Source: a bacterium
Lineage (GTDB): Bacteria; Verrucomicrobiota; Verrucomicrobiia; Limisphaerales; J093
Length of the DNA stretch: 64,000 nucleotides
Direction: 5' to 3'
Assembly: GCA_021823625.1 (NCBI GenBank)
Contig: JAKANS010000006.1
Coordinates: 616 to 64,615, forward strand
Part shown: piece after piece, positions 1-64,000 of the stretch
Position numbering within the stretch: position 1 is the first letter of the stretch
Layout of the letters: each line of letters opens with the position of its first letter
Translations under genes and position numbers: made by a program
The notes under the pieces: model-generated
Told to the model about the DNA's origin: nothing
Seen by the model: only the letters and a program-made list of their open reading frames with translations
Databases searched by the model: none

Positions 1-120
1 GTCTTTGCCGTTGAAAAGCGAGACCCATTTGCCTTCCGGTTCGGCGGCGAGCAGACCGGCGGCGGTGAAGAGGGAGCTGAGCAGCCAAACGAGGGCGGCG
101 GCGGTGCGACGTGTGTTCAT
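1..120 (-). CDS. Secreted DUF1080-like protein, N-terminal fragment only (gene continues left of the window)
   Basis: Reverse translation from the ATG at 118-120 gives MNTRRTAAALVWLLSSLFTAAGLLAAEPEGKWVSLFNGKD. This is a signal peptide followed by the W-x-LFNGKD opening typical of DUF1080 / 3-keto-disaccharide hydrolase family proteins. Confidence 0.4.
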   Translation of the reverse strand, partial: MNTRRTAAALVWLLSSLFTAAGLLAAEPEGKWVSLFNGKD

Positions 121-278
121 GGGATGGCTCATGCCATGAAGGCGCGAAAAGCGCAAGCCACGTTCCCAACAAAAAGCCGGACAGCGAATTGACCCGCTGT
201 CCGGCAATTGAACTTAAGACCACACCACGGAGGCGCGAGGCGCCGGTCCGGCCGATCCTCGTGGCGAAGCGAACCGGC

Positions 279-1670
279 TCAATACTCGCGCTTCCGCGTG
301 ATGCCGGGCATCGGCACCGGGTACCGGCCGTCGGCCTTGGCCTGCAACGGCGCGGGCGAATCGGAGGTGAGTTTGTCCAGACCGGGCGCCATTTCGTGAT
401 CGCAATCGAGCATGTCCTCGAAGGTGATTTCCTGGCCGGTGTGCGCGGCCATGCGGCCCATGCTCGTCACGAGGCTGGCCTCGACGCCGCGCTTGACCTC
501 GCTGTACGGCCGGTCGTTGCGGATGGCGTCCACGAGATCGTTCCATTCGTTCTGATAGGGATCGCCTTCGCCCGCGTTGACTTTGGACTCCCAAATCATC
601 TCGGACCGCTTCGGCATCTGGCCTTTGAAGAGGCTCGAGGGCATTCCGCAGTCGCCGTTCTTCGACCCGATCGCGCTGCCTTTAGTGCCGTGGAGGTAGC
701 TGGCGTAGATGTCCTGGCAGCCGGTCATGCACCGTCCGTCGAAGTTGAATTTGGTGCCGTCGGCATAAGTGTATTCCACCCCGTACACGTCGCAGTTCTG
801 GTCCACGTAGGTGATCCCTTCGGGACTCGTGCGATAATGGCGGGCGCCGAGCGCCTGGGCCTTGACCGGCCAGGAGTTTTTCAACCAGCCCAGATGGTCA
901 ATGATGTGGATGTAGAAATCGCTGTAGCAGCCGCCGCTCGCCCAGATGAAACTGTGGAAACGCTGGACCTGGTACATCAACTCGCTGATGCCGGCCGGCT
1001 TGGGCAACGAAGAAAAATACCCGACCGGCCCGTGCATCCGGTAGCCGCGCTGGAGGATGAGCTCGCCGATTTCGCCGTCATGGACGCGCTTGGCGAGTTC
1101 CTGGAGCGCCCGGCTGTGGCGTGACATCAGGCCGACACCCACCTTGAGGTTCTTGGCCGTGGCCGCCTCCGCCAACTTGAACATCCGTTTGCTGGTCGGG
1201 CCATCCACGGTGACCGGCTTCTCCATGAACACGTTCAACCCTTTTTCGATGGCGTACGTGAAGTGGACCCAGCGGAACGCCGGCGGCGTGGCGAAAATCG
1301 CAACGTCGCCCGGCTTGAGGCAGTCCATCGCCTTCTTGTACGCGTCGAAGCCGATGAACTGGCGGTCGCCTGGCACATCAGCTCGTTCGCCGAATTGCTT
1401 TTTCAGATTTTCGAAACTGCTGGCAAGCCGCTCCGGGAACACGTCGGCCATGGCGACGAGTTTGACGGGCCCGCTCTTGGTGCTGAGCGCGTTGGCGGTG
1501 GCACCGGTGCCGCGCCCGCCGCAACCGACCAGCGCCACCTGGATCAGGTCGCTGCCGGCGGCGTGGACGCGGGGCAGCGCCAGCCCCGCCAAGGCGGTGG
1601 TCGCGGCCAGACGGGTGGTGTCTTTCAGGAATTCCCGACGAGAAGTCATTTTACTGGGGATGTCTTTCAT
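279..1670 (-). CDS. Gfo/Idh/MocA family oxidoreductase with twin-arginine signal
   Basis: Part of ORF 279..1769. The internal ATG at 1670 precedes the TAT signal SRREFLKDTTRLAATTALAGLALPRVHA and the Rossmann segment VALVGCGGRGTG. The rest matches the family throughout. Confidence 0.85.
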   Translation of the reverse strand: MKDIPSKMTSRREFLKDTTRLAATTALAGLALPRVHAAGSDLIQVALVGCGGRGTGATANALSTKSGPVKLVAMADVFPERLASSFENLKKQFGERADVPGDRQFIGFDAYKKAMDCLKPGDVAIFATPPAFRWVHFTYAIEKGLNVFMEKPVTVDGPTSKRMFKLAEAATAKNLKVGVGLMSRHSRALQELAKRVHDGEIGELILQRGYRMHGPVGYFSSLPKPAGISELMYQVQRFHSFIWASGGCYSDFYIHIIDHLGWLKNSWPVKAQALGARHYRTSPEGITYVDQNCDVYGVEYTYADGTKFNFDGRCMTGCQDIYASYLHGTKGSAIGSKNGDCGMPSSLFKGQMPKRSEMIWESKVNAGEGDPYQNEWNDLVDAIRNDRPYSEVKRGVEASLVTSMGRMAAHTGQEITFEDMLDCDHEMAPGLDKLTSDSPAPLQAKADGRYPVPMPGITRKREY

Positions 1671-2000
1671 GGCGACATCGTTTGACGTTCCGCGCCGCGC
1701 TGTCAACTTTGAAAGCGCCCCGGCGGGGATGGCGTAATCCACGGCGGGGTTGCCCATCGAGTGCGCCATCTCAAAGGAAAAGCGGGTTCAAGAAGGCCCG
1801 TTGGGGGGGGGCCATTTGCGTTTTGACAGGCTTGAGAGACAACCATCAGAGTCCGGCTCCGTTAAGCGAGATGCCGAAAATCGCAGTCGCGAGCGTCAGC
1901 GGAGCGCGGAGTTCGGGATCCTGAGAGGCGCGGGGTTGGGCAGGGCGGCTTTGATCCGACAGCCCTGTAAGTTGGACGTTTGGTGAAATCTGACGACACA

Positions 2001-3938
2001 ATGAGCAGCGCGGAATCCACAACATCGCCGCGGTCGGCCACCAAGGGTTCGCGGAGGAATTGGGTAACGCGCCGGTTGGCGAGGTGGCCGCTGCTACGCC
2101 TCATGGCGCGGAGCCGGCCCTTCCTTGTCGTGGTGCTGATGGCGGTACTCGTGGCGATTGCCGGGCCGCTCCTCCTGTTGAAAATCTGGCGGGTCACACC
2201 GCCCGACTTCAGGCCGCTGGTGCGGGTCAGCCTGCTCGACCACATTCAGGCGCGGTCACTCATCCGCAATGCCCGCGCCGCGGAATCGTGGGGTGATTTC
2301 GAGACGGCCAACCTGGCCTGGCGCGCTGCCGTGGCGAAAATTCCGGTGGACGACCAGGCTTTGCGGGGTGGCCTGAGGGTCATCCCGCGGCTTCCCAAGC
2401 CCACCGATTACGCCAGTACTGCGCTCGGCATGGGATCCTGGTTGATCCAATTGAGCCACACCAAGGTGGCGGACCTGGAGTTGATTGCCACGGTGTGGAA
2501 CCGGTGTCAGCTCTACGAGCGCACGGCCGCCATCGCCAGGACCGTTACGAACGTTCACTCCGCCACCTTGGACCGGCTGCTGGCCATCGCTTTATTTCAG
2601 AGCGCCCGCTATGCGGCTCTTCAAAGGCTTTTGAGCGGCAACAGCGCGCTTTCGGCGGTTGTCAACCAAGCGACCGACCCGATGGCAGCGGATGCCGCCA
2701 TGAAGGATTCGGACGCCGAATTTCGCGCCGTCAGCCTCGCGTATCTCGCGGGTTGGGGACCACCAGAGCAACGCGGGACGGCCCTGCGCCTCCTCCAGGA
2801 AATGGAGCAAAAGCCCCAATCGGAGGTGCTCGCTTACGAGTTGGAGATGACGGTGTACCTCCAACTCCGCGATATGATCGGCATGGAGCAAGCCTTCCAA
2901 CACCTCCAGGACAGCGGCCGGATCGGCATCTGGCACATGACCGCATATTGGACGCTGCTCGCCCTCGAAGGTCGCAAAGAGGAAGCCGTGAAGCTCGCGA
3001 AAGAGGCCAATCCCGTCCCCAAGACGGGCAACGATGTCATGCGGTTCGTGGGCACGTTCACGCTCCTCGGGCTGTACGATGAGGCCGAGCAGTTGTGCCG
3101 ACGCTACTTCAGCGACCCGCCTTGGGTTCAGGCAGGCGCCCTCATGCGGAGCGACCTCTTGATGCGCATGAAGCGGTGGGATGACCTCCGGCTCCTCGCC
3201 TACCAGATTCGCCGTTACCCGGACGTGATGGGCGCACTCGGAGGGTTCAGTTCCTTCATCGAAGGCATGGCCGAGTGGTCGCAGGGGTACACCGACAATG
3301 CGGAGCGCGCGTTCCAGAAAGCGGTCGATGAGGGCTTTCGCGATCCCCGGTTGGCAATTCAGGTAGCCCGCAGTCTGCTCAACATTAAGGAAGCGAAATA
3401 CGCGGAGCCGGTCCTGCTCGCCCGCCGGGCGCAACTGGATAACGAGCCAAGCTTCCTGAACCTCCTCGTGCAGTGCGCGTACTACCTGCACAAGTCCGAC
3501 TATTTGATGGACACGGTCACGAAACTCTATCAACTCTCGCCGAAAGAACCGCGGGCGATGAATAACTACGCGGCCACGCTGCTGCTTTACCGCAAAAGGC
3601 CTGAAGAAGCCGTCCGCCTCACGCTGCAGCTCATGCAGGCCTATCCGAATTCGGAGGTGTTACTGAATCATGCGACCGCCTTGAGCATGAACGACCGGCT
3701 GGATGACGCCGATAAACTGCTCCTGCGTCTTGCGACCGCTCCGCTGGACACCGCCACCGCGGCCCAGTACCACCTTATGCTGTTCGAACTTCGCCTCAAG
3801 CAAGGCCGGATCGCGGAAGCGCGCAGCGAACTGCGCGCCATCGACACCACCCAACTCTTCCCGGTGCAGGTCGAATGGCTGGAGAAAACAGCGCCGCAAC
3901 TGGACGCTGCGCCCGCTCCCAAACCCGCCGGCCCGTAG
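2001..3938 (+). CDS. Membrane-anchored TPR/helical-repeat protein
   Basis: Part of ORF 1980..3938, with an ATG at 2001. It has an N-terminal hydrophobic helix (FLVVVLMAVLVAIAGPLLLL). The remainder is A/L/Y-rich helical repeats with no catalytic motif. Confidence 0.65.
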   Translation: MSSAESTTSPRSATKGSRRNWVTRRLARWPLLRLMARSRPFLVVVLMAVLVAIAGPLLLLKIWRVTPPDFRPLVRVSLLDHIQARSLIRNARAAESWGDFETANLAWRAAVAKIPVDDQALRGGLRVIPRLPKPTDYASTALGMGSWLIQLSHTKVADLELIATVWNRCQLYERTAAIARTVTNVHSATLDRLLAIALFQSARYAALQRLLSGNSALSAVVNQATDPMAADAAMKDSDAEFRAVSLAYLAGWGPPEQRGTALRLLQEMEQKPQSEVLAYELEMTVYLQLRDMIGMEQAFQHLQDSGRIGIWHMTAYWTLLALEGRKEEAVKLAKEANPVPKTGNDVMRFVGTFTLLGLYDEAEQLCRRYFSDPPWVQAGALMRSDLLMRMKRWDDLRLLAYQIRRYPDVMGALGGFSSFIEGMAEWSQGYTDNAERAFQKAVDEGFRDPRLAIQVARSLLNIKEAKYAEPVLLARRAQLDNEPSFLNLLVQCAYYLHKSDYLMDTVTKLYQLSPKEPRAMNNYAATLLLYRKRPEEAVRLTLQLMQAYPNSEVLLNHATALSMNDRLDDADKLLLRLATAPLDTATAAQYHLMLFELRLKQGRIAEARSELRAIDTTQLFPVQVEWLEKTAPQLDAAPAPKPAGP

Positions 3939-4009
3939 TTCGCCCCAGCCATGATGATCGACACCGTTCTCCCCTTCCCGCAGCGGAGGAACCCGGCGTT
4001 CTTCCTGCC

Positions 4010-4903
4010 ATGAAAATCTGGCTTTGGGTTTCTGCGGCCCTTTTTGTTGCGTGGGCGATCCGCTCCCCTGCCGCCCAGCCGGAAACCCTTCGCCTTTGGG
4101 ACGGCGCTCCGCCGCTCGCAACCCCCAGCGACACGCCTGAGCACTACCTGCCGCTCGAGGCCGGGCAGGATCCGGACATCATCCGCCTGGCGAACGTGTC
4201 CGAACCTTCATTGTCGGTTTTCCGCCCGCCCGCTGGCAAGAACACCGGCGCTTGCGTGCTGATCTGCCCCGGTGGGGGCTATTACATCCTCGCGATGAAG
4301 CACGAAGGCACGCAGGTGGCCGACTGGCTGAACTCGATCGGCGTCACGGCCGTCGTCCTCAAATACCGCGTGCCGGCACCCAAGGACGAACCGCCTTATC
4401 GGCGACCGCTCCTGGACGGCCAACGCGCGCCGAGTCTGATCCGTGCCCATGCCAGGGAATGGAGCGTGGCCCCAAACCGGATCGGGGTGCTGGGCTTTTC
4501 GGCGGGCGGCAACCTTGCCGCCTGGTTGCTCTGCGAAGGCAATCGTCACCCGCCGGCCTATCCGACCCAACCGGGCGAACCTCCCTGCCGTCCGGACTTC
4601 GGCATCCTGCTCTATCCCGCCTACCTGGCGGATGCCAGACGACCGGGAGACAAACCCGGCATCCGACCGGACGACAAGCCCGGCCCGGTCTTCTTCGTTC
4701 ACGCCGCGGACGACAAACTGGGCGCGGAAAACAGCCTCGAATTCTTCCTCGACTTGAAGCGCGCCGGCGTGCTGGGCGAACTCCATGTTTATCAGCAGGG
4801 AGGCCACGGCTTCGGCATGTTGCGTCAAGGCAAGCCTGTCAACGACTGGCCGGACCGCTGCGCCGACTGGCTCCGCGCCCAAGGCTGGCTGGACAAGCGT
4901 TGA
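4010..4903 (+). CDS. Secreted alpha/beta-hydrolase (esterase/lipase, fold-3 type)
   Basis: The ATG at 4010 gives the signal peptide MKIWLWVSAALFVAWA. It carries the oxyanion motif CPGGGY, the nucleophile elbow GFSAGG and a C-terminal GGHGF. Confidence 0.8.
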   Translation: MKIWLWVSAALFVAWAIRSPAAQPETLRLWDGAPPLATPSDTPEHYLPLEAGQDPDIIRLANVSEPSLSVFRPPAGKNTGACVLICPGGGYYILAMKHEGTQVADWLNSIGVTAVVLKYRVPAPKDEPPYRRPLLDGQRAPSLIRAHAREWSVAPNRIGVLGFSAGGNLAAWLLCEGNRHPPAYPTQPGEPPCRPDFGILLYPAYLADARRPGDKPGIRPDDKPGPVFFVHAADDKLGAENSLEFFLDLKRAGVLGELHVYQQGGHGFGMLRQGKPVNDWPDRCADWLRAQGWLDKR

Positions 4904-5041
4904 TCGCGGCTCTTGGCGGATCGACCGCCGCCGGCGATTTCGCGAACCGGCATCCAAACCCTGCAGTGGAGCGCGCCCGGCCAGCGGTTTGGCATCGGCG
5001 CGATTGCGCGAGCGCGCCGGGTGAACCACTCTTGCCTCCCG

Positions 5042-5941
5042 ATGCAGTTCATTCGTGACCTTTACGCCCCGGCCGCCGCCGCCAGCCGGCCGGTCATTTC
5101 GTTCGAGTTCTTTACGCCCAAGACCGACGAGGGCGAGCGTTCGTTCTTCGAGAAAACGATGCCGGCTTTGGCCCAGCTCCGGCCGGGCTTTTGCTCGGTA
5201 ACCTATGGCGCCGGCGGGAGCACGCGCGACCGAACGCTCCGCATGGTCGAACGCATCCAGCGCGAATTCGGCATCCCGGCGATGGCGCATTTGACCTGCG
5301 TCGGCGCCACCCGCGAACAAATCACGGCCTTGTTGACCGACGCGCGGGCGCGCGGAATCCAAAACGTCCTGGCCCTGCGCGGCGATCCGCCGGCCGGCAC
5401 CACGGCGTTTCAGAAGGTGGCAGGCGGTTTTCAGTACGCGCATGAACTGGTCACGCTCACGCGCCAACTGGGCGGCTTTTCGATCGGGGTGGCGGGTTTT
5501 CCGGAAGGCCATTTGGAATGCCGCGAAGGCAAGGCGGTGGACTGGCAACGGTTGAAGGCCAAGATCGATTGCGGCGCGGATTTTGTCCTCACCCAGCTCT
5601 TCTTCGACAACGCCTTCTTCCGCGAGTTTCGCGATCACTTGACCCGCCAGCTTGGCGTGCGCGTGCCGATCGTCCCCGGCATCATCCCGATTCAAAGTGC
5701 CGGGCAGATTCGCAAATTCGTGGCGCTCTGCGGCGCGACCATTCCGCCCGCCCTCGCCGCCAGCCTGGACCGGTTGGCCAACGACGAGGCCGCCGCCGCG
5801 GAGTTCGGGATCGAATTCGCCACGGCGCAATGTGCGGACCTGTTGCGTCAGGGAGTTCCCGGCCTCCACTTTTACTCGCTGAACAAGGCGGGGCCCGTGA
5901 CCCGGATACTCGGCCAACTCGGGTTGTCGCCCAAAGGCTGA
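5042..5941 (+). CDS. metF: 5,10-methylenetetrahydrofolate reductase
   Basis: The ATG at 5042 opens MQFIRDLY... The product contains ISFEFFTPKT, SVTYGAGGSTR and ALRGDPP, and is collinear with MetF over its full length. Confidence 0.9.
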   Translation: MQFIRDLYAPAAAASRPVISFEFFTPKTDEGERSFFEKTMPALAQLRPGFCSVTYGAGGSTRDRTLRMVERIQREFGIPAMAHLTCVGATREQITALLTDARARGIQNVLALRGDPPAGTTAFQKVAGGFQYAHELVTLTRQLGGFSIGVAGFPEGHLECREGKAVDWQRLKAKIDCGADFVLTQLFFDNAFFREFRDHLTRQLGVRVPIVPGIIPIQSAGQIRKFVALCGATIPPALAASLDRLANDEAAAAEFGIEFATAQCADLLRQGVPGLHFYSLNKAGPVTRILGQLGLSPKG

Positions 5942-6000
5942 CTGCCCGCCTCGCCGAGTTTTCACTTGGAAGGCCCCCGCCTCACCCCTAACCTGCATAC

Positions 6001-6270
6001 ATGACGAAGCGCGCCGGCAACGGCAAGAAGGCAGCCCTGCTGCTCGGAATCGGATTGGATTCCGATGGCCACAAGCGCATCACGACCGGACCGAACTTCG
6101 CCCTCGTCGGCGGCAGCCAGCAGACTCACGAGGAAATGACGGAAAAGGCGGTCAAGATCAACGAGAAGCTGAACGAGCGCGGCAAACGTCTCGAAGACGT
6201 GACTCACGAGGAGTTCGACGATATCGCCCATGCGGTCGGCCTGCGCCGGCACGAACCGGAAGTGAACTGA
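6001..6270 (+). CDS. Small hypothetical protein (89 aa) immediately upstream of nuoA
   Basis: Clean ATG ORF with ordinary amino-acid composition (charged, helical C-terminal half). Its stop lies 1 nt before the nuoA start. No family recognised. Confidence 0.5.
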   Translation: MTKRAGNGKKAALLLGIGLDSDGHKRITTGPNFALVGGSQQTHEEMTEKAVKINEKLNERGKRLEDVTHEEFDDIAHAVGLRRHEPEVN

Positions 6271-6271
6271 C

Positions 6272-6649
6272 GTGCACGCTGCCGGGCATCCTCATCTTTT
6301 CCTGCTCGTCATGGGCCTCGTGGCGGCGGCGTTCTGCCTGACACCGCTCGTGCTGGCGCGGCTTTGGGCGGCCTGGTTCTCCCCCCGGAAGCCCGGTGCG
6401 GAAAAGAACGCCGCCTACGAGTGTGGCCTCGAATCGAGGGGCGAAGCCTGGGTGCAGTTCCATGCGGGCTACTATCTGTACGCCATCGTGTTTCTGATCT
6501 TCGATGTCGAGGCGCTGTTTCTCCTCCCTTTCGCCGTGGCGTTCACGCAGCTCCCGACGGGCGCGGTGGTCGCGATGCTGGTCTTTGTGCTGCTGCTGGT
6601 CGAAGGGTTCGTCTGGGCCTGGCGCAAAGGCGTGCTGCGGTGGCAATAG
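6272..6649 (+). CDS. nuoA: NADH-quinone oxidoreductase subunit A
   Basis: GTG start. Three hydrophobic helices and the conserved YECG(L/F)E segment (AAYECGLESRGEAW). Confidence 0.85.
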   Translation: MHAAGHPHLFLLVMGLVAAAFCLTPLVLARLWAAWFSPRKPGAEKNAAYECGLESRGEAWVQFHAGYYLYAIVFLIFDVEALFLLPFAVAFTQLPTGAVVAMLVFVLLLVEGFVWAWRKGVLRWQ

Positions 6650-6691
6650 CCCGGCCGTTTGCGCGCCCGCCAGGATGAGGTTCATTCGGTC

Positions 6692-7312
6692 ATGGACGAA
6701 GGACTGCGCAGCGAACTGAGCAAGCAAGGCGTGTTCACCACCACGCTCCAGGAGTTGTACAACTGGGGCCGGCGGAGTTCCGTCTGGCCGCTCAACTTCG
6801 GCCTGGCCTGTTGCGCCATCGAAATGATCGCGGCCTCGATGTCGCGTTGGGACATCGCCCGGTTCGGCGCCGAAGTGTTTCGGCCTTCGCCGCGCCAGGC
6901 GGACCTCATGATCGTGGCCGGCACGGTCACCAAGAAAATGGCGCCAATGGTGGTGCGGCTTTACAACCAAATGCCCGAGCCGAAGTACGTCATCGCCATG
7001 GGCGCCTGCGCCATCTCCGGCGGGCCGTTCAAACAAGGCTACAATGTGCTCAAAGGCATCGACCGCTACCTGCCCGTGGACCTCCACATCCCCGGCTGCC
7101 CGCCCAAGCCCGAGGCGCTCCTGCACGGCATCATGAAGCTGCAGGAAAAAATCGCCGCGCAACCTCTCACCGGGGATGGCCGCCCGCGGCACCTGCAAGC
7201 GGACGCGCCGGCGGAGTTCCCCGTGCCGGCCTACGGCCCGTACGATCTTACCCCGGCCAAGAACGAGACCCTTTGGCGCCCCGCCGCATTGGAACGCCAG
7301 AACGCGGCTTAA
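6692..7312 (+). CDS. nuoB: NADH-quinone oxidoreductase subunit B
   Basis: ATG at 6692. Contains [14 protein letters not shown] and the C-terminal GCPP Fe-S ligand motifs ([11 protein letters not shown]). Confidence 0.9.
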
Positions 7313-7340
7313 CTCAGACCAAGCCACCGCCCTCGCCATC

Positions 7341-7976
7341 GTGGAAACGCTGGAACAAATCGCCGCCCGGATCGCCGCCGCGGTTCCCGGCGTTGCGGCA
7401 AGCGTCGAAACCAATCCCGCTGTCCGCGCGCAGTCTTCCCTGGTTGTGGGCCGCGACCACGCGCTGGCCGTGGCGCGATTCCTGCGCGACGAACCGGGCC
7501 TGCAATTCGACTATTGCTCGAACGTCACCGGCGTGGATTGGCTGGACGCCACGCTCAAGGAAAAGGTGCGCGTGAAGCGCGTGGTGGACGGCGCGGAACA
7601 GGAGTTCGAGGAAACCGTCGAGCGCCGCCGCCCCGGTTACCTGGAGGCGGCGTACCATTTGTACTCGATGGCGCTCCGGCATGGCCCGCTCATCTTGCGC
7701 CAGCGCACCGCCAACCGCGTCGAGGACACGCGGCTGGCTTCGCTGACGCCGATCTGGCGCAGCGCCGAGTTTCAAGAACGCGAGGCCTTTGACCTCTTCG
7801 GCATCGTCTTTACCGGCCACCCCGATTTGCGCCGCATCCTGATGTGGGACGGCTTCGCCGATTTTCCGATGCGGAAGGACTACGTCGAGCCGGACGACTA
7901 CGAGTACGAGCCCACGCCGCACGACGCCGTACTGGAAAAGGCCCGCCGGCATTATCCCGTGGAGGGCGCGGCATGA
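7341..7976 (+). CDS. nuoC: NADH-quinone oxidoreductase subunit C
   Basis: In frame with ORF 7176..7976. The first plausible start after the nuoB stop is the GTG at 7341. Contains [34 protein letters not shown], typical of the 30-kDa subunit. The exact start is uncertain. Confidence 0.75.
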
Positions 7977-9232
7977 GCGACGCCCCCCCGGCGACCGCCG
8001 ACGCGGAATCGATCGCCGCCCTTTCGACGGGCGACCTCGTGCCGGACGAGTTTCCTGACACCCCGCCGCCGCCGGCCCCCGCCGCCAGGCTGTTCGAGGT
8101 TCGTCCCAAGCCCGGCGTGGCCGAGTCCGACGAAGGTGAGTTGCTGGAAGTCTCCATCGGCCCGCATCACCCATCGACCCACGGCGTGTTTCGGATGGAC
8201 GTGGCGCTGGATGGCGAACGGGTGCGCCAGCTCAAACCGGTCTTCGGCTACCTCCACCGCAACCACGAAAAGCTCGGTGAGAGTTGCAGCTACCTCGGCT
8301 CGATTCCGTACACCGACCGGCTCGACTACTTCTGTTCGCTCACGAACAACTGGGCTTACGTGCTCAGCGTGGAGAAGCTCGCCGGGCTGGCCGTGCCGGA
8401 GCGCGCCGAATACCTCCGCGTGATCGCCGCCGAGCTGACGCGCGTGCTCAACCACCTGTGCCTGGTCGGGTTCCTCGTCCACGACATGGGCGCGATGGGC
8501 ACACCGCTCATGTACGCCTTCCGCGAGCGCGAGAAGATCCTCGACCTGTTCGAGTCCCTCACTGGCGCGCGGATGATGTGCAATTATTTTCGCTTCGGCG
8601 GGTGTCGGTGCGATTTACCGCCCGGCTGGGTCGAGGTCGCCCAACGGTTCGTGGACGGCCTGCCGGCTTTCCTGGACGAATTCGAGCGGCTGCTCAACGA
8701 GAACGAAATCCTGCTCGCCCGCACCCAAGGCATTGGTGTGCTTTCGCCCGAACTCGCGGTCAACGCCGGCGTCACCGGCCCGATGCTGCGGGCCAGCGGC
8801 GTCAACTACGACCTCCGCAAGGTGGACCGTTACGGCCTCTACGACCGCTTTCCATTCCGCGTGCCGCTCGGCGACCACGGCGACACTTACGATCGCTACA
8901 TGATCCGCATTCTGGAAATGCGGGAGTCACACAAGATCCTCACGCAAGCGTTACGCGATTTGCCCGCCGGACCGGTGATCGACCCGAAGGCCAAGCTGCG
9001 TGGCTTCCGACCGAAGGCGGGCGAGGCGTACGGCCGGATCGAGGCGCCCAAGGGCGAGCTCGGCTTCTACCTCATCAGTGACGGCAGCCCGAATCCTTAC
9101 CGCTACCGCGTGCGCCCGCCGAGTTTCGTCAACCTCACGATCCTCGAGGACATGTGCCTGGGCCACACCCTGGCCGACGCGGTGGTGATCCTCGGCAGCG
9201 TGGACATCGTGATGGGCGAGGTGGATCGCTGA
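7973..9232 (+). CDS. nuoD: NADH-quinone oxidoreductase subunit D
   Basis: The ATG at 7973 overlaps the nuoC stop (ATGA). Contains [26 protein letters not shown] and a C-terminal [14 protein letters not shown]. Confidence 0.9.
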
Positions 9233-9321
9233 GTCCGCAGCGCCGGGGCCGACCTCGGTCCCGTGAACTCCTCCGCCGTTTGGAGCGCGTAGAAGAATCG
9301 GTAGCAGTGGCAGCTATCAGC

Positions 9322-9491
9322 CTGGAAAGCCCGCCCGCCTTCGCGTGGATGCGCCGGCGGGCACGAGGCTTAAAACCGAGCGGCGCTCTCTGGCCGGGGA
9401 ACTGATCGCGCGAGACATTCGGCAAACGTTCGGGCGAGCGAGCGCCATGTGTTCGGCGTTTGCGGGTGCGTTCGGCCAGCCCGACGTGACC
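9322..9491 (-). repeat. Possible diverged, reverse-oriented copy of the ~150-nt intergenic repeat family (see 38871, 40448, 41271)
   Basis: By-eye alignment to the reverse complement of copy 3. Shared blocks are ggaaagcc, a GC hairpin (gcccgcc...ggcgggc), aaccgag, cgtttgcgggtgcgttcggccagcc (versus cggtttgccggcgttcgtagcagcc) and a terminal gtgaccg. Contains extra inserted sequence, so the call is weak. Confidence 0.25.
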
Positions 9492-9492
9492 G

Positions 9493-10644
9493 TCACTGCG
9501 CTGACTGCCCACGCCGAAAGATCGGCTTGGGCACGATCACCGCCGGTGCGCGGCGACCGCGAATTTCGATCTCGATCCGCGTGTCGGGGGCCGCACTTGC
9601 CGCGGGCACAAAACCGAGGCCGATGCCCACGCCCAGCGACGGACTCTGGGTGCCGCTGACGACCTGGCCGAGCGGTTGGGCGTCTTTGCCTTCGCTCCAG
9701 ATGGCGTAGCCCGGCCGCGGCGGCGCGGATTTTCCCGTCATGCGAAACGCCACATACTTGCGCGCGACTCCGCTCGCCTTCTGTTCGGCCAGCACCGCTC
9801 GCCCGACGAAGTCGCCTTTGTCCAGCGCCACGCAGAAGCCGATGCCCGCCTCAAGTGGCGTGGTGTCTTCGTTCAATTCGTGGCCGTAAAGCGGGTAACA
9901 CATCTCGGTGCGGAGCGTGTCCCGCGCGCCCAGGCCCGCCGGCTTGAGTCCGAACGCGGCGCCCGTTTCCAGCAAGGCGCTCCAGACCGCCTCGATGTGT
10001 TCCGCGGGCGCGACAATCTCAAACCCGTCCTCGCCGGTGTAGCCCGTGCGGGCCACCAGCAGCGAGACGCCGCGGAAGACGAATCCGCCGATCTGGTTTT
10101 TGCGCAGCTCCGTGACGTGCGCCGCCAAGGTGCCACCGATCGAGCCTCCGGGAATGACGCGATTCACGAACTCCGCCACGCGCGGCCCTTGCCCGGCCAC
10201 CGCGCCGAACTCGGCGGAGGCGTCGCGGAGTTTGAAGCCGTCGCGCGTGGGCGCGTGGTCCACCTGGGTTTGCAGCCATTCCCAATCGGCCGCGATCCGC
10301 GAGGCGTTGACGATCAGCAGGTATTCCTGGTCTTTGGTGCGATAGACGTACAGGTCGTCCACCGCCCCGCCGCGTTCATTGCACAACACGCTGTACTGGC
10401 CCTGGCCGGTGGCGAGTTTGCGGACGTCGTTGGTGAGCGTGTGGTTCAGAAACGCCTCCGCGCCGGGCCCGCTGGCGATGAATTCGCCCATGTGCGAAAT
10501 ATCGAACAAACCGGCCGCCGATCGAACGGCCAGGTGTTCGTCCACGATGCTCGTGTACTGCACCGGCATTTCCCAGCCGCCAAATTCAACCAGCCGCGCG
10601 CCGAGACGCTGATGCGCGGCAAACAAAGGGGTGCGCTGAAGCAT
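9493..10644 (-). CDS. gcvT: Glycine cleavage system aminomethyltransferase (T protein)
   Basis: The ATG at 10644 opens MLQRTPLFAAHQRLGARLVEFGGWEMPVQY. Collinear with GcvT over its full length. Confidence 0.9.
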   Translation of the reverse strand: MLQRTPLFAAHQRLGARLVEFGGWEMPVQYTSIVDEHLAVRSAAGLFDISHMGEFIASGPGAEAFLNHTLTNDVRKLATGQGQYSVLCNERGGAVDDLYVYRTKDQEYLLIVNASRIAADWEWLQTQVDHAPTRDGFKLRDASAEFGAVAGQGPRVAEFVNRVIPGGSIGGTLAAHVTELRKNQIGGFVFRGVSLLVARTGYTGEDGFEIVAPAEHIEAVWSALLETGAAFGLKPAGLGARDTLRTEMCYPLYGHELNEDTTPLEAGIGFCVALDKGDFVGRAVLAEQKASGVARKYVAFRMTGKSAPPRPGYAIWSEGKDAQPLGQVVSGTQSPSLGVGIGLGFVPAASAAPDTRIEIEIRGRRAPAVIVPKPIFRRGQSAQ

Positions 10645-10744
10645 AGAGTCCGCGCAACGTACCAACCTTCCTTTTCGCGTCAACCGGTTTGGCGCCAAAT
10701 CACACCCCGCCGGCGCGCCGCCCGAACTTAGTGAAATCGGAGGA

Positions 10745-11938
10745 TCAGCGGCCCCGGCGCGCGCCACCGCGTCGAAGTCGGACCAGCCAGGCCAGGCCCA
10801 CCATGAGCAACGCCGTGACGGCCCAGGCGTTCATGTTTGGCTGTGCCGGGAAAAAGTACAGCGACGCCGCGCCCACCGCCGGCCCGCCGAAAATGCCGGC
10901 GCCGATCGCCGCTTCGTGAAAGCCGCCGTGCTCGCCCTTGGTCTCGCCCACGTCCATCGAGTAGTACAGCGACGAGTAGTAAATGAGCGCCACGGCGATG
11001 CCGAAGCCCACTTGCGCCGCGACCAGCAGCCACAGGTTGCCCCCCAGCAGAATCGTCGCGAAGCCGCCCGCCATCGCGAGATACGCGCCGAGCAGCCAAC
11101 GAAAACGGTAATGCCAGCGCGTCCATTGCCAGAGCAGGAGGAACCCCGCCGCCCGCGCGAGCAGCCACACCGACGCGAACACGCCCGCCTGGGCCGGCGT
11201 CAGCGCGAACTTGTGCGCCAGGCCCGGAATGACCGGGATGACCGCATTCATCGCCACGTAGGCGAACGGATTCGCCACCCAGGCCATGAGGAGAAACGCG
11301 CGCGGCGAGACTGGCGATCGCCGGGCTTCCGTCTCCGCAAGCAACGGCCCGCCAGGCGCCGCGGCGGTGGGTGCTGGCCGCCCGCGATGCGACCGTTCCA
11401 GCCCGATCACCAAGGCGACTTGGATCGCGTGCAAGGTCGCCGGCACAAGGTAAATGCTGGCGGCGCCCAGGTGTTCCAGAACCGCGCCCCCGACAAACGT
11501 GGCCACGCCGCCGCCGGTGGACCAAACCACGTTGTAAATGCCGAGCAGGCGCTTCAAACGCGTCGGCGACTCGCGTTCGCTGGTGATCGCTTCAAGGCAC
11601 GGCCAGGTAAAACACATCCCCAGCGTCCAGAGGATCATGGCCGCGTATTGACCGGGCACCGTCCGCAGGCTGCTTCCCAGGAGCATCGCGACGCCCATGA
11701 CGGAGAAACCCAGTTTGAGCGCGAGGAAGTAACCGCGCCGTTGGGCGAACTGGCCCGCGTACCAGACGCCAACCGTGTACACCAAACCGCTGGTGGCAGC
11801 CAGGGCCAGGTTCTGCAGGTTCGAGAACCCGAACCGGTCCCGCATGTTGAAAAACAGGTAGGTGAAATAAAGCGTGGTGGCCAGGGCGTTCAGACCTTCG
11901 AGAACGAACACGCCGACCTTGACGCGGGAGGAAAACAT
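10745..11938 (-). CDS. MFS transporter
   Basis: The ATG at 11938 opens MFSSRVKVGVFVLEGL. About 12 hydrophobic segments arranged as two six-helix halves. Substrate unknown. Confidence 0.8.
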   Translation of the reverse strand: MFSSRVKVGVFVLEGLNALATTLYFTYLFFNMRDRFGFSNLQNLALAATSGLVYTVGVWYAGQFAQRRGYFLALKLGFSVMGVAMLLGSSLRTVPGQYAAMILWTLGMCFTWPCLEAITSERESPTRLKRLLGIYNVVWSTGGGVATFVGGAVLEHLGAASIYLVPATLHAIQVALVIGLERSHRGRPAPTAAAPGGPLLAETEARRSPVSPRAFLLMAWVANPFAYVAMNAVIPVIPGLAHKFALTPAQAGVFASVWLLARAAGFLLLWQWTRWHYRFRWLLGAYLAMAGGFATILLGGNLWLLVAAQVGFGIAVALIYYSSLYYSMDVGETKGEHGGFHEAAIGAGIFGGPAVGAASLYFFPAQPNMNAWAVTALLMVGLAWLVRLRRGGARRGR

Positions 11939-11973
11939 GAAATCGAGGCGCGGCCCGGGACGAACCGGGACGC

Positions 11974-12456
11974 TCACGCGGGCGCAACCGATTCCGCGCT
12001 CGGCAGCACCTCGGCCAGCGCCTGGCGGCAATACCACTTCACCGCCGCCGAAACGGGCGGACTCAACGCGTCGATCTCCGCCAGCGTCACCCAGCGGATG
12101 TCGTGATGTTCGTCCGGCGCCAGGGCCAGTTCGCCCGCCTTGGGCCGCGCCCAGTAGATCAGGCCGATGTGCTCGTGCGTGTCCGAAATGCGGTGGATGT
12201 CCAGGAAGCGCGGGGCGATCAACGCGCGGGTGCCCTCGCCGGTCGTGGGCGGGCGTTCTCCCAGCAACTCCACCTCAAGGCCGCTTTCCTCCCGCGCTTC
12301 CCGCAAGGCCGCGGTTTCCGGGTCTTCGTCCAGATTGATGTGGCCCCCCAGGGGCAGCCAGCGGTCCAGTTTCCGGTGGCGAACGAGCAACACCCGGGAG
12401 TCGTGCACGACGACGACGACCACGGTGAAATCAATCTGTTCATGGATGTGTGCCAT
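11974..12456 (-). CDS. NUDIX hydrolase
   Basis: Nudix box GGHINLDEDPETAALREAREESGLEV. ATG at 12456. Confidence 0.8.
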   Translation of the reverse strand: MAHIHEQIDFTVVVVVVHDSRVLLVRHRKLDRWLPLGGHINLDEDPETAALREAREESGLEVELLGERPPTTGEGTRALIAPRFLDIHRISDTHEHIGLIYWARPKAGELALAPDEHHDIRWVTLAEIDALSPPVSAAVKWYCRQALAEVLPSAESVAPA

Positions 12457-12582
12457 GTCGGGCGCGAACTGTGGCAAGCGCGCCCGTCCCCGTCAAACTC
12501 CAGGCCGTGGTCGTGAAATTGAGAACGTCGGCTGAATATTCTTGCCGCAATTCCGCGAGCGCCTTTTCGTCGGGGTTGCGCT

Positions 12583-13440
12583 ATGCATCCATACCGACAG
12601 TTGACTTCGGACTTCGCGGCTCTCTCCCGCCGGGGCGCCGCACTCCCTTGGGGCGGCTTCGCTCCCCTGCCCCGCCCCACCCTCGCGCCGGACGCGCCCA
12701 AGGCCCTCATTTTCTCGCCTCACCCCGACGACGAATGCGTGATCGGCGCGCTGGCGCTGCGGCTCATGCGCGAGGCGGGTTTCCGCGTCGTCAACGTGGC
12801 GGTCACCCAGGGCAGCAAGCGCGAGCGCCAGGCCGGGCGGCTCGCCGAGTTGAAAAACGCCTGCGCTTTCCTCGGTTTTGACCTGGTCCAAACCGCACCC
12901 AACGGTCTGGAGGAGGTGAACCTGGACGCGCGCGCTCAAGACACCGCCGGCTGGTCCGACAAAGTGAAAATCATCGCCGGCATTCTCGCCGAGCATCGCC
13001 CGCGCGTGGTGTTTTATCCGCACGAACAGGACTGGAACAGCACCCACGTCGGCGTCCACTGGCTGCTGGACGACGCCTTGGTAAGCTTGGGACCCGACTT
13101 CACCTGCTACACGGTGGAGACCGAGTTTTGGGGCCAGTGCGACGATCCCAACCTCCTGGTGGCTTCGACCGAGACGGACGTGGCCGACCTGATCGCCGGC
13201 ATTTCGTTCCACGTGGGCGAGGTCAAACGCAACCCCTACCACGTTTTGTTACCAGCCTGGATGATGGACAACGTGCGGCGGGGGGCCGAACTGGTGGGCG
13301 GTCAGGGCGGCGGCGCCCCGGACTTCACCTTTGCCACCCTGTATCGCGTCCGGCAATGGAAAGGCGGCCGAAGTGAACCGTTCTACCAAGGCGGGCGTAC
13401 CTTGGCTCCAACGGAGAATGCCGGTGGCTTCTTCACCTGA
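12583..13440 (+). CDS. PIG-L/LmbE family deacetylase
   Basis: Contains the IFSPHPDDECVIGA motif and a downstream H-x-D-H type region (YPHEQDWNSTH). Confidence 0.8.
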   Translation: MHPYRQLTSDFAALSRRGAALPWGGFAPLPRPTLAPDAPKALIFSPHPDDECVIGALALRLMREAGFRVVNVAVTQGSKRERQAGRLAELKNACAFLGFDLVQTAPNGLEEVNLDARAQDTAGWSDKVKIIAGILAEHRPRVVFYPHEQDWNSTHVGVHWLLDDALVSLGPDFTCYTVETEFWGQCDDPNLLVASTETDVADLIAGISFHVGEVKRNPYHVLLPAWMMDNVRRGAELVGGQGGGAPDFTFATLYRVRQWKGGRSEPFYQGGRTLAPTENAGGFFT

Positions 13441-13512
13441 TACACCCAGCCTCCTGAAGATGAGCTGGGATGTCCATTCCATGTCGGCGGCTGCAGGAAA
13501 CTCTGCTGGGCC

Positions 13513-15537
13513 GTGATCGAGAATCCAACCCTTATAGCAATCACATTTCTCATGACGCCAGCGATTCACTCTCCCTCAAGGTCCGTGTGCGGGGACACCT
13601 CAAGGCAACGATGCTTGTCTTTTGGTACCGCGGGAACTTCTGTCTTACTCGGCATCCTGTTCCTGCGGGGTTGCGCCACTGCCGAGTCGGCGACGACAGC
13701 ACACCTTGTTGCCTTCGGCCGCAGGGTGGTTCCGTACATTGAACCGGGAACCCGGTTCAAAGCGGTAGCGTGCGGTCCAAGCCACTCGGTGGCCTTAAAG
13801 ACAGACGGCACTTTGATCGGGTGGGGCGACAACTTGCGTGGCCAGGCAGTGCCGCCTGCCGACTTGTCCAATGTCGTTGCAGTGAGCGCAGGCGGCGCAT
13901 TCAGTGTTGCGCTCCGGGGCGATGGAACGGTTTTAGCATGGGGTGGGTTTTCCACAAAGGAGGTGGCAGTGCCTCCGGGTTTGAGCAATGTCGTCGCCAT
14001 CTCCGCCGGCCTGTCGCACACCCTGGCGCTGCGCGCCGACGGAACGGTAGTCGGCTGGGGCAATTCGGCCGACGGGCGTTTGGCGTTGCCAGCGGATCTC
14101 TCCAATGTCGTTTCGATTGCGGCCGGTGGACGACACAGCCTGGTGGCCCTCGCCGACGGCACCGTCCGCGCTTTCGGTTACAACAGGCAAGGGCAGGTCA
14201 GCGTCCCGGCCGGCCTCAGCAATGTAATTGCCGTTGCCGCCGGACCGAATCACAGCGCGGCCCTCCAAAGCGACGGCAAGCTCGTGGCGTGGAAAGGCGG
14301 CGGCGGTGGTCCACGCTGGCCGACGAACGTCGTCGCGATCGCGGCCGGGGACAGCCTAACATACGGGCTGACCTCTGATGGCTTCCTGTTCGACCCGTCG
14401 ATCCAGCAAGTCCGCGATGACGTGGGCCCCGTTGTCGCCCTGGCGAGCGGGATAAGCCCCGCGTTCGCCGTGCGGCCGGAGGGGGAGCTAACGCCGTGGG
14501 CGCAAAGCACCGCAGGGATGGATGAGTACGCCCTGGCCTCCGAGGAATTCATGGGCATTGCCAACTGCAGCGAAGGCGGCGCCAATCACCTGCTGGCAGT
14601 CCGCCCGGATGGCACGGTGGTATCTCGCTGGTCCGGAGAGTCAGGCATCGAGGTCCGCCCGCCGCCGGATCTACGAGAGGTGGTCGCCGTCGCGCCGGGC
14701 GTCACCTATGGCATGGCGCTCCTGCAAGACGGGACGGTGGCGACTTGGCGCGACTTGGGAAAGCTGGATACGTATCCCCAACCGTCAGGGCTTGGCGGCG
14801 TGGTCGCCCTGGCTGCTGGACCCTTCCAGCGCCTGGCTCTGAAGTCCGATGGCACGGTCGAGGATTGGGGGAGGGACATCCTTGGCGGCCAGACCAAACC
14901 GCCCGGGCTTAGCAACGTCGTGGCGATCGCCGCGGGACTCGAACACAACCTGGCGCTCCGGGCGGACGGGACGGTGGTGGGCTGGGGGAACAACTCAGTC
15001 GGCCAGGCGCACCCGCCACCGGATCTCACCAACGTCACCGCTCTGGCCGCGGCCGGTAACTACTCGATGGCCGTGACCGCCGAGGGCAAGGTCGCGGGTT
15101 GGGGCAATGGCGTGCTGGTCAGGACGATACCCGCCGACATTGAGCAGGTAGTGGCGATCGCCATGACGGACTCACATGCACTGGCGCTCAAGCGGGATGG
15201 GACCGTCGTCCGTTGGGGCAAACCCAGCAGTGTGAGCAGCGTGGTTCCGGAACACATCCGTGACATCGTGGCCATCGCCGCGGGTAATGACGGGGATTAC
15301 GCGCTCCGGCTACCGCTCAGACTCTCGCGGATCGAGAAGCCAGATCGACCGCAACTGTCGTTCTGGGCGTTTGCGGGCCGAACCTATGTCGTTCAGACGG
15401 CTCCCAACCTCGCGGGTGGATGCTGGACTGAGCTCAGCCCCAATCCTGTGACCGGCGAGGGACGGGAAATCACCGTGGAGGATCCGGATCCGGAGTCCGT
15501 GGCCGAACGCTATTATCGGCTCGTCGAACTGCCCTGA
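13513..15537 (+). CDS. Secreted RCC1-repeat (beta-propeller) protein
   Basis: About 13-14 repeats, counted by eye, of the unit L-S-N-V-V-A-I-A-A-G-x-x-H-x-L-A-L-R-A-D-G-T-V-V-G-W-G. N-terminal hydrophobic signal. The C-terminal beta-sandwich-like tail ends in YYRLVELP. The start is uncertain (alternative ATG at 13552). Confidence 0.8.
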   Translation: MIENPTLIAITFLMTPAIHSPSRSVCGDTSRQRCLSFGTAGTSVLLGILFLRGCATAESATTAHLVAFGRRVVPYIEPGTRFKAVACGPSHSVALKTDGTLIGWGDNLRGQAVPPADLSNVVAVSAGGAFSVALRGDGTVLAWGGFSTKEVAVPPGLSNVVAISAGLSHTLALRADGTVVGWGNSADGRLALPADLSNVVSIAAGGRHSLVALADGTVRAFGYNRQGQVSVPAGLSNVIAVAAGPNHSAALQSDGKLVAWKGGGGGPRWPTNVVAIAAGDSLTYGLTSDGFLFDPSIQQVRDDVGPVVALASGISPAFAVRPEGELTPWAQSTAGMDEYALASEEFMGIANCSEGGANHLLAVRPDGTVVSRWSGESGIEVRPPPDLREVVAVAPGVTYGMALLQDGTVATWRDLGKLDTYPQPSGLGGVVALAAGPFQRLALKSDGTVEDWGRDILGGQTKPPGLSNVVAIAAGLEHNLALRADGTVVGWGNNSVGQAHPPPDLTNVTALAAAGNYSMAVTAEGKVAGWGNGVLVRTIPADIEQVVAIAMTDSHALALKRDGTVVRWGKPSSVSSVVPEHIRDIVAIAAGNDGDYALRLPLRLSRIEKPDRPQLSFWAFAGRTYVVQTAPNLAGGCWTELSPNPVTGEGREITVEDPDPESVAERYYRLVELP

Positions 15538-15616
15538 CGCGGGTGAGGACTTGAACGCGGAAGCATCGGAATTCTGCAGCATTGAGTTTTTCCCCGGTTT
15601 GTGGCTTAACGAGCCC

Positions 15617-16978
15617 ATGAATCGCCGCCATTTCCTCAAGACCGCGTCCTCTGGACTCGCCCTGACCGCGGCCAGTCGCTTCGTGCCCACCACCTTCGCC
15701 GCCGAGAAACCGCTCCGGGTCGGCCTGATGGGCACTGGTTGGTACGGTAAAGGCAGCCTGTTCCGCCTGCTCCAAGTCGCGCCGGCGGAGGTGGTGTCAC
15801 TCTGCGACGTGGATTCGCGGATGCTCGCCGCCGCCGCCGCGATGGTGGCCGAACGCCAGGCCTCGAAAAAGCAGCCGCGCACCTACGGCGACTTCCGCAA
15901 GCTGATCGCGGAAAAGGACGTGGATGTGATGATGGTGTCCGCGCCCGACCATTGGCACGCCGTCCCGGCCATCGAGGCCATGCGGGCCGGCATGGACGTG
16001 TACGTGGAAAAACCCACCGCCACGGACGTGATCGAGAGCCAGACGATGGTGGCCGCCGCGCGCAAATACAACCGGGTGGTGCAGGTCAACACCCAACGCC
16101 GCAGCACGCCGCATCTCATCGAGGCCCGCGACCGGGTCATCAAGGAGGGGCGGCTCGGCAAGATCCTCAGCGTGGACGTCTGCTGTTACTGGCACATGCG
16201 CAACGGCGACACCCTCGCCAGCGCGCCCGACATTCCGCCGCCGGATTACCTGGATTACGAAATGTGGACCGGCCCGGCGCCGAAGCGGCCGTTCAACCGC
16301 ATCATCCACCCGCGCGGTTGGCGCGCGTTCATGGAGTACGGCAACGGCATCATGGGCGACATGTGCGTGCACATGCTGGACATGGTTCGCTGGATGCTCG
16401 ACCTCGGCTGGCCCCACACCATCACGTCCTGGGGCGGGATTCTGAATGACAAGGCCAGCCGCGCGAACATAACCGACACGCAGACCGCGACGTTCGATTT
16501 CGACAATCTGCAGGTCACCTGGAACCATCGCACCTGGGGTCCGATGCCCGACCCGGATTATCCGTGGGCCGCCATCTTCCACGGCGAGAAAGGCACGCTC
16601 AAGACCAGCGTGTTCAAGTACGAATTCCTCTCGCTCGGCGGTGGCGAACGCCTCAGCGGCGAGGCCTTGTTCGAGTACGCCAAGTACCCCGAAGACCGCA
16701 CCGAGAAGGACCTCGAACGCCACGTCGCGTCCGCGATGCGTCGGCACTGGCTCAACTTCCTGGCCGCCCGCGAAACCCGCAGCCGGCCCGTCGCCGACAT
16801 CGAGCAGGCGCACATTTCCAGCACGGCGTGCATCCTGGCCAATCACTCGCAACAACTCGGCCGCACGCTGAAATGGGACGCCGCCACGCACACGGTGGTG
16901 GGCGATGCCGAGGCCAATGGACTGCTCCGCCGCCCGTACCGCGCGCCCTGGGCGCATCCGGACCCGAACGCGGCGTGA
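15617..16978 (+). CDS. Gfo/Idh/MocA family oxidoreductase with twin-arginine signal
   Basis: The ATG at 15617 opens MNRRHFLKTASSGLALTAASRF, followed by VGLMGTGWYGKG. Paralogous in type to the gene at 279..1670. Confidence 0.85.
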   Translation: MNRRHFLKTASSGLALTAASRFVPTTFAAEKPLRVGLMGTGWYGKGSLFRLLQVAPAEVVSLCDVDSRMLAAAAAMVAERQASKKQPRTYGDFRKLIAEKDVDVMMVSAPDHWHAVPAIEAMRAGMDVYVEKPTATDVIESQTMVAAARKYNRVVQVNTQRRSTPHLIEARDRVIKEGRLGKILSVDVCCYWHMRNGDTLASAPDIPPPDYLDYEMWTGPAPKRPFNRIIHPRGWRAFMEYGNGIMGDMCVHMLDMVRWMLDLGWPHTITSWGGILNDKASRANITDTQTATFDFDNLQVTWNHRTWGPMPDPDYPWAAIFHGEKGTLKTSVFKYEFLSLGGGERLSGEALFEYAKYPEDRTEKDLERHVASAMRRHWLNFLAARETRSRPVADIEQAHISSTACILANHSQQLGRTLKWDAATHTVVGDAEANGLLRRPYRAPWAHPDPNAA

Positions 16979-18015
16979 GCGCGCCGGAGTGCGTTGCTAC
17001 GCCGCTTCCCGGCAGCCGGGGCAGTTCGCTCTGCCTGCGCGGAGTGGAGTTCCGTCCCGCGCTGTTTTGCGCGCCGATGGCGGGTTTGACCCACAGCGCG
17101 TTCCGCCGACTCGTTTCGGATTTCGGCGGGCACGGCGCGCTGTTCACCGAAATGCTGTGCGGTCGGTGGCTTCGAGCAGAAAACCTCCGGACCTCGGCGG
17201 CAACGCGGCGGCGTGCACAGGAAGGCCCGGTGATCTACCAACTCATGATCGCCGAACCGACCGAGGTGCCGGCCATCATGGCGTGCCTGGCGCAATTGGA
17301 GCCGGCGGGCGTGGATCTGAATTGCGCCTGCCCGACGCCGAACGTCCGCCATGCTGGCGCCGGCTCGGCGCTGTTCGAGGATCGCGAGCGGTTGGCGGCC
17401 ATCCTCACCGCGATGCGGCGCGAACTCGCCGGGCCGCTCACGGTGAAAATTCGGCTCGGGCTGCCGCGCGAAGGCTGGCGCGCGCAACTCGCCGACCGGC
17501 TCAGGCTGTTCGCGGATTGCGGCGTGGACGCGGTGATTCTCCACCCGCGCTTCGCGGACGAGAAACTCCGCCGCCGCGCGCGGCATGAACTGTTGCCGGA
17601 ACTCGCCAGCGCCACCCGCCTGCCGATCATCGCCAGTGGCGACCTGCATGGGCCGGAGCTCTTGCGCCGCAATCCGGAACATTTTGCGGGCGTGTCCGGC
17701 CTCATGATTGGCCGCATGGCGGTCGTCCAACCGTGGCTTTTCCGCGCGTGGCGCAGCGAGCCGGTCGCGCCGGATTACCTGGATGTGTGGCAACGGTTCG
17801 TGCGTTACGTGCGCGAAGATTTCCCGGAACGGAAAGTTTTCCACCGGATCAAAGCCTTCACCGCCTACTACGCGCGGAACTTCCACTTCGGCCACACACT
17901 CCTGGCCGCGACCCAGTCTGCCACCGACCTCGCCCCCCTCACGGAGAAGGCCACTCGCTTTCTCTCCTCGGCCCCGCAACCCGCGTTGCACCCGGATGTC
18001 GCGGGCCTGGCCTGA
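16975..18015 (+). CDS. dus: tRNA-dihydrouridine synthase
   Basis: The GTG at 16975 overlaps the upstream stop (GTGA). Contains FCAPMAGLTHSAFRRL, VDLNCACP and a TIM-barrel Dus layout. The first 137 codons of ORF 16564..18015 overlap the preceding gene and are discarded. Confidence 0.8.
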   Translation: MSAPECVATPLPGSRGSSLCLRGVEFRPALFCAPMAGLTHSAFRRLVSDFGGHGALFTEMLCGRWLRAENLRTSAATRRRAQEGPVIYQLMIAEPTEVPAIMACLAQLEPAGVDLNCACPTPNVRHAGAGSALFEDRERLAAILTAMRRELAGPLTVKIRLGLPREGWRAQLADRLRLFADCGVDAVILHPRFADEKLRRRARHELLPELASATRLPIIASGDLHGPELLRRNPEHFAGVSGLMIGRMAVVQPWLFRAWRSEPVAPDYLDVWQRFVRYVREDFPERKVFHRIKAFTAYYARNFHFGHTLLAATQSATDLAPLTEKATRFLSSAPQPALHPDVAGLA

Positions 18016-18154
18016 CGGGTTCTCGCCTCGCGCTGGAGGAGTGACGCCGCAGCCCATTCGAGGCCGGGGCGGTGGTGAACAACTTCCGCACAGGTCGGTC
18101 CGTTTCGGGATTGATTGCCGGTTGGGTTCTGGGATCGTCGCCGCACATTTTGTC

Positions 18155-19597
18155 ATGGCCCGTTCCGTTGAACCACTCCCCGCCGACCGGCGACGCCTGG
18201 GGGGCGTTGACCGCGTCAAACGCGCCGCGCTCTTCCGTGGCCTGACCGCCACCCTGGTTGGGCTCGGCCTCGCCGCGTCGCTGCTCGCCCCCTCCGCGCT
18301 GGCGGCCAAGGCCAAGCCCAAGGCGGTGACGCCGCTTTTGCCGCGCCCGACGGAAACCGCCGCGCCAGCAACTCCTGCCCTCGCACCGGCCGTTGCGCCA
18401 AAGCCAGCACCCGCAAATCCCGGTCCGGCCCGCCAAACTGTGCCGGTCGCGCCGGCGACAGCCAGCAATGCGGGCCCGACCCGCCAGGCCGCCCCAACCC
18501 CGCCAGCGTTGCCCACGAACGCTGCGGCGTCCGCCGTCAAGTTTCCCGAGGCCTTCGCGAAGTTGTACTACCAGCCCACGCCCAAGCCCGAGTATCCGGG
18601 CAATCCGCGCCGGGAGGTGCGCGGGCTGTACCTCACGCTCTACACCGCGTCCTCGTCCAAGTCGCTGAACGAGGTTTTGCAGGTCGTCGATGGGACCGCC
18701 ATCAACGCCTTGGTCATCGATGTCAAGGACGACGCCGGGAACTTGATCCACCACTCGGCGGCGGCCGAGAAATACAACCCGAAGGCGAACGACAAGGCCC
18801 CGCTCAAGGATCTGGCGGCCTTCGTGAAACGGCTGCGCGACCGAAAAATCTATACCATTGCGCGGGTCGTGACATTCAAGGATCCGGTCTATGCCGAGAC
18901 CCATCACGAGCGGGCGATCGTTTATCGCCAGAACGGGAAGCTGTTTCGCAGCCGCGATGGGTTGGCCTGGGGGTCGCCTTACGATCCCGAATACCGGGCC
19001 TACAATCTGGCCGTGGCCAAGGAAGCCGCCCTCGCCGGCTTCAATGAAATCCAATTCGACTACGTTCGCTTCCCCGAGATCGCGAAGGACAGCGCGATAA
19101 ATTACCGGGATCGTGGCCGCCAGACAAAATCCCAGTCGATCCAGTCTTTCCTGTTCGAAGCGCGCCGGGAATTGAGCCCGCTCCACGTGTACCTCTCCGC
19201 GGACGTGTTCGGATTGATTTCCGCCACGCGTGACGACATGCGGATCGGCCAGTATTGGGAGGCGATCAGCAACGCCACCGATTTCATCTCCCCGATGGCC
19301 TACCCGAGCCATTACGCGCCGGGCACTTACGGCTTGAGCGTGCCGGATTTGTACCCGTACGAGTTGATGAGCCGGACCACCCGTGACGCGCTCAAGCGCA
19401 ACCGCAACCTCGCCACGCCGGCCGCGATCCGCCCGTGGATTCAGGCCTTCACCGCCAAGTGGCTGCGCAAGTACCGGCATTATGGCGTGCCGGAGATCAA
19501 GGCACAGATCAAGGCGCTGAAGGAAAACGGCCTCACCTCCTACCTGGTTTGGAACCCAAACAACCGTTACGGCGACCAGGCCGCCGCCTTCAAATAG
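18155..19597 (+). CDS. Secreted putative glycoside-hydrolase-like TIM-barrel protein (COG1306/DUF4015-like)
   Basis: ATG at 18155. Signal peptide, a roughly 90-aa Pro/Ala/Thr-rich linker, then VRGLYLTLYTASS...INALVIDVKDDAGN...EIQFDYVRFP. This matches the uncharacterised GH-like family. Confidence 0.65.
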   Translation: MARSVEPLPADRRRLGGVDRVKRAALFRGLTATLVGLGLAASLLAPSALAAKAKPKAVTPLLPRPTETAAPATPALAPAVAPKPAPANPGPARQTVPVAPATASNAGPTRQAAPTPPALPTNAAASAVKFPEAFAKLYYQPTPKPEYPGNPRREVRGLYLTLYTASSSKSLNEVLQVVDGTAINALVIDVKDDAGNLIHHSAAAEKYNPKANDKAPLKDLAAFVKRLRDRKIYTIARVVTFKDPVYAETHHERAIVYRQNGKLFRSRDGLAWGSPYDPEYRAYNLAVAKEAALAGFNEIQFDYVRFPEIAKDSAINYRDRGRQTKSQSIQSFLFEARRELSPLHVYLSADVFGLISATRDDMRIGQYWEAISNATDFISPMAYPSHYAPGTYGLSVPDLYPYELMSRTTRDALKRNRNLATPAAIRPWIQAFTAKWLRKYRHYGVPEIKAQIKALKENGLTSYLVWNPNNRYGDQAAAFK

Positions 19598-19765
19598 AGC
19601 GCCGCGCGGCCGTCGCGCCTCGCTGGCCCCGTCATGCGGGGACGGAGACGGACGGGGCCTCGGTTTAGCGGCTGGCTGTTGGATTCCCACTCGGCATCGA
19701 CAAAATTTCGGGCGCGAGTTTGAATCCCTTGCAAGTCGGTTCACGCATTGCCGTATCGTTGAATC

Positions 19766-21178
19766 ATGGAACGTTTGATTTTCAGCCTGGCGGTCTTGGG
19801 AACGTTTGTCTTGGGGACCGCGAAAACCGTGGCGGCCACGCCCCCCCCGGCGGTGCCGGTCGTGGAGGCCGAAGAAAATGTTTACAATTACGACGACGCC
19901 CGGAATGGCGCGGGGCCGATGTGGTGCAGCGGCTCGACGTGCCTGGTGCGGGCCGGCACGAACGTCTTCGCTTCGGGTCTGGAAACCTTGCGCGGCGTGC
20001 CGCCGTTGAACAACTGCCGCTGGCTGCTGCTCGGCCGCGAGGCGCAAGGCTGGAGGCGGTTGCGCGCCGCGCCGGTCGGTTTGACGCGCGAGCCCTGCCC
20101 GCTGGCGGTGTTCCCCCCCGACCGGGTCTTTCTTTCCGACAACCCCACGCTGGCACCCAACCGGCCCGCCGGCCCGTCTCGCCCCAGCCTGCTTGAGTTT
20201 TCCACCACCAGCATCAACGCTCCACGGGTGAGTTCGTTCCCGGAATGGCGGGGAACGCCGGAGTTCACCGAGTACACGTACCGCAGCCTGGCGGCGGACG
20301 GTGAGGCGAAGGAATTGATCTTGTTCGCCAACTCAGGCAATGAAACGAACACGAGTTGGGGCGTGAATTGGTCGTTCTTTGACCGCACCGGCATTTGGGC
20401 CGCAAAGGGCGAACTGCGCTGGCCTTTCGGCAACAACTATTCCCCACCGCGGCCCATCCGGATTTGTTTTCCGAACGTCCTGCTCCGGAACCGGGCCGTC
20501 TATTTCTGCGGCGTGAGCACCATCACCGAACCGAACGCCGCCTGGCGGGAGTTCAAAGCCGGACTCAAAACCAGCGGCCCCGACTATGATTCCCGCCGCC
20601 TTTTTTACATTTTCTCGGCGGACATCACGACCGGGGTTTTCCAGGACTGGGTCGAAATTGCGAATCGCGAGCAAACCGCCGGACGAATCACGCCGGGGGA
20701 TCTCTGGGTGGACGACGAGGGCACGGTGCACATCGTGTGGGCCGAGCAGGCGATCGGCGAACCGTTGCGCGAGAAGTTCTTCCCAACCGCCAAACAAAGC
20801 CACGCGATCAATTACGCCCGCGTGCGCAACGGCGTGGTCACGCTGCGCCGCACCCTGGCGCTCGCCGAAGAAGGCGGCTCGCAAGAGATTCCTTCGACCC
20901 CGCGTTTTCAGATCACGCCGGAAGGACGGATCTTCGTCTTTTACTTCGTACAAGGTCGCGAGGCCGCGGGCAAAGCCGTTTCGGAGAACCGGCTGCTGGA
21001 GATCCTCCGCGACGGCACGCCCACGGAGCCCGTCACAGTGCCGCTCCAGCATCCGCTGAACACTTACTTCACCGCGACGCCCCGCGCCGGATCGCCGCGC
21101 TCGAATACGCTCGATTTGCTGGGCCTGCGGGTCGAATCGCCAGCCACGGTGAGCTACGCCCGCGTCCGGATTCGCTGA
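19766..21178 (+). CDS. Hypothetical secreted protein (470 aa)
   Basis: Signal peptide MERLIFSLAVLGTFVLGTAKTVAA. The composition is beta-rich. No motif I can assign. Confidence 0.6.
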   Translation: MERLIFSLAVLGTFVLGTAKTVAATPPPAVPVVEAEENVYNYDDARNGAGPMWCSGSTCLVRAGTNVFASGLETLRGVPPLNNCRWLLLGREAQGWRRLRAAPVGLTREPCPLAVFPPDRVFLSDNPTLAPNRPAGPSRPSLLEFSTTSINAPRVSSFPEWRGTPEFTEYTYRSLAADGEAKELILFANSGNETNTSWGVNWSFFDRTGIWAAKGELRWPFGNNYSPPRPIRICFPNVLLRNRAVYFCGVSTITEPNAAWREFKAGLKTSGPDYDSRRLFYIFSADITTGVFQDWVEIANREQTAGRITPGDLWVDDEGTVHIVWAEQAIGEPLREKFFPTAKQSHAINYARVRNGVVTLRRTLALAEEGGSQEIPSTPRFQITPEGRIFVFYFVQGREAAGKAVSENRLLEILRDGTPTEPVTVPLQHPLNTYFTATPRAGSPRSNTLDLLGLRVESPATVSYARVRIR

Positions 21179-21211
21179 ACCGTTTCGTGGCGTACCGCGC
21201 AAGCGGCCCGC

Positions 21212-23026
21212 TTACTTGCGGAACAGCGGCGATTTCAACAGCGGGGCCTTATCGTATTCCTCCTGGATTCGCGACAGCTCGGCTTCTTCGAGCAAGACCG
21301 CCGGAGCCACCACCGCGACCGGCGGCGTACTTCCCGAATAGTCGAGGCCCAGATGATTGAGGACGTAGCGCTTGGTGCCCGCGGCCAGGATGTGCTTGAG
21401 CGCGCGCACCTCGAGCGGGGCGAATTCCAGTCCGCGGACTGGCGTCTCCGCGCCGTCCTTGACCGACACCTTGTAGGCAAGGATCGGATCGCCCAGTTTG
21501 CTGCCCCCACCTCGCGCGGCACGACCAAAATAGCTCATCAAATCCATGCGGCTTGAGAAAACGCTCGGCATCTGGATCGCCTTCACGCGCAAGCCGAACT
21601 CCAATCCTTCGTCCTTGGCCGCGGAAACCAGCTCCGCCTTCAGTTCTTCGTCGGACAGGCCTTTTTGGTCCTCCACAATGAGGTTGGCCACCGACGCGGT
21701 CGGCGGACTCCCGCTGGCGCTTCGACCGTGCCCATTGGAGCCGGAGAGTTTGCGCGTCGGGGCGCGCGAAAGACAAAGCGTGTTCAGTTTGCCGTCCTTG
21801 ACCAACTCGACTTTGCGAGCCGCCACGGCTTCGTCATCGTATTCGTAATGCCCAAGCAACACGGTGCCTTCGTAACGGTCTGCACCCGGGTCGTCCCAGA
21901 CCTGGAAGGAACCCGGCAACAGCCGCGTGCCCAGCTTGTACTCGAGGCTGTCGGCGCCTTGGGGGCGGCGTTGCTCCCCCACGATGTCCGGTTTGCCCGC
22001 CAAGCCGGCGCCCAGCAGCGTGTCGAACATCTGCGCGCCCGCCACGCCATCGAACAGCACCGGCCCGCTGTAGCGCTCGAGCACGGGCGCCTGCCGTGTC
22101 CGGTCGAGGCTCGCCACCGTCTCGTCGATGTCTTTCAGAATTTGGTCCAGCTTCGGAAAATCCGCGGGGCTGAGCCCGGCGTACAAGCGACCGTCAGTCA
22201 GGCGCATTCCGTCCGCGGCCTGCACCTGCGCGCTAAACATCAGGATCGCGCCCGTGTCCGGCACGCGCAGGCGGGTGCCTTCGGAATTGACGATGTAGAG
22301 GTTCTGCACGCCCACGATCAGCCGCACATTCGAGTCCTGGACGATCTCGAAGCGCTTGAAGTGGGCCGACAGCTTGCGGAGGTTCGCACGCCACCCGGCT
22401 TCGTCCACCTGCACGGCGGCCGTTGGCCCGGTCTTCTCCACGGCTGGCGCGGCCGAAAAGTCGTGAGGCCGATCCACGATGTTCTTGTCCTTCATGTAGG
22501 CCCGCTTCTGCGTAAGCGTTTCCAACGCGTCCTTGTAAACGCGATCGGTGGCCAGCCAGGCGCCCTGGCGCAATGCCAGATAATCGTCCTCGATCGGCAG
22601 CGAAGTGCGTCCCGTGCCGTCCAAACCCCCGCCGCCCGCGAAGTGTGTGTTGTCCAGTTCGTACGACCCGACGCGCACCTGCGTGCGCAAGTCGCGCTGG
22701 CGCGTGCGTGTGCTGCCCGTGATGTCGCCATCCTCGGCGCTCAAAGTAAGAACCAGGCTGTCCTCGACGTTGTATTGAACGAAGTACGGCTTCTCCAAGT
22801 CCTCCATGTGTAGGGTCACGGACCGGCTCAACTCATCGCTCAGCGCTTTCATGACCACGTCGCTGGCCGGCACGGTCACTTCGACCGCACACGCCAGGTT
22901 TGCGGCCAGCCAGCCAGCCAGCCCGCACGCCCACGAAAGCTTCGACCCAAGCTTCCCGCCTGAGAGTTTCATGCCCACACGCGCTGCCGCCGGATTCGCG
23001 ATCCGGCCTTGATCCTTGAAGTTCAT
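21212..23026 (-). CDS. TldD/PmbA family metallopeptidase-like protein (secreted)
   Basis: ATG at 23026 (alternative at 22972), just downstream of the preceding paralog's stop. Signal-like segment SKLSWACGLAGWLAANLACA. The C-terminal half has the SGSNGHGR segment seen in this family. Confidence 0.75.
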   Translation of the reverse strand: MNFKDQGRIANPAAARVGMKLSGGKLGSKLSWACGLAGWLAANLACAVEVTVPASDVVMKALSDELSRSVTLHMEDLEKPYFVQYNVEDSLVLTLSAEDGDITGSTRTRQRDLRTQVRVGSYELDNTHFAGGGGLDGTGRTSLPIEDDYLALRQGAWLATDRVYKDALETLTQKRAYMKDKNIVDRPHDFSAAPAVEKTGPTAAVQVDEAGWRANLRKLSAHFKRFEIVQDSNVRLIVGVQNLYIVNSEGTRLRVPDTGAILMFSAQVQAADGMRLTDGRLYAGLSPADFPKLDQILKDIDETVASLDRTRQAPVLERYSGPVLFDGVAGAQMFDTLLGAGLAGKPDIVGEQRRPQGADSLEYKLGTRLLPGSFQVWDDPGADRYEGTVLLGHYEYDDEAVAARKVELVKDGKLNTLCLSRAPTRKLSGSNGHGRSASGSPPTASVANLIVEDQKGLSDEELKAELVSAAKDEGLEFGLRVKAIQMPSVFSSRMDLMSYFGRAARGGGSKLGDPILAYKVSVKDGAETPVRGLEFAPLEVRALKHILAAGTKRYVLNHLGLDYSGSTPPVAVVAPAVLLEEAELSRIQEEYDKAPLLKSPLFRK

Positions 23027-23046
23027 CGGTTGTGCAGTCTGGAGGT

Positions 23047-24783
23047 TCACCGGGTCGCCGCTGAATTCGCCGCGGCGGGGACCAATGGCGATGGCAGGAT
23101 GGGCGGCCGGTCCTGCTCGCGTCGCCGCTTTTCCACCTCGATTTGCGACACCAGGACGCTGGGCGAAATCGCCGACACCGGCACGTTGCCCGATTCCGCG
23201 CCGCAGGTGCCATTGAACACCGCGGGATCGTCCCCGGCGGCGATGATCTTGGAGAAGCAGGTCAACGGCGTGCCGACGACATCCACGCCGCGCACCAATT
23301 CGTCCGGCCGGCCGTCGGCGTAAACGCGGTACACGACCACGGGCAGCACCTTGAAGGATTGCGCGCTCATCCGCCGGGTGCCGGTGAAGCCGCCGGTGAT
23401 GTCGTCGAAAAGGAGGCCGTACGGCTTGCCTTGTTTCTGGCATTCCGCGATCAGCAGCTTGCGCAACTCCGCGAACGGCACCCGCCGGTTGGATTCCACG
23501 ATCAGGTTGCCCATGCGCGAAACCGCGTTCCGACCCGGTTCCGCCCGCCCGTGCCCGTTCGAGTGCGGGAATTCCTTCAATGGGCTGCGCGACATCAGGA
23601 AGTTCCGCAAGATGCCGTGGTCAACCAGCGTCACGTTTTGCGCGGGCACGCCTTCGTCGTCGTAGCGGTAAAAACCCCGCAATTGCTGTCCGTCGAAAGC
23701 CTCCAACGTCGGATCGTCCCGCACGCTGAGGAAATCCGGGAGGACCGCCTCGCCGACTTTTTTGGCAAAGGTCTGCCCCTCCTCGACGTCTTTCTGCCGG
23801 TGGCCCTCGATGCGGTGGCCGAAGATTTCGTGGAAGAACACGCCGCTGGCCCGGTTCATCAAGATCGCCGGGCCGGTGAACGGCTCCACCAGCGGCGCCT
23901 TCCGCAAGGCCAGCACTTGCGCGATCACCTTGTCGAAAGCCTTCGCCATCTCCGCCTCGCTCGGCAGCTTGTCCTCGGTGGTCGCATCGAAGATGTAAGT
24001 CTGGCTCAAATCCATGCCGTCCTCGGCCTTGGTACTGGCGGATAGAATCACCCGCAGCCGTTTGCCGCCGGTCTGCAGGCGCGTGCCTTCGCTGGTCACC
24101 ATCCAGCGGTTCTCGCTGCCGGCGGTGAGGGCCACAGACGAGCTGTAAATCAACGGCTGCGTCCGCGCGGCGGCGGACACGCGCTTGAGCCGCGCGGTCC
24201 AGGCCGCGCGGTCGAGCTCGATGCTGACCGGCGGCTCCGAGTACACGCTCGGCGGCTCCTTCGTGAAGTCGCCGGATTGATCCTCCTCCTCGACCTGCGT
24301 CTTCAGGTTCGTCAGCACCCGCTGGTACTTCTTGACCGCCGACTTGAAACTCCGGTCCGTGGCGCGCCACAGCGCCTGCTTGATCGCGTCCTCGTCATCG
24401 TCGAGCCCGATCTCGACCGCGCCGCCGTAAAGGTAATCCGCGGGATCGAAACCCTGATCGCCGCCGCGCAGTTTGTGGGTGTTGTCCAGCTTGTAGTCCC
24501 CCACGCGGGCATCCACGTCGAGCAGCCGTTGGTGGTAATCCCGATCGCCAGCCAGCGCTCCCAGCGTCGCCTCGATCGAAAACACGCGCCGCTCCTGCAC
24601 GGCGTAGGCGAGGTAGTACGGCTTGGTGCCATCGGGCATCGCCAGGTGCTGCATCGAGTAATCGAGTTCCTCGGCGAGCCAGTCGTTGATCCTGCTGCCG
24701 GCAACCGCATTGTCAGCGGCGCCGGCGCTCAATGGGAGGAACGTGAAGGCGATGCCTGCGAAAAATGCAAACCAGCGTTTCAT
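23047..24783 (-). CDS. TldD/PmbA family metallopeptidase (secreted)
   Basis: The ATG at 24783 gives the signal peptide MKRWFAFFAGIAFTFLPLSAGA. Contains the HEIFGHRIEGHRQ metal-binding motif (HExxxH) and PHSNGHGR. Confidence 0.8.
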   Translation of the reverse strand: MKRWFAFFAGIAFTFLPLSAGAADNAVAGSRINDWLAEELDYSMQHLAMPDGTKPYYLAYAVQERRVFSIEATLGALAGDRDYHQRLLDVDARVGDYKLDNTHKLRGGDQGFDPADYLYGGAVEIGLDDDEDAIKQALWRATDRSFKSAVKKYQRVLTNLKTQVEEEDQSGDFTKEPPSVYSEPPVSIELDRAAWTARLKRVSAAARTQPLIYSSSVALTAGSENRWMVTSEGTRLQTGGKRLRVILSASTKAEDGMDLSQTYIFDATTEDKLPSEAEMAKAFDKVIAQVLALRKAPLVEPFTGPAILMNRASGVFFHEIFGHRIEGHRQKDVEEGQTFAKKVGEAVLPDFLSVRDDPTLEAFDGQQLRGFYRYDDEGVPAQNVTLVDHGILRNFLMSRSPLKEFPHSNGHGRAEPGRNAVSRMGNLIVESNRRVPFAELRKLLIAECQKQGKPYGLLFDDITGGFTGTRRMSAQSFKVLPVVVYRVYADGRPDELVRGVDVVGTPLTCFSKIIAAGDDPAVFNGTCGAESGNVPVSAISPSVLVSQIEVEKRRREQDRPPILPSPLVPAAANSAATR

Positions 24784-24995
24784 TCCTGATGTCTGTCTGT
24801 GCCCGAAGCAGTTCGAACGCGAGCCCGACCGCACCGTGGGTTTTGTCGCCGCGGAGCACAAGGCCAGGCTGTGCGCAGAGTCACCCATGCCCCCGGTCAA
24901 GTCAACCCGCGCGCCGCACCCTCGCATCGCCTGACTGGACAAGGCGCCGCGGCTTCGCAAGACTCCGCGGTCAACAGCACACCCGGAATTCATCC

Positions 24996-26441
24996 ATGAG
25001 AACCTGGCTCTTTCGCAGCTTAACCCTGGCCCTATCTGGCACCGTGGTCGGCGCAGAAGCCCCGTCGCCAGCCGACAGCGGCGCCGGCGTTTTCTACCTC
25101 CCAGAAAACGCGCGGTACACGATCGTGGACTCGGTCCGCGACTCGCTCCGGTTCACGCTCGACAAGACGCTGCGCCGCGACGAGCACGGCCACCTGGTGG
25201 GCATCTCCAGCTTCGTCAACCCGGAGGGCAAGGTCATGGGCTGGCACGACTTCGGCAACCTGGAAGGGCCGGGTTGGGCGGCCAACGCGGCGGGAGGCGC
25301 GTGGGAGATCGACAACTGGGGACGCTTCCTCGGCAAGCTGGACTGGCGCACCAACGCGCTCGCCATCCTGGACCACGTGCTCGAAGGTGGATTTCTCGAC
25401 GAGGCGACCGGATTCATTCGCGGCTACCGCGAGACGACCTCCGGCAAATTCTGCTTGAACTACAAGCACCAGTCGGACTGGTTCTGCCCCGGCTCGATGG
25501 CCAAGGTGGCGTACCAACTCCTGCTGTTCGCCGACAACTTCCCGCTTCGTGACGCCCGACGGGAGCGGCTGGAGCGCATGGCAACGCGGACGGCAGCCTG
25601 GATTCGCGACCATGTCGAGTCGGTGCCGAACGGCTGGTACCCGCGTCGCACCACGCCGGACGGCAAGGTTTATCGGAAGTCCCCGGAAGGCGGCGACGAT
25701 CCGTTCTGGCAAACCTCGGCGGACAGTCTCTTCATCCTGCAACTCCAGGCCGGACTGACCGCGCGCAAGCTCGTGGATTACCGCACCACCTTGCGAGAGA
25801 AGACCGGAGTGTTCGTCCGGGCTGGCGGCATCTTCGGCAGCATCAACCACGACACCTACGATCCGCAGGAAAACGTGGCGTACTCGGTGGCGTTCCGCAC
25901 GTTGCTGCCCATTGCCCGGTTGTTGAAGGACGAGTCCATCCGCGCCTTCGCCTACGACCGTTGCCTCGCCGGCCTGGACCAGTTCAAGATGACCGACGAC
26001 CGCAACGGCGTGGCTACGCGCGGGCTGCTGTTCATGGAGAAATCCTGGGACACCGCGTACCTCTGGGAAAATGCGGAGGCGGCGTTGGCGTATTTCGAGG
26101 CTGCCGCCGACACGCGGCGGGCCGATCCGGCACGCGCGCAGCAGTTCGAGTTGAACGGCCATACGATCCTGCGTGCCATCGCCAAACACCATTACGGACC
26201 ATACGGCTTCCTCACCGAAGGCGTGGACTGGAACAACCACGTGGGCCAGCAGCACCACATCGGCCAGGCCAAGTACGGCGCCATCCAGTACACCGAACCG
26301 TTCCTGAACAACCAGCACATCGCCGAGCCGACGCTGTTTTACCTCGAACGCCTGGCGACGAAACGCACACGCGACGGCCGTCGCCAATGGCTCGATTGCG
26401 AAGGCAACTTGCTGCTGGAGCAGACGGCTCGGTCGCGCTGA
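24996..26441 (+). CDS. Hypothetical secreted protein, possibly alpha/alpha-toroid (six-hairpin) fold
   Basis: The ATG at 24996 gives the signal MRTWLFRSLTLALSGTVVGAEA. The helix-rich, W/Y-rich composition resembles six-hairpin glycosidase-like proteins. Only a fold-level guess. Confidence 0.55.
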   Translation: MRTWLFRSLTLALSGTVVGAEAPSPADSGAGVFYLPENARYTIVDSVRDSLRFTLDKTLRRDEHGHLVGISSFVNPEGKVMGWHDFGNLEGPGWAANAAGGAWEIDNWGRFLGKLDWRTNALAILDHVLEGGFLDEATGFIRGYRETTSGKFCLNYKHQSDWFCPGSMAKVAYQLLLFADNFPLRDARRERLERMATRTAAWIRDHVESVPNGWYPRRTTPDGKVYRKSPEGGDDPFWQTSADSLFILQLQAGLTARKLVDYRTTLREKTGVFVRAGGIFGSINHDTYDPQENVAYSVAFRTLLPIARLLKDESIRAFAYDRCLAGLDQFKMTDDRNGVATRGLLFMEKSWDTAYLWENAEAALAYFEAAADTRRADPARAQQFELNGHTILRAIAKHHYGPYGFLTEGVDWNNHVGQQHHIGQAKYGAIQYTEPFLNNQHIAEPTLFYLERLATKRTRDGRRQWLDCEGNLLLEQTARSR

Positions 26442-26495
26442 ACGGGCGGGCGGGAATCGGTTTGCCTTCCCGCGTCGCGTGAGGATCATTCCGGT

Positions 26496-27065
26496 ATGGC
26501 GACTGCAACGCTACCGCGCCCGAAGGAAAGGCGTCTCTGGACGTACGAGGAGATGCTGGCCGAGTTGCCGGAAACGAACCAACCCACCGAGTTGTGGAAT
26601 GGAGAAATCCTCATGGCCCCCGCCCCGAGTCCTGGACATCAAAGTGCCGTTCTCCGCCTCGCTCAGATCCTCGACGACTTTGTCACCGAGCGCGATCTGG
26701 GCCAGGTTTACCTCAGCCCGGTGGATGTGGTGCTGACCACGCGACGCGTGGTGCAGCCGGACCTCTTATTCGTCGCCAAGGAGAATCTGGGCATCGTGCA
26801 GGACCGCATCCGCGGCGTGCCGGACCTCACGGTGGAGATCGTGTCCGAATCTTCCTGGCACCGCGATCGCATCGAGAAAAAGGCGCTCTACGAACAGTTC
26901 GGCGTGAAGGAATACTGGCTGGTCGATCCGGACAGCCGCACCATCGAGGTCTTCGCGCTCGCCAAGGGCGCTTTCCGGTTGCATTCAAAGGCGACCGCGG
27001 GCCAGACCGCCAAATCGAAGCTCCTGCCCGGCTTCACCGTCTCGTTGGGCCAAATCAACCTCTGA
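26496..27065 (+). CDS. Uma2 (DUF820) family endonuclease
   Basis: Contains [30 protein letters not shown] and [16 protein letters not shown]. These are the PD-(D/E)xK-like signature blocks of Uma2. Confidence 0.8.
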
Positions 27066-27111
27066 CCGTGCCCGCGCACGCAACTGTCCATCCGCGTTCG
27101 ATTCTCCGATC

Positions 27112-28395
27112 ATGAACCGTGCCCAATCCGAAGCCCTGTTTGCCGAAGCCCTGAAGTTCATCCCCGGCGGCGTCAACTCGCCCGTGCGCGCTTTTCGTGC
27201 GGTGGGCGGCCACCCGTTTTTTGTGAACCGCGCCGCGCGCGCCCACATCTGGGACGTGGACGGCAACGAGTATGTGGACTACGTCGGCACCTGGGGGCCC
27301 GCCATTCTGGGCCACGCGCACCCGAAGATCATCGCCGCGGTCAAAGCCGCCGCCGACCACGGCACCAGCTTCGGCATTCCGAATCCGTTCGAGGTCACGA
27401 TGGCCAAGCTGATCTGCGCGCTGGTGCCGAGCGTGGAAAAGGTCCGCATGTGCAATTCCGGCACCGAGGCGTGCATGAGCGCCATCCGGCTGGCGCGCGG
27501 CTTCACGAAGCGCGACAAGATCGTCAAGTTCGACGGCTGCTACCACGGCCACGCCGATTCGCTCCTGGTCAAGGCGGGCTCGGGCGCGCTCACGTTCGGC
27601 AACCCGGACAGCGCGGGCGTGCCGGCCGATTTTGCCCGCCACACGCTGGTGGTGCCGTTCAACGACCCAGACGCGCTTCGGTCCGTGTTCGCGGCCAACG
27701 CGGGCCAGATCGCTGGCGTCATCATTGAGCCAGTGCCGGGCAATGCCGGTTTGTACCTGCCGCGACCCGGCTTCCTCGAGTTCATGCGCAAGATCACCCA
27801 GGCGAACGGCGCGCTGCTGATCTTCGACGAAGTCATGACCGGCTTCCGGCTCGCGGCCGGCGGGGCGCAGGAGCGGTTTGGCATCCGGCCCGACCTGACC
27901 TGCTTCGGGAAGATCATCGGCGGCGGTCTGCCGGTAGGTGCGTTCGGCGGGCGGGCGGACATCATGGATTATCTCGCGCCGGTCGGGCCGGTGTACCAGG
28001 CGGGCACGCTCAGCGGCAACCCGCTCGCGCTGGCCGCCGGCCTCGCGGCCTTGGAAGAACTGCGGAGCGGCGAGGCGTACCGGAAACTGGAGGGGCTGGG
28101 TGCGGCGCTCGAAGCTGGGTTGGTTGACGCCGCGAAGTCCGCCGGTGTGCCCGTGCAGTTCAACCGCTGCGGCTCGATGTTCTGCGGCTACTTCACCGCC
28201 GGGCCGGTTCACAACCTGGCCGACGCGATGCAGAGCGACCGCGAGCGCTTCAAACGCTATTTCCACGGGATGCTCGATGCCAGCGTCTATCTGGCGCCGT
28301 CGCAATTCGAGGCTGGGTTCATTTCCACCGCGCACACGGCCACAGACATTGCGAAGACGCTCAGCGTGGCCGCGAAGGTGCTGAAGACGCTCTGA
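27112..28395 (+). CDS. hemL: Glutamate-1-semialdehyde 2,1-aminomutase
   Basis: Contains [23 protein letters not shown] and [16 protein letters not shown]. Collinear with HemL over its full length. Confidence 0.92.
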
Positions 28396-28419
28396 AAGCC
28401 TGACGGCTTATGCCGCATT

Positions 28420-29919
28420 CTAGGCGAGCGCCGGGGCCAGCAGCGCCTCTTCGGCCACCGCCGGTTCAGGTGCAGTCGCGGGCGCAGCCTCTTCCGGCTC
28501 GCAACCTTCGAGCAGGCGCGCGATCACGTCCGCCGCGGTGTAACTGTCGCGGCCCGGCACGACGAAGCGGGCGATGCGGTCCACGTTGTTGCCCGCGGTC
28601 ATCAACGGCAGTTCGTCCTTGGAGTCCGGACGCACTTGCCCAAAACCGACGGTGGTCGGGAGGCCGTTGCAGACGCACTTGCGGCCTTGGGTTTGCTCGA
28701 TCGTGCCGCCTTTCTTGAGGAAATCCTCGACGGGTTCCGCGGGACAGCGGTAGCCCACCGTGCCGTCCTCTTTCCGGTACAGGTGCCGCAGGTAACCGAG
28801 GTCGCAAATCCGCGGCCGGGCGGTGTAATGCTCCGCCTCGGAGAGTGTGCCTGGCATCTGCACCACCTTGAACGGAAAGCCGGTCGGCGAGGCCACGGGA
28901 TCGGTGAAGACACGCGCCTGACCCGCGCGGCTCAGGGCGATGGCCTGGCGCTTCAGGTCGGGGTGAATGCCGGATTCCTCGCAGAAGGCGAACGCCGTGC
29001 CCACCTGGATGCCGGCCGCGCCAAGGCGCAAGGCTTCGACCAGCTTGCCTTCCTGGCCGAACGACCCCGCCAGCCAGAACGGCAGCCCGAGTTCGCGGAT
29101 TTTGGCGAGATCGGGCACGTCCCGCGGACCATAGACGGGTTCTCCGCATTCGCTGAGCTGGAGCGGCCCACGCGGCGGCGCATTGTGACCGCCGGCGGTT
29201 TCGCCTTCCACCACGAAGCCGTCCACACGCCCGCTGGACTTGCGGGCAAGCGTCATGGCGAGCGTAGCCGACGCCACAATACCGAGGAAGCGCGGGCGCT
29301 TGAGTTCGGTCACGGCCAGGCCCAGGCCCAGGCACGCCGGGTCAAACGAGGTCAAATATTCCTCGCCGGGCAGCGCCCCTTCCACGTCCACCCGCAAATC
29401 GGCGGGTTCGCCGCGCGCGAACCGGTCCAGAACTCCGGGGATTGCCCGCGGAATGCCGGCGCCCATCAATACGTAATCCACCCCCGCCAGCATGGCCCCG
29501 TAAAGCGAGGGCAGCGTCGGGAGCTGGATCTTTTCCAGCAGGTTCACCCCGACCAAGCCGTCGTGACCTTCCTTGGCCAGGAAGACCTCCACGAAATTCG
29601 CTACCACGGTCAATTCGACGAAGGCCGGGCCGGGCCGGAGCGTGGGCATGGCCGTCAACCGGAACGGCTCCGCGGAAGATTTGCCACCCGGCACGTAGTA
29701 GTTTTGGTACACGCGGCTGGCTATGGCGGGAATCGGGAAGTGGCCCAGCGCGCGGTGCAGGTGGCCGCCGGGGTCGCCCATCTGGAGGCGGCGGGCCAGA
29801 ATAACCGCGAGCGCGGTGCCCGAAACGACCCCGAGCTGGCCCAGCAGCGAGACGGTCCGCGCCAGGTTCCACCCCGACACGGCCACGCCCATTCCGCCCT
29901 GAATGATCTTCGGATACAT
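28420..29919 (-). CDS. Nitronate monooxygenase (NMO/2-nitropropane dioxygenase-like) family flavoprotein
   Basis: The ATG at 29919 opens MYPKIIQGGMGVAVSGWNLA. FMN TIM-barrel family pattern, long form. Confidence 0.75.
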   Translation of the reverse strand: MYPKIIQGGMGVAVSGWNLARTVSLLGQLGVVSGTALAVILARRLQMGDPGGHLHRALGHFPIPAIASRVYQNYYVPGGKSSAEPFRLTAMPTLRPGPAFVELTVVANFVEVFLAKEGHDGLVGVNLLEKIQLPTLPSLYGAMLAGVDYVLMGAGIPRAIPGVLDRFARGEPADLRVDVEGALPGEEYLTSFDPACLGLGLAVTELKRPRFLGIVASATLAMTLARKSSGRVDGFVVEGETAGGHNAPPRGPLQLSECGEPVYGPRDVPDLAKIRELGLPFWLAGSFGQEGKLVEALRLGAAGIQVGTAFAFCEESGIHPDLKRQAIALSRAGQARVFTDPVASPTGFPFKVVQMPGTLSEAEHYTARPRICDLGYLRHLYRKEDGTVGYRCPAEPVEDFLKKGGTIEQTQGRKCVCNGLPTTVGFGQVRPDSKDELPLMTAGNNVDRIARFVVPGRDSYTAADVIARLLEGCEPEEAAPATAPEPAVAEEALLAPALA

Positions 29920-30075
29920 GATGCTTCTCACTGACGTTCCCGCGAAAGGGCGGGAAGCGCTCGCGGCAGGAACGAAAGGAATCACCTGACAGGTGCCTCA
30001 CGCACCCGGGGGGAGAGTCCGTCGGAAACCGACGCGTGAGCGACAACGTAGATCAACACTGCGCCCAATGAAAGG

Positions 30076-30096
30076 CTGAAAAGCAAACCTTTTCAG
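30076..30096 (-). terminator. Candidate intrinsic terminator downstream of the substrate-binding protein gene
   Basis: Perfect 8-bp stem ctgaaaag/cttttcag with a 5-nt loop, 18 nt after the stop at 30114. On the minus strand it is followed by cctttcatt. The hairpin is unusually AT-rich for this genome. Confidence 0.4.
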
Positions 30097-30113
30097 GATT
30101 CCTTGCGCGAACT

Positions 30114-31799
30114 TCAAGGCGCGGAAGGTCTCCGCCGGTAAATCGTGCGCAAAGGATGTTCCGAGCGCAGGTTCGAATAAAGACCCGCCACGCGCGCTGG
30201 ATCGTAAAACTCCATGCCCACGTAGAAAAACAATGGGAGGATCGGCGCCTCGGTCTCGACCAGCAGCCGCTCGACCTCCTGGAGCCGGCGCAAGCGCACC
30301 ACCGGGTCCAGTTCCGCGTTGGCCGCGAGCAAGCCGGCGTCGTAAGCGGACGATTTCCAGCCGGTGCGGTTGTTGGGGTTCTCGCTGAGGAACAGGTCGA
30401 GGAACGTGTTGGGGTCGTTGTAGTCGCCGATCCAACTGCTGCGGACCAAGTCATAATCGAGCATCGACTGCGCGCGGAAGTAGCTCTTCCACTCCAATTG
30501 CTTTAACTCGACCGTGATCCCCAGTTCGCGCCGCCACATGTCGCGCAGTTCCACGCCGATCTTCCGATGCGTCTCCGCGGTATTGTAGGTGTAAGTGACC
30601 GCCGGGAAGCCGCGCCCTTCCGGATACCCCGCCGCCGCCAGCAAGGCGCGCGCACGCGCGGGATCGAACGGCAGACCGGTGGGCGGTTGGTACACGCCGC
30701 CGGCGTTCGTGATGCCCGGCGGAGTCAGCGACCCGGCGATGCGCTCGCCGCCGCGGGTCAGGCGTTCCACAATGCGCCGCTTGTCGATCGCCATCGCCAA
30801 CGCCTGACGCACGCGGGGATCGTCGAACGGTTTGCGGGTCACGTTGCAGCGGATGAAATACGTGCCCAGCGACGGGTAAGTGTGGAAATCCGGGCGTTTA
30901 AGCAGCAGGTCCACGAGGTCGGTCGGCACGAGTTCCTTGTCCCAAACCACGTCCACCGCATGCGTGATAAAGAGGTTCAGCGCGGTCGTGGGCGAGACGC
31001 AGGTCAGCAGATCCACCACTTCGCTGCGGGTGTTGGCGGCATCCCAGTAGTGAGGATTCCGGCGCAGGCGCACGCGGTCGTTAAGGCGCCAATAATCCAG
31101 CGTGTACGCGCCGCTGGCCATGAACGGACGCGCGTGCAGCCAGCGGTCGCCGTACCGCTCGATCAGTTTGCGCGGCACCACCGTAAACGGTTGGTAGGCG
31201 ACCAGGTCGAGGAAGAAAGGCGTTGGGCTTTCCAGTTCGACCTCGAATTGGTGCGGGTTTCGCGCCCGCCCGCCGACCTGCGAAAAGTCCTTCAGCGCGC
31301 CGGTGGCAAACGGTTCGCCGTTCTTCACATAAAACAGCACGCCGGCGTACTCGCTGGCCGTGGCCGGTTCCAGGATGCGCCGCCAGGAATAGACAAAATC
31401 GTCCGCGACGATCGGCTCGCCGGTGGACCACGCGGCGTTGGTGCGCAGGTAAAACTGGTAAATGCGGCCGTCCTTGGACAGCTCCCATCGCTCGGCAATG
31501 CCAGGAATCGGGCCGGCGGTCACGGGATCGTACCGCGTCAAACCTTCGAACAGCGACAGCGCGATCCGGCCGTCGGCCTGGCCGGTGACCAGGTGCGGGT
31601 CCAGCGATTCGGGTTCGGGGCCGTTGACGATGGTCAGGTCCACCGCCGGCGGAGCCCCGCCACAGCCCACCAGTGCGAACAAGATCGCCAGGCAGAACGC
31701 GAGCCACGCCGCCGGCGGGGCGAGGTCGGTGGGGTTACCGCGTCCCGGAAAGCGCAACGCCCCCGGCGATGAACCGGGGGCGTTGCCGAAGTCGGTCAT
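30114..31799 (-). CDS. ABC transporter substrate-binding lipoprotein (family 5, peptide/nickel type)
   Basis: Lipobox LFALVGCGG. Family-5 SBP layout (TIVNGPEPESLDPH..., WSTGEPIVADDFVYSW). No permease or ATPase genes adjacent. Confidence 0.85.
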   Translation of the reverse strand: MTDFGNAPGSSPGALRFPGRGNPTDLAPPAAWLAFCLAILFALVGCGGAPPAVDLTIVNGPEPESLDPHLVTGQADGRIALSLFEGLTRYDPVTAGPIPGIAERWELSKDGRIYQFYLRTNAAWSTGEPIVADDFVYSWRRILEPATASEYAGVLFYVKNGEPFATGALKDFSQVGGRARNPHQFEVELESPTPFFLDLVAYQPFTVVPRKLIERYGDRWLHARPFMASGAYTLDYWRLNDRVRLRRNPHYWDAANTRSEVVDLLTCVSPTTALNLFITHAVDVVWDKELVPTDLVDLLLKRPDFHTYPSLGTYFIRCNVTRKPFDDPRVRQALAMAIDKRRIVERLTRGGERIAGSLTPPGITNAGGVYQPPTGLPFDPARARALLAAAGYPEGRGFPAVTYTYNTAETHRKIGVELRDMWRRELGITVELKQLEWKSYFRAQSMLDYDLVRSSWIGDYNDPNTFLDLFLSENPNNRTGWKSSAYDAGLLAANAELDPVVRLRRLQEVERLLVETEAPILPLFFYVGMEFYDPARVAGLYSNLRSEHPLRTIYRRRPSAP

Positions 31800-31807
31800 G
31801 TGAGACG

Positions 31808-32284
31808 CTACTGGCCCGGAGCCGGAGCCGCGGGCGCCGGGTTGGTCACCGGGGCGGGATTGGTCGCGGGCGTAGCTGCCGGCTTGGTGATGTTCGTTGC
31901 CGGTACCGCCGGTACGTTTGTAGCCTGGATTATCGGCAACTGAACGGCGGCGTTGGTCGGCACGGGCGTGATCGCCGCCGTCGCTGCGGTCTGACTCTGT
32001 TTCTCCAGTTCACGGGCGATGTTGCTGCCGCTGGCGCGCGCCTGGTGGTTGCGCATCACGGACAACACCAGCGAAATCGCCAGGAAGATCCCGGTGCCGT
32101 ACTTGGTCCAGCGGCTGAGCACCGTGCCGGAACCGGCGCCAAACAGCGCGTCGGCCGTGGCCCCGCCGAAGGCCATGCCCAGGCCGGCCTCCTTTTTCGG
32201 CAACTGGACCAGGATCATCAGGATCAACAGGAGGCTGGTGACCACCAACGCGAGCGTCAGCAAACCAACGAAAAGCGAGAGCAT
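31808..32284 (-). CDS. secG: Preprotein translocase subunit SecG with long Pro/Ala/Thr-rich C-terminal tail
   Basis: The ATG at 32284 opens MLSLFVGLLTLALVVTSLLLILMILVQLPKKEAGLGMAFGG... (SecG core, 2 TM). A low-complexity tail of about 80 aa follows. Sits in the conserved pgk-tpiA-secG order. Confidence 0.8.
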   Translation of the reverse strand: MLSLFVGLLTLALVVTSLLLILMILVQLPKKEAGLGMAFGGATADALFGAGSGTVLSRWTKYGTGIFLAISLVLSVMRNHQARASGSNIARELEKQSQTAATAAITPVPTNAAVQLPIIQATNVPAVPATNITKPAATPATNPAPVTNPAPAAPAPGQ

Positions 32285-32304
32285 AGTCGTGAGAAGAATT
32301 GAAC

Positions 32305-33069
32305 TTAGATCGAGTTTTTGACGATCTCGGTGAAACTGCGGATTTCCAGCGACGCGCCGCCCACCAGTGCGCCATCCACGTCCGGCTGGCTCATCAGTTC
32401 GCGGGCGTTGGACGGTTTCACGCTGCCGCCGTATTGGATGCGCACCCGCCGGGCCGTGGCTTCGTCGGCAATGCTCGCCAGCACCCTGCGGATGAAGGCG
32501 TGCGCGGACTGGGCCTGCTCGGTCGTGGCGGTCACGCCGGTGCCGATCGCCCAGACCGGTTCGTAGGCGATGATGGTTTCTTCGAGCTGGTCGTTGCTGA
32601 AGCCGGCCAGACTGCCACGGAGTTGGGTTTCGAGCACCTGCTCCATCTGGCCGCCCTTGCGTTCGTCGAGCGACTCGCCGATGCAAACGATGGGCTTGAG
32701 CGACGCGGCGTGCGCGGCCAGCGCCTTGCGGGCGATCGTCTCGTTGGACTCTTTCTGGTACTGGCGGCGCTCGGAATGGCCGAGGATGACATAGCGGACG
32801 GAAAACTCCTTGAGCATGGCGGCGCAGATTTCGCCCGTGTAGGCGCCGAAATTATGCTCGCTCATGTTCTGCGCGCCCAGGCGGATATTCGAGTCGAGGA
32901 TGGCCCTGGTCACCTCGCTCAAGGCGGTGAACGGCGGCGCGACCACGAGGTCCACCTCTTTGACAGTCGCCAGTTCGCGCTTCAAACCGTTCACGAGGTC
33001 AATCGCCTCGGCGACGGTTTTGTTCATCTTCCAATTGCCGGCGATGATCAGTTTGCGGTCTTTGTTCAT
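32305..33069 (-). CDS. tpiA: Triose-phosphate isomerase
   Basis: Contains IAGNWKMN, ILGHSERR and AYEPVWAIGTG. Confidence 0.92.
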   Translation of the reverse strand: MNKDRKLIIAGNWKMNKTVAEAIDLVNGLKRELATVKEVDLVVAPPFTALSEVTRAILDSNIRLGAQNMSEHNFGAYTGEICAAMLKEFSVRYVILGHSERRQYQKESNETIARKALAAHAASLKPIVCIGESLDERKGGQMEQVLETQLRGSLAGFSNDQLEETIIAYEPVWAIGTGVTATTEQAQSAHAFIRRVLASIADEATARRVRIQYGGSVKPSNARELMSQPDVDGALVGGASLEIRSFTEIVKNSI

Positions 33070-33105
33070 GAATCGGGGAAAGTTGATCGAAAACGGGGCC
33101 AGCGG

Positions 33106-34371
33106 TCAACGACTGCCGCCCGCGGCGGGCTTGTCCGAAAGCGCCGCCACTCCGGGCAGCACCTTGCCTTCGAGAAACTCCAGGCTGGCCCCGCCACCGG
33201 TCGAGGTGTGCGTGACCTTCTTGTCGGCGCCGTACTTCTTCGCTGCCGTGGCGGTGTCGCCGCCGCCGATCACGGTGGTGGCGCCGGCCTGCGTCGCGGC
33301 CACGATCGCGTCCGCCATCGCCTTGGTGGCGGCTTCGAAGGCGGGGATCTCGAACACGCCGGGCGGGCCGTTCCAAACGATCGTCTTCGCGCGCTGGATC
33401 GCGTCGAGGAACAGCGCCGTGGATTTTGGCCCCACGTCGAGGCCGAGCCAGCCGTCGGGGATGCCGGAGGCGTCATCCGCGGCTTTGACTTGTGCGTCTG
33501 CGGCGAACTTGTCGCCGCACACGTAATCCACTGGCAGCAGAATCTTGCGGCCCTTATCCTGCGCCTTCTTCATCAACTCCGGCACGATCTTGGCGCCTTC
33601 CGGGTCGAAGAGCGAATTGCCGATCGCCAAGCCGCCGATGACCTTCTTGAACGTGAAGGCCATGCCGCCGCCGATAATGATCTCGTCCGCCTTGTCGAGC
33701 AGGTTGCCGATGAGCTGGATTTTGTCCGCCACCTTGGCACCGCCCAAAATAGCGAGCAGCGGGCGCCGCGGGTTTTCCAGCACCGCGGTGAAAGCGTCCA
33801 ATTCCTTCTTCATCAGGTAACCGCAGGCGCGTTGCGGCAACTGCACCCCCGTCATCGACGAGTGATCGCGATGCGCGGTGCCGAAGGCGTCGTTGATATA
33901 GACATCCGCCAGCTTGGTGAGCGAAGCGCGGAACGCCTTCACGGCCTGAGGATCGGCCTTCAGCTTCGAGCCGTCTTCGAGTTTGACCTTACCCTCTTCC
34001 TCGATGTGGAAGCGGAGGTTTTCCAGCAGGATCACGTCGCCGGGTTGGGCCTGGACGCAGGCGGCCTCGACCTCGGGGCCGACGCAGTCGTGGAGGAACC
34101 GGACAGGCTTGGCGAGCAGTTCCTGGAGCTTCGCCGCCACAGGCCGAAGCGAAAACTTCTCGATCCGCTTGCCGTTCGGCCGGCCCAAATGGCTCATCAA
34201 GATCACTGCCGCGCCCTGGGCGAGCGCGTACTTGAGGGTCGGCAGCGCCGCCTCGATGCGCTTGGAGTTGGTAATGGCCCCCGTGATCTTGTCCTGGGGC
34301 ACATTGAAATCCACGCGAATCAGGGCGCGCTTACCTTTCAACTCCACGTCTTCGATGAACAATTTGGCCAT
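33106..34371 (-). CDS. pgk: Phosphoglycerate kinase
   Basis: The ATG at 34371 opens [25 protein letters not shown]. Also contains SHLGRP and GGGDTA. Confidence 0.92.
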
Positions 34372-34491
34372 AGCTGTGGCTCGAAAATCGAAGGGCGAGC
34401 ATATCGGCGGCCGGGGTCGAGTCAAAGCCATTTGTGCGCGCCGTCGCGCCGCGATTCGGCCTCATGCCGCTGTGCGGCGAGCGCCCCCGCG

Positions 34492-35724
34492 TCAGACCTC
34501 CAGGAGCATCCGCGCAGGATTCTCGACCAGGTCCTTGATCCGCCGCAGGAACGTGACCGCCTCGCGTCCGTCCACGATCCGGTGATCGTAGGTGAGCGCC
34601 AGGTACATCATTGGCCGGATTACGACCTGGCCGTTCACCGCCACCGGGCGATCCTGGATGGCGTGCATGCCGAGCACGCCGCTTTGGGGCGCATTGATCA
34701 GCGGGGTCGAAAGCAGCGAGCCATAGACGCCGCCGTTGGTGATCGTGAACGTGCCGCCGGCCAGTTCGTCGGGCTTGATCCGGTTTTCTTTGACGCGCTT
34801 GCCGAAATCCGCGATGGCCTGCTCGATTTCGGCGAAACTCAATCGCTCGGCGTGGCGCAAGACCGGCACCACCAATCCGCGACCGCCGCCGATGGCGATG
34901 CCGATGTCGAAGTAATTTCGATAGACGATGTCGGTGCCGCGAATCTCGGCGTTAAGCGCGGGGGTGTCCTTGAGTGCCTCGACCACGGCCTTCACGAAAA
35001 ACGACATGAAACCCAGCTTGATCTGGTACCGCTCCAGAAACTTGTCCTGGAACTGGCCGCGCAGCGCCAGTACGCCCGACATGTCCACCTCGTTGAAGGT
35101 GGTCAACAGCGCCATGGTGTTTTGGGCCTGAAGAAGACGTTCGGCGATTTTGCGTCGGATCAGGCTCATCGCGACGACTTCTTCCTCGCGACCGGCCGCG
35201 GTCGTGACCGGTTTCACGGCCGGTGCCGCCTGGGTTTCAGGTAGGCTCGGGACTACGGCTGGCTGGGCCGCCTGCGCAGCGGCACGTTGCACGTCTTCCT
35301 TCAAAACTCGTCCGCCAGGGCCGGTGCCAGGAATTTCCCCGGCTTTGAGACCCGCCTGGGCGGCAGCCCGCGCGGCGGCGGGCATGACCCGCGGTTCCGG
35401 CTGGGCGGTGCCTTCCGGCTTCGGCTTTGCCGCCTTCGGCGCAATCACCGGCGCGGGTGTCTCCACCTTGGCCGGCGCGGGCGCGCCTCCCGGTTCGACA
35501 TAACCCACCACTTCGCCCGCGCTGACCTTAGCCCCTTTCGGTTTCAACAGCTTGCCGAGAACGCCGTCGGTGGGCGCGAACAGTTCCATCGTCGCCTTGT
35601 CGGTCTCGATGACGGCCACGGCTTCGTCTTTGCGGACCGGATCGCCTTCGCCCTTGAGCCATTCGCCAATCTCGACCTCGGAAACGGATTCGCCGACCGA
35701 GGGCACGGTGAGTTCGGTTGCCAT
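34492..35724 (-). CDS. sucB: 2-oxoglutarate dehydrogenase E2 (dihydrolipoyllysine-residue succinyltransferase)
   Basis: Single lipoyl domain ([10 protein letters not shown]), a P/A linker, and a catalytic [10 protein letters not shown] segment. Confidence 0.9.
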
Positions 35725-35737
35725 GAAATGGATGGGG

Positions 35738-38599
35738 TTAGGCCAGTTGTTTGGTGCTGACGATGGTTTCGGTGCGCGGCCGCGGTTGATAATCTTTGCC
35801 GCCGAATGCGCTGTCGAGAATCTGCTCCTGTTCGAGCTGGTGGGCCGCCGCGGAGCCGGTCGCTGGACTGGCAGACGCGGGACGACACACGCCGCTGAAC
35901 GGCAGGCGGCCGAGGAATTGCATGCTGACGGTCACCCGCAGGTAGCGCCAGGCGCCCATGTTCTCGGGCTCTTCCTGGACCCAGATGACGTTTGTGTCTT
36001 CGCGACAATCGGCCAGCAACGCTTCCAGTTGCGCGCGCGGGAAAGGGTACAGCTCTTCAAGGCGGATGATGGCGGTGTCGTCGCGCCCCAGTTCCCGCCG
36101 GCGGGTTTCCAAGTCGTAATAGATTTTCCCGCTGCACAGCAACACCCGGTTCGCCTCGGCCATGGCGATGCCGCGCGGATCGGGCATGACGCGCTGGAAG
36201 CGGTCGCGGGCGAGGTCTGCCAGTGGCGACACCGCCTTCGGATTGCGCAAAAGGCTCTTGGGGGTCATCACGACCAGTGGCTTGCGCCATTTGCGCAAGA
36301 CCTGTCGGCGCAGCAAGTGAAAGAACTGCGCCGGCGTGCTCGGGTTGGCCACTTGGATGTTGTCCTCGGCCGCCAGCGCGAGAAAACGTTCCAGCCGCGC
36401 ACTCGAATGTTCCGGGCCCGCGCCTTCAAAACCGTGCGGGAGCAACATCACCAGCCCGCTCAACCGCCGCCACTTGTCTTCGCCGCTCACGATGAATTGA
36501 TCGATGGTCACTTGGGCCACGTTCGCGAAATCGCCGAACTGCGCCTCCCAGATGATGAGGCCCTCGGGGGTATCCAGGCTGTAGCCGTACTCGAATCCGA
36601 GCACGCCGACCTCGGACAGCGGACTGTTGATGATGTCCACCGGCCCCTGGCCCGCGCCCAAATGCTGGAGCGGGCAGTGCTTCTTGCCCGTCTCGTAATC
36701 ATGCAAAACCGCGTGCCGGTGGCTGAACGTGCCGCGTTCACAATCCTGGCCGGAAAGCCGGAGGCGGTGGCCGGCGCTCGCCAGGCTGGCGAAGGCCGCG
36801 GCTTCGGCAGCGGCCCAGTCCAGCGGGCGTTGTCCTTCCGCCATTTCGCGACGGTGTTCGAGCACTTTGCGCAGCTTGGGGTGCGGCTGAAAATCGGGCG
36901 GCAACTCGGTGACTTTGCGGAGCAACTCTGTCAGCGACGCCACCGGCAAACCGGTTTCGGGATCGTCATCGGAGGAGGCCGGGCCGCCGCGGTAGCCTTG
37001 CCAGATGCCAGAGAGGCTGCTGGGTGGCAGACCGCAGAAGCTGCTGCGCGCCTCGCTGAGGTGCTGTTCCAGCCAGTCGTAACGCTTGCGCGCGATTTCG
37101 TCGGCCTCCTCGCGCGTGATGCCGCCGAGCTGGAACAGCCGATCGAGGTAGGCTTCGCGGACCGACTTCCGCTGCTCGATCAACCGGTAAAGCGTGGGTT
37201 GGGTGAACGACGGTTCATCGCCTTCATTGTGACCGAGGCGGCGGTAACAGTACATGTCGATCACCACGTCCAGCTTGTATTGCTGGCGGAAGTCCATCGC
37301 CAGTTGGATGCAGCGCGCCACCGCTTCGGGATCCTCCCCGTTCACGTGGAAGATCGGCGCGGGCAACATCCGGGCCACGCTGGTGGCGTACAAGGTGGAC
37401 CGGCCTTCGCTGGGCGGCGTGGTGAAGCCGATCTGGTTGTTGACGATGATGTGGATCGTGCCGCCGGTGCGGTAACCGGGCAGGCGGCTCAGGTTGAGCG
37501 TTTCCTGGACGACGCCCTCGCCGATGAATGCCGCGTCGCCGTGGACCAGCAGGGTCATCACCTGGGAGCGGTCGGTGTCGTGCGCACGGTCCTGTTTGGC
37601 GCGAACGCGGCCGAGCGCGACTGGATTTACGAATTCGAGGTGGCTTGGGTTGAAACACAGCGAGAGATGCACCCGCCGGCCGGCGGCGGTCAGGTAGTCG
37701 CTGCTGTACCCCATGTGGTATTTGACGTCGCCGCCACCCAGGTAAAGGTCCGGGTCCTTGTCCTCGAACTCGCGGAAAATCTCGCGCGGACTCTTGCCGA
37801 TGATGTTGGCCAGCACGTTCAACCGGCCCCGGTGGGCCATGCCCAGCACGATCTCGTGCACGCCCAGCTCGCTGGCCTTTTCGATGGCGAGGTCAAGCAG
37901 CGGGATCAGGCTTTCGCCGCCTTCAAGGGAAAAACTCTTCGCGCCGACGAATTTCTTGCGAATGAACTGCTCGAACACGATCGCGTCCGTCAGCCGGGTG
38001 AGGATCCGAAGTTGGGTGTCGCGGCTCAGTTCGGCGCGGAAAGGCATGCTCTCGAACCGTGCTTGCAGCCAGTGGCGGATGCGCAGGTCGTCGATGTGCA
38101 TGTATTGCGCGCCAATGGCTCCGCAGTAGATCGTGCGCAGCCGTTGGAGGATTTCGCGCAAAGTCAACCGGCCGTCGGCACGCAGCGTCTCGGCGTAGAA
38201 CTCGCGGTTCATGTCGCCGCCGCTGAAGCCGTAGTACTGCGGGTCCAACTGCGGCACGTAGGGCGTGAAGTCGCTCAGCGGGTCCATCTTGGCCACGATG
38301 TGGCCGCGCACGCGGTAGGCGCGGACCAGCCGGTCCACCCGTTGTTGGAGCAAAAGCATCCGGTCCAAATTTTCCTCGCGGGCGGGGGCGACGGTCGCGG
38401 CCCCGGCGGGGTTGAACACGCTGCGGCGCGCGAAAGCGGGCGCCAGCCGGACCGGGGCAGCCGCTGGGCCGCCGTTGGTCAGGCCGGCGAAATACTGCCG
38501 CCACTCGACCGGTACGAAGTCGGGGTTGGACTGGTACGCGGCGAACAACTCCTCGACATAGCCGAGATTGGCCACTTCCGGTGACTCCGCGAAATTCAT
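35738..38599 (-). CDS. sucA: 2-oxoglutarate dehydrogenase E1 component
   Basis: ATG at 38599. Contains [22 protein letters not shown] and [15 protein letters not shown]. Collinear over its full length. Confidence 0.9.
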
Positions 38600-38870
38600 G
38601 GGTGCTGCTGGCTTTGTATCGCCGTCCAATCTGGCACCGCGACGGGCCCGGGCAAACCGGCCTGCATCCGCCGGTCACGCCCCACGCCCGCCCCCGCCTG
38701 CCAGTCACGACGCTCGGACTCTTGGCCGATTCCGTGGAATCGGCAAGCCCGGAGCGACAAGCTCCGCTCCTCGCCATGCTGGACCGGGCGCGGCCTGGCG
38801 TTGGACCCCAAAGCCGGATCATTTCCAACGTGGAACCTCGCAGTCGAAACCCGGACCTCGGCCAAAGCCT

Positions 38871-39035
38871 CGTGATCTCGACGGCGACGAACGCTGCGCA
38901 AGCCGACGCAAGGTGGCTCATGGCTCCGCCGACGCATCCGCTGGAAACGCTCTGGGTTCGCTGGTGGCCGACTGGCACCGGCGTCCACGTTAACGCTCCG
39001 CGAAGGCGCGAATGTCCTGCCGGCCCGAACGAGCG
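38871..39035 (+). repeat. Intergenic GC-rich repeat, copy R1 (~150-nt family)
   Basis: Aligns by eye with copies at 40448 and 41271. Shared blocks: cgtgatc, (g/c)(a/t)acgaacgc, ca(a/g)gg(c/t)ggctca(t/g)gg(c/t)tcc(g/a)ccgacgca, gct(c/t)t(g/c)ggttcgc, and ccgcg(a/c)(a/t)ggcg(c/t)gaa(t/g). Ends about 20 nt from the stop of the DUF5615 pseudogene. Confidence 0.7.
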
Positions 39036-39055
39036 AAATCGAGGAAGTGCAGGGA

Positions 39056-39312
39056 CTACCGGTGAGGTTCTCCGCTGTTTTCGGTGGTGATGAGCAGGAG
39101 CTTGGGCGGACCCTGGCCGAGTTCGTGAGTGATTTCGAAGTCCGTGTCCTTGGTGATCAGCTCGCGATCGACTTGGTTCGCCAAGGCTAACAGGAATGAA
39201 CGGGAGTGCGGTTCTGTTGGGCGAGATCGAGTGTGTGAATCACGTCATGCCCGCGCCGCTGGAGCCAGAGCACGAGTCGGCGCGGCAACTGGGCATCGAC
39301 CAAAAACTTCAC
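39056..39312 (-). pseudogene. DUF5615 (PIN-like, toxin-partner of DUF433) gene disrupted by a frameshift
   Basis: The GTG at 39312 overlaps the DUF433 stop (GTGA). It opens VKFLVDAQLPRRLVLWLQRRGHDVIHTLDL, and this frame stops at 39187. The family continuation ALANQVDRELITKDTDFEITHELGQGPPKLLLITTENSGEPHR is in another frame down to the stop at 39056-39058. The indel is near 39200-39215. Confidence 0.55.
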
Positions 39313-39545
39313 GCGGCCAAGGGTAGAATGCGGCGGACGCTGGCGAGCCGGGCGGCAAAGGCCAGGCTGGCGCACACGTCCTCGCGTTCACGGTCCGGAT
39401 AATCAGCGAGAGTCTCTCCCGCCGTCATGTTCCCTGCCAGCAGTTCCAGGATCATGCTCACGGAATAAGACAATCCGCGCACGGTGGGCTGGCCGTGGCC
39501 GATCGCGGGATCGACCGTGATGTGTTTCGGCGCGTCCTTCATCAA
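39309..39545 (-). CDS. DUF433 domain protein (antitoxin-like partner of DUF5615)
   Basis: ITVDPAIGHGQPTVRGLSYSVSMILELLAGNMTAGETLADYPDREREDVCASLAFAARL matches the DUF433 pattern (ITxDPxIxxGxPxIRGTRIxV...L..G.....IL..YP.L...DI..AL.YA). Confidence 0.75.
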   Translation of the reverse strand: MMKDAPKHITVDPAIGHGQPTVRGLSYSVSMILELLAGNMTAGETLADYPDREREDVCASLAFAARLASVRRILPLAA

Positions 39546-39652
39546 GCATTACGCTGCCGACCTCAGACCTGTGGAACGAGGAGGCCGGAAAGGAAGATCA
39601 GAGCCGCGTGCCCTCGCCTGCACCCACAATCCAAAATCGCTTCCGCCGCGCT

Positions 39653-39684
39653 TTGACAGTTTGACATCTTTCGCAATATTGCGA
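39653..39684 (+). promoter_or_regulatory. Candidate promoter and operator of the HigB/HigA-like operon
   Basis: TTGACA at 39653-39658 (a second TTGACA lies at 39661-39666), a 16-nt spacer, then AATATT at 39675-39680. This lies inside a perfect 14-bp palindrome, tcgcaatattgcga (39671-39684), 17 nt upstream of the toxin ATG. Confidence 0.4.
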
Positions 39685-39700
39685 TGATGACGGCGCTGCG

Positions 39701-40075
39701 ATGCCCGGAACCAAAACTGTCCTTTACCGCGAAGACGACGGTAGCGTGCCGCTGCTGGAGTGGCTCGACGCCATTCCAGACAAAGCGCGGGACAAGTGTG
39801 TCGCCCGGATCGAGCGACTCCGCGCACTGGGCCACGAACTCCGCCGCCCCGAAGCCGACTTTTTGCGGGATGGCATTTACGAACTCCGCGCCGCCTTGCA
39901 AGGGATCAATTACCGCGTCCTCTACTTTTTTCATGGACGTGAGGCGGTCGTCCTATCGCACGGACTCGCCAAGCAACGCGTCGTCCCGCCGAAGGAAATC
40001 GAGCGGGCCATCGCCCGGAAGCGGAAGTTCGAGGCCGCCCCGCAGAAACACACCTACGGAGAATTGTTGCCATGA
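39701..40075 (+). CDS. RelE/ParE-superfamily toxin, HigB / phage Gp49-like
   Basis: Contains VLYREDDGSVPLLEWLDAIPDKARDKCVARIERL, GIYELRAALQGINYRVLYFF and VVLSHGLAKQ. Toxin-first order with an ATGA overlap to the HTH gene. Confidence 0.75.
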   Translation: MPGTKTVLYREDDGSVPLLEWLDAIPDKARDKCVARIERLRALGHELRRPEADFLRDGIYELRAALQGINYRVLYFFHGREAVVLSHGLAKQRVVPPKEIERAIARKRKFEAAPQKHTYGELLP

Positions 40076-40401
40076 CACCGAAACGCAAACGCACCACTGA
40101 CGCCGTTGAAATCCTGCAACGCCGCTATTACACGGGCCGGCCCGAACGCTTGGCCGCGCTGGAGGAGGAGCGCGCCAACGCCAACGTGGCTCGGCAGATT
40201 TGCGATCTGCGCACCAAGGCTGGCTTGACCCAGGCCCAGGTCGCCAAGTTGATCGGCACCGCCCCCTCCGTCATCAGCCGGCTGGAGGATGCCGACTACG
40301 AAGGCCATTCGCTCTCCATGCTCCGCCGCATCGCCGCCGCGTTGCAGAGCCGCGTGGAAATCCGATTCGTGCCGCTGAAAGGCCTGTTGCAAGCGGCTTG
40401 A
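40072..40401 (+). CDS. XRE-family HTH antitoxin (HigA-like)
   Basis: HTH segment LRTKAGLTQAQVAKLIGTAPSVISRLEDADYEGHSLSMLRRIAAAL. Overlaps the toxin stop by 4 nt. Confidence 0.8.
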   Translation: MTPKRKRTTDAVEILQRRYYTGRPERLAALEEERANANVARQICDLRTKAGLTQAQVAKLIGTAPSVISRLEDADYEGHSLSMLRRIAAALQSRVEIRFVPLKGLLQAA

Positions 40402-40447
40402 GCGCCTTTCGGCCATGTGGAGTGCGGCAAGAAGCATCAGAAGCCAT

Positions 40448-40593
40448 CGTGACCCCGGCGGCTACGAACGCTGCGCAAACCGACCCAAGGCGGCTCATGG
40501 CTCCACCGACGCATCGCTGACGGGGCTTTCGGTTCGCGGGTGGGGGACCGGCGTCTGCGCCCGCGCCGGCTTTCCGCGAAGGCGTGAAGTTCC
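40448..40593 (+). repeat. Intergenic GC-rich repeat, copy R2
   Basis: Same family and orientation as R1 and R3. Contains the hairpin gcgggtg(40536-40542)...cgcccgc(40558-40564). Ends 3 nt from the ParE-like stop. Confidence 0.7.
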
Positions 40594-40595
40594 GC

Positions 40596-40892
40596 TTAGC
40601 CTCCGGACAACCGTTTCCTCCAATAACCAGGCCGCCTGTAACCGTTGGCCACCGCGAGCACCCAGACCGAATCGCCTTCCTCGACGTAAGCGATGTAAAA
40701 GGGGAACACTCTGAGATTCACCCGCCGATGGTCTCTCCGCAACCTCGGCAGCGTTGGATTCGTGGCGATCCAATTCAAACAGCCGATGACCTCGCGGTAG
40801 AATTTCTCGCCCAAACCCGGCTGCTGGTCCTCGTAGTACTCGACCTGGGCGGCAAACTCGGCCGCCGCCTCCGGGTGGAGTTCGAGGCTCAC
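40596..40892 (-). CDS. RelE/ParE family toxin
   Basis: Contains HPEAAAEFAAQVEYYEDQQPGLGEKFYREV and RVFPFYIAYVEEGDSVWVLAVANGYRRPGYW. The GTG start overlaps the antitoxin stop (GTGA). Confidence 0.75.
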   Translation of the reverse strand: MSLELHPEAAAEFAAQVEYYEDQQPGLGEKFYREVIGCLNWIATNPTLPRLRRDHRRVNLRVFPFYIAYVEEGDSVWVLAVANGYRRPGYWRKRLSGG

Positions 40893-41128
40893 GGTTGGAA
40901 ACCGGCCTCGATCCGCTTCTTCACCTCGGCCAGCGGTACGCCTTGGACGGTGCCGGTGCGAAGCTCCCGCAAACGACGGGCGATTTCATCGTCCCAGGCG
41001 ACTTGCAGTTCCTCCGCGGGTTCCGCGCTGGTCTCGGAAAGATCCAGGAGAATCCGGGCCAATTTGAGCCGCTCGGAGGTCGGCAGCTCCGCCGCGTCCC
41101 GCGTCACTTCACTCAAGGTCTTCGGCAT
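40889..41128 (-). CDS. Addiction-module antitoxin (TIGR02574-like putative addiction module component)
   Basis: LPTSERLKLARILLDLSE...VAWDDEIARRLRELRTGTVQGVPLAEV matches this small antitoxin family. Lies upstream of and overlapping the ParE-like toxin. Confidence 0.7.
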   Translation of the reverse strand: MPKTLSEVTRDAAELPTSERLKLARILLDLSETSAEPAEELQVAWDDEIARRLRELRTGTVQGVPLAEVKKRIEAGFQP

Positions 41129-41270
41129 ACCGAAGCACGATTTCGCATGGCCAACTGGCTGTCAACCGCCTGGCGTGGGCCGCTGGAATCCAGCGCCGCG
41201 TAAAGGCTACCTCTGACGGGCCGCCGCCGGCAAGCCGGACTGGTTTGTGATTCTGCATTCCACTGCGCCG

Positions 41271-41433
41271 CGTGATCTTGGCTGCTACGAACGCCGGCAA
41301 ACCGTCGCCAGGCGGCTCAGGGTTCCGCCGACGCAACCGCTGGCGACGCTCTCGGTTCGCGGGCGGGTGACCGGCGCCGGCGCCCGCGGCGGCTTTCCGC
41401 GCTGGCGCGAATGTTCTTCTCGCCTGAACGAAC
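41271..41433 (+). repeat. Intergenic GC-rich repeat, copy R3
   Basis: Same family and orientation. Hairpin gcgggcg(41359-41365)...cgcccgc(41381-41387). Its 3' end abuts the AT-richer R-M insertion. Confidence 0.7.
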
Positions 41434-41460
41434 AAAGGTGAATGTGGTGAGCGTTGTTAC

Positions 41461-41487
41461 TTGACTAACTAAGATTAGCCAACTAAG
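41461..41487 (+). promoter_or_regulatory. Candidate promoter/operator upstream of the RHH gene
   Basis: TTGACT at 41461-41466. Two direct AACTAAG heptamers at 41467-41473 and 41481-41487 flank the near-palindrome ctaagattag. A TAAGTT element lies 17 nt after the -35 element. The ATG is at 41510. Confidence 0.3.
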
Positions 41488-41509
41488 TTACCGCTAACGC
41501 AACACAGAA

Positions 41510-41704
41510 ATGAACAAAACGTTTCCCATTGAATTAAGCGAAGACTTGCACAAGCGACTTAAACACGCGGCGGTGGACGAGGACATGACGCTGCACGACT
41601 GGATTGTGCGGACCCTCACGGAAAAGGTCGGTGGCAATGGTGGACCGGATGAGACCTCAACCAAACGGAGTTCAAATCATGCTCGCCGCAACCGTAATCG
41701 TTAA
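41510..41704 (+). CDS. Ribbon-helix-helix (Arc/CopG/HicB-type) DNA-binding protein, putative controller of the R-M cassette
   Basis: [40 protein letters not shown] is a canonical RHH layout (beta strand, helix, helix), followed by a basic tail. Its 3' end overlaps the methyltransferase start. Confidence 0.65.
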
Positions 41705-42446
41705 ACCCAAGAAGACCAAGCGGGTTGCCCGCGGTGTCGCCACCAACGAGTTGATATTCTCAGCGTATCAGGCGACGAACGACATGGTCTTGCCGCACAT
41801 TCTGAAGCTATACGTGCCTGAAGGGAGCCTCGTGGCTGATGTGACCTACGGCAAAGGCGTATTCTGGAAAAGCATTCCCGCTGGCGTCTACGACTTGCGA
41901 CCGACTGACCTCCGAACTGGCGTGGATTGCAGAAAGCTCCCTTACGGCGACACGACGATGGACTGTGTTGTGTTCGACCCGCCCTACATGCACACGCCAG
42001 GTGGCACCGCACACCAGAACCACCAGAATTTCGAGCACTACTACTACAACAACGGAACAGAGAACGGCTCCAAGAAATACCACGAAGCGGTTCTGGACCT
42101 CTATTTCAAAGGAGCACGGGAGGCGTACCGCGTGCTGAAATTCGAGGGGATTTACATCGTGAAATGCCAGGATGAGGTCTGCGCCAATCAGCAGCGTCTG
42201 ACTCACGTGGAGATTTGCAACGAACTGACGGCGATGGGTTTTACGGTCGAAGACTTGTTCGTGGTGCTGCGAATGAACAAGCCGGGGGTGAGCCGCATGC
42301 TACGGCAGGTGCACGCTCGCAAGAACCATTCCTATTTCCTGGTCTTCCGCAAAGCTAAGTCGGTAAGGTATCTGCCTCCGCGAAGAAATGGCCAAACGGC
42401 TTTACACTTAGCGGAGGAAAAACCTCGTTCAACTTCGCGTAGCTAG
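41679..42446 (+). CDS. DNA methyltransferase (N6-adenine or N4-cytosine; DPPY motif)
   Basis: The SAM-binding motif-I-like [12 protein letters not shown] precedes the catalytic motif [11 protein letters not shown]. The C-terminal HSYFLVFRK block follows. Start chosen at ATG 41679; alternatives are 41637 and 41649. Confidence 0.8.
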
Positions 42447-43212
42447 CTGGAACGTCCAGATAGTAAATTCGTTTTAACTGGGCGATGTGCATCTGGTAGA
42501 TGCGCCACTGGTCTGGCAGGCAAATTTCGATCACTTCCTGCTTTTTCTTGTCTGTTTTCGTTTCGGTGAGGATGACCGGCGTGCCTAGAAAACGGCCGGT
42601 GCCGTAAACGCCATTCAATACGCGCTGATGAGCCCACACCTGAATCACGCGCTCCCTGGTGGACACCTTGATGGGCAAGTGAAACTTCGCTCGGTTGGGG
42701 CCAAGGTCGAAGATGAAGTCGGTAGGGAGGCTTGCCTCCATGTCGAGGTTTAGCACGGGCAAACTGGTTTTGGGATTGACGCCCAAACGCCAAGCGAACA
42801 AATGGCCGATTAAGTATTCAAAGAATGTGCCCGGAGTCTTCTGATCGCCCTCTTTGGTCAGGTCAACGAAACAGAAGAAGCTCACCGCGACCGAATAAAT
42901 GATACGGGTAATGCGGTCCGGCGTCATGTCTGGAACCGGATTCGTTGCAATGGCCTTTCGGAACGTCTCCCATTCGGAAAGGTCAGGCACGAACAACCCC
43001 TTGTTGACAGCCCGTGACAGTTTGTTGCCAAGCGCAAAGGCAAAATAGTCCTTTCCCGGGACCAGCGATCTGAGCCGTTTCGGGTCACATTTCGACAGGA
43101 AGCGCATCGACTCCTCAAAAACCTGCCCGAGCAGTTTTTGATTCTTCTCGCTCTTCACGTCGGCAGAAAACACATCCTGCAACTTCTTGTATGCTCTTGA
43201 TGGATCGGCCAT
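42355..43212 (-). CDS. Putative type II restriction endonuclease (no assignable family)
   Basis: C-terminal 286 codons of ORF 42355..45882, starting at the internal ATG 43212 with GGGAG 13 nt upstream. AT-richer like the methyltransferase and convergent with it. Carries a candidate PD...K-type core, [26 protein letters not shown]. The function is inferred mainly from context. Confidence 0.5.
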
Positions 43213-45846
43213 CGACGAGGGAGTCTCCCTGAAACTCCAATTCCCTGCAACAGTCGATTGAGCAACCACTTTCGACAGAAAGAAGATCGCCAGGCAAACT
43301 TTCCTCGAACACCCTCCCGAATTGTCGGCGCTTTCTAGGTTGGCGCGTATGTCTAAGCGCTCATGCCCAGAGCGGTTTCGCGTTCCCAGCGTTACAAGCG
43401 GCCGTTTCGCTCGCGGCTCCATTGCCAACTCCAGCCCACTGAGGTTCTGGACCTGTAGTTCGTAGCCTGCCGGCACGCTGGCTTTCCAGAGCAGGCGACC
43501 GCCTTCCTTGCGCCAGCGGAGTTCCACCCGGCCGGCGTCGGTCGGGATGGCGCCTTCGCACCAGTCGAGTTTGAGATCGGAGAACTTCACGCGGACGCGG
43601 CGGTTCACGCTGTCCACCTGCGCCAGCCCCAGCACGTCGCGGTAGAGCACGTGGACGGCGTGCGACGCGAAGCCGTGGTCGCAACTCGCATAGTCGCCGT
43701 CATTCTCCCAAAGCGTGCCCGTGCGGTCGGCCATGTAGAGCTGGTAGGCCAGCGATTCGTCGAGGTTCTGCTGCGCCAGGCCGTACCGGGAGAGGAGTTC
43801 GAGGCGGAGCACGTTGCCGACAAACGCGTTCGCCGGATAGACCTCGGGAAAGGCCTTGGTCTGCTTGCGTTGCGGACCGAAGTCTTGGACCAGCTTCTGC
43901 CACAGCGGGGCGTGCGTTTCCGGCGTCGCCACGTCGAAGAAGAACGCGAAGTACTGGCAGACCTCGGTGCGGTTGCGGGTGACTTCGAGCTTGCCGTTCT
44001 TGCGCACGGCGTTGTCCACGAAGAATTCGCCGTCGAAAGACTGCCGACGGATCGTGTCGCGGAGGCGGTTGGCGTCGCGGGCCAGCTCCGGCAGATCATA
44101 GAGCCGCGCCGCGGCGGCGAGCGCGCGGGCATAGAGCATGTTCGACGGATAGTTCACGTCCTGGACGAAGTCGTTCGCCTTGGACCACTCAACGAAGACC
44201 CAGCTTGGCAGCTTTTCGAGCAGACCATCGGCGTTGCGGAACGGCCGGAAGAATTCGAAGAGCTTGAGCACACGCGGACGCAGGGCCTCCACGAGCGCGC
44301 GGTCGCCGCTGCGGTCCAGGTATTCCTCAAGTTCGACCACGAACCACAGCGACCAGTTCGGGATGAAGATGCCGTCGTTGTGGTCCGCCGGATAACACAT
44401 CGGCAACATGCCATCGGGCAGGAATGCGAACTTCGGCGGGAGCTGGTAGTTCTCGAAAAAGTTGTGCTCGACTGCGGTGTCGCCACTCAGGTCATAGGCG
44501 ACGCGCGAAGTGAAGAAGCTGTCGCACAACCAACCGGCGCGTTCGCGCGACGGGCAGTCCATAAAAATATCCACGGCGTTTTGGCGGTAGGTCTCGCGCC
44601 CGGCGGCGAACAGGCGGTTCAACTGCTCGTCGCTGGCGGCGAACTGCGCCTGCCACACGTCCGGGTTCGCATATTCGCGCAAGTACACACCGCGAGCCGC
44701 GCATTCGCCGTCGAGCGCCAGCAGCTTCAGGTAACGCAGCGTGTACGGCTCGAACGACTCGACGTGGTACACGCCCGGTTCGAGCTGGTACTCGACGATG
44801 TTCACGCAACCGAGGCGTTTCCAATCCACGTCCTGTACGCGCAGGATTTCATCGAACAGGAAAAACAGCCGGCACCGGCTCTTGACCTCGATCTCGGCGC
44901 CGAGGAAGCCGGTCAGGTTCACGCCGAAATCCAGGATGCGGAACGCGCCGGCCGGCAGGGCGAAGTCGTCCTTCAGCGAGGCCGGCTGGTCGATGGCGGT
45001 GGACGCGGTGGTCTTGAGTCGCTGCAACTCCAGCGACGGGATGGTCGCGAGTTCGTTCTCCGGGTAGCCGCCGAGTTTGGGTCCAATCTGCGTCAAGGAA
45101 CGGTCCTTCCACGGATTGGAGGGCATTGCGCCCAGGTCGGCGCGGCCTTGCGACACGATCCGCGTGGGCTGGCGCCGCGCGAAATCCGGGTACGGCACGC
45201 CGCGTGGTAGCAGCGTCTTCGCGGGCTGAACCGCGCACGCGACCTCGGCGAAGTCAGCATTGGGATCGCGCCGCCAGGCGTCGTTGCCGGGGCTCAGGAG
45301 GTACACCTCGGAGAACGGTCGCTGGAAGCTGTACCGCTGCGTCTTCTGGAGCCGCTGATCGAGCACCGCGGCACGGAAGGGCGCGCCTTCGCCGCCGGTC
45401 GAGGCCAGCGCCTTGCCGTCGGCCACGACCTCGGCCTGGAGAAACGCCGGTTGGTCGAGCAGGTAATAACTGTTGACGTTGTAGCCGGCGACTTCGACGG
45501 CGATGACGTTCGTGCCCGGCTTGAGCCGGCCGGCCAATGGCCATTCGTCCACGCGGTAGAAGCCGTGCGGCCCGCGTGCCGGGCCGTGGCCGAGGAACTC
45601 GCCGTTCACCGTCGCGCGATAGAGCGTGGACGCAGTGAGACGAAGGGTGGCGGCTTCGGCGCCGTCCGCGGTGAGGATCGCCCGCCAACTGACGGTCAGG
45701 TTCTTCTCCGTTTCGCGGCCGGTGGGCCAGAGCGGTTGGGCCGAGCGAAAGGTAGGTTCGGCGAATAAACGCGCGGGCGCGAGGCCGAGAACGAAGATCA
45801 CGCCGGCGAGGAGGACACGGCGCCGGGCACAAAATAAGGAGCGCAT
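43213..45846 (-). CDS. Secreted GH78-like (alpha-L-rhamnosidase-related, six-hairpin) glycoside hydrolase; native 3' end lost and fused in frame to the downstream ORF
   Basis: The ATG at 45846 gives the signal MRSLFCARRRVLLAGVIFVLGLAPARLFA. Contains the FMDCPSRERAGWLCDSF block (compare DCPxRxERxGWxGD of GH78) and a C-terminal beta-sandwich ending near YELQVQNLSGLELA (~43425). There is no stop codon before the endonuclease ATG. Confidence 0.75.
43218..43230. promoter_or_regulatory. Perfect 13-bp palindrome AGGGAG-T-CTCCCT covering the putative endonuclease Shine-Dalgarno
   Basis: Read directly at 43218-43230. On the minus strand it is aGGGAGaCTCCCt, ending 5 nt before the ATG at 43212. Confidence 0.3.
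43327..43352 (+). repeat. Partial copy (3'-terminal block) of the intergenic repeat at the right edge of the R-M insertion
   Basis: ggcgctttctaggttggcgcgtatgtc resembles the 3' block of R3 (ggcggctttccgcgctggcgcgaatgttc). Downstream, 43365-43435 also carries pieces resembling the repeat's middle in reverse (cccagagcggtttc, gcggctccattgcc). Confidence 0.35.
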
Positions 45847-45936
45847 GGCACCCGACTTAACCGGCAGGCCGCCGGCCGTCAACAGCGGGTCCGCACCGAT
45901 GCGTGTGCCAATGCTCCGGGCGGACGGGGCGCGGAC

Positions 45937-47666
<1,730 letters not shown>

Positions 47667-47776
47667 GGGCCGGGAACTTCACCAGATCGCCCAAACCGTG
47701 TCAACGCGGCGGGTCCGCGGCGCCGACGCGACTCCGGGCGTGACCCGGGACGCGCTTCCTGCTAACTCACCTGGCC

Positions 47777-48802
47777 ATGAACTCGTCCCCTGCTTTCCGT
47801 CCTGTCGCGATTGAGACCGTCGGGCCAGCTGCGAATCGCCACCTCCCGCGCCGCCAGTTTCTCACCCTCACCGCGCTGGCCGCCGCAGCGGTGGCAACCG
47901 CGACGCGCTTTATGTCGGGCTTCGCGGCTGAAGCTGCCGGGCGCAAGCTGAAGCTTTGCCTTTCGCCGGGCAGCATCGGCGTCAATGCCAGCCAGACTGA
48001 GACGATCGCACTCGCGGCCCAGTACGGTTTCGAGGCCGTCGAGCCTTATCCCGACTACCTGGCCAAGCTGTCGGCGGACCAGATGGCCGAACTGCAAAGC
48101 GATCTCAAAGCGAAGCAACTGGCCTGGGGCGCCGCCGGTCTGAGCGTCGAGTTCCGCCGCGACGACCAGGCGTTTCAGGATAGCCTGCAACGGTTGCCCG
48201 CGCTGGCCGACGCCAAGCAGCGCGCCGGCGTCACGCGCGTCGGCACCTGGCTGATGCCCGGCGACCGCCAGCTCACGTACCTGCAAAACTTCCGCCGGCA
48301 CGCGCAACGGTTGCGCGAAGTGGCGAAGGTGCTGGCCGACCGTGGCCAGCGGCTCGGCCTGGAATACGTCGGCACGTTCACCTCGCGGGCGGGTCAGAAG
48401 TTCCCGTTCGTCCACACACTCGCCGAGGCGCGCGAGCTGATCGGCGAAATCGGCACCGGCAACGTGGGCGTGGTGCTCGATTCGTGGCATTGGTGGCAGG
48501 CCGGCGACACCGAGGCGGACCTGCTCGCGCTCGCCGCGAAGGATGTGGTGTCGGTCGATTTGAACGACGCGCCCGCTGGCGTGGCGAAAAACCAGCAGCA
48601 GGATGGCCGGCGCGAATTGCCGGCCGCGACGGGTGTCATCGATGTGGGTGTTTTCCTGAACGCGCTGAACCGGATCGGCTACGACGGCCCCGTGCGGGCC
48701 GAACCGTTCAACAAGCCGCTGAACGACCTCGACAACGACGCCGCCTGCGCAGCCACCATCGCGGCGTTGAAGAAGGCCTTCGCCTTGATCCAGCCCGCCT
48801 GA
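47777..48802 (+). CDS. Sugar phosphate isomerase/epimerase (xylose-isomerase-like TIM barrel) with TAT signal
   Basis: RRQFLTLTALAAAAVATATRF signal. AP-endonuclease-2 / xylose isomerase-like barrel pattern (VVLDSWHWW, DGPVRAEPF). Confidence 0.8.
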   Translation: MNSSPAFRPVAIETVGPAANRHLPRRQFLTLTALAAAAVATATRFMSGFAAEAAGRKLKLCLSPGSIGVNASQTETIALAAQYGFEAVEPYPDYLAKLSADQMAELQSDLKAKQLAWGAAGLSVEFRRDDQAFQDSLQRLPALADAKQRAGVTRVGTWLMPGDRQLTYLQNFRRHAQRLREVAKVLADRGQRLGLEYVGTFTSRAGQKFPFVHTLAEARELIGEIGTGNVGVVLDSWHWWQAGDTEADLLALAAKDVVSVDLNDAPAGVAKNQQQDGRRELPAATGVIDVGVFLNALNRIGYDGPVRAEPFNKPLNDLDNDAACAATIAALKKAFALIQPA

Positions 48803-48839
48803 AAGGCGCCACGACTGCGGACGTTCCCGGGCCAGCAGC

Positions 48840-50270
48840 TCAAGCCAGCAACGGCTTCACCACCTCGCCGGCCACGTCGGTGAGCCGGAAGTCGCGCCCT
48901 TGAAAACGGTAGGTGAGCCGAAGGTGATCGATGCCCAGCAGATACAGCATCGTGGCGTGCAGGTCGTGGACGTGGACCGGGTTCTCCACCGCGTTGTAAC
49001 CGAACTCGTCCGTCGCGCCGTAGCTGAAGCCCGGTTTGACGCCGGCCCCGGCCATCCACATGGAAAAGCCTTTGATGTGGTGGTCGCGGCCGTCGCCCTG
49101 GGCCATCGGCGTGCGGCCGAATTCGCCGCACCAGATCACCAGCGTGTCGTCCAGGAGTCCGCGCCGTTTCAGGTCGGTCACCAGCGCGGCGCTCGCCTGG
49201 TCCACCAAACCGGACACCGTCTTGATGCCCGTCTTGATGCCGCCGTGATGATCCCAGCCGCGGTGATAGACCTGGATGAAGCGCACGCCGCGCTCGGCCA
49301 GGCGCCGTGCCAACAGGCAGTTCGCGGCGAAGGTGCCGTCCGCGCCTTTGGTGCCGTACATTTCGAGCGTCTGGGCCGATTCGCCCGACAAATCCATCAG
49401 GCCCGGCACGCTGGCCTGCATCTTGAAGGCCATTTCGTACTGGCTGATCCGGGTGGCGATTTCGGGGTCGTGCGCCACGGAGTCGTACTGGCGATTCAGT
49501 TGGTTCACCGCCTCGATCACGCGCCGCTGGCCGTCCGCATCGACGCCGGGCGGGCGGTTCAAGTACAGCACCGGATCGCCGCCGGACTGAAAGCGCACGC
49601 CCTGAAAACGGCTGGGCAGAAAGCCACTGCTCCACTGGCGCGTGGCGACCGGTTGGTCCTGGCCGCCGCCCGAACTGAGCATGACCACGAAGCCCGGCAG
49701 GTCCGCGCATTCGTTCCCCAGGCCGTAAAGCACCCACGAACCCATGCTGGGCCGGCCGCTGATGGCCGTGCCGGTGTTCATGACCGTGTGCGCCGTGTCG
49801 TGGTTGATCTGGTCGGTGTGCATCGAGCGCACGATGCAGATCTCGTCCGCGAGGCTGGCGATGCGGGGAAACGCCGTGCAAATCTCCTGTCCCGCCTGGC
49901 CAAACCGCGCGAACGGATACTGCGGCGCAAAGCAATTCAACTTCTGACCCTGAAGCTGTGCGACCTGCTGGCCTTGCGTGATCGACTCCGGCATAGGCTG
50001 GCCGTGCATCTCCGCGAGCTTGGGCTTGTGATCGAACGTCTCGAGATGCGACGGCCCGCCCGCCATGTACAGCCAGATCACGCGCTTGGCCTTTGCCGGA
50101 AAATGCAGCGGGTTCACCACGCCGCGCCAGACATCGCTGGTGGCCGGCGCGCCGCGGAGCAAGGCCGGGTTCAGCAGGGACGCGAGCGCCACCTGGCCCA
50201 ACCCCAAGGCGGTGCGACCGAGAAAGGCGCGGCGGTTCAACAGCAGGCTGGCGGAATCGGGGGAAGTCAT
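48840..50270 (-). CDS. DUF1501 domain protein (sulfatase-like, TAT signal)
   Basis: NRRAFLGRTALGLGQVALASLL signal. Contains WLYMAGGPSHLETFD and GWDHH motifs. Classic partner of the upstream PSD1 protein. Confidence 0.85.
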   Translation of the reverse strand: MTSPDSASLLLNRRAFLGRTALGLGQVALASLLNPALLRGAPATSDVWRGVVNPLHFPAKAKRVIWLYMAGGPSHLETFDHKPKLAEMHGQPMPESITQGQQVAQLQGQKLNCFAPQYPFARFGQAGQEICTAFPRIASLADEICIVRSMHTDQINHDTAHTVMNTGTAISGRPSMGSWVLYGLGNECADLPGFVVMLSSGGGQDQPVATRQWSSGFLPSRFQGVRFQSGGDPVLYLNRPPGVDADGQRRVIEAVNQLNRQYDSVAHDPEIATRISQYEMAFKMQASVPGLMDLSGESAQTLEMYGTKGADGTFAANCLLARRLAERGVRFIQVYHRGWDHHGGIKTGIKTVSGLVDQASAALVTDLKRRGLLDDTLVIWCGEFGRTPMAQGDGRDHHIKGFSMWMAGAGVKPGFSYGATDEFGYNAVENPVHVHDLHATMLYLLGIDHLRLTYRFQGRDFRLTDVAGEVVKPLLA

Positions 50271-50274
50271 CGGT

Positions 50275-53200
50275 TCAAAAACGCTCGATCGTTTCGTGCA
50301 GGTTCAGGATGGCCCGCGTCACTTCGGTCCACGCCGCCAGTTCCGGCGCCTTCAAGTTGGCGGGCACGGGCGAAGCGCCTTCCGCGAGGAGCTGCGACGC
50401 GCTTTCCGGATTCGCAGAAAACCGCTGGAGCTCTTCGCGGAGCAGCCCGGCCAGCACCTCGCGCTCGGTGGCGGTGGGTTTGCGGTCGAGCGCCTGGTTG
50501 AAAGCCCAGTCGATCGCGGCGTTCGCGTCGGACCCGCCACAGCGCAGCACGCGCGCAGCAAACACCCGCGCCGCTTCCACGTAAGTTGGATCGTTCAGCA
50601 GCGCGAGCGCCTGCAAGGGCGTGTTCGAAGGCATGCGTTCGGCGGTGGATTCCTCGCGCGGGCAGGCGTCGAAGGCGAGCAGGCTCGGCTGCAAAAAAGT
50701 GCGGCACCAGAAGGTGTACAACCCGCGCCGGTAAAGCCCCTCGCCGGTGTCGTTCTCCCAGGTGCGCTTCGGAAAGTTGAGCTGGTCCCAGTACCCGGCG
50801 GGCTGGTAGGGCTTCACGCTCGGTCCGCCCACCTTGTCCACGAGCAGGCCCGCCACCGACAACGCGTTGTCGCGGACCATCTCGGCGTCGATGCGGAACC
50901 GCGCCTGGCGCGCGTACAGGCGGTTGAACGGATCGCGCTCGCGCAATTCCTCGGACTCCTGTGAGCTTTGCCGGTACGTGCGCGAGTTGACCATCAACCG
51001 CACCATGTGCTTCACGTCCCAGCCGCTGTCCATGAACTCCGCCGCCAGCCAGTCCAACAGTTCCGGGTGGGTCGGCCATTCGCCTTGGACGCCGAAATTG
51101 TCGAGCTGCTTGGAAATCCCGACGCCGAAATACAGCTTCCACAGCCGGTTCACGAACACGCGTGCGGTCAGCGGGTTTTCGCGGGAGACCAGCCAGCGCG
51201 CCAGGTCGAGACGGGTGGCTCGCCGATCCTTCAGCGGCGCGCCGCCGAGGAACTCCGGCGGGGCTGGCTCGACGATGTCGCCACTGTCGTTCATCCAGTT
51301 GCCGCGCGGCAAAATGCGGGTGACGCGGGGTTCAACGGCCACGGTCATCAACGTCGTGGGAATGCGGGCGACCAACGCCTCGCGCTCTTTGCGAGTGGCC
51401 GCCAGCTCGGCGCGGGGCTTGTCCAGCAAGGGCGTCACCGCCAGGAAATGTCGCTTCAACAAATCGAGTTGTTCCGGCGTCCGTGCTGCGGCCGGCTGGC
51501 GCAGCGCCTTGGCGACCGCGTCCGGCAGTCCGGAGCCGGTCAAGTCCGGGTGGTCGATCGATGTCAGCGAAAGCCGAAACCGGCCAATGGCATGTTGCTT
51601 GAAACTCGATTCGAATTTGAGCCGGACGGTGAGCGTCCTGTCCGGACCCGCCGCGACCGGTTTCGCAAAGGTGAACACCGCCCGGTGATCCGCCGGCTTT
51701 TCGTGGCCGGCGACCGCCCAGCCGGTGTCGGACTTGCCGTCGATCGCGTTGGCCACCGGGTAGCCGTCCTGCGAAAAATCGGCGATGGCACTGGCCAGTT
51801 CCACGCGCGTGGCCGTCGCTTCGCCGGCCCTGGCTGCCTCCACCTCGACGTCGGTGAGGACGAAGTTGCCGTTGGCGCGCGACAGCCCGCCGTTCTTCAT
51901 CGTGGGATGCGTGAGCGCCTCGAGCTCGATGGCAGTGAGGTGAGGCTGATCGGTGCAGAGCGTGACCGTGTACGTGTCGTGATCCGGGTTCTCGCCGCTG
52001 CTCAACACACTCAGATCGTCCAACGCAGTTAGTGTGGCGCCACCCGCAGAAACGACCCGCTCGGGTTTCACGGTTGCCCACGCTTGTTTGCCGGCCGTCA
52101 GGTCCGCGGCGGTCGCCTCCGCCCACTTCGCCTGCGCCTCGACGAGTTCCGCCGTGCAATTGGTGAGGGTCTGCTCAAGTCCGGCGATTTGCCCGTCCAG
52201 CCGTTTCAAATCCGCCGCCTGCTCCGGGCTGGGCACGAGGCTGCCTTCGCGCTTGCCGACCCCGGCCTCCTTGATGTCGGCGAAGCAGGCTTCAAGCCGG
52301 TAGAAATCGCGTGTGGTGATCGGGTCGAACTTGTGGTCATGGCACTCCGCGCAACCGGTCGTGGCCGCCAGCCAAACGGTGCCGACGGACCGCGCGCGAT
52401 CCGCGGCGTATTTGGCCAGGTATTCCTTCGGTTGCGCGCCGCCTTCCTCGGTGCTTCGGCCCAGCCGGTTGTAGGTCGAGGCGACGCGTTGATCCAATGT
52501 CGCGTTCGGTAGGAGGTCGCCGGCCAATTGCTCGATCGTGAATTGGTCGAACGGTTCGTCGGCGTTGAACGCGCGGATCACGTAATCCCGGTACGGCCAG
52601 ACGCTCCGGTAATTGTCCGCGTGAAAACCGTCGGTGTCCGCGTACCGGACCACGTCCAGCCAGTACATCGCCAGGCGCTCGCCAAAGTGTGGCGACGCAA
52701 GCAGCCGCTCGACCCACTGGCCGTAGGCCTCCAGGGACGGGTCCTGCTCGAAGGCGCGCACGTCCTCGGGTTTCGGCGGCAGGCCGGTCAGATCGAAACT
52801 CAGCCGGCGAATCAGCGAACGCCGATCCGCCTCCGGCGAAGGCGCCAACCGTTCCTTTTCAATCCGCGCGAGGATGAACCGGTCGATGTCGTTGTTCGGC
52901 CAGGCCGGCTGCTTGACCTCCGGCACTGGCGGGTGCCGAACGGGCTGATAGGCCCAATGACCTTCCCACGGCGCGCCTTCGGCGATCCAGCGTTGCAGCA
53001 AGGCCATCTGCACCTTCGTCAACGCCTTGCCCGACTTGGGCGGCGGCATGAGGTCGTCCTCGTCCGACGTGGCGATGCGGCGGGCCAGCTCGCTCTGGTT
53101 GGGGTGGCCCGGCTTCACGATCGACTTGCCATCGCGCTCGGCGAACAAGCCCTCACGGGTGTCCAGCCGCAGTTTGGCTTTGCGCTTGGCACTATCCGGG

Positions 53201-53355
53201 CCGTGACAGGCAAAACAGTTGTCGGACAGGATCGGGCGGATATCGCGATTGAACGCCACCGCACCGGCCGTCGCGACCGCGTGGGGCGCGTTTGTCTCGG
53301 CGCGGGCGGCCAGGGCCGCAAAGCCGAGCCAGGCCAGGGTAGTGATTCGTTTCAT
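50275..53355 (-). CDS. PSD1 / Planctomycete cytochrome c domain protein (PSCyt + DUF1549 + discoidin-like + DUF1553)
   Basis: The ATG at 53355 gives the signal MKRITTLAWLGFAALAARA. Contains the heme-type CFACHGPDSAKRKAKLRLD, DUF1549 and DUF1553 blocks, and a central F5/8-type-C-like segment. Confidence 0.85.
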   Translation of the reverse strand: MKRITTLAWLGFAALAARAETNAPHAVATAGAVAFNRDIRPILSDNCFACHGPDSAKRKAKLRLDTREGLFAERDGKSIVKPGHPNQSELARRIATSDEDDLMPPPKSGKALTKVQMALLQRWIAEGAPWEGHWAYQPVRHPPVPEVKQPAWPNNDIDRFILARIEKERLAPSPEADRRSLIRRLSFDLTGLPPKPEDVRAFEQDPSLEAYGQWVERLLASPHFGERLAMYWLDVVRYADTDGFHADNYRSVWPYRDYVIRAFNADEPFDQFTIEQLAGDLLPNATLDQRVASTYNRLGRSTEEGGAQPKEYLAKYAADRARSVGTVWLAATTGCAECHDHKFDPITTRDFYRLEACFADIKEAGVGKREGSLVPSPEQAADLKRLDGQIAGLEQTLTNCTAELVEAQAKWAEATAADLTAGKQAWATVKPERVVSAGGATLTALDDLSVLSSGENPDHDTYTVTLCTDQPHLTAIELEALTHPTMKNGGLSRANGNFVLTDVEVEAARAGEATATRVELASAIADFSQDGYPVANAIDGKSDTGWAVAGHEKPADHRAVFTFAKPVAAGPDRTLTVRLKFESSFKQHAIGRFRLSLTSIDHPDLTGSGLPDAVAKALRQPAAARTPEQLDLLKRHFLAVTPLLDKPRAELAATRKEREALVARIPTTLMTVAVEPRVTRILPRGNWMNDSGDIVEPAPPEFLGGAPLKDRRATRLDLARWLVSRENPLTARVFVNRLWKLYFGVGISKQLDNFGVQGEWPTHPELLDWLAAEFMDSGWDVKHMVRLMVNSRTYRQSSQESEELRERDPFNRLYARQARFRIDAEMVRDNALSVAGLLVDKVGGPSVKPYQPAGYWDQLNFPKRTWENDTGEGLYRRGLYTFWCRTFLQPSLLAFDACPREESTAERMPSNTPLQALALLNDPTYVEAARVFAARVLRCGGSDANAAIDWAFNQALDRKPTATEREVLAGLLREELQRFSANPESASQLLAEGASPVPANLKAPELAAWTEVTRAILNLHETIERF

Positions 53356-53503
53356 CGCCAGCGAAACCCTCAACGCACCGTTTCGACCGGGGTTGCCGGC
53401 GCGGCATCGGGTTGACAGCAAATTGGCAATGCTGATGGTGTGTGTCAAGAAACCTGACCGTCGGCGGTCCGCAGCCGGTGCATCCCGAAGTTGTCGGTGA
53501 TTT

Positions 53504-54745
53504 TCAATTCCAGAGGAGGGAATCCTCCTTATTCTTGATGAGGACACAAAGGCGAAGCAAATGAGTGAAGCCCGGGCGGCTCCAAATCTGGCCGCAGCCG
53601 CGCAAGCGCCGCTGCAACTGCTTGCCCAATGATTCGACCGCCCCGCTGCTGCGCGGGGCACCCGCTTGCTCCATCGCCTGGTAGTGCAAATGGTCGCGAT
53701 GGTTGACAAAGTAGTTTACTTCCCGTTTCACCACTTCCTGGCTTTGGGGCGTTCGCTCTGACTGGGTCTCCAGAAGCTCTTCCAGGCGACGCACGACGCG
53801 AGTTTCCCGTCCGTTTCGCAGCGAGCGCAATAACGGTTGCACCCACGCCTTGGCTTCCGGAGTGTCCTTGCCATGCAACTCGTACGCTAAGGCCCACAGA
53901 TGATCGCGCGCATGATGAAAATCCAGGGTCTTGATCGCCTCAGCAAATCGATCCTCGGCCAGTTCCCACAGCCAGACCGCTCCATCCATCACCAGATAAA
54001 CGGTCTTGGCTCGCCCTAATCCGCGTCGCCGCCCTTCGGCCTGCACCGCTGCTCCGAAGTCCACCGGAGATGTCTCCGGGGGGGGCGACCGCGAATTTCT
54101 CGATCGACATCCCGCGTCCGCTGGCGTTTTGCCCCCGTTGCTCGAGTCGATAGATGACCGCCGACTTGATCTCGTGCCAGGCAATCCGCTCAGGATTTTT
54201 CTTCCGCGCCCCAGCGCCCCAGTCCGGTCCCCGTTCGCGCGCCAACCAGCCATCGAGCATGATGACCAGACTGAACTCCGGCTCCTTGGGCGACGGCTTG
54301 GGCATCGGCAGTTGCAGTTCGGCGGCCAACAGGCCCAAGCTCTGCACGTGCTGGTGAATGCACCATCGCTCACCGGACTGCCCCAGATGGTGGCCATTTT
54401 CGCGGCTGCTTTGTAAGAAGCCGTCTCACTGGCAGTATAAGTCAGTCGGCTTTCCAATTCCGGACTGAGCCGCTGAGAGGGTTTAAGCCCCCAGAACTCA
54501 CGCGCCGGACAGACTCATTGCTCCAACGTCGGACTGTAACCGTGGCGCAGGCGCAATTTCACGGTCCCAACAACCGTGCTTAACTGCAGATCACGCCAGC
54601 GGACTTCTTGCAAACGCTCCCCCGTCTTGGGACAGAAGGCTGGCATTTGATCGGACTCCACTGGGAGTCTTTTCTCCAAGCGCTGACGCGTCCATTCCCG
54701 GCCTTCGGCCAAGACCTCCTGTTCGACTTGGCGCAGCGTGTTCAT
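53504..54745 (-). pseudogene. ISKra4-like DDE transposase, split over at least three reading frames
   Basis: N-terminal part at 54745-54515: MNTLRQVEQEVLAEGREWTRQRLEKRL...CPKTGERL. Middle part in a second frame: HVQSLGLLAAELQLPMPKPSPKEPEFSLVIMLDGWLARERGPDWG...AWHEIKSAVIYRLEQ. C-terminal part in a third frame: KTVYLVMDGAVWLWELAEDRFAEAIKTLDFHHARDHLW...NYFVNHRDHLHYQAMEQAGAPRSSGAVES. Confidence 0.65.
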
Positions 54746-55599
54746 GGCCGCCGGCTTCCGAGCCGATAGAGGTAAATGTCTTTGATGGGCACCCGGCGCG
54801 TATGGTCACGGTCCTGGCGTGAGCGGCCTGTGGTCTGACCCACGCGCTGCCAGTTAGCGGCGCGGTAGCAACTGCCCGCAAAATGCTCGCGCTCAACGAA
54901 CGTTTCCAACCACTCCAGCCCATGGCCGTATTTGACATTCCAATCCGCGCCAATGCGACGGGCCACCTGACTCAACACATGACTGGCCAGATACGGCACC
55001 CGCACCAGGGCAAGATCAGAAACCGGGTGTTTGTTGGCCAGCGTGTGCAGGCGTTGGCGGCGCGTCTGGTCATTCCAACCCAAAAACTGATCCCGGGGCG
55101 CACAACGCCAAGCCGGCGCGCCAAAGAGCAGAGCGGCCACATCGCGCCCGTGAGCGTCCACCGCCAGATAACCGATGTTCTCGCCCACCACATGCAGACC
55201 CAGATAGTGATACTGATCGAGGTAGAAAGCCCAGCGGCGTGCCGCAGGCGAACCTGCGCTCACCGGCTCCACGCTCACCGGACGTATTTGGCCCAGGCCC
55301 GCGCTCCAACTCTCTGGAAGCTGCCAATCCACCAGCCTCGGTCTCGGAGGGAGAGCCCGCCGTTTGTTAATCTGCAGCGGCGGCAGTTGGATGCACCCCT
55401 GCGCCTCCAGCTTTAGCCGCAGACTGCGTGCGGCAAAATCCTTGAGCCGACCGCGCTCATCCCGCCACTGCCACAGTTCACACAATTGACACGCCAGCCG
55501 CTTGCGACTCCACTGTCAATGCTCCTGAATCCACTGACTCAGCCAGGTGATTTCTTCCTGCCCAAGATTACGACCTTGGATCAACCATTTGCATTGCAC
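54742..55599 (-). pseudogene. DUF4338 (DruA-like) gene, copy A, translationally coupled to the ISKra4-like transposase; carries an in-frame TGA and a compensated double frameshift
   Basis: The GTG at 55599 opens (V)QCKWLIQGRNLGQEEITWLSQWIQEH-TGA(55516-55518)-QWSRKRLACQLCELWQWRDERGRLKDFAARSL. Further on come YHYLG and GSCYRAANW. The NTRFLILPW block is in an alternative frame around 55000-55035. The stop overlaps the transposase ATG (ATGA at 54742-54745). Confidence 0.65.
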
Positions 55600-55683
55600 G
55601 ATCCAAGTTTCGCCAAACCGTCGCCAGGTAGTTCAGCAAAATCACCGTCAACTTGTGGATGCATTGGTCCGCAGCCTGAAGGC

Positions 55684-56202
55684 AGGCCCGTCTTTGACTC
55701 GTTGCTGCAGGAATATCATTATCTGGGCTACACCGGCGCCGTCGGCCAAAACGTCCAATATCTGGTGCGGGATCGGCCGGGGCGGGATTTGGCCTGTGTC
55801 TTGTTTGGCGCGGCGGCTTGGCAGACGCGGGCGCGGGATGTCTTCATTGGCTGGACGGCGGCCCAGCGTGAAGCTGGTTTGCATCTGGTGGCCAACAACA
55901 GCCGGTTTTTGATCTTGCCTTGGGGGCGCGTGCCGGAGTTGGCCAGCCCTATTCTAGGTCGAGTGGCCCGGCGCATCGCGGCGGACTGGCAGTGGCGCTA
56001 TGGCCAGCGGGTGGCGCTGTTGGAGACGTTTGTGGAACGGGGCCGGTTCCGGGGCAGTTGTTATCGAGCGGCCAACTGGACATGCGCGGGTCAGACGCAA
56101 GGCCGCACCCGGCAGGATCGGCGGCATGTTTTGCAAGTGCCGGTGATGGATGTTTGGGTCTATCCTCTGCAAGCCGATTTTCGGAGGGTCTTGTGCCAAT
56201 AA
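55684..56202 (+). pseudogene. DUF4338 (DruA-like) gene, copy B, 5'-truncated, directly upstream of the IS66 transposase
   Basis: RPVFDSLLQEYHYLGYTGAVGQNVQYLV...ANNSRFLILPWGRVPELAS...LETFVERGRFRGSCYRAANWTCAGQTQGRTRQDR. The N-terminal ~100 residues seen in copy A are missing. Sequence upstream of 55684 belongs to copy A on the other strand. Confidence 0.6.
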
Positions 56203-56214
56203 AGTTGTTCACCC

Positions 56215-57623
56215 GTGAAGAACCGTTGCCCCTGGCCCGCCTGTCATCCCGAAGCGTTGGTGGAGATTATCCTGGCCTTGCAGGAACGGCTGGTGCAACT
56301 GGAACAGCGGATCCAGGACTTGGAAGCCCAACTGGCCCGCAACCGTTCCAACCGCGGCAAACCGCCCTCCAGCGACGGGTTGAGCAAACCCAGCCCCCAG
56401 AGTTTGCGCGCGCCCAGCGGTCGCCCACCCGGAGGCCAGCCCGGGCATCCGGGCCAGACCTTGCGGCGGGTCAAAACCCCCGATCACATTGAGGTTCACC
56501 GGCTGGAAGTCTGTCCGCGATGCGGTGGGCGCGGGCTGGGCCGGGAACCGGCGCTGGACTATGAGAGCCGCCAGGTGTTCGACCTGCCGGAGCGTTCCTT
56601 GGCGGTGACCGAACACCGCGCCGAAATCAAAGGCTGTTCGCAATGCGGCCACACTGTCCGGGAGGAGTTTCCGGCGGGCGCCGGCGCGCCGGCGCAATAT
56701 GGGCCGCGGTTTCAAAGTCTGATGGTGTATTTGAACCGGCAGCCGGGGCTGCCTTATGACCGGCTGGCCCAGATGTGCGAGGATTTATTGGGGCAGCCGT
56801 TGAGTGTCGCGACGCTGGCGGCCGCCACTATCATCAGTTGGCGCCCTTCGCGCAGGCGCTGGCCCGCCAGGTGCCGCTGGCCGAGATCCTCCACCTGGAG
56901 GAGAGCGGGTTGCGCGTGGCCGGGACGCGCCACTGGCTGCCTGTGGCCTCGACGGCCACGCTGACCTCTTACGGCGTGCCATTCCAAGCGCGGCACCGCG
57001 GCGATGGACGCTCTGGGCATCGTGGGCGCTTGCCACCAGTGGGGGGGCATGATCACTGGAAGCCCTATTTTTCATATCAGCAATGCCCGCACGCCCGGTG
57101 CAACGAGCATCTGTTGCGGGAACTCAAGTTCCTGTGGGAAGAGGACGGCCAGGTGTGGGCGCGGCAGATGAGCGATTTGCTCTTGGAACTGCATCGGCGG
57201 CGGCGGCAGCACGGGGAGTTCAACGAGCGCCAATTCAAGCGGGCCCGGCACCGCTACCGCAACGGGGTGCGGCGCGGACGTTACCGGCACCCGCGCCGGG
57301 CCCCCGGCCAAGGACGCTGCGCGCAAAGCAAGGCGGCCAATTTGTTGGATCGGCTGGAGGATTTTCACTGGAGCATCCTGGCCTTCCTCGGGGATGGGCG
57401 CGTGCCCTTTACCAACAATCAGGCCGAGCAGGACATTCGCATGATCAAAGTGCGCCCCAAAATCTCCGGCTGCTTTCGCACGTTGAGAGGGACCCGGATT
57501 TTCTGTCGCCTCCGCAGTTACCTGAGCACCTGCCGCAAACAAGGCCGCAACCTTTGGCTGGCGCTCCAGAGCGCCGTCCGTGGCGCGCCTTTCATCCCCT
57601 CAGCACCTCATGCCGGCCCCTGA
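56215..57623 (+). pseudogene. IS66 family transposase (TnpC-type) with at least three frameshifts
   Basis: N-terminal leucine-zipper and zinc-finger part: LQERLVQLEQRIQDLEAQL, CPRCGG...CSQCGH. Frame changes occur near 56825, near 56975 and at the G7 run 57041-57047. The HSKRGTAAMDALGIVGACHQWGG segment is only readable in a third frame. The C-terminal part carries HDHWKPYF and VPFTNNQAEQDIRMIKV. Confidence 0.7.
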
Positions 57624-57799
57624 GACCTGAATGGTTACCGCGCCGTTTCGCCGTGACTGGGAGCAAACGAGGCAAACTTTGCCAGGCCAGCGGCGGTGAA
57701 CGCAGGGCTGCCACACAGTACAAAACAAGTCGCGTTGCGGGAAAGAAGTCTTGCAAGGTGGCCCATTTGCGGCCGCGGCCAAGCCAAGCCTGGAAGACA

Positions 57800-57947
57800 G
57801 CAACCAATCGCGCAGGTTCCAGGGGCGCACACCCAGATCCTGCGCCAGTTGCTTCAGAGGCTTTTCGCCTTTTAACAGCCACGCTACGGCGTCGCGCTTG
57901 AAGGCTTCATCAAAGGTTCGCCGCGGTCGGGTCGGTGCGTTTGGCAT
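57800..57947 (-). pseudogene. IS3-family OrfA (HTH) N-terminal fragment
   Basis: MPNAPTRPRRTFDEAFKRDAVAWLLKGEKPLKQLAQDLGVRPWNLRDW matches the IS3/IS911 OrfA opening. Similarity is lost after about 50 residues, where IS66-flanking sequence begins. Confidence 0.5.
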
Positions 57948-57965
57948 CGCTGCTTTCTCGCGCCC

Positions 57966-58106
57966 TTACCCCTCGCTTGCCCACAAAATCGAGTCACCCT
58001 CAGCGAGCGTACGGTCTTTGGTCCCGAACGATTCCTGGCGCCCAGGGTGATTGTCCTGGCACCAGAAAACCTGGCCCCGGCGGAACAGACGGTACTTCGG
58101 TTTCAT
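57966..58106 (-). pseudogene. Tyrosine integrase N-terminal relic (46 codons)
   Basis: MKPKYRLFRRGQVFWCQDNHPGRQESFGTKDRTLAEG... resembles the N-termini of tRNA-associated integrases (MKPK-Y/F-x-L-F/Y-x-R-G-x-x-F/Y-x-x-D-x-x-T-G-K-Q-x-S-L-x-T-K-D). The frame ends 18 nt before the IS3 OrfA ATG. Lies 150 nt from the tRNA 3' end. Confidence 0.45.
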
Positions 58107-58255
58107 AGCTTTTTGCGGACGAGCCTAAACGAAACCGAACCCTGGCGTTAATCTGTAGTCAGGCAGTCGGCGCCAGTCACCGAATCTGCTGACGTTTTTA
58201 CCGACGGTTACCCGCCAATATCTACGCAACTAATTGCTGCACAAGCAGTGGAGAC

Positions 58256-58330
58256 TGGAGCCAGTGGTCGGGGTCGAACCGACGACCTACGGTTTACGAA
58301 ACCGTTGCTCTGCCACTGAGCTACACTGGC
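58256..58330 (-). tRNA. tRNA-Thr (anticodon CGU), CCA encoded
   Basis: Manual fold of GCCAGTG-TA-GCTC-AGTGGCA-GAGC-A-ACGGT-TTCGTAA-ACCGT-AGGTC-GTCGG-TTCGACC-CCGAC-CACTGGC-T-CCA. Gives a 7/4/5/5-bp cloverleaf with a T-loop TTCGA. Confidence 0.9.
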
Positions 58331-58427
58331 TTAACATGCTAACCAACGATTATTTGCAAACAAACGATCAACCGCAATCCTGCATTGCTATCAGCCCAGT
58401 TTATCCCCACTGTACCCTTTGGCATGA

Positions 58428-58580
58428 GCGATTTGGGCCGCAATAGTTCAGGATGGCGACGAACCGGAACTCTTCAAGGTCGCGGAGAACTCCTACCGTC
58501 ACGCTTCCGCTGGGATTTATTATGCGTTGGTCAAACGCGGAGGCAAGCAGTTTCGGCGGAGGTGCGGGTTGTTTTCATAG
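58428..58580 (+). pseudogene. Possible second integrase N-terminal relic on the 5' side of the tRNA
   Basis: Open frame without a start codon reads ...ELFKVAENSYRHASAGIYYALVKRGGKQFRRR.... This resembles the YR(Y/H)xxSGxYYAxVKxxGKxxRRSL segment of many integrases. Short and unverified. Confidence 0.3.
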
Positions 58581-58655
58581 CGCGAGGACGTCGATGGGTC
58601 AGTGAAATCCTTGCGACCGCCCATCGACGCCAGGCAGGCCTCGAAAGCAGCCGGC

Positions 58656-59033
58656 TCAACCGCCTGCCCCGCGCTGCAGCAACGTCACGATCTTGCCCAG
58701 CAGGCGCGGGAGTTCGACCGGTTTGGTGTCGAAGTCATCACAGCCCGCCTCGCGCGCCTGTTGCTCGTCGCTGGCCATGGCGTGCGCCGTCAACGCGATG
58801 ACCGGGATGGCCTTCAAAACCGGATCGGCCTTGATCTGGCGGGTGGCTTCCCAGCCGTCGAGCACGGGCAGGCTCATGTCCATGAGCACAAGGTCGGGGG
58901 CCTCGCTGCGGGTTTTGGCGAGGCCGCTCTGGCCATCCACCGCGCAAACGACCGTGTAGCCTTTGCGCGCGAGCCGACGGCTGAGCATGTCGCGGTTCAT
59001 CTCGTTGTCTTCGACCAGGAGGATTTTCGGCAT
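58656..59033 (-). CDS. Single-domain response regulator (CheY-like receiver)
   Basis: The ATG at 59033 opens MPKILLVEDNEMNRDMLSRRL. Also contains DLVLMDMSLPVLDG, IPVIALTAHAM and DDFDTKP. Confidence 0.85.
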   Translation of the reverse strand: MPKILLVEDNEMNRDMLSRRLARKGYTVVCAVDGQSGLAKTRSEAPDLVLMDMSLPVLDGWEATRQIKADPVLKAIPVIALTAHAMASDEQQAREAGCDDFDTKPVELPRLLGKIVTLLQRGAGG

Positions 59034-59176
59034 GGCTGGATGGGGGTTGGCGGCCCAGTGCCGCGGGGTGAAACGCGTGCAACCTAAATTCCGTAGTTGA
59101 ACCGCGGATGGGCGCAGATCAACGCAAATGAAAAGAATCTGCCGGCGTGCCACGGAAAAGAGCCCAAACTGAAAAG

Positions 59177-59211
59177 CTCAGAAAGTGGGTCCGCTTTCGG
59201 CCCTTTCTGAG
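59177..59211 (-). terminator. Candidate intrinsic terminator after the hybrid histidine kinase gene
   Basis: Long hairpin ctcagaaag-t-ggg-t-ccg / cttt loop / cggccctttctgag (15 pairs, two bulged T). On the minus strand it is followed by cttttcagtttgggctcttttcc. Lies 57 nt after the stop at 59268. Confidence 0.5.
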
Positions 59212-59267
59212 TTTCGGCTGGTGACTCGTGATCCGCGTTCATCGGCGTCCATCGACGGTTTCCAGGT

Positions 59268-62200
59268 TCAACTTGGGTTCTCGGCTCCGGGAGCCGGTAC
59301 GAGGCGGGCGCGGATCTCGGCCAGCAGATCCTCCGTGCGGAACGCGCCTTTCTGCAAGACCTGGCTCACCCGGCCGCTAAGCAATTGGCGGTCGGTTTCG
59401 GTGAGGTCTTTCGCCGTGAGCACGATCACCGGCAGGTCGCGCCATTCCGCGCGGGTACGCAGGTTCTCCAAGAACTCGAAGCCGTCCATTTCCGGCATGA
59501 GCAAGTCCAGCAGAATCAATCCTGGCCGGGCCTTTTCCAGGCAGGCCAGTCCGGCGCGGCCGTGCTCAGCGGTCGTGACGTGCCAGCCTTCCTTCGTCAA
59601 CTGGCGTTCCAGCAGTTCCCGCGTCGGGGCCTCGTCGTCGATCACCAACACGCTGGGCGAGGCGGCCCCGCGGCGGTGTTTCGCAAGCACGGCCGTCAGG
59701 CGTTTCCAGTCCACCGGCTTGGTCAGGTAATCCGCCGCGCCGAGCGAGAAGCCAAGGTTCCGGTCGTCCACAATGGTCATCATGATCACCGGGATGTCAG
59801 CGGTCGCCGGGTCGGCTTTGAGCCGCGAAAGGACCGTCCAGCCGTCGAAACCCGGCATGAGCACATCCAGCGTGATGGCCGCCGGCCGCAAACGCCGCGC
59901 GCGTTGCACGCCTTCCGAGCCGTTGCCGGCGGTCTCGACGCGGAACCCTTCCTTGCTGAGCGTGCGACGCATCAGATCTTGCACCGCCGGGTCGTCGTCG
60001 ATGCAGAGGATGGTGGTGGACGGCGCGCCGGCTGGCGCCAGGCCGAGGATCGGCGGCACGGCCAAGGGTTCCGCCGGGGGAGCTTGGGCCGCGGGCGCAT
60101 CGCGCGGCACGGTGACCGTGAACGTCGAGCCTCGGCCCGGTTCGCTGTGGACACTGATGTTGCCGCCCAGCATCAGGCAGAACCGGCGCGTGATGGCGAG
60201 GCCGAGACCCGTGCCGCCGAATTTGCGGGTGATGGAAAGGTCCGCCTGCTCGAAGGCCTGGAAGAGCCGCGTCACCTGGTCCGGCGCCATGCCAATGCCG
60301 GTGTCGGCGACGCTGAACCGGAGTTGCGCTCGGGAGGGCGCGGCTGACTCAGACGAGGTTGGCCGCGGACTTACGTCCGCAGCCACCGTCAACTGGATCG
60401 TCCCCTTCTCCGTGAACTTCGCCGCGTTGCTCAGGAGGTTGAAGAGCGTCTGCCGGACCTTCGTGAGATCGGACCGCATCGTGCCGAGGTCGGGCGGACA
60501 CTCGACCACGAGGCGGTTTGAATTCTTGGCCACGAGCGGTCGCACCGTGGCCGCCACGTCTTCGACCACTTTCGCCACGTCGAATTCCTCGACGAAGAGA
60601 TTCATCTTGCCCGACTCGATCTTGGACAAGTCGAGGATGTCGTTGACGAGCAGAAGCTGGTGCCGGGCGGCGGCCTGAATCTTCTTCAGGTCCGGCACGT
60701 AGGTTTGATGACCGTCCTCGACGGCCACTTCTTCGAGCATCTCGCTGTAGCCGATGATGGCGTTGAGGGGCGTGCGCAACTCGTGGCTCATGTTGGCGAG
60801 GAAGCGGGACTTGGCCTGGTTTGCCGCGTCGGCGGTTTTCTTGGCTTCCGCGAGTTGCCGACGCTGGCGTTCGATTTCCTCGTTCGCGGTTCGCAGTTGC
60901 GTGTTCGACACGGTCAATTCCGCCGCTTGTTGTTCCAACCGCTGGCTGGCGATGGCGAACGTGCGCGCAAGGTGCACGGAGGTCGCGCCGAAAAACAGCA
61001 CCACCCCAAGCTGGCTGAAGGTCATGCCACCGAAAAACGGAATCGTGAACGGCAGGGTGGAGAGCACCAGCAAGGCCCCCAGCCCGAACCCGATCACGCG
61101 GGCGCCCTCGCGCCGCGCGCGCAACGCCCGGTTGGCGATGAGAATTGTCCGGACGCCCGCCACGATTTCGACCCCGACCCCGACGGTGTGGGCCAATACC
61201 ACGATGAAGCCGGGGACGAGATGGAAGAACTGGTCCACCACGAGCACGCCAACCACGATCACCGCGGCCTGAGTCAGGCCTCGCAACCGGAGTTGGGCCT
61301 GGGGTTCGAACAGCAATTGAAACAGCCGCAGCACGAGCACCACGAGGAGCGGCATCCAATTGCGCGTGAGCTGATCCAAGCCCAGCAACGGCCAGCTCAT
61401 GGCCGCGGCCATGCCGCTGATCAGCGCGAAGTAAAGGTGGTTCCGCGAAGTCCGTTGAAACGCGAACAGCAGCGCGTGCATCAGGCAGAAGGCGATCAAA
61501 AGTCCGGCGACAAAGCCCATCCCTGACTGCCAGTCGGGCCGGAAGTGATCCACGCGCGGGCCCGAGCGATCCGGGCGTTTGAGCAACGACTCGGCCGCCG
61601 CACGCAGGTCGGGATTGTCCGCGCCCGCCGCGCGGGTCAGCAGGTCGGGAAAGCCGGGGCGCCCGCCCGCTTCGATGAATGGCGGGCCGGGCGCGATCGT
61701 GAGGGACATCCGCTCGCGCACGGTCTCGCCAGGCCGCATGTCGAGGTTCCGGTCGTCCGCGCTTTCGCCCCGCCAGGAGTACGCGCGGAAGCGGACGGTG
61801 GCGGGTGCGTTCAAACGAACGCGACACTGGAATGCGCCGTCGTCACGGCTCGCGGCCCCACCCACGCGCCGCTCGCCGGCCTGGGCAATGATGAGCGCGC
61901 CAGCCACCGGTTTGCCGCTCCGGTCCACCACTTCGCCACGGACGGTGGTCAGCCGGTCGCGAGTCGCGGGCGGTGGCAACTCCGCCGGCACGATGCGGGC
62001 GCCGTTGTGAAGTTCGACGCCGGCCACGGCGTTGGTTGCAGCAGTGCCGGCGGCGGGTTCGAAATCCGTTGCGAACACCACCCCCGGTTCGTCCGCGCGC
62101 GCGGGTTGCGCCATGTCGGCGAGGATTTGGGCGGGCGTGCGCGCGTGGTCCCAGACGCGGAAATCGTCGATGGCCGCCTTGAGCGTGGGTTCGTTATCGA

Positions 62201-62753
62201 CGGCCGTGACCGACTTGCCCAGGAAGCACTGGCCATCCGGCGCGGCGTCGGCAAAACAGCCGGTGAAGCCGTTGGTGGCCTCGAGCGGCGCGCCGTTGAA
62301 GAACAGCCGCATCCCGCCCGTGCCGCACACCGCCGCCACGTGGCACCACTCGCCACGTTCCAGCACGCCTTCCGCGTCCGCCCAATGCAACTCCGCGCCC
62401 GCGTCAACGATGACGAACCCGAGGTTGCGGTCGTTGCGGCTGCACAGGCTGACATCGTGTTTCGGCCGGCCGTAATTGAAGACGCGGCGGGTCAGGCCGA
62501 AGCCGTCCCAACGCACCCAGCATTCGATCGTGGCGTTGGTCAGCCCGCGAAACGGCGCCACCGGCAACTCGGCATAAGCGCCGCCACCCGGCAGTTCGAG
62601 GACGTGGTTCGTCCGGGTGAAGCCGGCTTCGGTCAATTCCGCGGCACCGGCAGTCTGGATGGCGAGCGAAGCCGCGCCGAGCAGGGTCGTCAGGAAAGCA
62701 ACCCAAGGCCGCGGAAACCGCGTGGCGAACCGGCGACTCATGCTGGGGCGCAT
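59268..62753 (-). CDS. Hybrid sensor histidine kinase / response regulator with extracytoplasmic LamG-like and CarboxypepD_reg-like domains, polytopic membrane region and two receiver domains
   Basis: ATG at 62753 or 62741 gives [33 protein letters not shown]. ConA/LamG-like region ([13 protein letters not shown]...DDFRVWD), about 7 hydrophobic helices, a coiled coil, the HisKA H-box [18 protein letters not shown], HATPase motifs (DTGIGM, GGTGLGL), then two D-containing receiver domains. The upstream 149 codons of the ORF are discarded. Confidence 0.85.
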
Positions 62754-62884
62754 GATGCACGGCGGCCAGGTTGAAACAATCCCGAAGCGGCGGCCCGCCC
62801 CGGAACGCCGTTCGGCGCGCGCAGCGGAAGGCGAACTCCACTCCGCCCCCTGCCCGGCCAGCGATGGGCCGGCCAGGCGCGGAG

Positions 62885-64000
62885 CTACCGCGTGAGCGCG
62901 GTCTCCGCGACCTTCTCGACGTCGCCAAGGTCGAGGGATTCGCCGGGTTTCGGAGTGAAACTCTTTTGCGGCACCAGCGTCCAGCCACCGGAGTTTTCGC
63001 CCAACTTGCGGCGCGTGGCGATCTGGAGTTCCACCGGGGGCACGCGCTCGAACACGAACCGCCCTTCCGCGTCGGTCTTTGTGCCTTGCTGGTTCACGAA
63101 GGCGTGGTCTGGCCGGAATCCGCCGGCGAACTGGATTTCCACGTTCTCTTCCGCGACCGGCTTGCCGGCTTGGACCAGCCGGCCGGTAACCTTGGCCCAA
63201 GGTTGCAGGCGCACCTTGGCATCGGCGGCAAGGCCGGAAGCGGCAACGCGCGCAAAGCCGCCGTCGGTCACCGCGACGATTTCGCTATCGCCGAACTTGG
63301 GTGAGAACTGGAACCGGCCTTGGGCGTCCGTGTGGCCTTCGGAATCCTCACCGCGCTGCAGGCCGCGCAATCCGCCCGTGCGCGGGAGGTAGGCCTGCGC
63401 GCCGGGACCGAGGTGATAGACCGCAACGTTCGTGGCCGGCTGGCCTTCCACCGTGAGCAAAACGCCGCTCGGCCCGGTGCCGCGCTTCAGTTCGAACGTC
63501 CAGTTGGTCCGGCTGGCGTTCAGCGCCTCGGAGCGCGCTGGCAGGTAGCCGGGCGCTTCGGCTCCCAACACGACGAAGCGCTCCACCTTGCCGGCGTCCA
63601 CGCTGAACGTGCCGTCTTTTCCAGTGACCGCGCGGCTGGGCAGCCATTGCACCCAACTCGCGCGTTCGTCGAACGTCTTGCCCGGCGTCACGCGGAACTC
63701 GGCCAGCGGCTGTTTGGTGTCGGCGTCCGACGCTTGACCGGTGATGACCAGTCCGGGTTTGGTCACGCGCTTGGTTTCGATGCCACCCAGCGGCAGGTTT
63801 TGCGGGCGGTCTTCCTCCGGCTCCGGCTCGAAGCTGCCCGGACACACCTCGCCCGGTTCGAGCAGGAACACCAGGTTCGTCTTGTCGCTTTCGAGCCGGC
63901 CGGTGAGGCCGAAGCCGTTCAGGCGCTCGAAACTGGCGTTGCGCGGCGACGGCCGGTAGCCCTTCACGCGCGCGCCCAGGCTCAGCGTTTCGTTGCCGGG
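62885..64000 (-). CDS. Carboxypeptidase-regulatory-like (Ig-like beta-sandwich) repeat protein, C-terminal part; gene continues right of the window
   Basis: The frame is open to the window edge; the M at 63967 in the track is a GTG inside the frame. Repeated V-x-G-x-V...G-x-P-V-A-x-A-x-V...T-D-A-x-G-R-F-x-F units ([23 protein letters not shown]). Confidence 0.6.

Follow-up and report, generated by a model that had tools for sequence, protein, structure and literature searches.

A Kpn2I-related restriction-modification module with a predicted ribbon-helix-helix protein encoded ahead of its methyltransferase

The locus described here carries three genes in a block of low G+C content: a gene for a small protein with a predicted ribbon-helix-helix (RHH) fold, a co-directional gene for a DPPY-type amino DNA methyltransferase (M) and a convergent gene for a restriction endonuclease (R) (Table 1). 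All positions refer to the window, i.e. the whole stretch of 64,000 nucleotides that was analysed. A sequence-only reading of this DNA had described 41436-43352 as an AT-richer restriction-modification (R-M) insertion, and a recount gave exactly its G+C figures (22/60 at 41461-41520, 30/60 at 42841-42900, 47/60 at 45361-45420). The G+C content of the block 41437-43352 is 0.530, about 7 standard deviations below the mean of 0.649 (sd 0.017, minimum 0.598) of other windows of 1916 nt, which bears out the sharp drop (53% vs 64.9 ± 1.7% elsewhere in the window). Likewise, GC3 is 0.58-0.70 in the genes of the block as compared to 0.83-0.85 in the flanking host genes.

Table 1. Features of the R-M module and its flanks, with positions counted from the first letter of the window
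Feature	Position	Strand	Basis or remark
Left edge of the segment missing in L065	41181..41270	.	unique sequence between ParE/antitoxin cassette and repeat copy 3
Local repeat copy 3, ~170 nt	41271..41436	+	left flank of R-M module
Candidate RHH-M promoter	41461..41489	+	TTGACT (41461-41466), 17-nt spacer, TAAGTT (41484-41489)
Candidate RHH operator palindrome CTAA-N6-TTAG	41465-41478		sequence
Candidate RHH operator palindrome AACT-A-AGTT	41481-41489		sequence
Gene of 64-aa RHH protein	41510..41704	+	Pfam, family profile, AF2 model, Foldseek
Gene of 255-aa amino-type DNA methyltransferase (M)	41679..42446	+	Pfam N6_N4_Mtase, phrog_24333
M/R 3'-3' overlap, 92 nt	42355..42446	.	convergent genes
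Gene of 285-aa Kpn2I-like Type IIP restriction endonuclease (R), CCGG family	42355..43212	-	PADLOC, PDB 6ekr, Foldseek
Region upstream of R	43213..43352	-	includes 23-nt partial repeat match (43330-43352)
GC-rich junction segment	43353..43428	.	absent from L065; now within the stop-free extension of the rhamnosidase frame
Host alpha-L-rhamnosidase-like gene, right flank	43429..45882	-	Pfam Bac_rhamnosid6H and Bac_rhamnosid_C; homologue P0121

The limits first given for the insert proved too narrow. Compared with a close relative (L065), which is about 90% identical in the flanks and has no R-M module, the replaced segment spans 41181-43428: on the left, homology picks up again at 41180, and on the right, nucleotide identity is 91% as far as 43429. 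A module in a genome labelled NC10 (L019) shows 82% nucleotide identity to the one in the window, RHH gene and promoter included, and this homology stops at 43235, upstream of R. Composition, absence from L065 and the resemblance to the NC10-labelled module support the view that the block is about 2 kb of foreign DNA, horizontally acquired by a GC-rich chromosome of verrucomicrobial type. The core of the mobile three-gene module is probably 41447-43235. The main claim of the earlier reading, that a Type II R-M unit was acquired horizontally and has an RHH protein in the place of a regulator, is supported.

The site of acquisition is probably a variable islet rich in toxin-antitoxin genes, with at least four toxin-antitoxin pairs recognised by Pfam and a 2-oxoglutarate dehydrogenase E1 gene as its left neighbour. 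Between the toxin-antitoxin cassettes sit copies of the local repeat, the other two at 38870-39037 and 40447-40600. Bracketing of the insert by a block of this repeat on both sides, as had been proposed, was confirmed only weakly: 43330-43352 and 41392-41414 run in the same direction and agree at 18 of 23 positions, the search pattern having been derived from these two copies. With a pattern taken only from the repeat family, the right-hand copy was not recovered, and a general repeat search did not report the pair. The local repeats contain no attC-like hairpin and no consensus hairpin, fold no better than shuffled sequences and gave no match in Rfam. An integron gene cassette was rejected as an explanation of the repeat-bounded islet, given the lack of an attC-type hairpin and of any integrase between 35.7 and 45.9 kb. 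A DUF5615 toxin gene in the neighbourhood is frameshifted.

Concerning the right junction, the rhamnosidase-like protein has a homologue of 811 aa (P0121) that is 93% identical. The last four codons and the stop codon of the gene have been replaced (its L065 counterpart ends ...GLELVRET and stop), and its frame therefore continues into R. A frame of 1175 codons without a stop (42355-45882) starts in the rhamnosidase gene and has the 286-codon R ORF as its end, a fact missed in the earlier reading. R keeps a ribosome-binding site of its own, GGGAG (43229-43225), 12 nt before the ATG. Since R is in frame with a host gene and has lost its independent upstream context, its expression may be abnormal.

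The convergent ORF (43212-42355, reverse strand) does comprise 286 codons, stop included. It had been held to belong to no recognisable family; the family found is a nuclease family, that of Kpn2I-like enzymes within the CCGG family. R matches PADLOC REase_II (E = 7.8e-31) and PDB 6ekr, Kpn2I itself (phmmer E = 9.3e-32, residues 54-276), its model matches 6ekr in Foldseek (E = 4.8e-16, TM 0.77/0.72), and it is 30% identical to a plasmid-borne protein of the R.Kpn2I type. By sequence and model, R belongs to the Kpn2I branch of the CCGG-family Type IIP endonucleases. Enzymes of the CCGG family have a permuted PD...K...(E/D/Q) active site, with Gln in Kpn2I, and read CCGG by an R-(D/E)-R motif (PMC6344858). 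Residues E132, P163-T164-D165, K182, R186-E187-R188 and Q196 of R are invariant in an alignment of 23 homologues, and its signature residues align with the Kpn2I sequence TTRER...AQQR. For the individual residues, roles in the active site or in recognition are proposed from the alignment. Confidence of the AF2 model is low at residues 185-207, which contain the R-E-R motif.

By analogy, R most likely recognises a palindrome with a CCGG core, and the Kpn2I site T/CCGGA is the leading guess, identity of 30% being too low for the flanking-base specificity of Kpn2I to be transferred. TCCGGA occurs 24 times in host DNA where 23.8 are expected; the site is not avoided, which lends no support to the guess, though avoidance would be missing too if the system had arrived recently.

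For M, the best start is the ATG at 41679, preceded by GGAG 8 nt upstream and overlapping the RHH gene by 26 nt; the 64-aa ORF thus lies where it had been reported, its 3' end overlapped by a DPPY methyltransferase ORF. M matches Pfam N6_N4_Mtase above the gathering score (E = 1e-7) and phrog_24333 (E = 1.4e-63). In 31 homologues, motif I (DVTxGxG, residues 54-60) and motif IV (DPPY, residues 100-103) show conservation of at least 90%. The conserved part stops at residue 225 (nt 42353), and the unconserved tail beyond it is encoded opposite the conserved C-terminal end of R. No terminator was found between the two genes, and M/R overlaps of a similar kind exist in L001, L002, L004, L066 and L069. 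Altogether, 31 distinct loci have M and R facing each other with overlapping 3' ends. This pairing speaks against an orphan or phage-type methyltransferase clade with no cognate nuclease, a concern partly touched by orphan relatives of M in mycobacteriophages (about 49% identical). Intact catalytic motifs, adjacency and joint conservation argue for a Type II R-M pair; M is probably the cognate methyltransferase of the neighbouring endonuclease, and the system is, judged from its genes, complete. Lower-identity homologues of R have a C5 methyltransferase as partner, as does Kpn2I itself, and the occurrence of both amino- and C5-methyltransferases would fit a site holding both C and A.

The 64-aa protein has a predicted strand at about residues 3-9 (an extended stretch, 1-10, in the AF2 model) and helices at 11-23 and 28-40. 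Residues 41-64 form a basic tail of low complexity and variable length, little conserved and predicted to be disordered. As a single sequence it scores below the Pfam gathering thresholds, both with RHH_10 (E = 4e-4, 21 bits vs 27) and with the HicB C-terminal region (E = 1.5e-3). The family profile, however, matches the CopG-family RHH protein 9kkd_A (E = 1e-4), and most top Foldseek matches of the AF2 model are RHH proteins (KacA, Arc, AtaR, CopG, TacA, VapB), with E-values that are weak because the domain is small. Matches to helix-turn-helix (HTH) families were not found. Sequence profile and predicted structure therefore support the RHH fold (MetJ/Arc/CopG superfamily) that had been assigned. 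The family is small (162 hits), and its members carry the automatic label 'HicB family antitoxin'. HicB antitoxins have an N-terminal RNase H-like domain and a neighbouring HicA toxin. That label was rejected, since only the C-terminal RHH part matched (positions 18-51 of 51 in the HicB profile); in none of the loci examined does a HicA-like gene adjoin the RHH gene.

The RHH-M-R arrangement recurs in at least 12 further distinct loci from several phyla. In 11 further distinct loci with unrelated flanks, an RHH gene lies directly upstream of M with a 4- or 26-nt overlap; the genomes are labelled Verrucomicrobia, NC10, Nitrospirae, Kiritimatiellia, Chloroflexi and Spirochaetes. Two more loci have divergent RHH-like ORFs in the same slot. 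Among three extra contexts sampled from the RHH family, two showed intact RHH-M-R and the third, L071, an intact RHH gene beside fragmented M and R. In L019 the R reading frame is broken into pieces in different frames; long-read assembly errors may explain the splits in these two loci. The RHH gene is thus probably dedicated to this R-M module, even though it must be dispensable, as this M-R pair occurs without it in about half of the loci.

The layout of the candidate RHH-M promoter is found upstream of the RHH genes of other loci as well, with a TTGACT-type hexamer, mostly a 17-nt spacer and a TAA(G/C)-type hexamer, and it contains the palindromic elements ACTWAGT and CTAA..TTAG. Exceptions are L009, L010 and L012 (16-nt spacers and a GACAA-type hexamer), L006 (21 nt) and, by a slight departure, L002. 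The 7-mer ACTWAGT, whose sole occurrence in the module is in the promoter region 41461-41489, turned up in 8 of the 13 upstream regions from loci with RHH and in none of 16 upstream regions of M genes without RHH (hypergeometric P about 3e-4, ignoring relatedness), a contrast that overstates independence because the loci are related. Because ACTAAGT includes the -10 hexamer, the conserved elements could be merely promoter hexamers. Upstream regions of R from different loci had no motif in common, either among themselves or with the RHH-M upstream regions.

These features suggest that the RHH protein most likely acts by autorepression of the RHH-M operon; R would be controlled indirectly or not at all, as is the case for Kpn2I. 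The 'controller position' assigned to it is only loosely true, since classical C genes head the R operon and the RHH gene heads the M operon. Membership in the C proteins was rejected, as the protein has no HTH, its gene precedes and overlaps M and not R, and upstream regions of R share no motif.

Comparison with known systems sets out what is common and what is not. In the Kpn2I system of a Klebsiella plasmid, the regulator represses M and R is constitutive (PMC6237814). The endonuclease (R.Kpn2I, PDB 6EKR) has the same fold and family as R, whose R-E-R and PD...K...Q are kept despite only 30% identity; R and M are convergent in both systems; a small regulator acts on the M promoter, here by prediction; and C-independent expression of R fits an R gene without a regulator site. 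On the other hand, M is a 255-aa DPPY amino-methyltransferase here and a 375-aa C5 cytosine methyltransferase in Kpn2I, and the regulator is RHH, encoded co-directionally and overlapping M, whereas that of Kpn2I is HTH/XRE, divergent and separately transcribed. The roadblock mechanism of Kpn2I is not among the features found here. The module thus reads as a real R-M system with a Kpn2I-related nuclease, departing from Kpn2I in regulator fold and methyltransferase. Classical C proteins (C.PvuII, C.BamHI, C.AhdI, C.Esp1396I) are likewise small, dedicated, DNA-binding (a predicted property here) and encoded within the R-M unit, with the presumed common role of adjusting the M:R balance once the unit has reached a new host. 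They are, however, Xre-type HTH dimers acting on C-boxes, of which the RHH protein has none. A C gene usually stands ahead of R in a common transcript, and its product serves as activator and repressor alike (PMC12707154, PMC6237814), whereas the RHH gene precedes M and only repression is expected. In systems of the SsoII/Ecl18kI type, as far as the cited accounts describe them, M represses its own promoter through an N-terminal DNA-binding domain (PMC6237814, PMC2760811). The logic would be common, the M unit repressing itself by a DNA-binding module made with M; according to the same accounts the module is an HTH fused to M and repression of M de-represses a divergent R promoter, whereas here the RHH protein is separate and R convergent. 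RHH autorepressors of mobile modules (CopG, Arc, omega and the antitoxins KacA, AtaR and ParD) have the same strand-helix-helix fold, and their genes come first in the repressed operon with an operator overlapping the promoter, as predicted here; their partners are toxin or replication genes, whereas here it is a DNA methyltransferase, with no conserved partner-binding tail. MtsR, a putative Arc/CopG-related repressor in some operons of the methylation-based defence system MANTIS (bioRxiv 10.64898/2026.09.23.753747), is likened to the RHH protein by description only, MANTIS being a BREX-related multi-gene system and not a Type IIP R-M system.

We consider it likely, as a whole, that the locus is a mobile Type IIP module with a Kpn2I-family R, its cognate M and the RHH protein as dedicated repressor, encoded at the head of the RHH-M operon with its translation coupled to that of M. 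When the module enters a naive cell, the near-consensus promoter TTGACT-17-TAAGTT would fire, because no RHH protein is yet present, and M would accumulate. RHH dimers would then bind the palindromes overlapping -35, spacer and -10 and bring RHH-M transcription down to a steady state, a step suggested by fold, conserved synteny and conserved motifs and parallel to repression of the M promoter by C.Kpn2I. R would escape direct RHH control, as no common site lies upstream of it; its expression would depend on a promoter that is weak or varies with context, and in this genome may come from transcription reading through from the rhamnosidase gene. If R lags behind M at all, a speculative cause is interference with R by the strong RHH-M transcript, which is convergent with R and runs antisense into it.

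It is unlikely, though worth weighing, that this copy is a decaying or silent remnant, with M and perhaps RHH functional and R poorly expressed or being lost, i.e. an orphan methylase with a repressor. R does lie in frame behind a host gene that lacks its stop codon, with no independent upstream region; related loci show decay (L071, L019), the nearby toxin gene is frameshifted, and the M family has orphans in phages. Yet R is full length (285 aa vs 285-287 aa in homologues), retains every family-invariant residue and has its own ATG and GGGAG site, and assembly artefacts may account for the split ORFs of L019 and L071. Still less probable is an antitoxin-like inhibitor of the endonuclease, possibly also a repressor, whose C-terminal tail binds and neutralises R for as long as the genome is unmethylated, in the manner of RHH antitoxins and their toxins. 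The automatic label, the RHH antitoxins (KacA, AtaR, TacA, VapB) among the nearest structural matches, the 24-residue tail past the RHH core and the toxin-antitoxin-like behaviour of R-M systems (PMC3874152) point that way. Against it, the RHH gene is coupled to M and not to R, and many M-R pairs do without RHH, which would not be tolerable were it the neutraliser. Tails that bind toxins normally co-evolve with them and are conserved, whereas this one is the least conserved part of the protein. An RHH ORF left over from an unrelated toxin-antitoxin pair and beside the R-M genes by chance, as the islet and the sub-threshold Pfam scores might suggest, is effectively refuted by conserved synteny, the RHH-M overlap recurring across many phyla and in two of three sampled contexts, homology to L019 spanning gene and promoter, and no toxin gene lying adjacent.

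For the dedicated repressor, a wider reading is possible, which we put forward tentatively and hold to be rather doubtful: the RHH family may constitute a second class of R-M controllers, unrelated in structure to the first, that times establishment of Type IIP systems by negative feedback alone, R being released when RHH shuts down the convergent, R-suppressing RHH-M operon. In the searchable literature, no RHH controller of a Type II R-M system is described. If true, this would be a switch without an activator and without a regulator site at the R gene, in which a strong RHH-M operon would give the genome early protection while its transcription, convergent with R and overlapping it, suppresses R.

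The restriction-modification (R-M) block stands out from its surroundings by base composition. Its G+C content (41437-43352) is 0.530, versus a mean of 0.649 (sd 0.017, minimum 0.598) in all other 1916-nt windows across the whole 64-kb window. Recounting gave exactly the local values from which the sequence-only reading had noticed the drop, 22/60 at 41461-41520, 30/60 at 42841-42900 and 47/60 at 45361-45420. GC3 of the RHH, M and R genes is 0.58-0.70, that of the flanking sucA-like and rhamnosidase genes 0.83-0.85. The ribbon-helix-helix ORF, the overlapping methyltransferase frame and the convergent ORF were likewise all found where that reading had placed them, forming a compact module of about 1.8 kb.

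Features of the RHH-M-R module and of the adjoining repeat
Feature	Position	Strand	Remarks
Repeat, about 170 nt, copies 1 to 3	38870-39037; 40447-40600; 41271-41436
Candidate RHH-M promoter	41461-41466 (TTGACT), 41484-41489 (TAAGTT)	+	layout conserved between loci
Candidate palindrome CTAA-N6-TTAG	41465-41478		overlaps promoter elements; present also in comparison loci L014 and L025
Candidate palindrome AACT-A-AGTT	41481-41489		overlaps promoter elements
Candidate operator element AACTAAGTT	within 41440-41510
RHH ORF	41510-41704	+	64 aa
M frame	41679-42446	+	best start ATG 41679; GGAG 8 nt upstream; start 26 nt inside RHH ORF
R ORF	43212-42355	-	285 aa; convergent to M

The endonuclease candidate, for which the sequence-only reading had recognised no family, clearly belongs to the Kpn2I family. 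Searches of R against Pfam and NCBIfam gave zero matches. The protein matches the PADLOC Type II REase model (E = 7.8e-31), and residues 54-276 match by sequence the PDB entry 6ekr (E = 9.3e-32), the record of which is titled 'Type IIP restriction endonuclease Kpn2I'. The same entry is the sole strong Foldseek match (E = 4.8e-16, TM 0.77) of the AlphaFold model of R (pLDDT 80, pTM 0.84), followed by a faint match to the CCGG-family enzyme Ecl18kI. Identity to a plasmid-borne Kpn2I-type protein is 30%. Kpn2I is a CCGG-family enzyme cleaving T/CCGGA; the permuted PD...K...(E/D) site of this family has Gln at the last position in Kpn2I (PMC6344858). An alignment of 23 homologues shows no variation at R residues P163-T164-D165, K182, R186-E187-R188 and Q196, which line up with TTRER...AQQR of Kpn2I, and for this reason the gene looks intact. 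The R family extends to 817 matches and to 59 loci in reference genomes of many phyla.

Avoidance of TCCGGA was rejected as support for the guessed specificity, as the site is not depleted in host DNA (24 observed vs 23.8 expected in the window excluding 41437-43428). A literature search for TCCGGA methylomes returned primer noise only. Other 6-bp palindromes are strongly avoided in the same DNA, namely GTCGAC (0 observed vs 22.7 expected), CAGCTG (1 vs 17.5) and CCCGGG (11 vs 27), a pattern suggesting that the lineage has, or once had, R-M systems of the SalI, PvuII and SmaI types.

M scores above the Pfam threshold for N6_N4_Mtase and matches phrog_24333 (E = 1.4e-63); single-sequence searches against PDB and NCBIfam gave no useful matches. 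Motif I, DVTxGxG (residues 54-60), and motif IV, DPPY (100-103), are at least 90% conserved in 31 homologues. Since conservation among these homologues ends at residue 225, exactly opposite the R stop codon, the 92-nt M/R overlap corresponds to an unconstrained M tail, antisense to the conserved R C-terminus. In 31 distinct loci (from a set of 35 that includes duplicates) the nuclease gene and an M homologue converge, usually with an overlap between the two. R homologues of 53% identity or less have a C5 cytosine methyltransferase as partner instead (21 loci), as has Kpn2I itself. Two methyltransferase classes for one nuclease family would fit a target holding both C and A, e.g. TCCGGA. The M-R pair is also carried by Mycobacterium ostraviense and M. 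innocens (L058, L059). Homologues of M (~49% identical) occur as orphan genes in several mycobacteriophages, e.g. Mycobacterium phage Dallas (L073, 56377-57273), where they could serve in phage self-protection against the Kpn2I-like R-M family.

Concerning the third protein, the single RHH sequence stays under Pfam thresholds (RHH_10, E = 4e-4; C-terminal part of HicB, E = 1.5e-3) and found no useful matches in PDB or NCBIfam. A profile built from 12 family members matches the CopG-family RHH protein 9kkd_A (E = 1e-4). The AF2 model has an extended N-terminus, two helices (11-23 and 28-40) and a disordered tail, and its top Foldseek matches are mostly RHH proteins (KacA, Arc, AtaR, CopG, VapB, TacA). 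The family is small: a profile search of 5.8 billion proteins returned only 162 members, all of ~60-64 aa. Several are annotated 'HicB family antitoxin', a mislabelling in public annotation.

RHH is an accessory component of the R-M module, as C proteins are. In another 11 distinct loci with unrelated flanks (genomes labelled Verrucomicrobia, NC10, Nitrospirae, Kiritimatiellia, Chloroflexi and Spirochaetes) M is directly preceded by a homologue of RHH, and divergent RHH-like ORFs occupy the same slot in two more. Among three extra contexts of the family, two show an RHH-M overlap of 4 or 26 nt and a convergent R. The accessory status follows because RHH is missing from about half of the loci that carry this M-R pair. 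The assignment of RHH to the controller position by the sequence-only reading holds in that the gene recurs with the M-R pair, but not as to its place: C proteins are helix-turn-helix (HTH) proteins usually encoded before R, whereas this protein has the RHH fold and its gene precedes M.

Some copies differ in setting or state. One of the two RHH-M-R copies from the extra contexts (L069, 1590-3224) has an HTH_17 excisionase-like gene and a phage-type integrase as neighbours, i.e. lies on an integrative element, a plausible vehicle for the spread of the module. In the third extra context (L071, 3501-5600) the RHH gene is intact and fragmented ORFs follow it at the expected place of M and R, and in the NC10-labelled locus L019 the endonuclease is split across two frames (3978-4860), with RHH and M intact. 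Both may be decaying copies; long-read assembly errors may equally explain them.

Upstream of RHH, the loci have in common a TTGACT hexamer separated by 17 nt from TAA(G/C)(T/C)T, except that in one subgroup the -35 element is of GACAAA type and the spacer is 16 nt long. The candidate promoter is missing from the output of a consensus sigma-70 scan because TAAGTT agrees with TATAAT at only 3/6 positions. The motif ACTWAGT, located within the module only at 41482-41488, was found upstream in 8 of the 13 RHH-positive cases and in none of the 16 M upstream regions of RHH-negative loci. As the -10 hexamer falls within the 7-mer and there is relatedness among the loci, this distribution is consistent with a candidate RHH operator and is not proof of it. 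The subgroup with Gln for Glu at strand position 8 of RHH is the one with the different -35 region, a weak hint that RHH may read its site directly.

The best-supported model is that RHH acts as autorepressor of a strong RHH-M operon. Under autorepression, M would be made in a burst at first and would then settle at a low steady level. The predicted effect on the M promoter parallels that of C.Kpn2I, which represses the M promoter of the Kpn2I system, where R is constitutive and C-independent (PMC6237814). Direct action of RHH on R is not supported: the regions upstream of R have no shared motif between 11 loci, and a common regulator site there was rejected. It is possible, if speculative, that the RHH-M transcript, being convergent and overlapping, interferes with R and so delays it. 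Binding of RHH to the R protein in the manner of an antitoxin is disfavoured, given that the RHH tail is unconserved and disordered, that the gene is coupled to M and that RHH is dispensable.

Two comparisons delimit the acquired DNA. Homology to the L019 module (82% nt identity) spans 41447-43235, which defines the mobile core, promoter included. In L065, a close relative of the host lacking the module, the flanking genes are 86-91% identical and the rhamnosidase protein 93%. Homology stops in the rhamnosidase gene at window position 43429, four codons short of the L065 stop (...GLELVRET*), and picks up again at 41180, inside a ParE/antitoxin cassette. Because L065 holds a different 1.33 kb with a trypsin-like gene between these ends, where the window has repeat copy 3 and the R-M module, the event was a replacement within a variable islet, with removal of the rhamnosidase stop codon. 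The R ORF is in fact the end of a 1175-codon stop-free frame (42355-45882, minus strand) that begins in the alpha-L-rhamnosidase-like gene and was missed by the earlier reading; the rhamnosidase frame runs 72 extra codons, in frame, into the R ATG. By a rough estimate, the chance of its staying stop-free and in phase with R is a few percent.

The islet (38.9-43.4 kb) holds the toxin-antitoxin cassettes DUF433/DUF5615, Gp49-HigB/HTH and ParE/antitoxin, with the three repeat copies between them; L065 has three copies in tandem (14334-15050). The PIN-like DUF5615 toxin gene (39056-39375, minus strand), beside the DUF433 antitoxin (39309-39545), is apparently frameshifted: of the 110 profile positions, ORF 39187-39375 covers 2-33 only, with the remainder seemingly in ORF 39056-39184. 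An integron/attC reading of the islet was ruled out, since the repeats form no hairpin, their conserved ends are direct, not inverted, and no integrase is nearby. Also ruled out was derivation of the repeat from a structured RNA or a tRNA attachment site, with no Rfam match at E <= 1 in 36-46 kb and the only tRNA gene of the window at 58.2 kb. The module had been thought to be bracketed by the repeat on both sides. The right-hand block (43330-43352) has the same orientation and an 18/23 match, by a pattern derived from that repeat pair itself, but an independent pattern misses it, and we regard it as marginal. At the other loci checked, the module is not generally flanked by direct repeats or target duplications; the one pair seen, of 14 nt, is in the Nitrospirae-labelled L014. 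These repeats, TGGCCAACAATAAA (3919-3932) and TGGCCAACAAAAAA (5758-5771), lie ~60 nt beyond each module end and may reflect either a target duplication or coincidence.

The module is not a new kind of defence system; nuclease and methyltransferase belong to known families, and for the regulator the role is known and the fold is new. Described regulation of Type II R-M systems comprises HTH C proteins, DNA-binding domains fused to the methyltransferase, promoter methylation and antisense RNA (PMC12707154, PMC6237814). A 2025 review presents C proteins as HTH and leaves RHH unmentioned (PMC12707154), and Kpn2I relatives have no regulator or XRE regulators (PMC6237814). Full-text literature searches yielded no description of a Type II R-M system controlled by an RHH protein. 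The nearest precedent comes from MANTIS, some operons of which are mentioned in passing as encoding a putative Arc/CopG-like repressor, MtsR.

With these results, the Kpn2I family of endonucleases reaches into environmental phyla and has either of two methyltransferases as partner. A predicted, dedicated RHH repressor repeatedly accompanies one M-R pair in many phyla, and the compact, easily cloned module would suit asking whether convergent transcription alone delays a restriction gene. The predicted repressor would add to the regulators of Type II R-M systems a new fold and a simpler, repression-only circuit.
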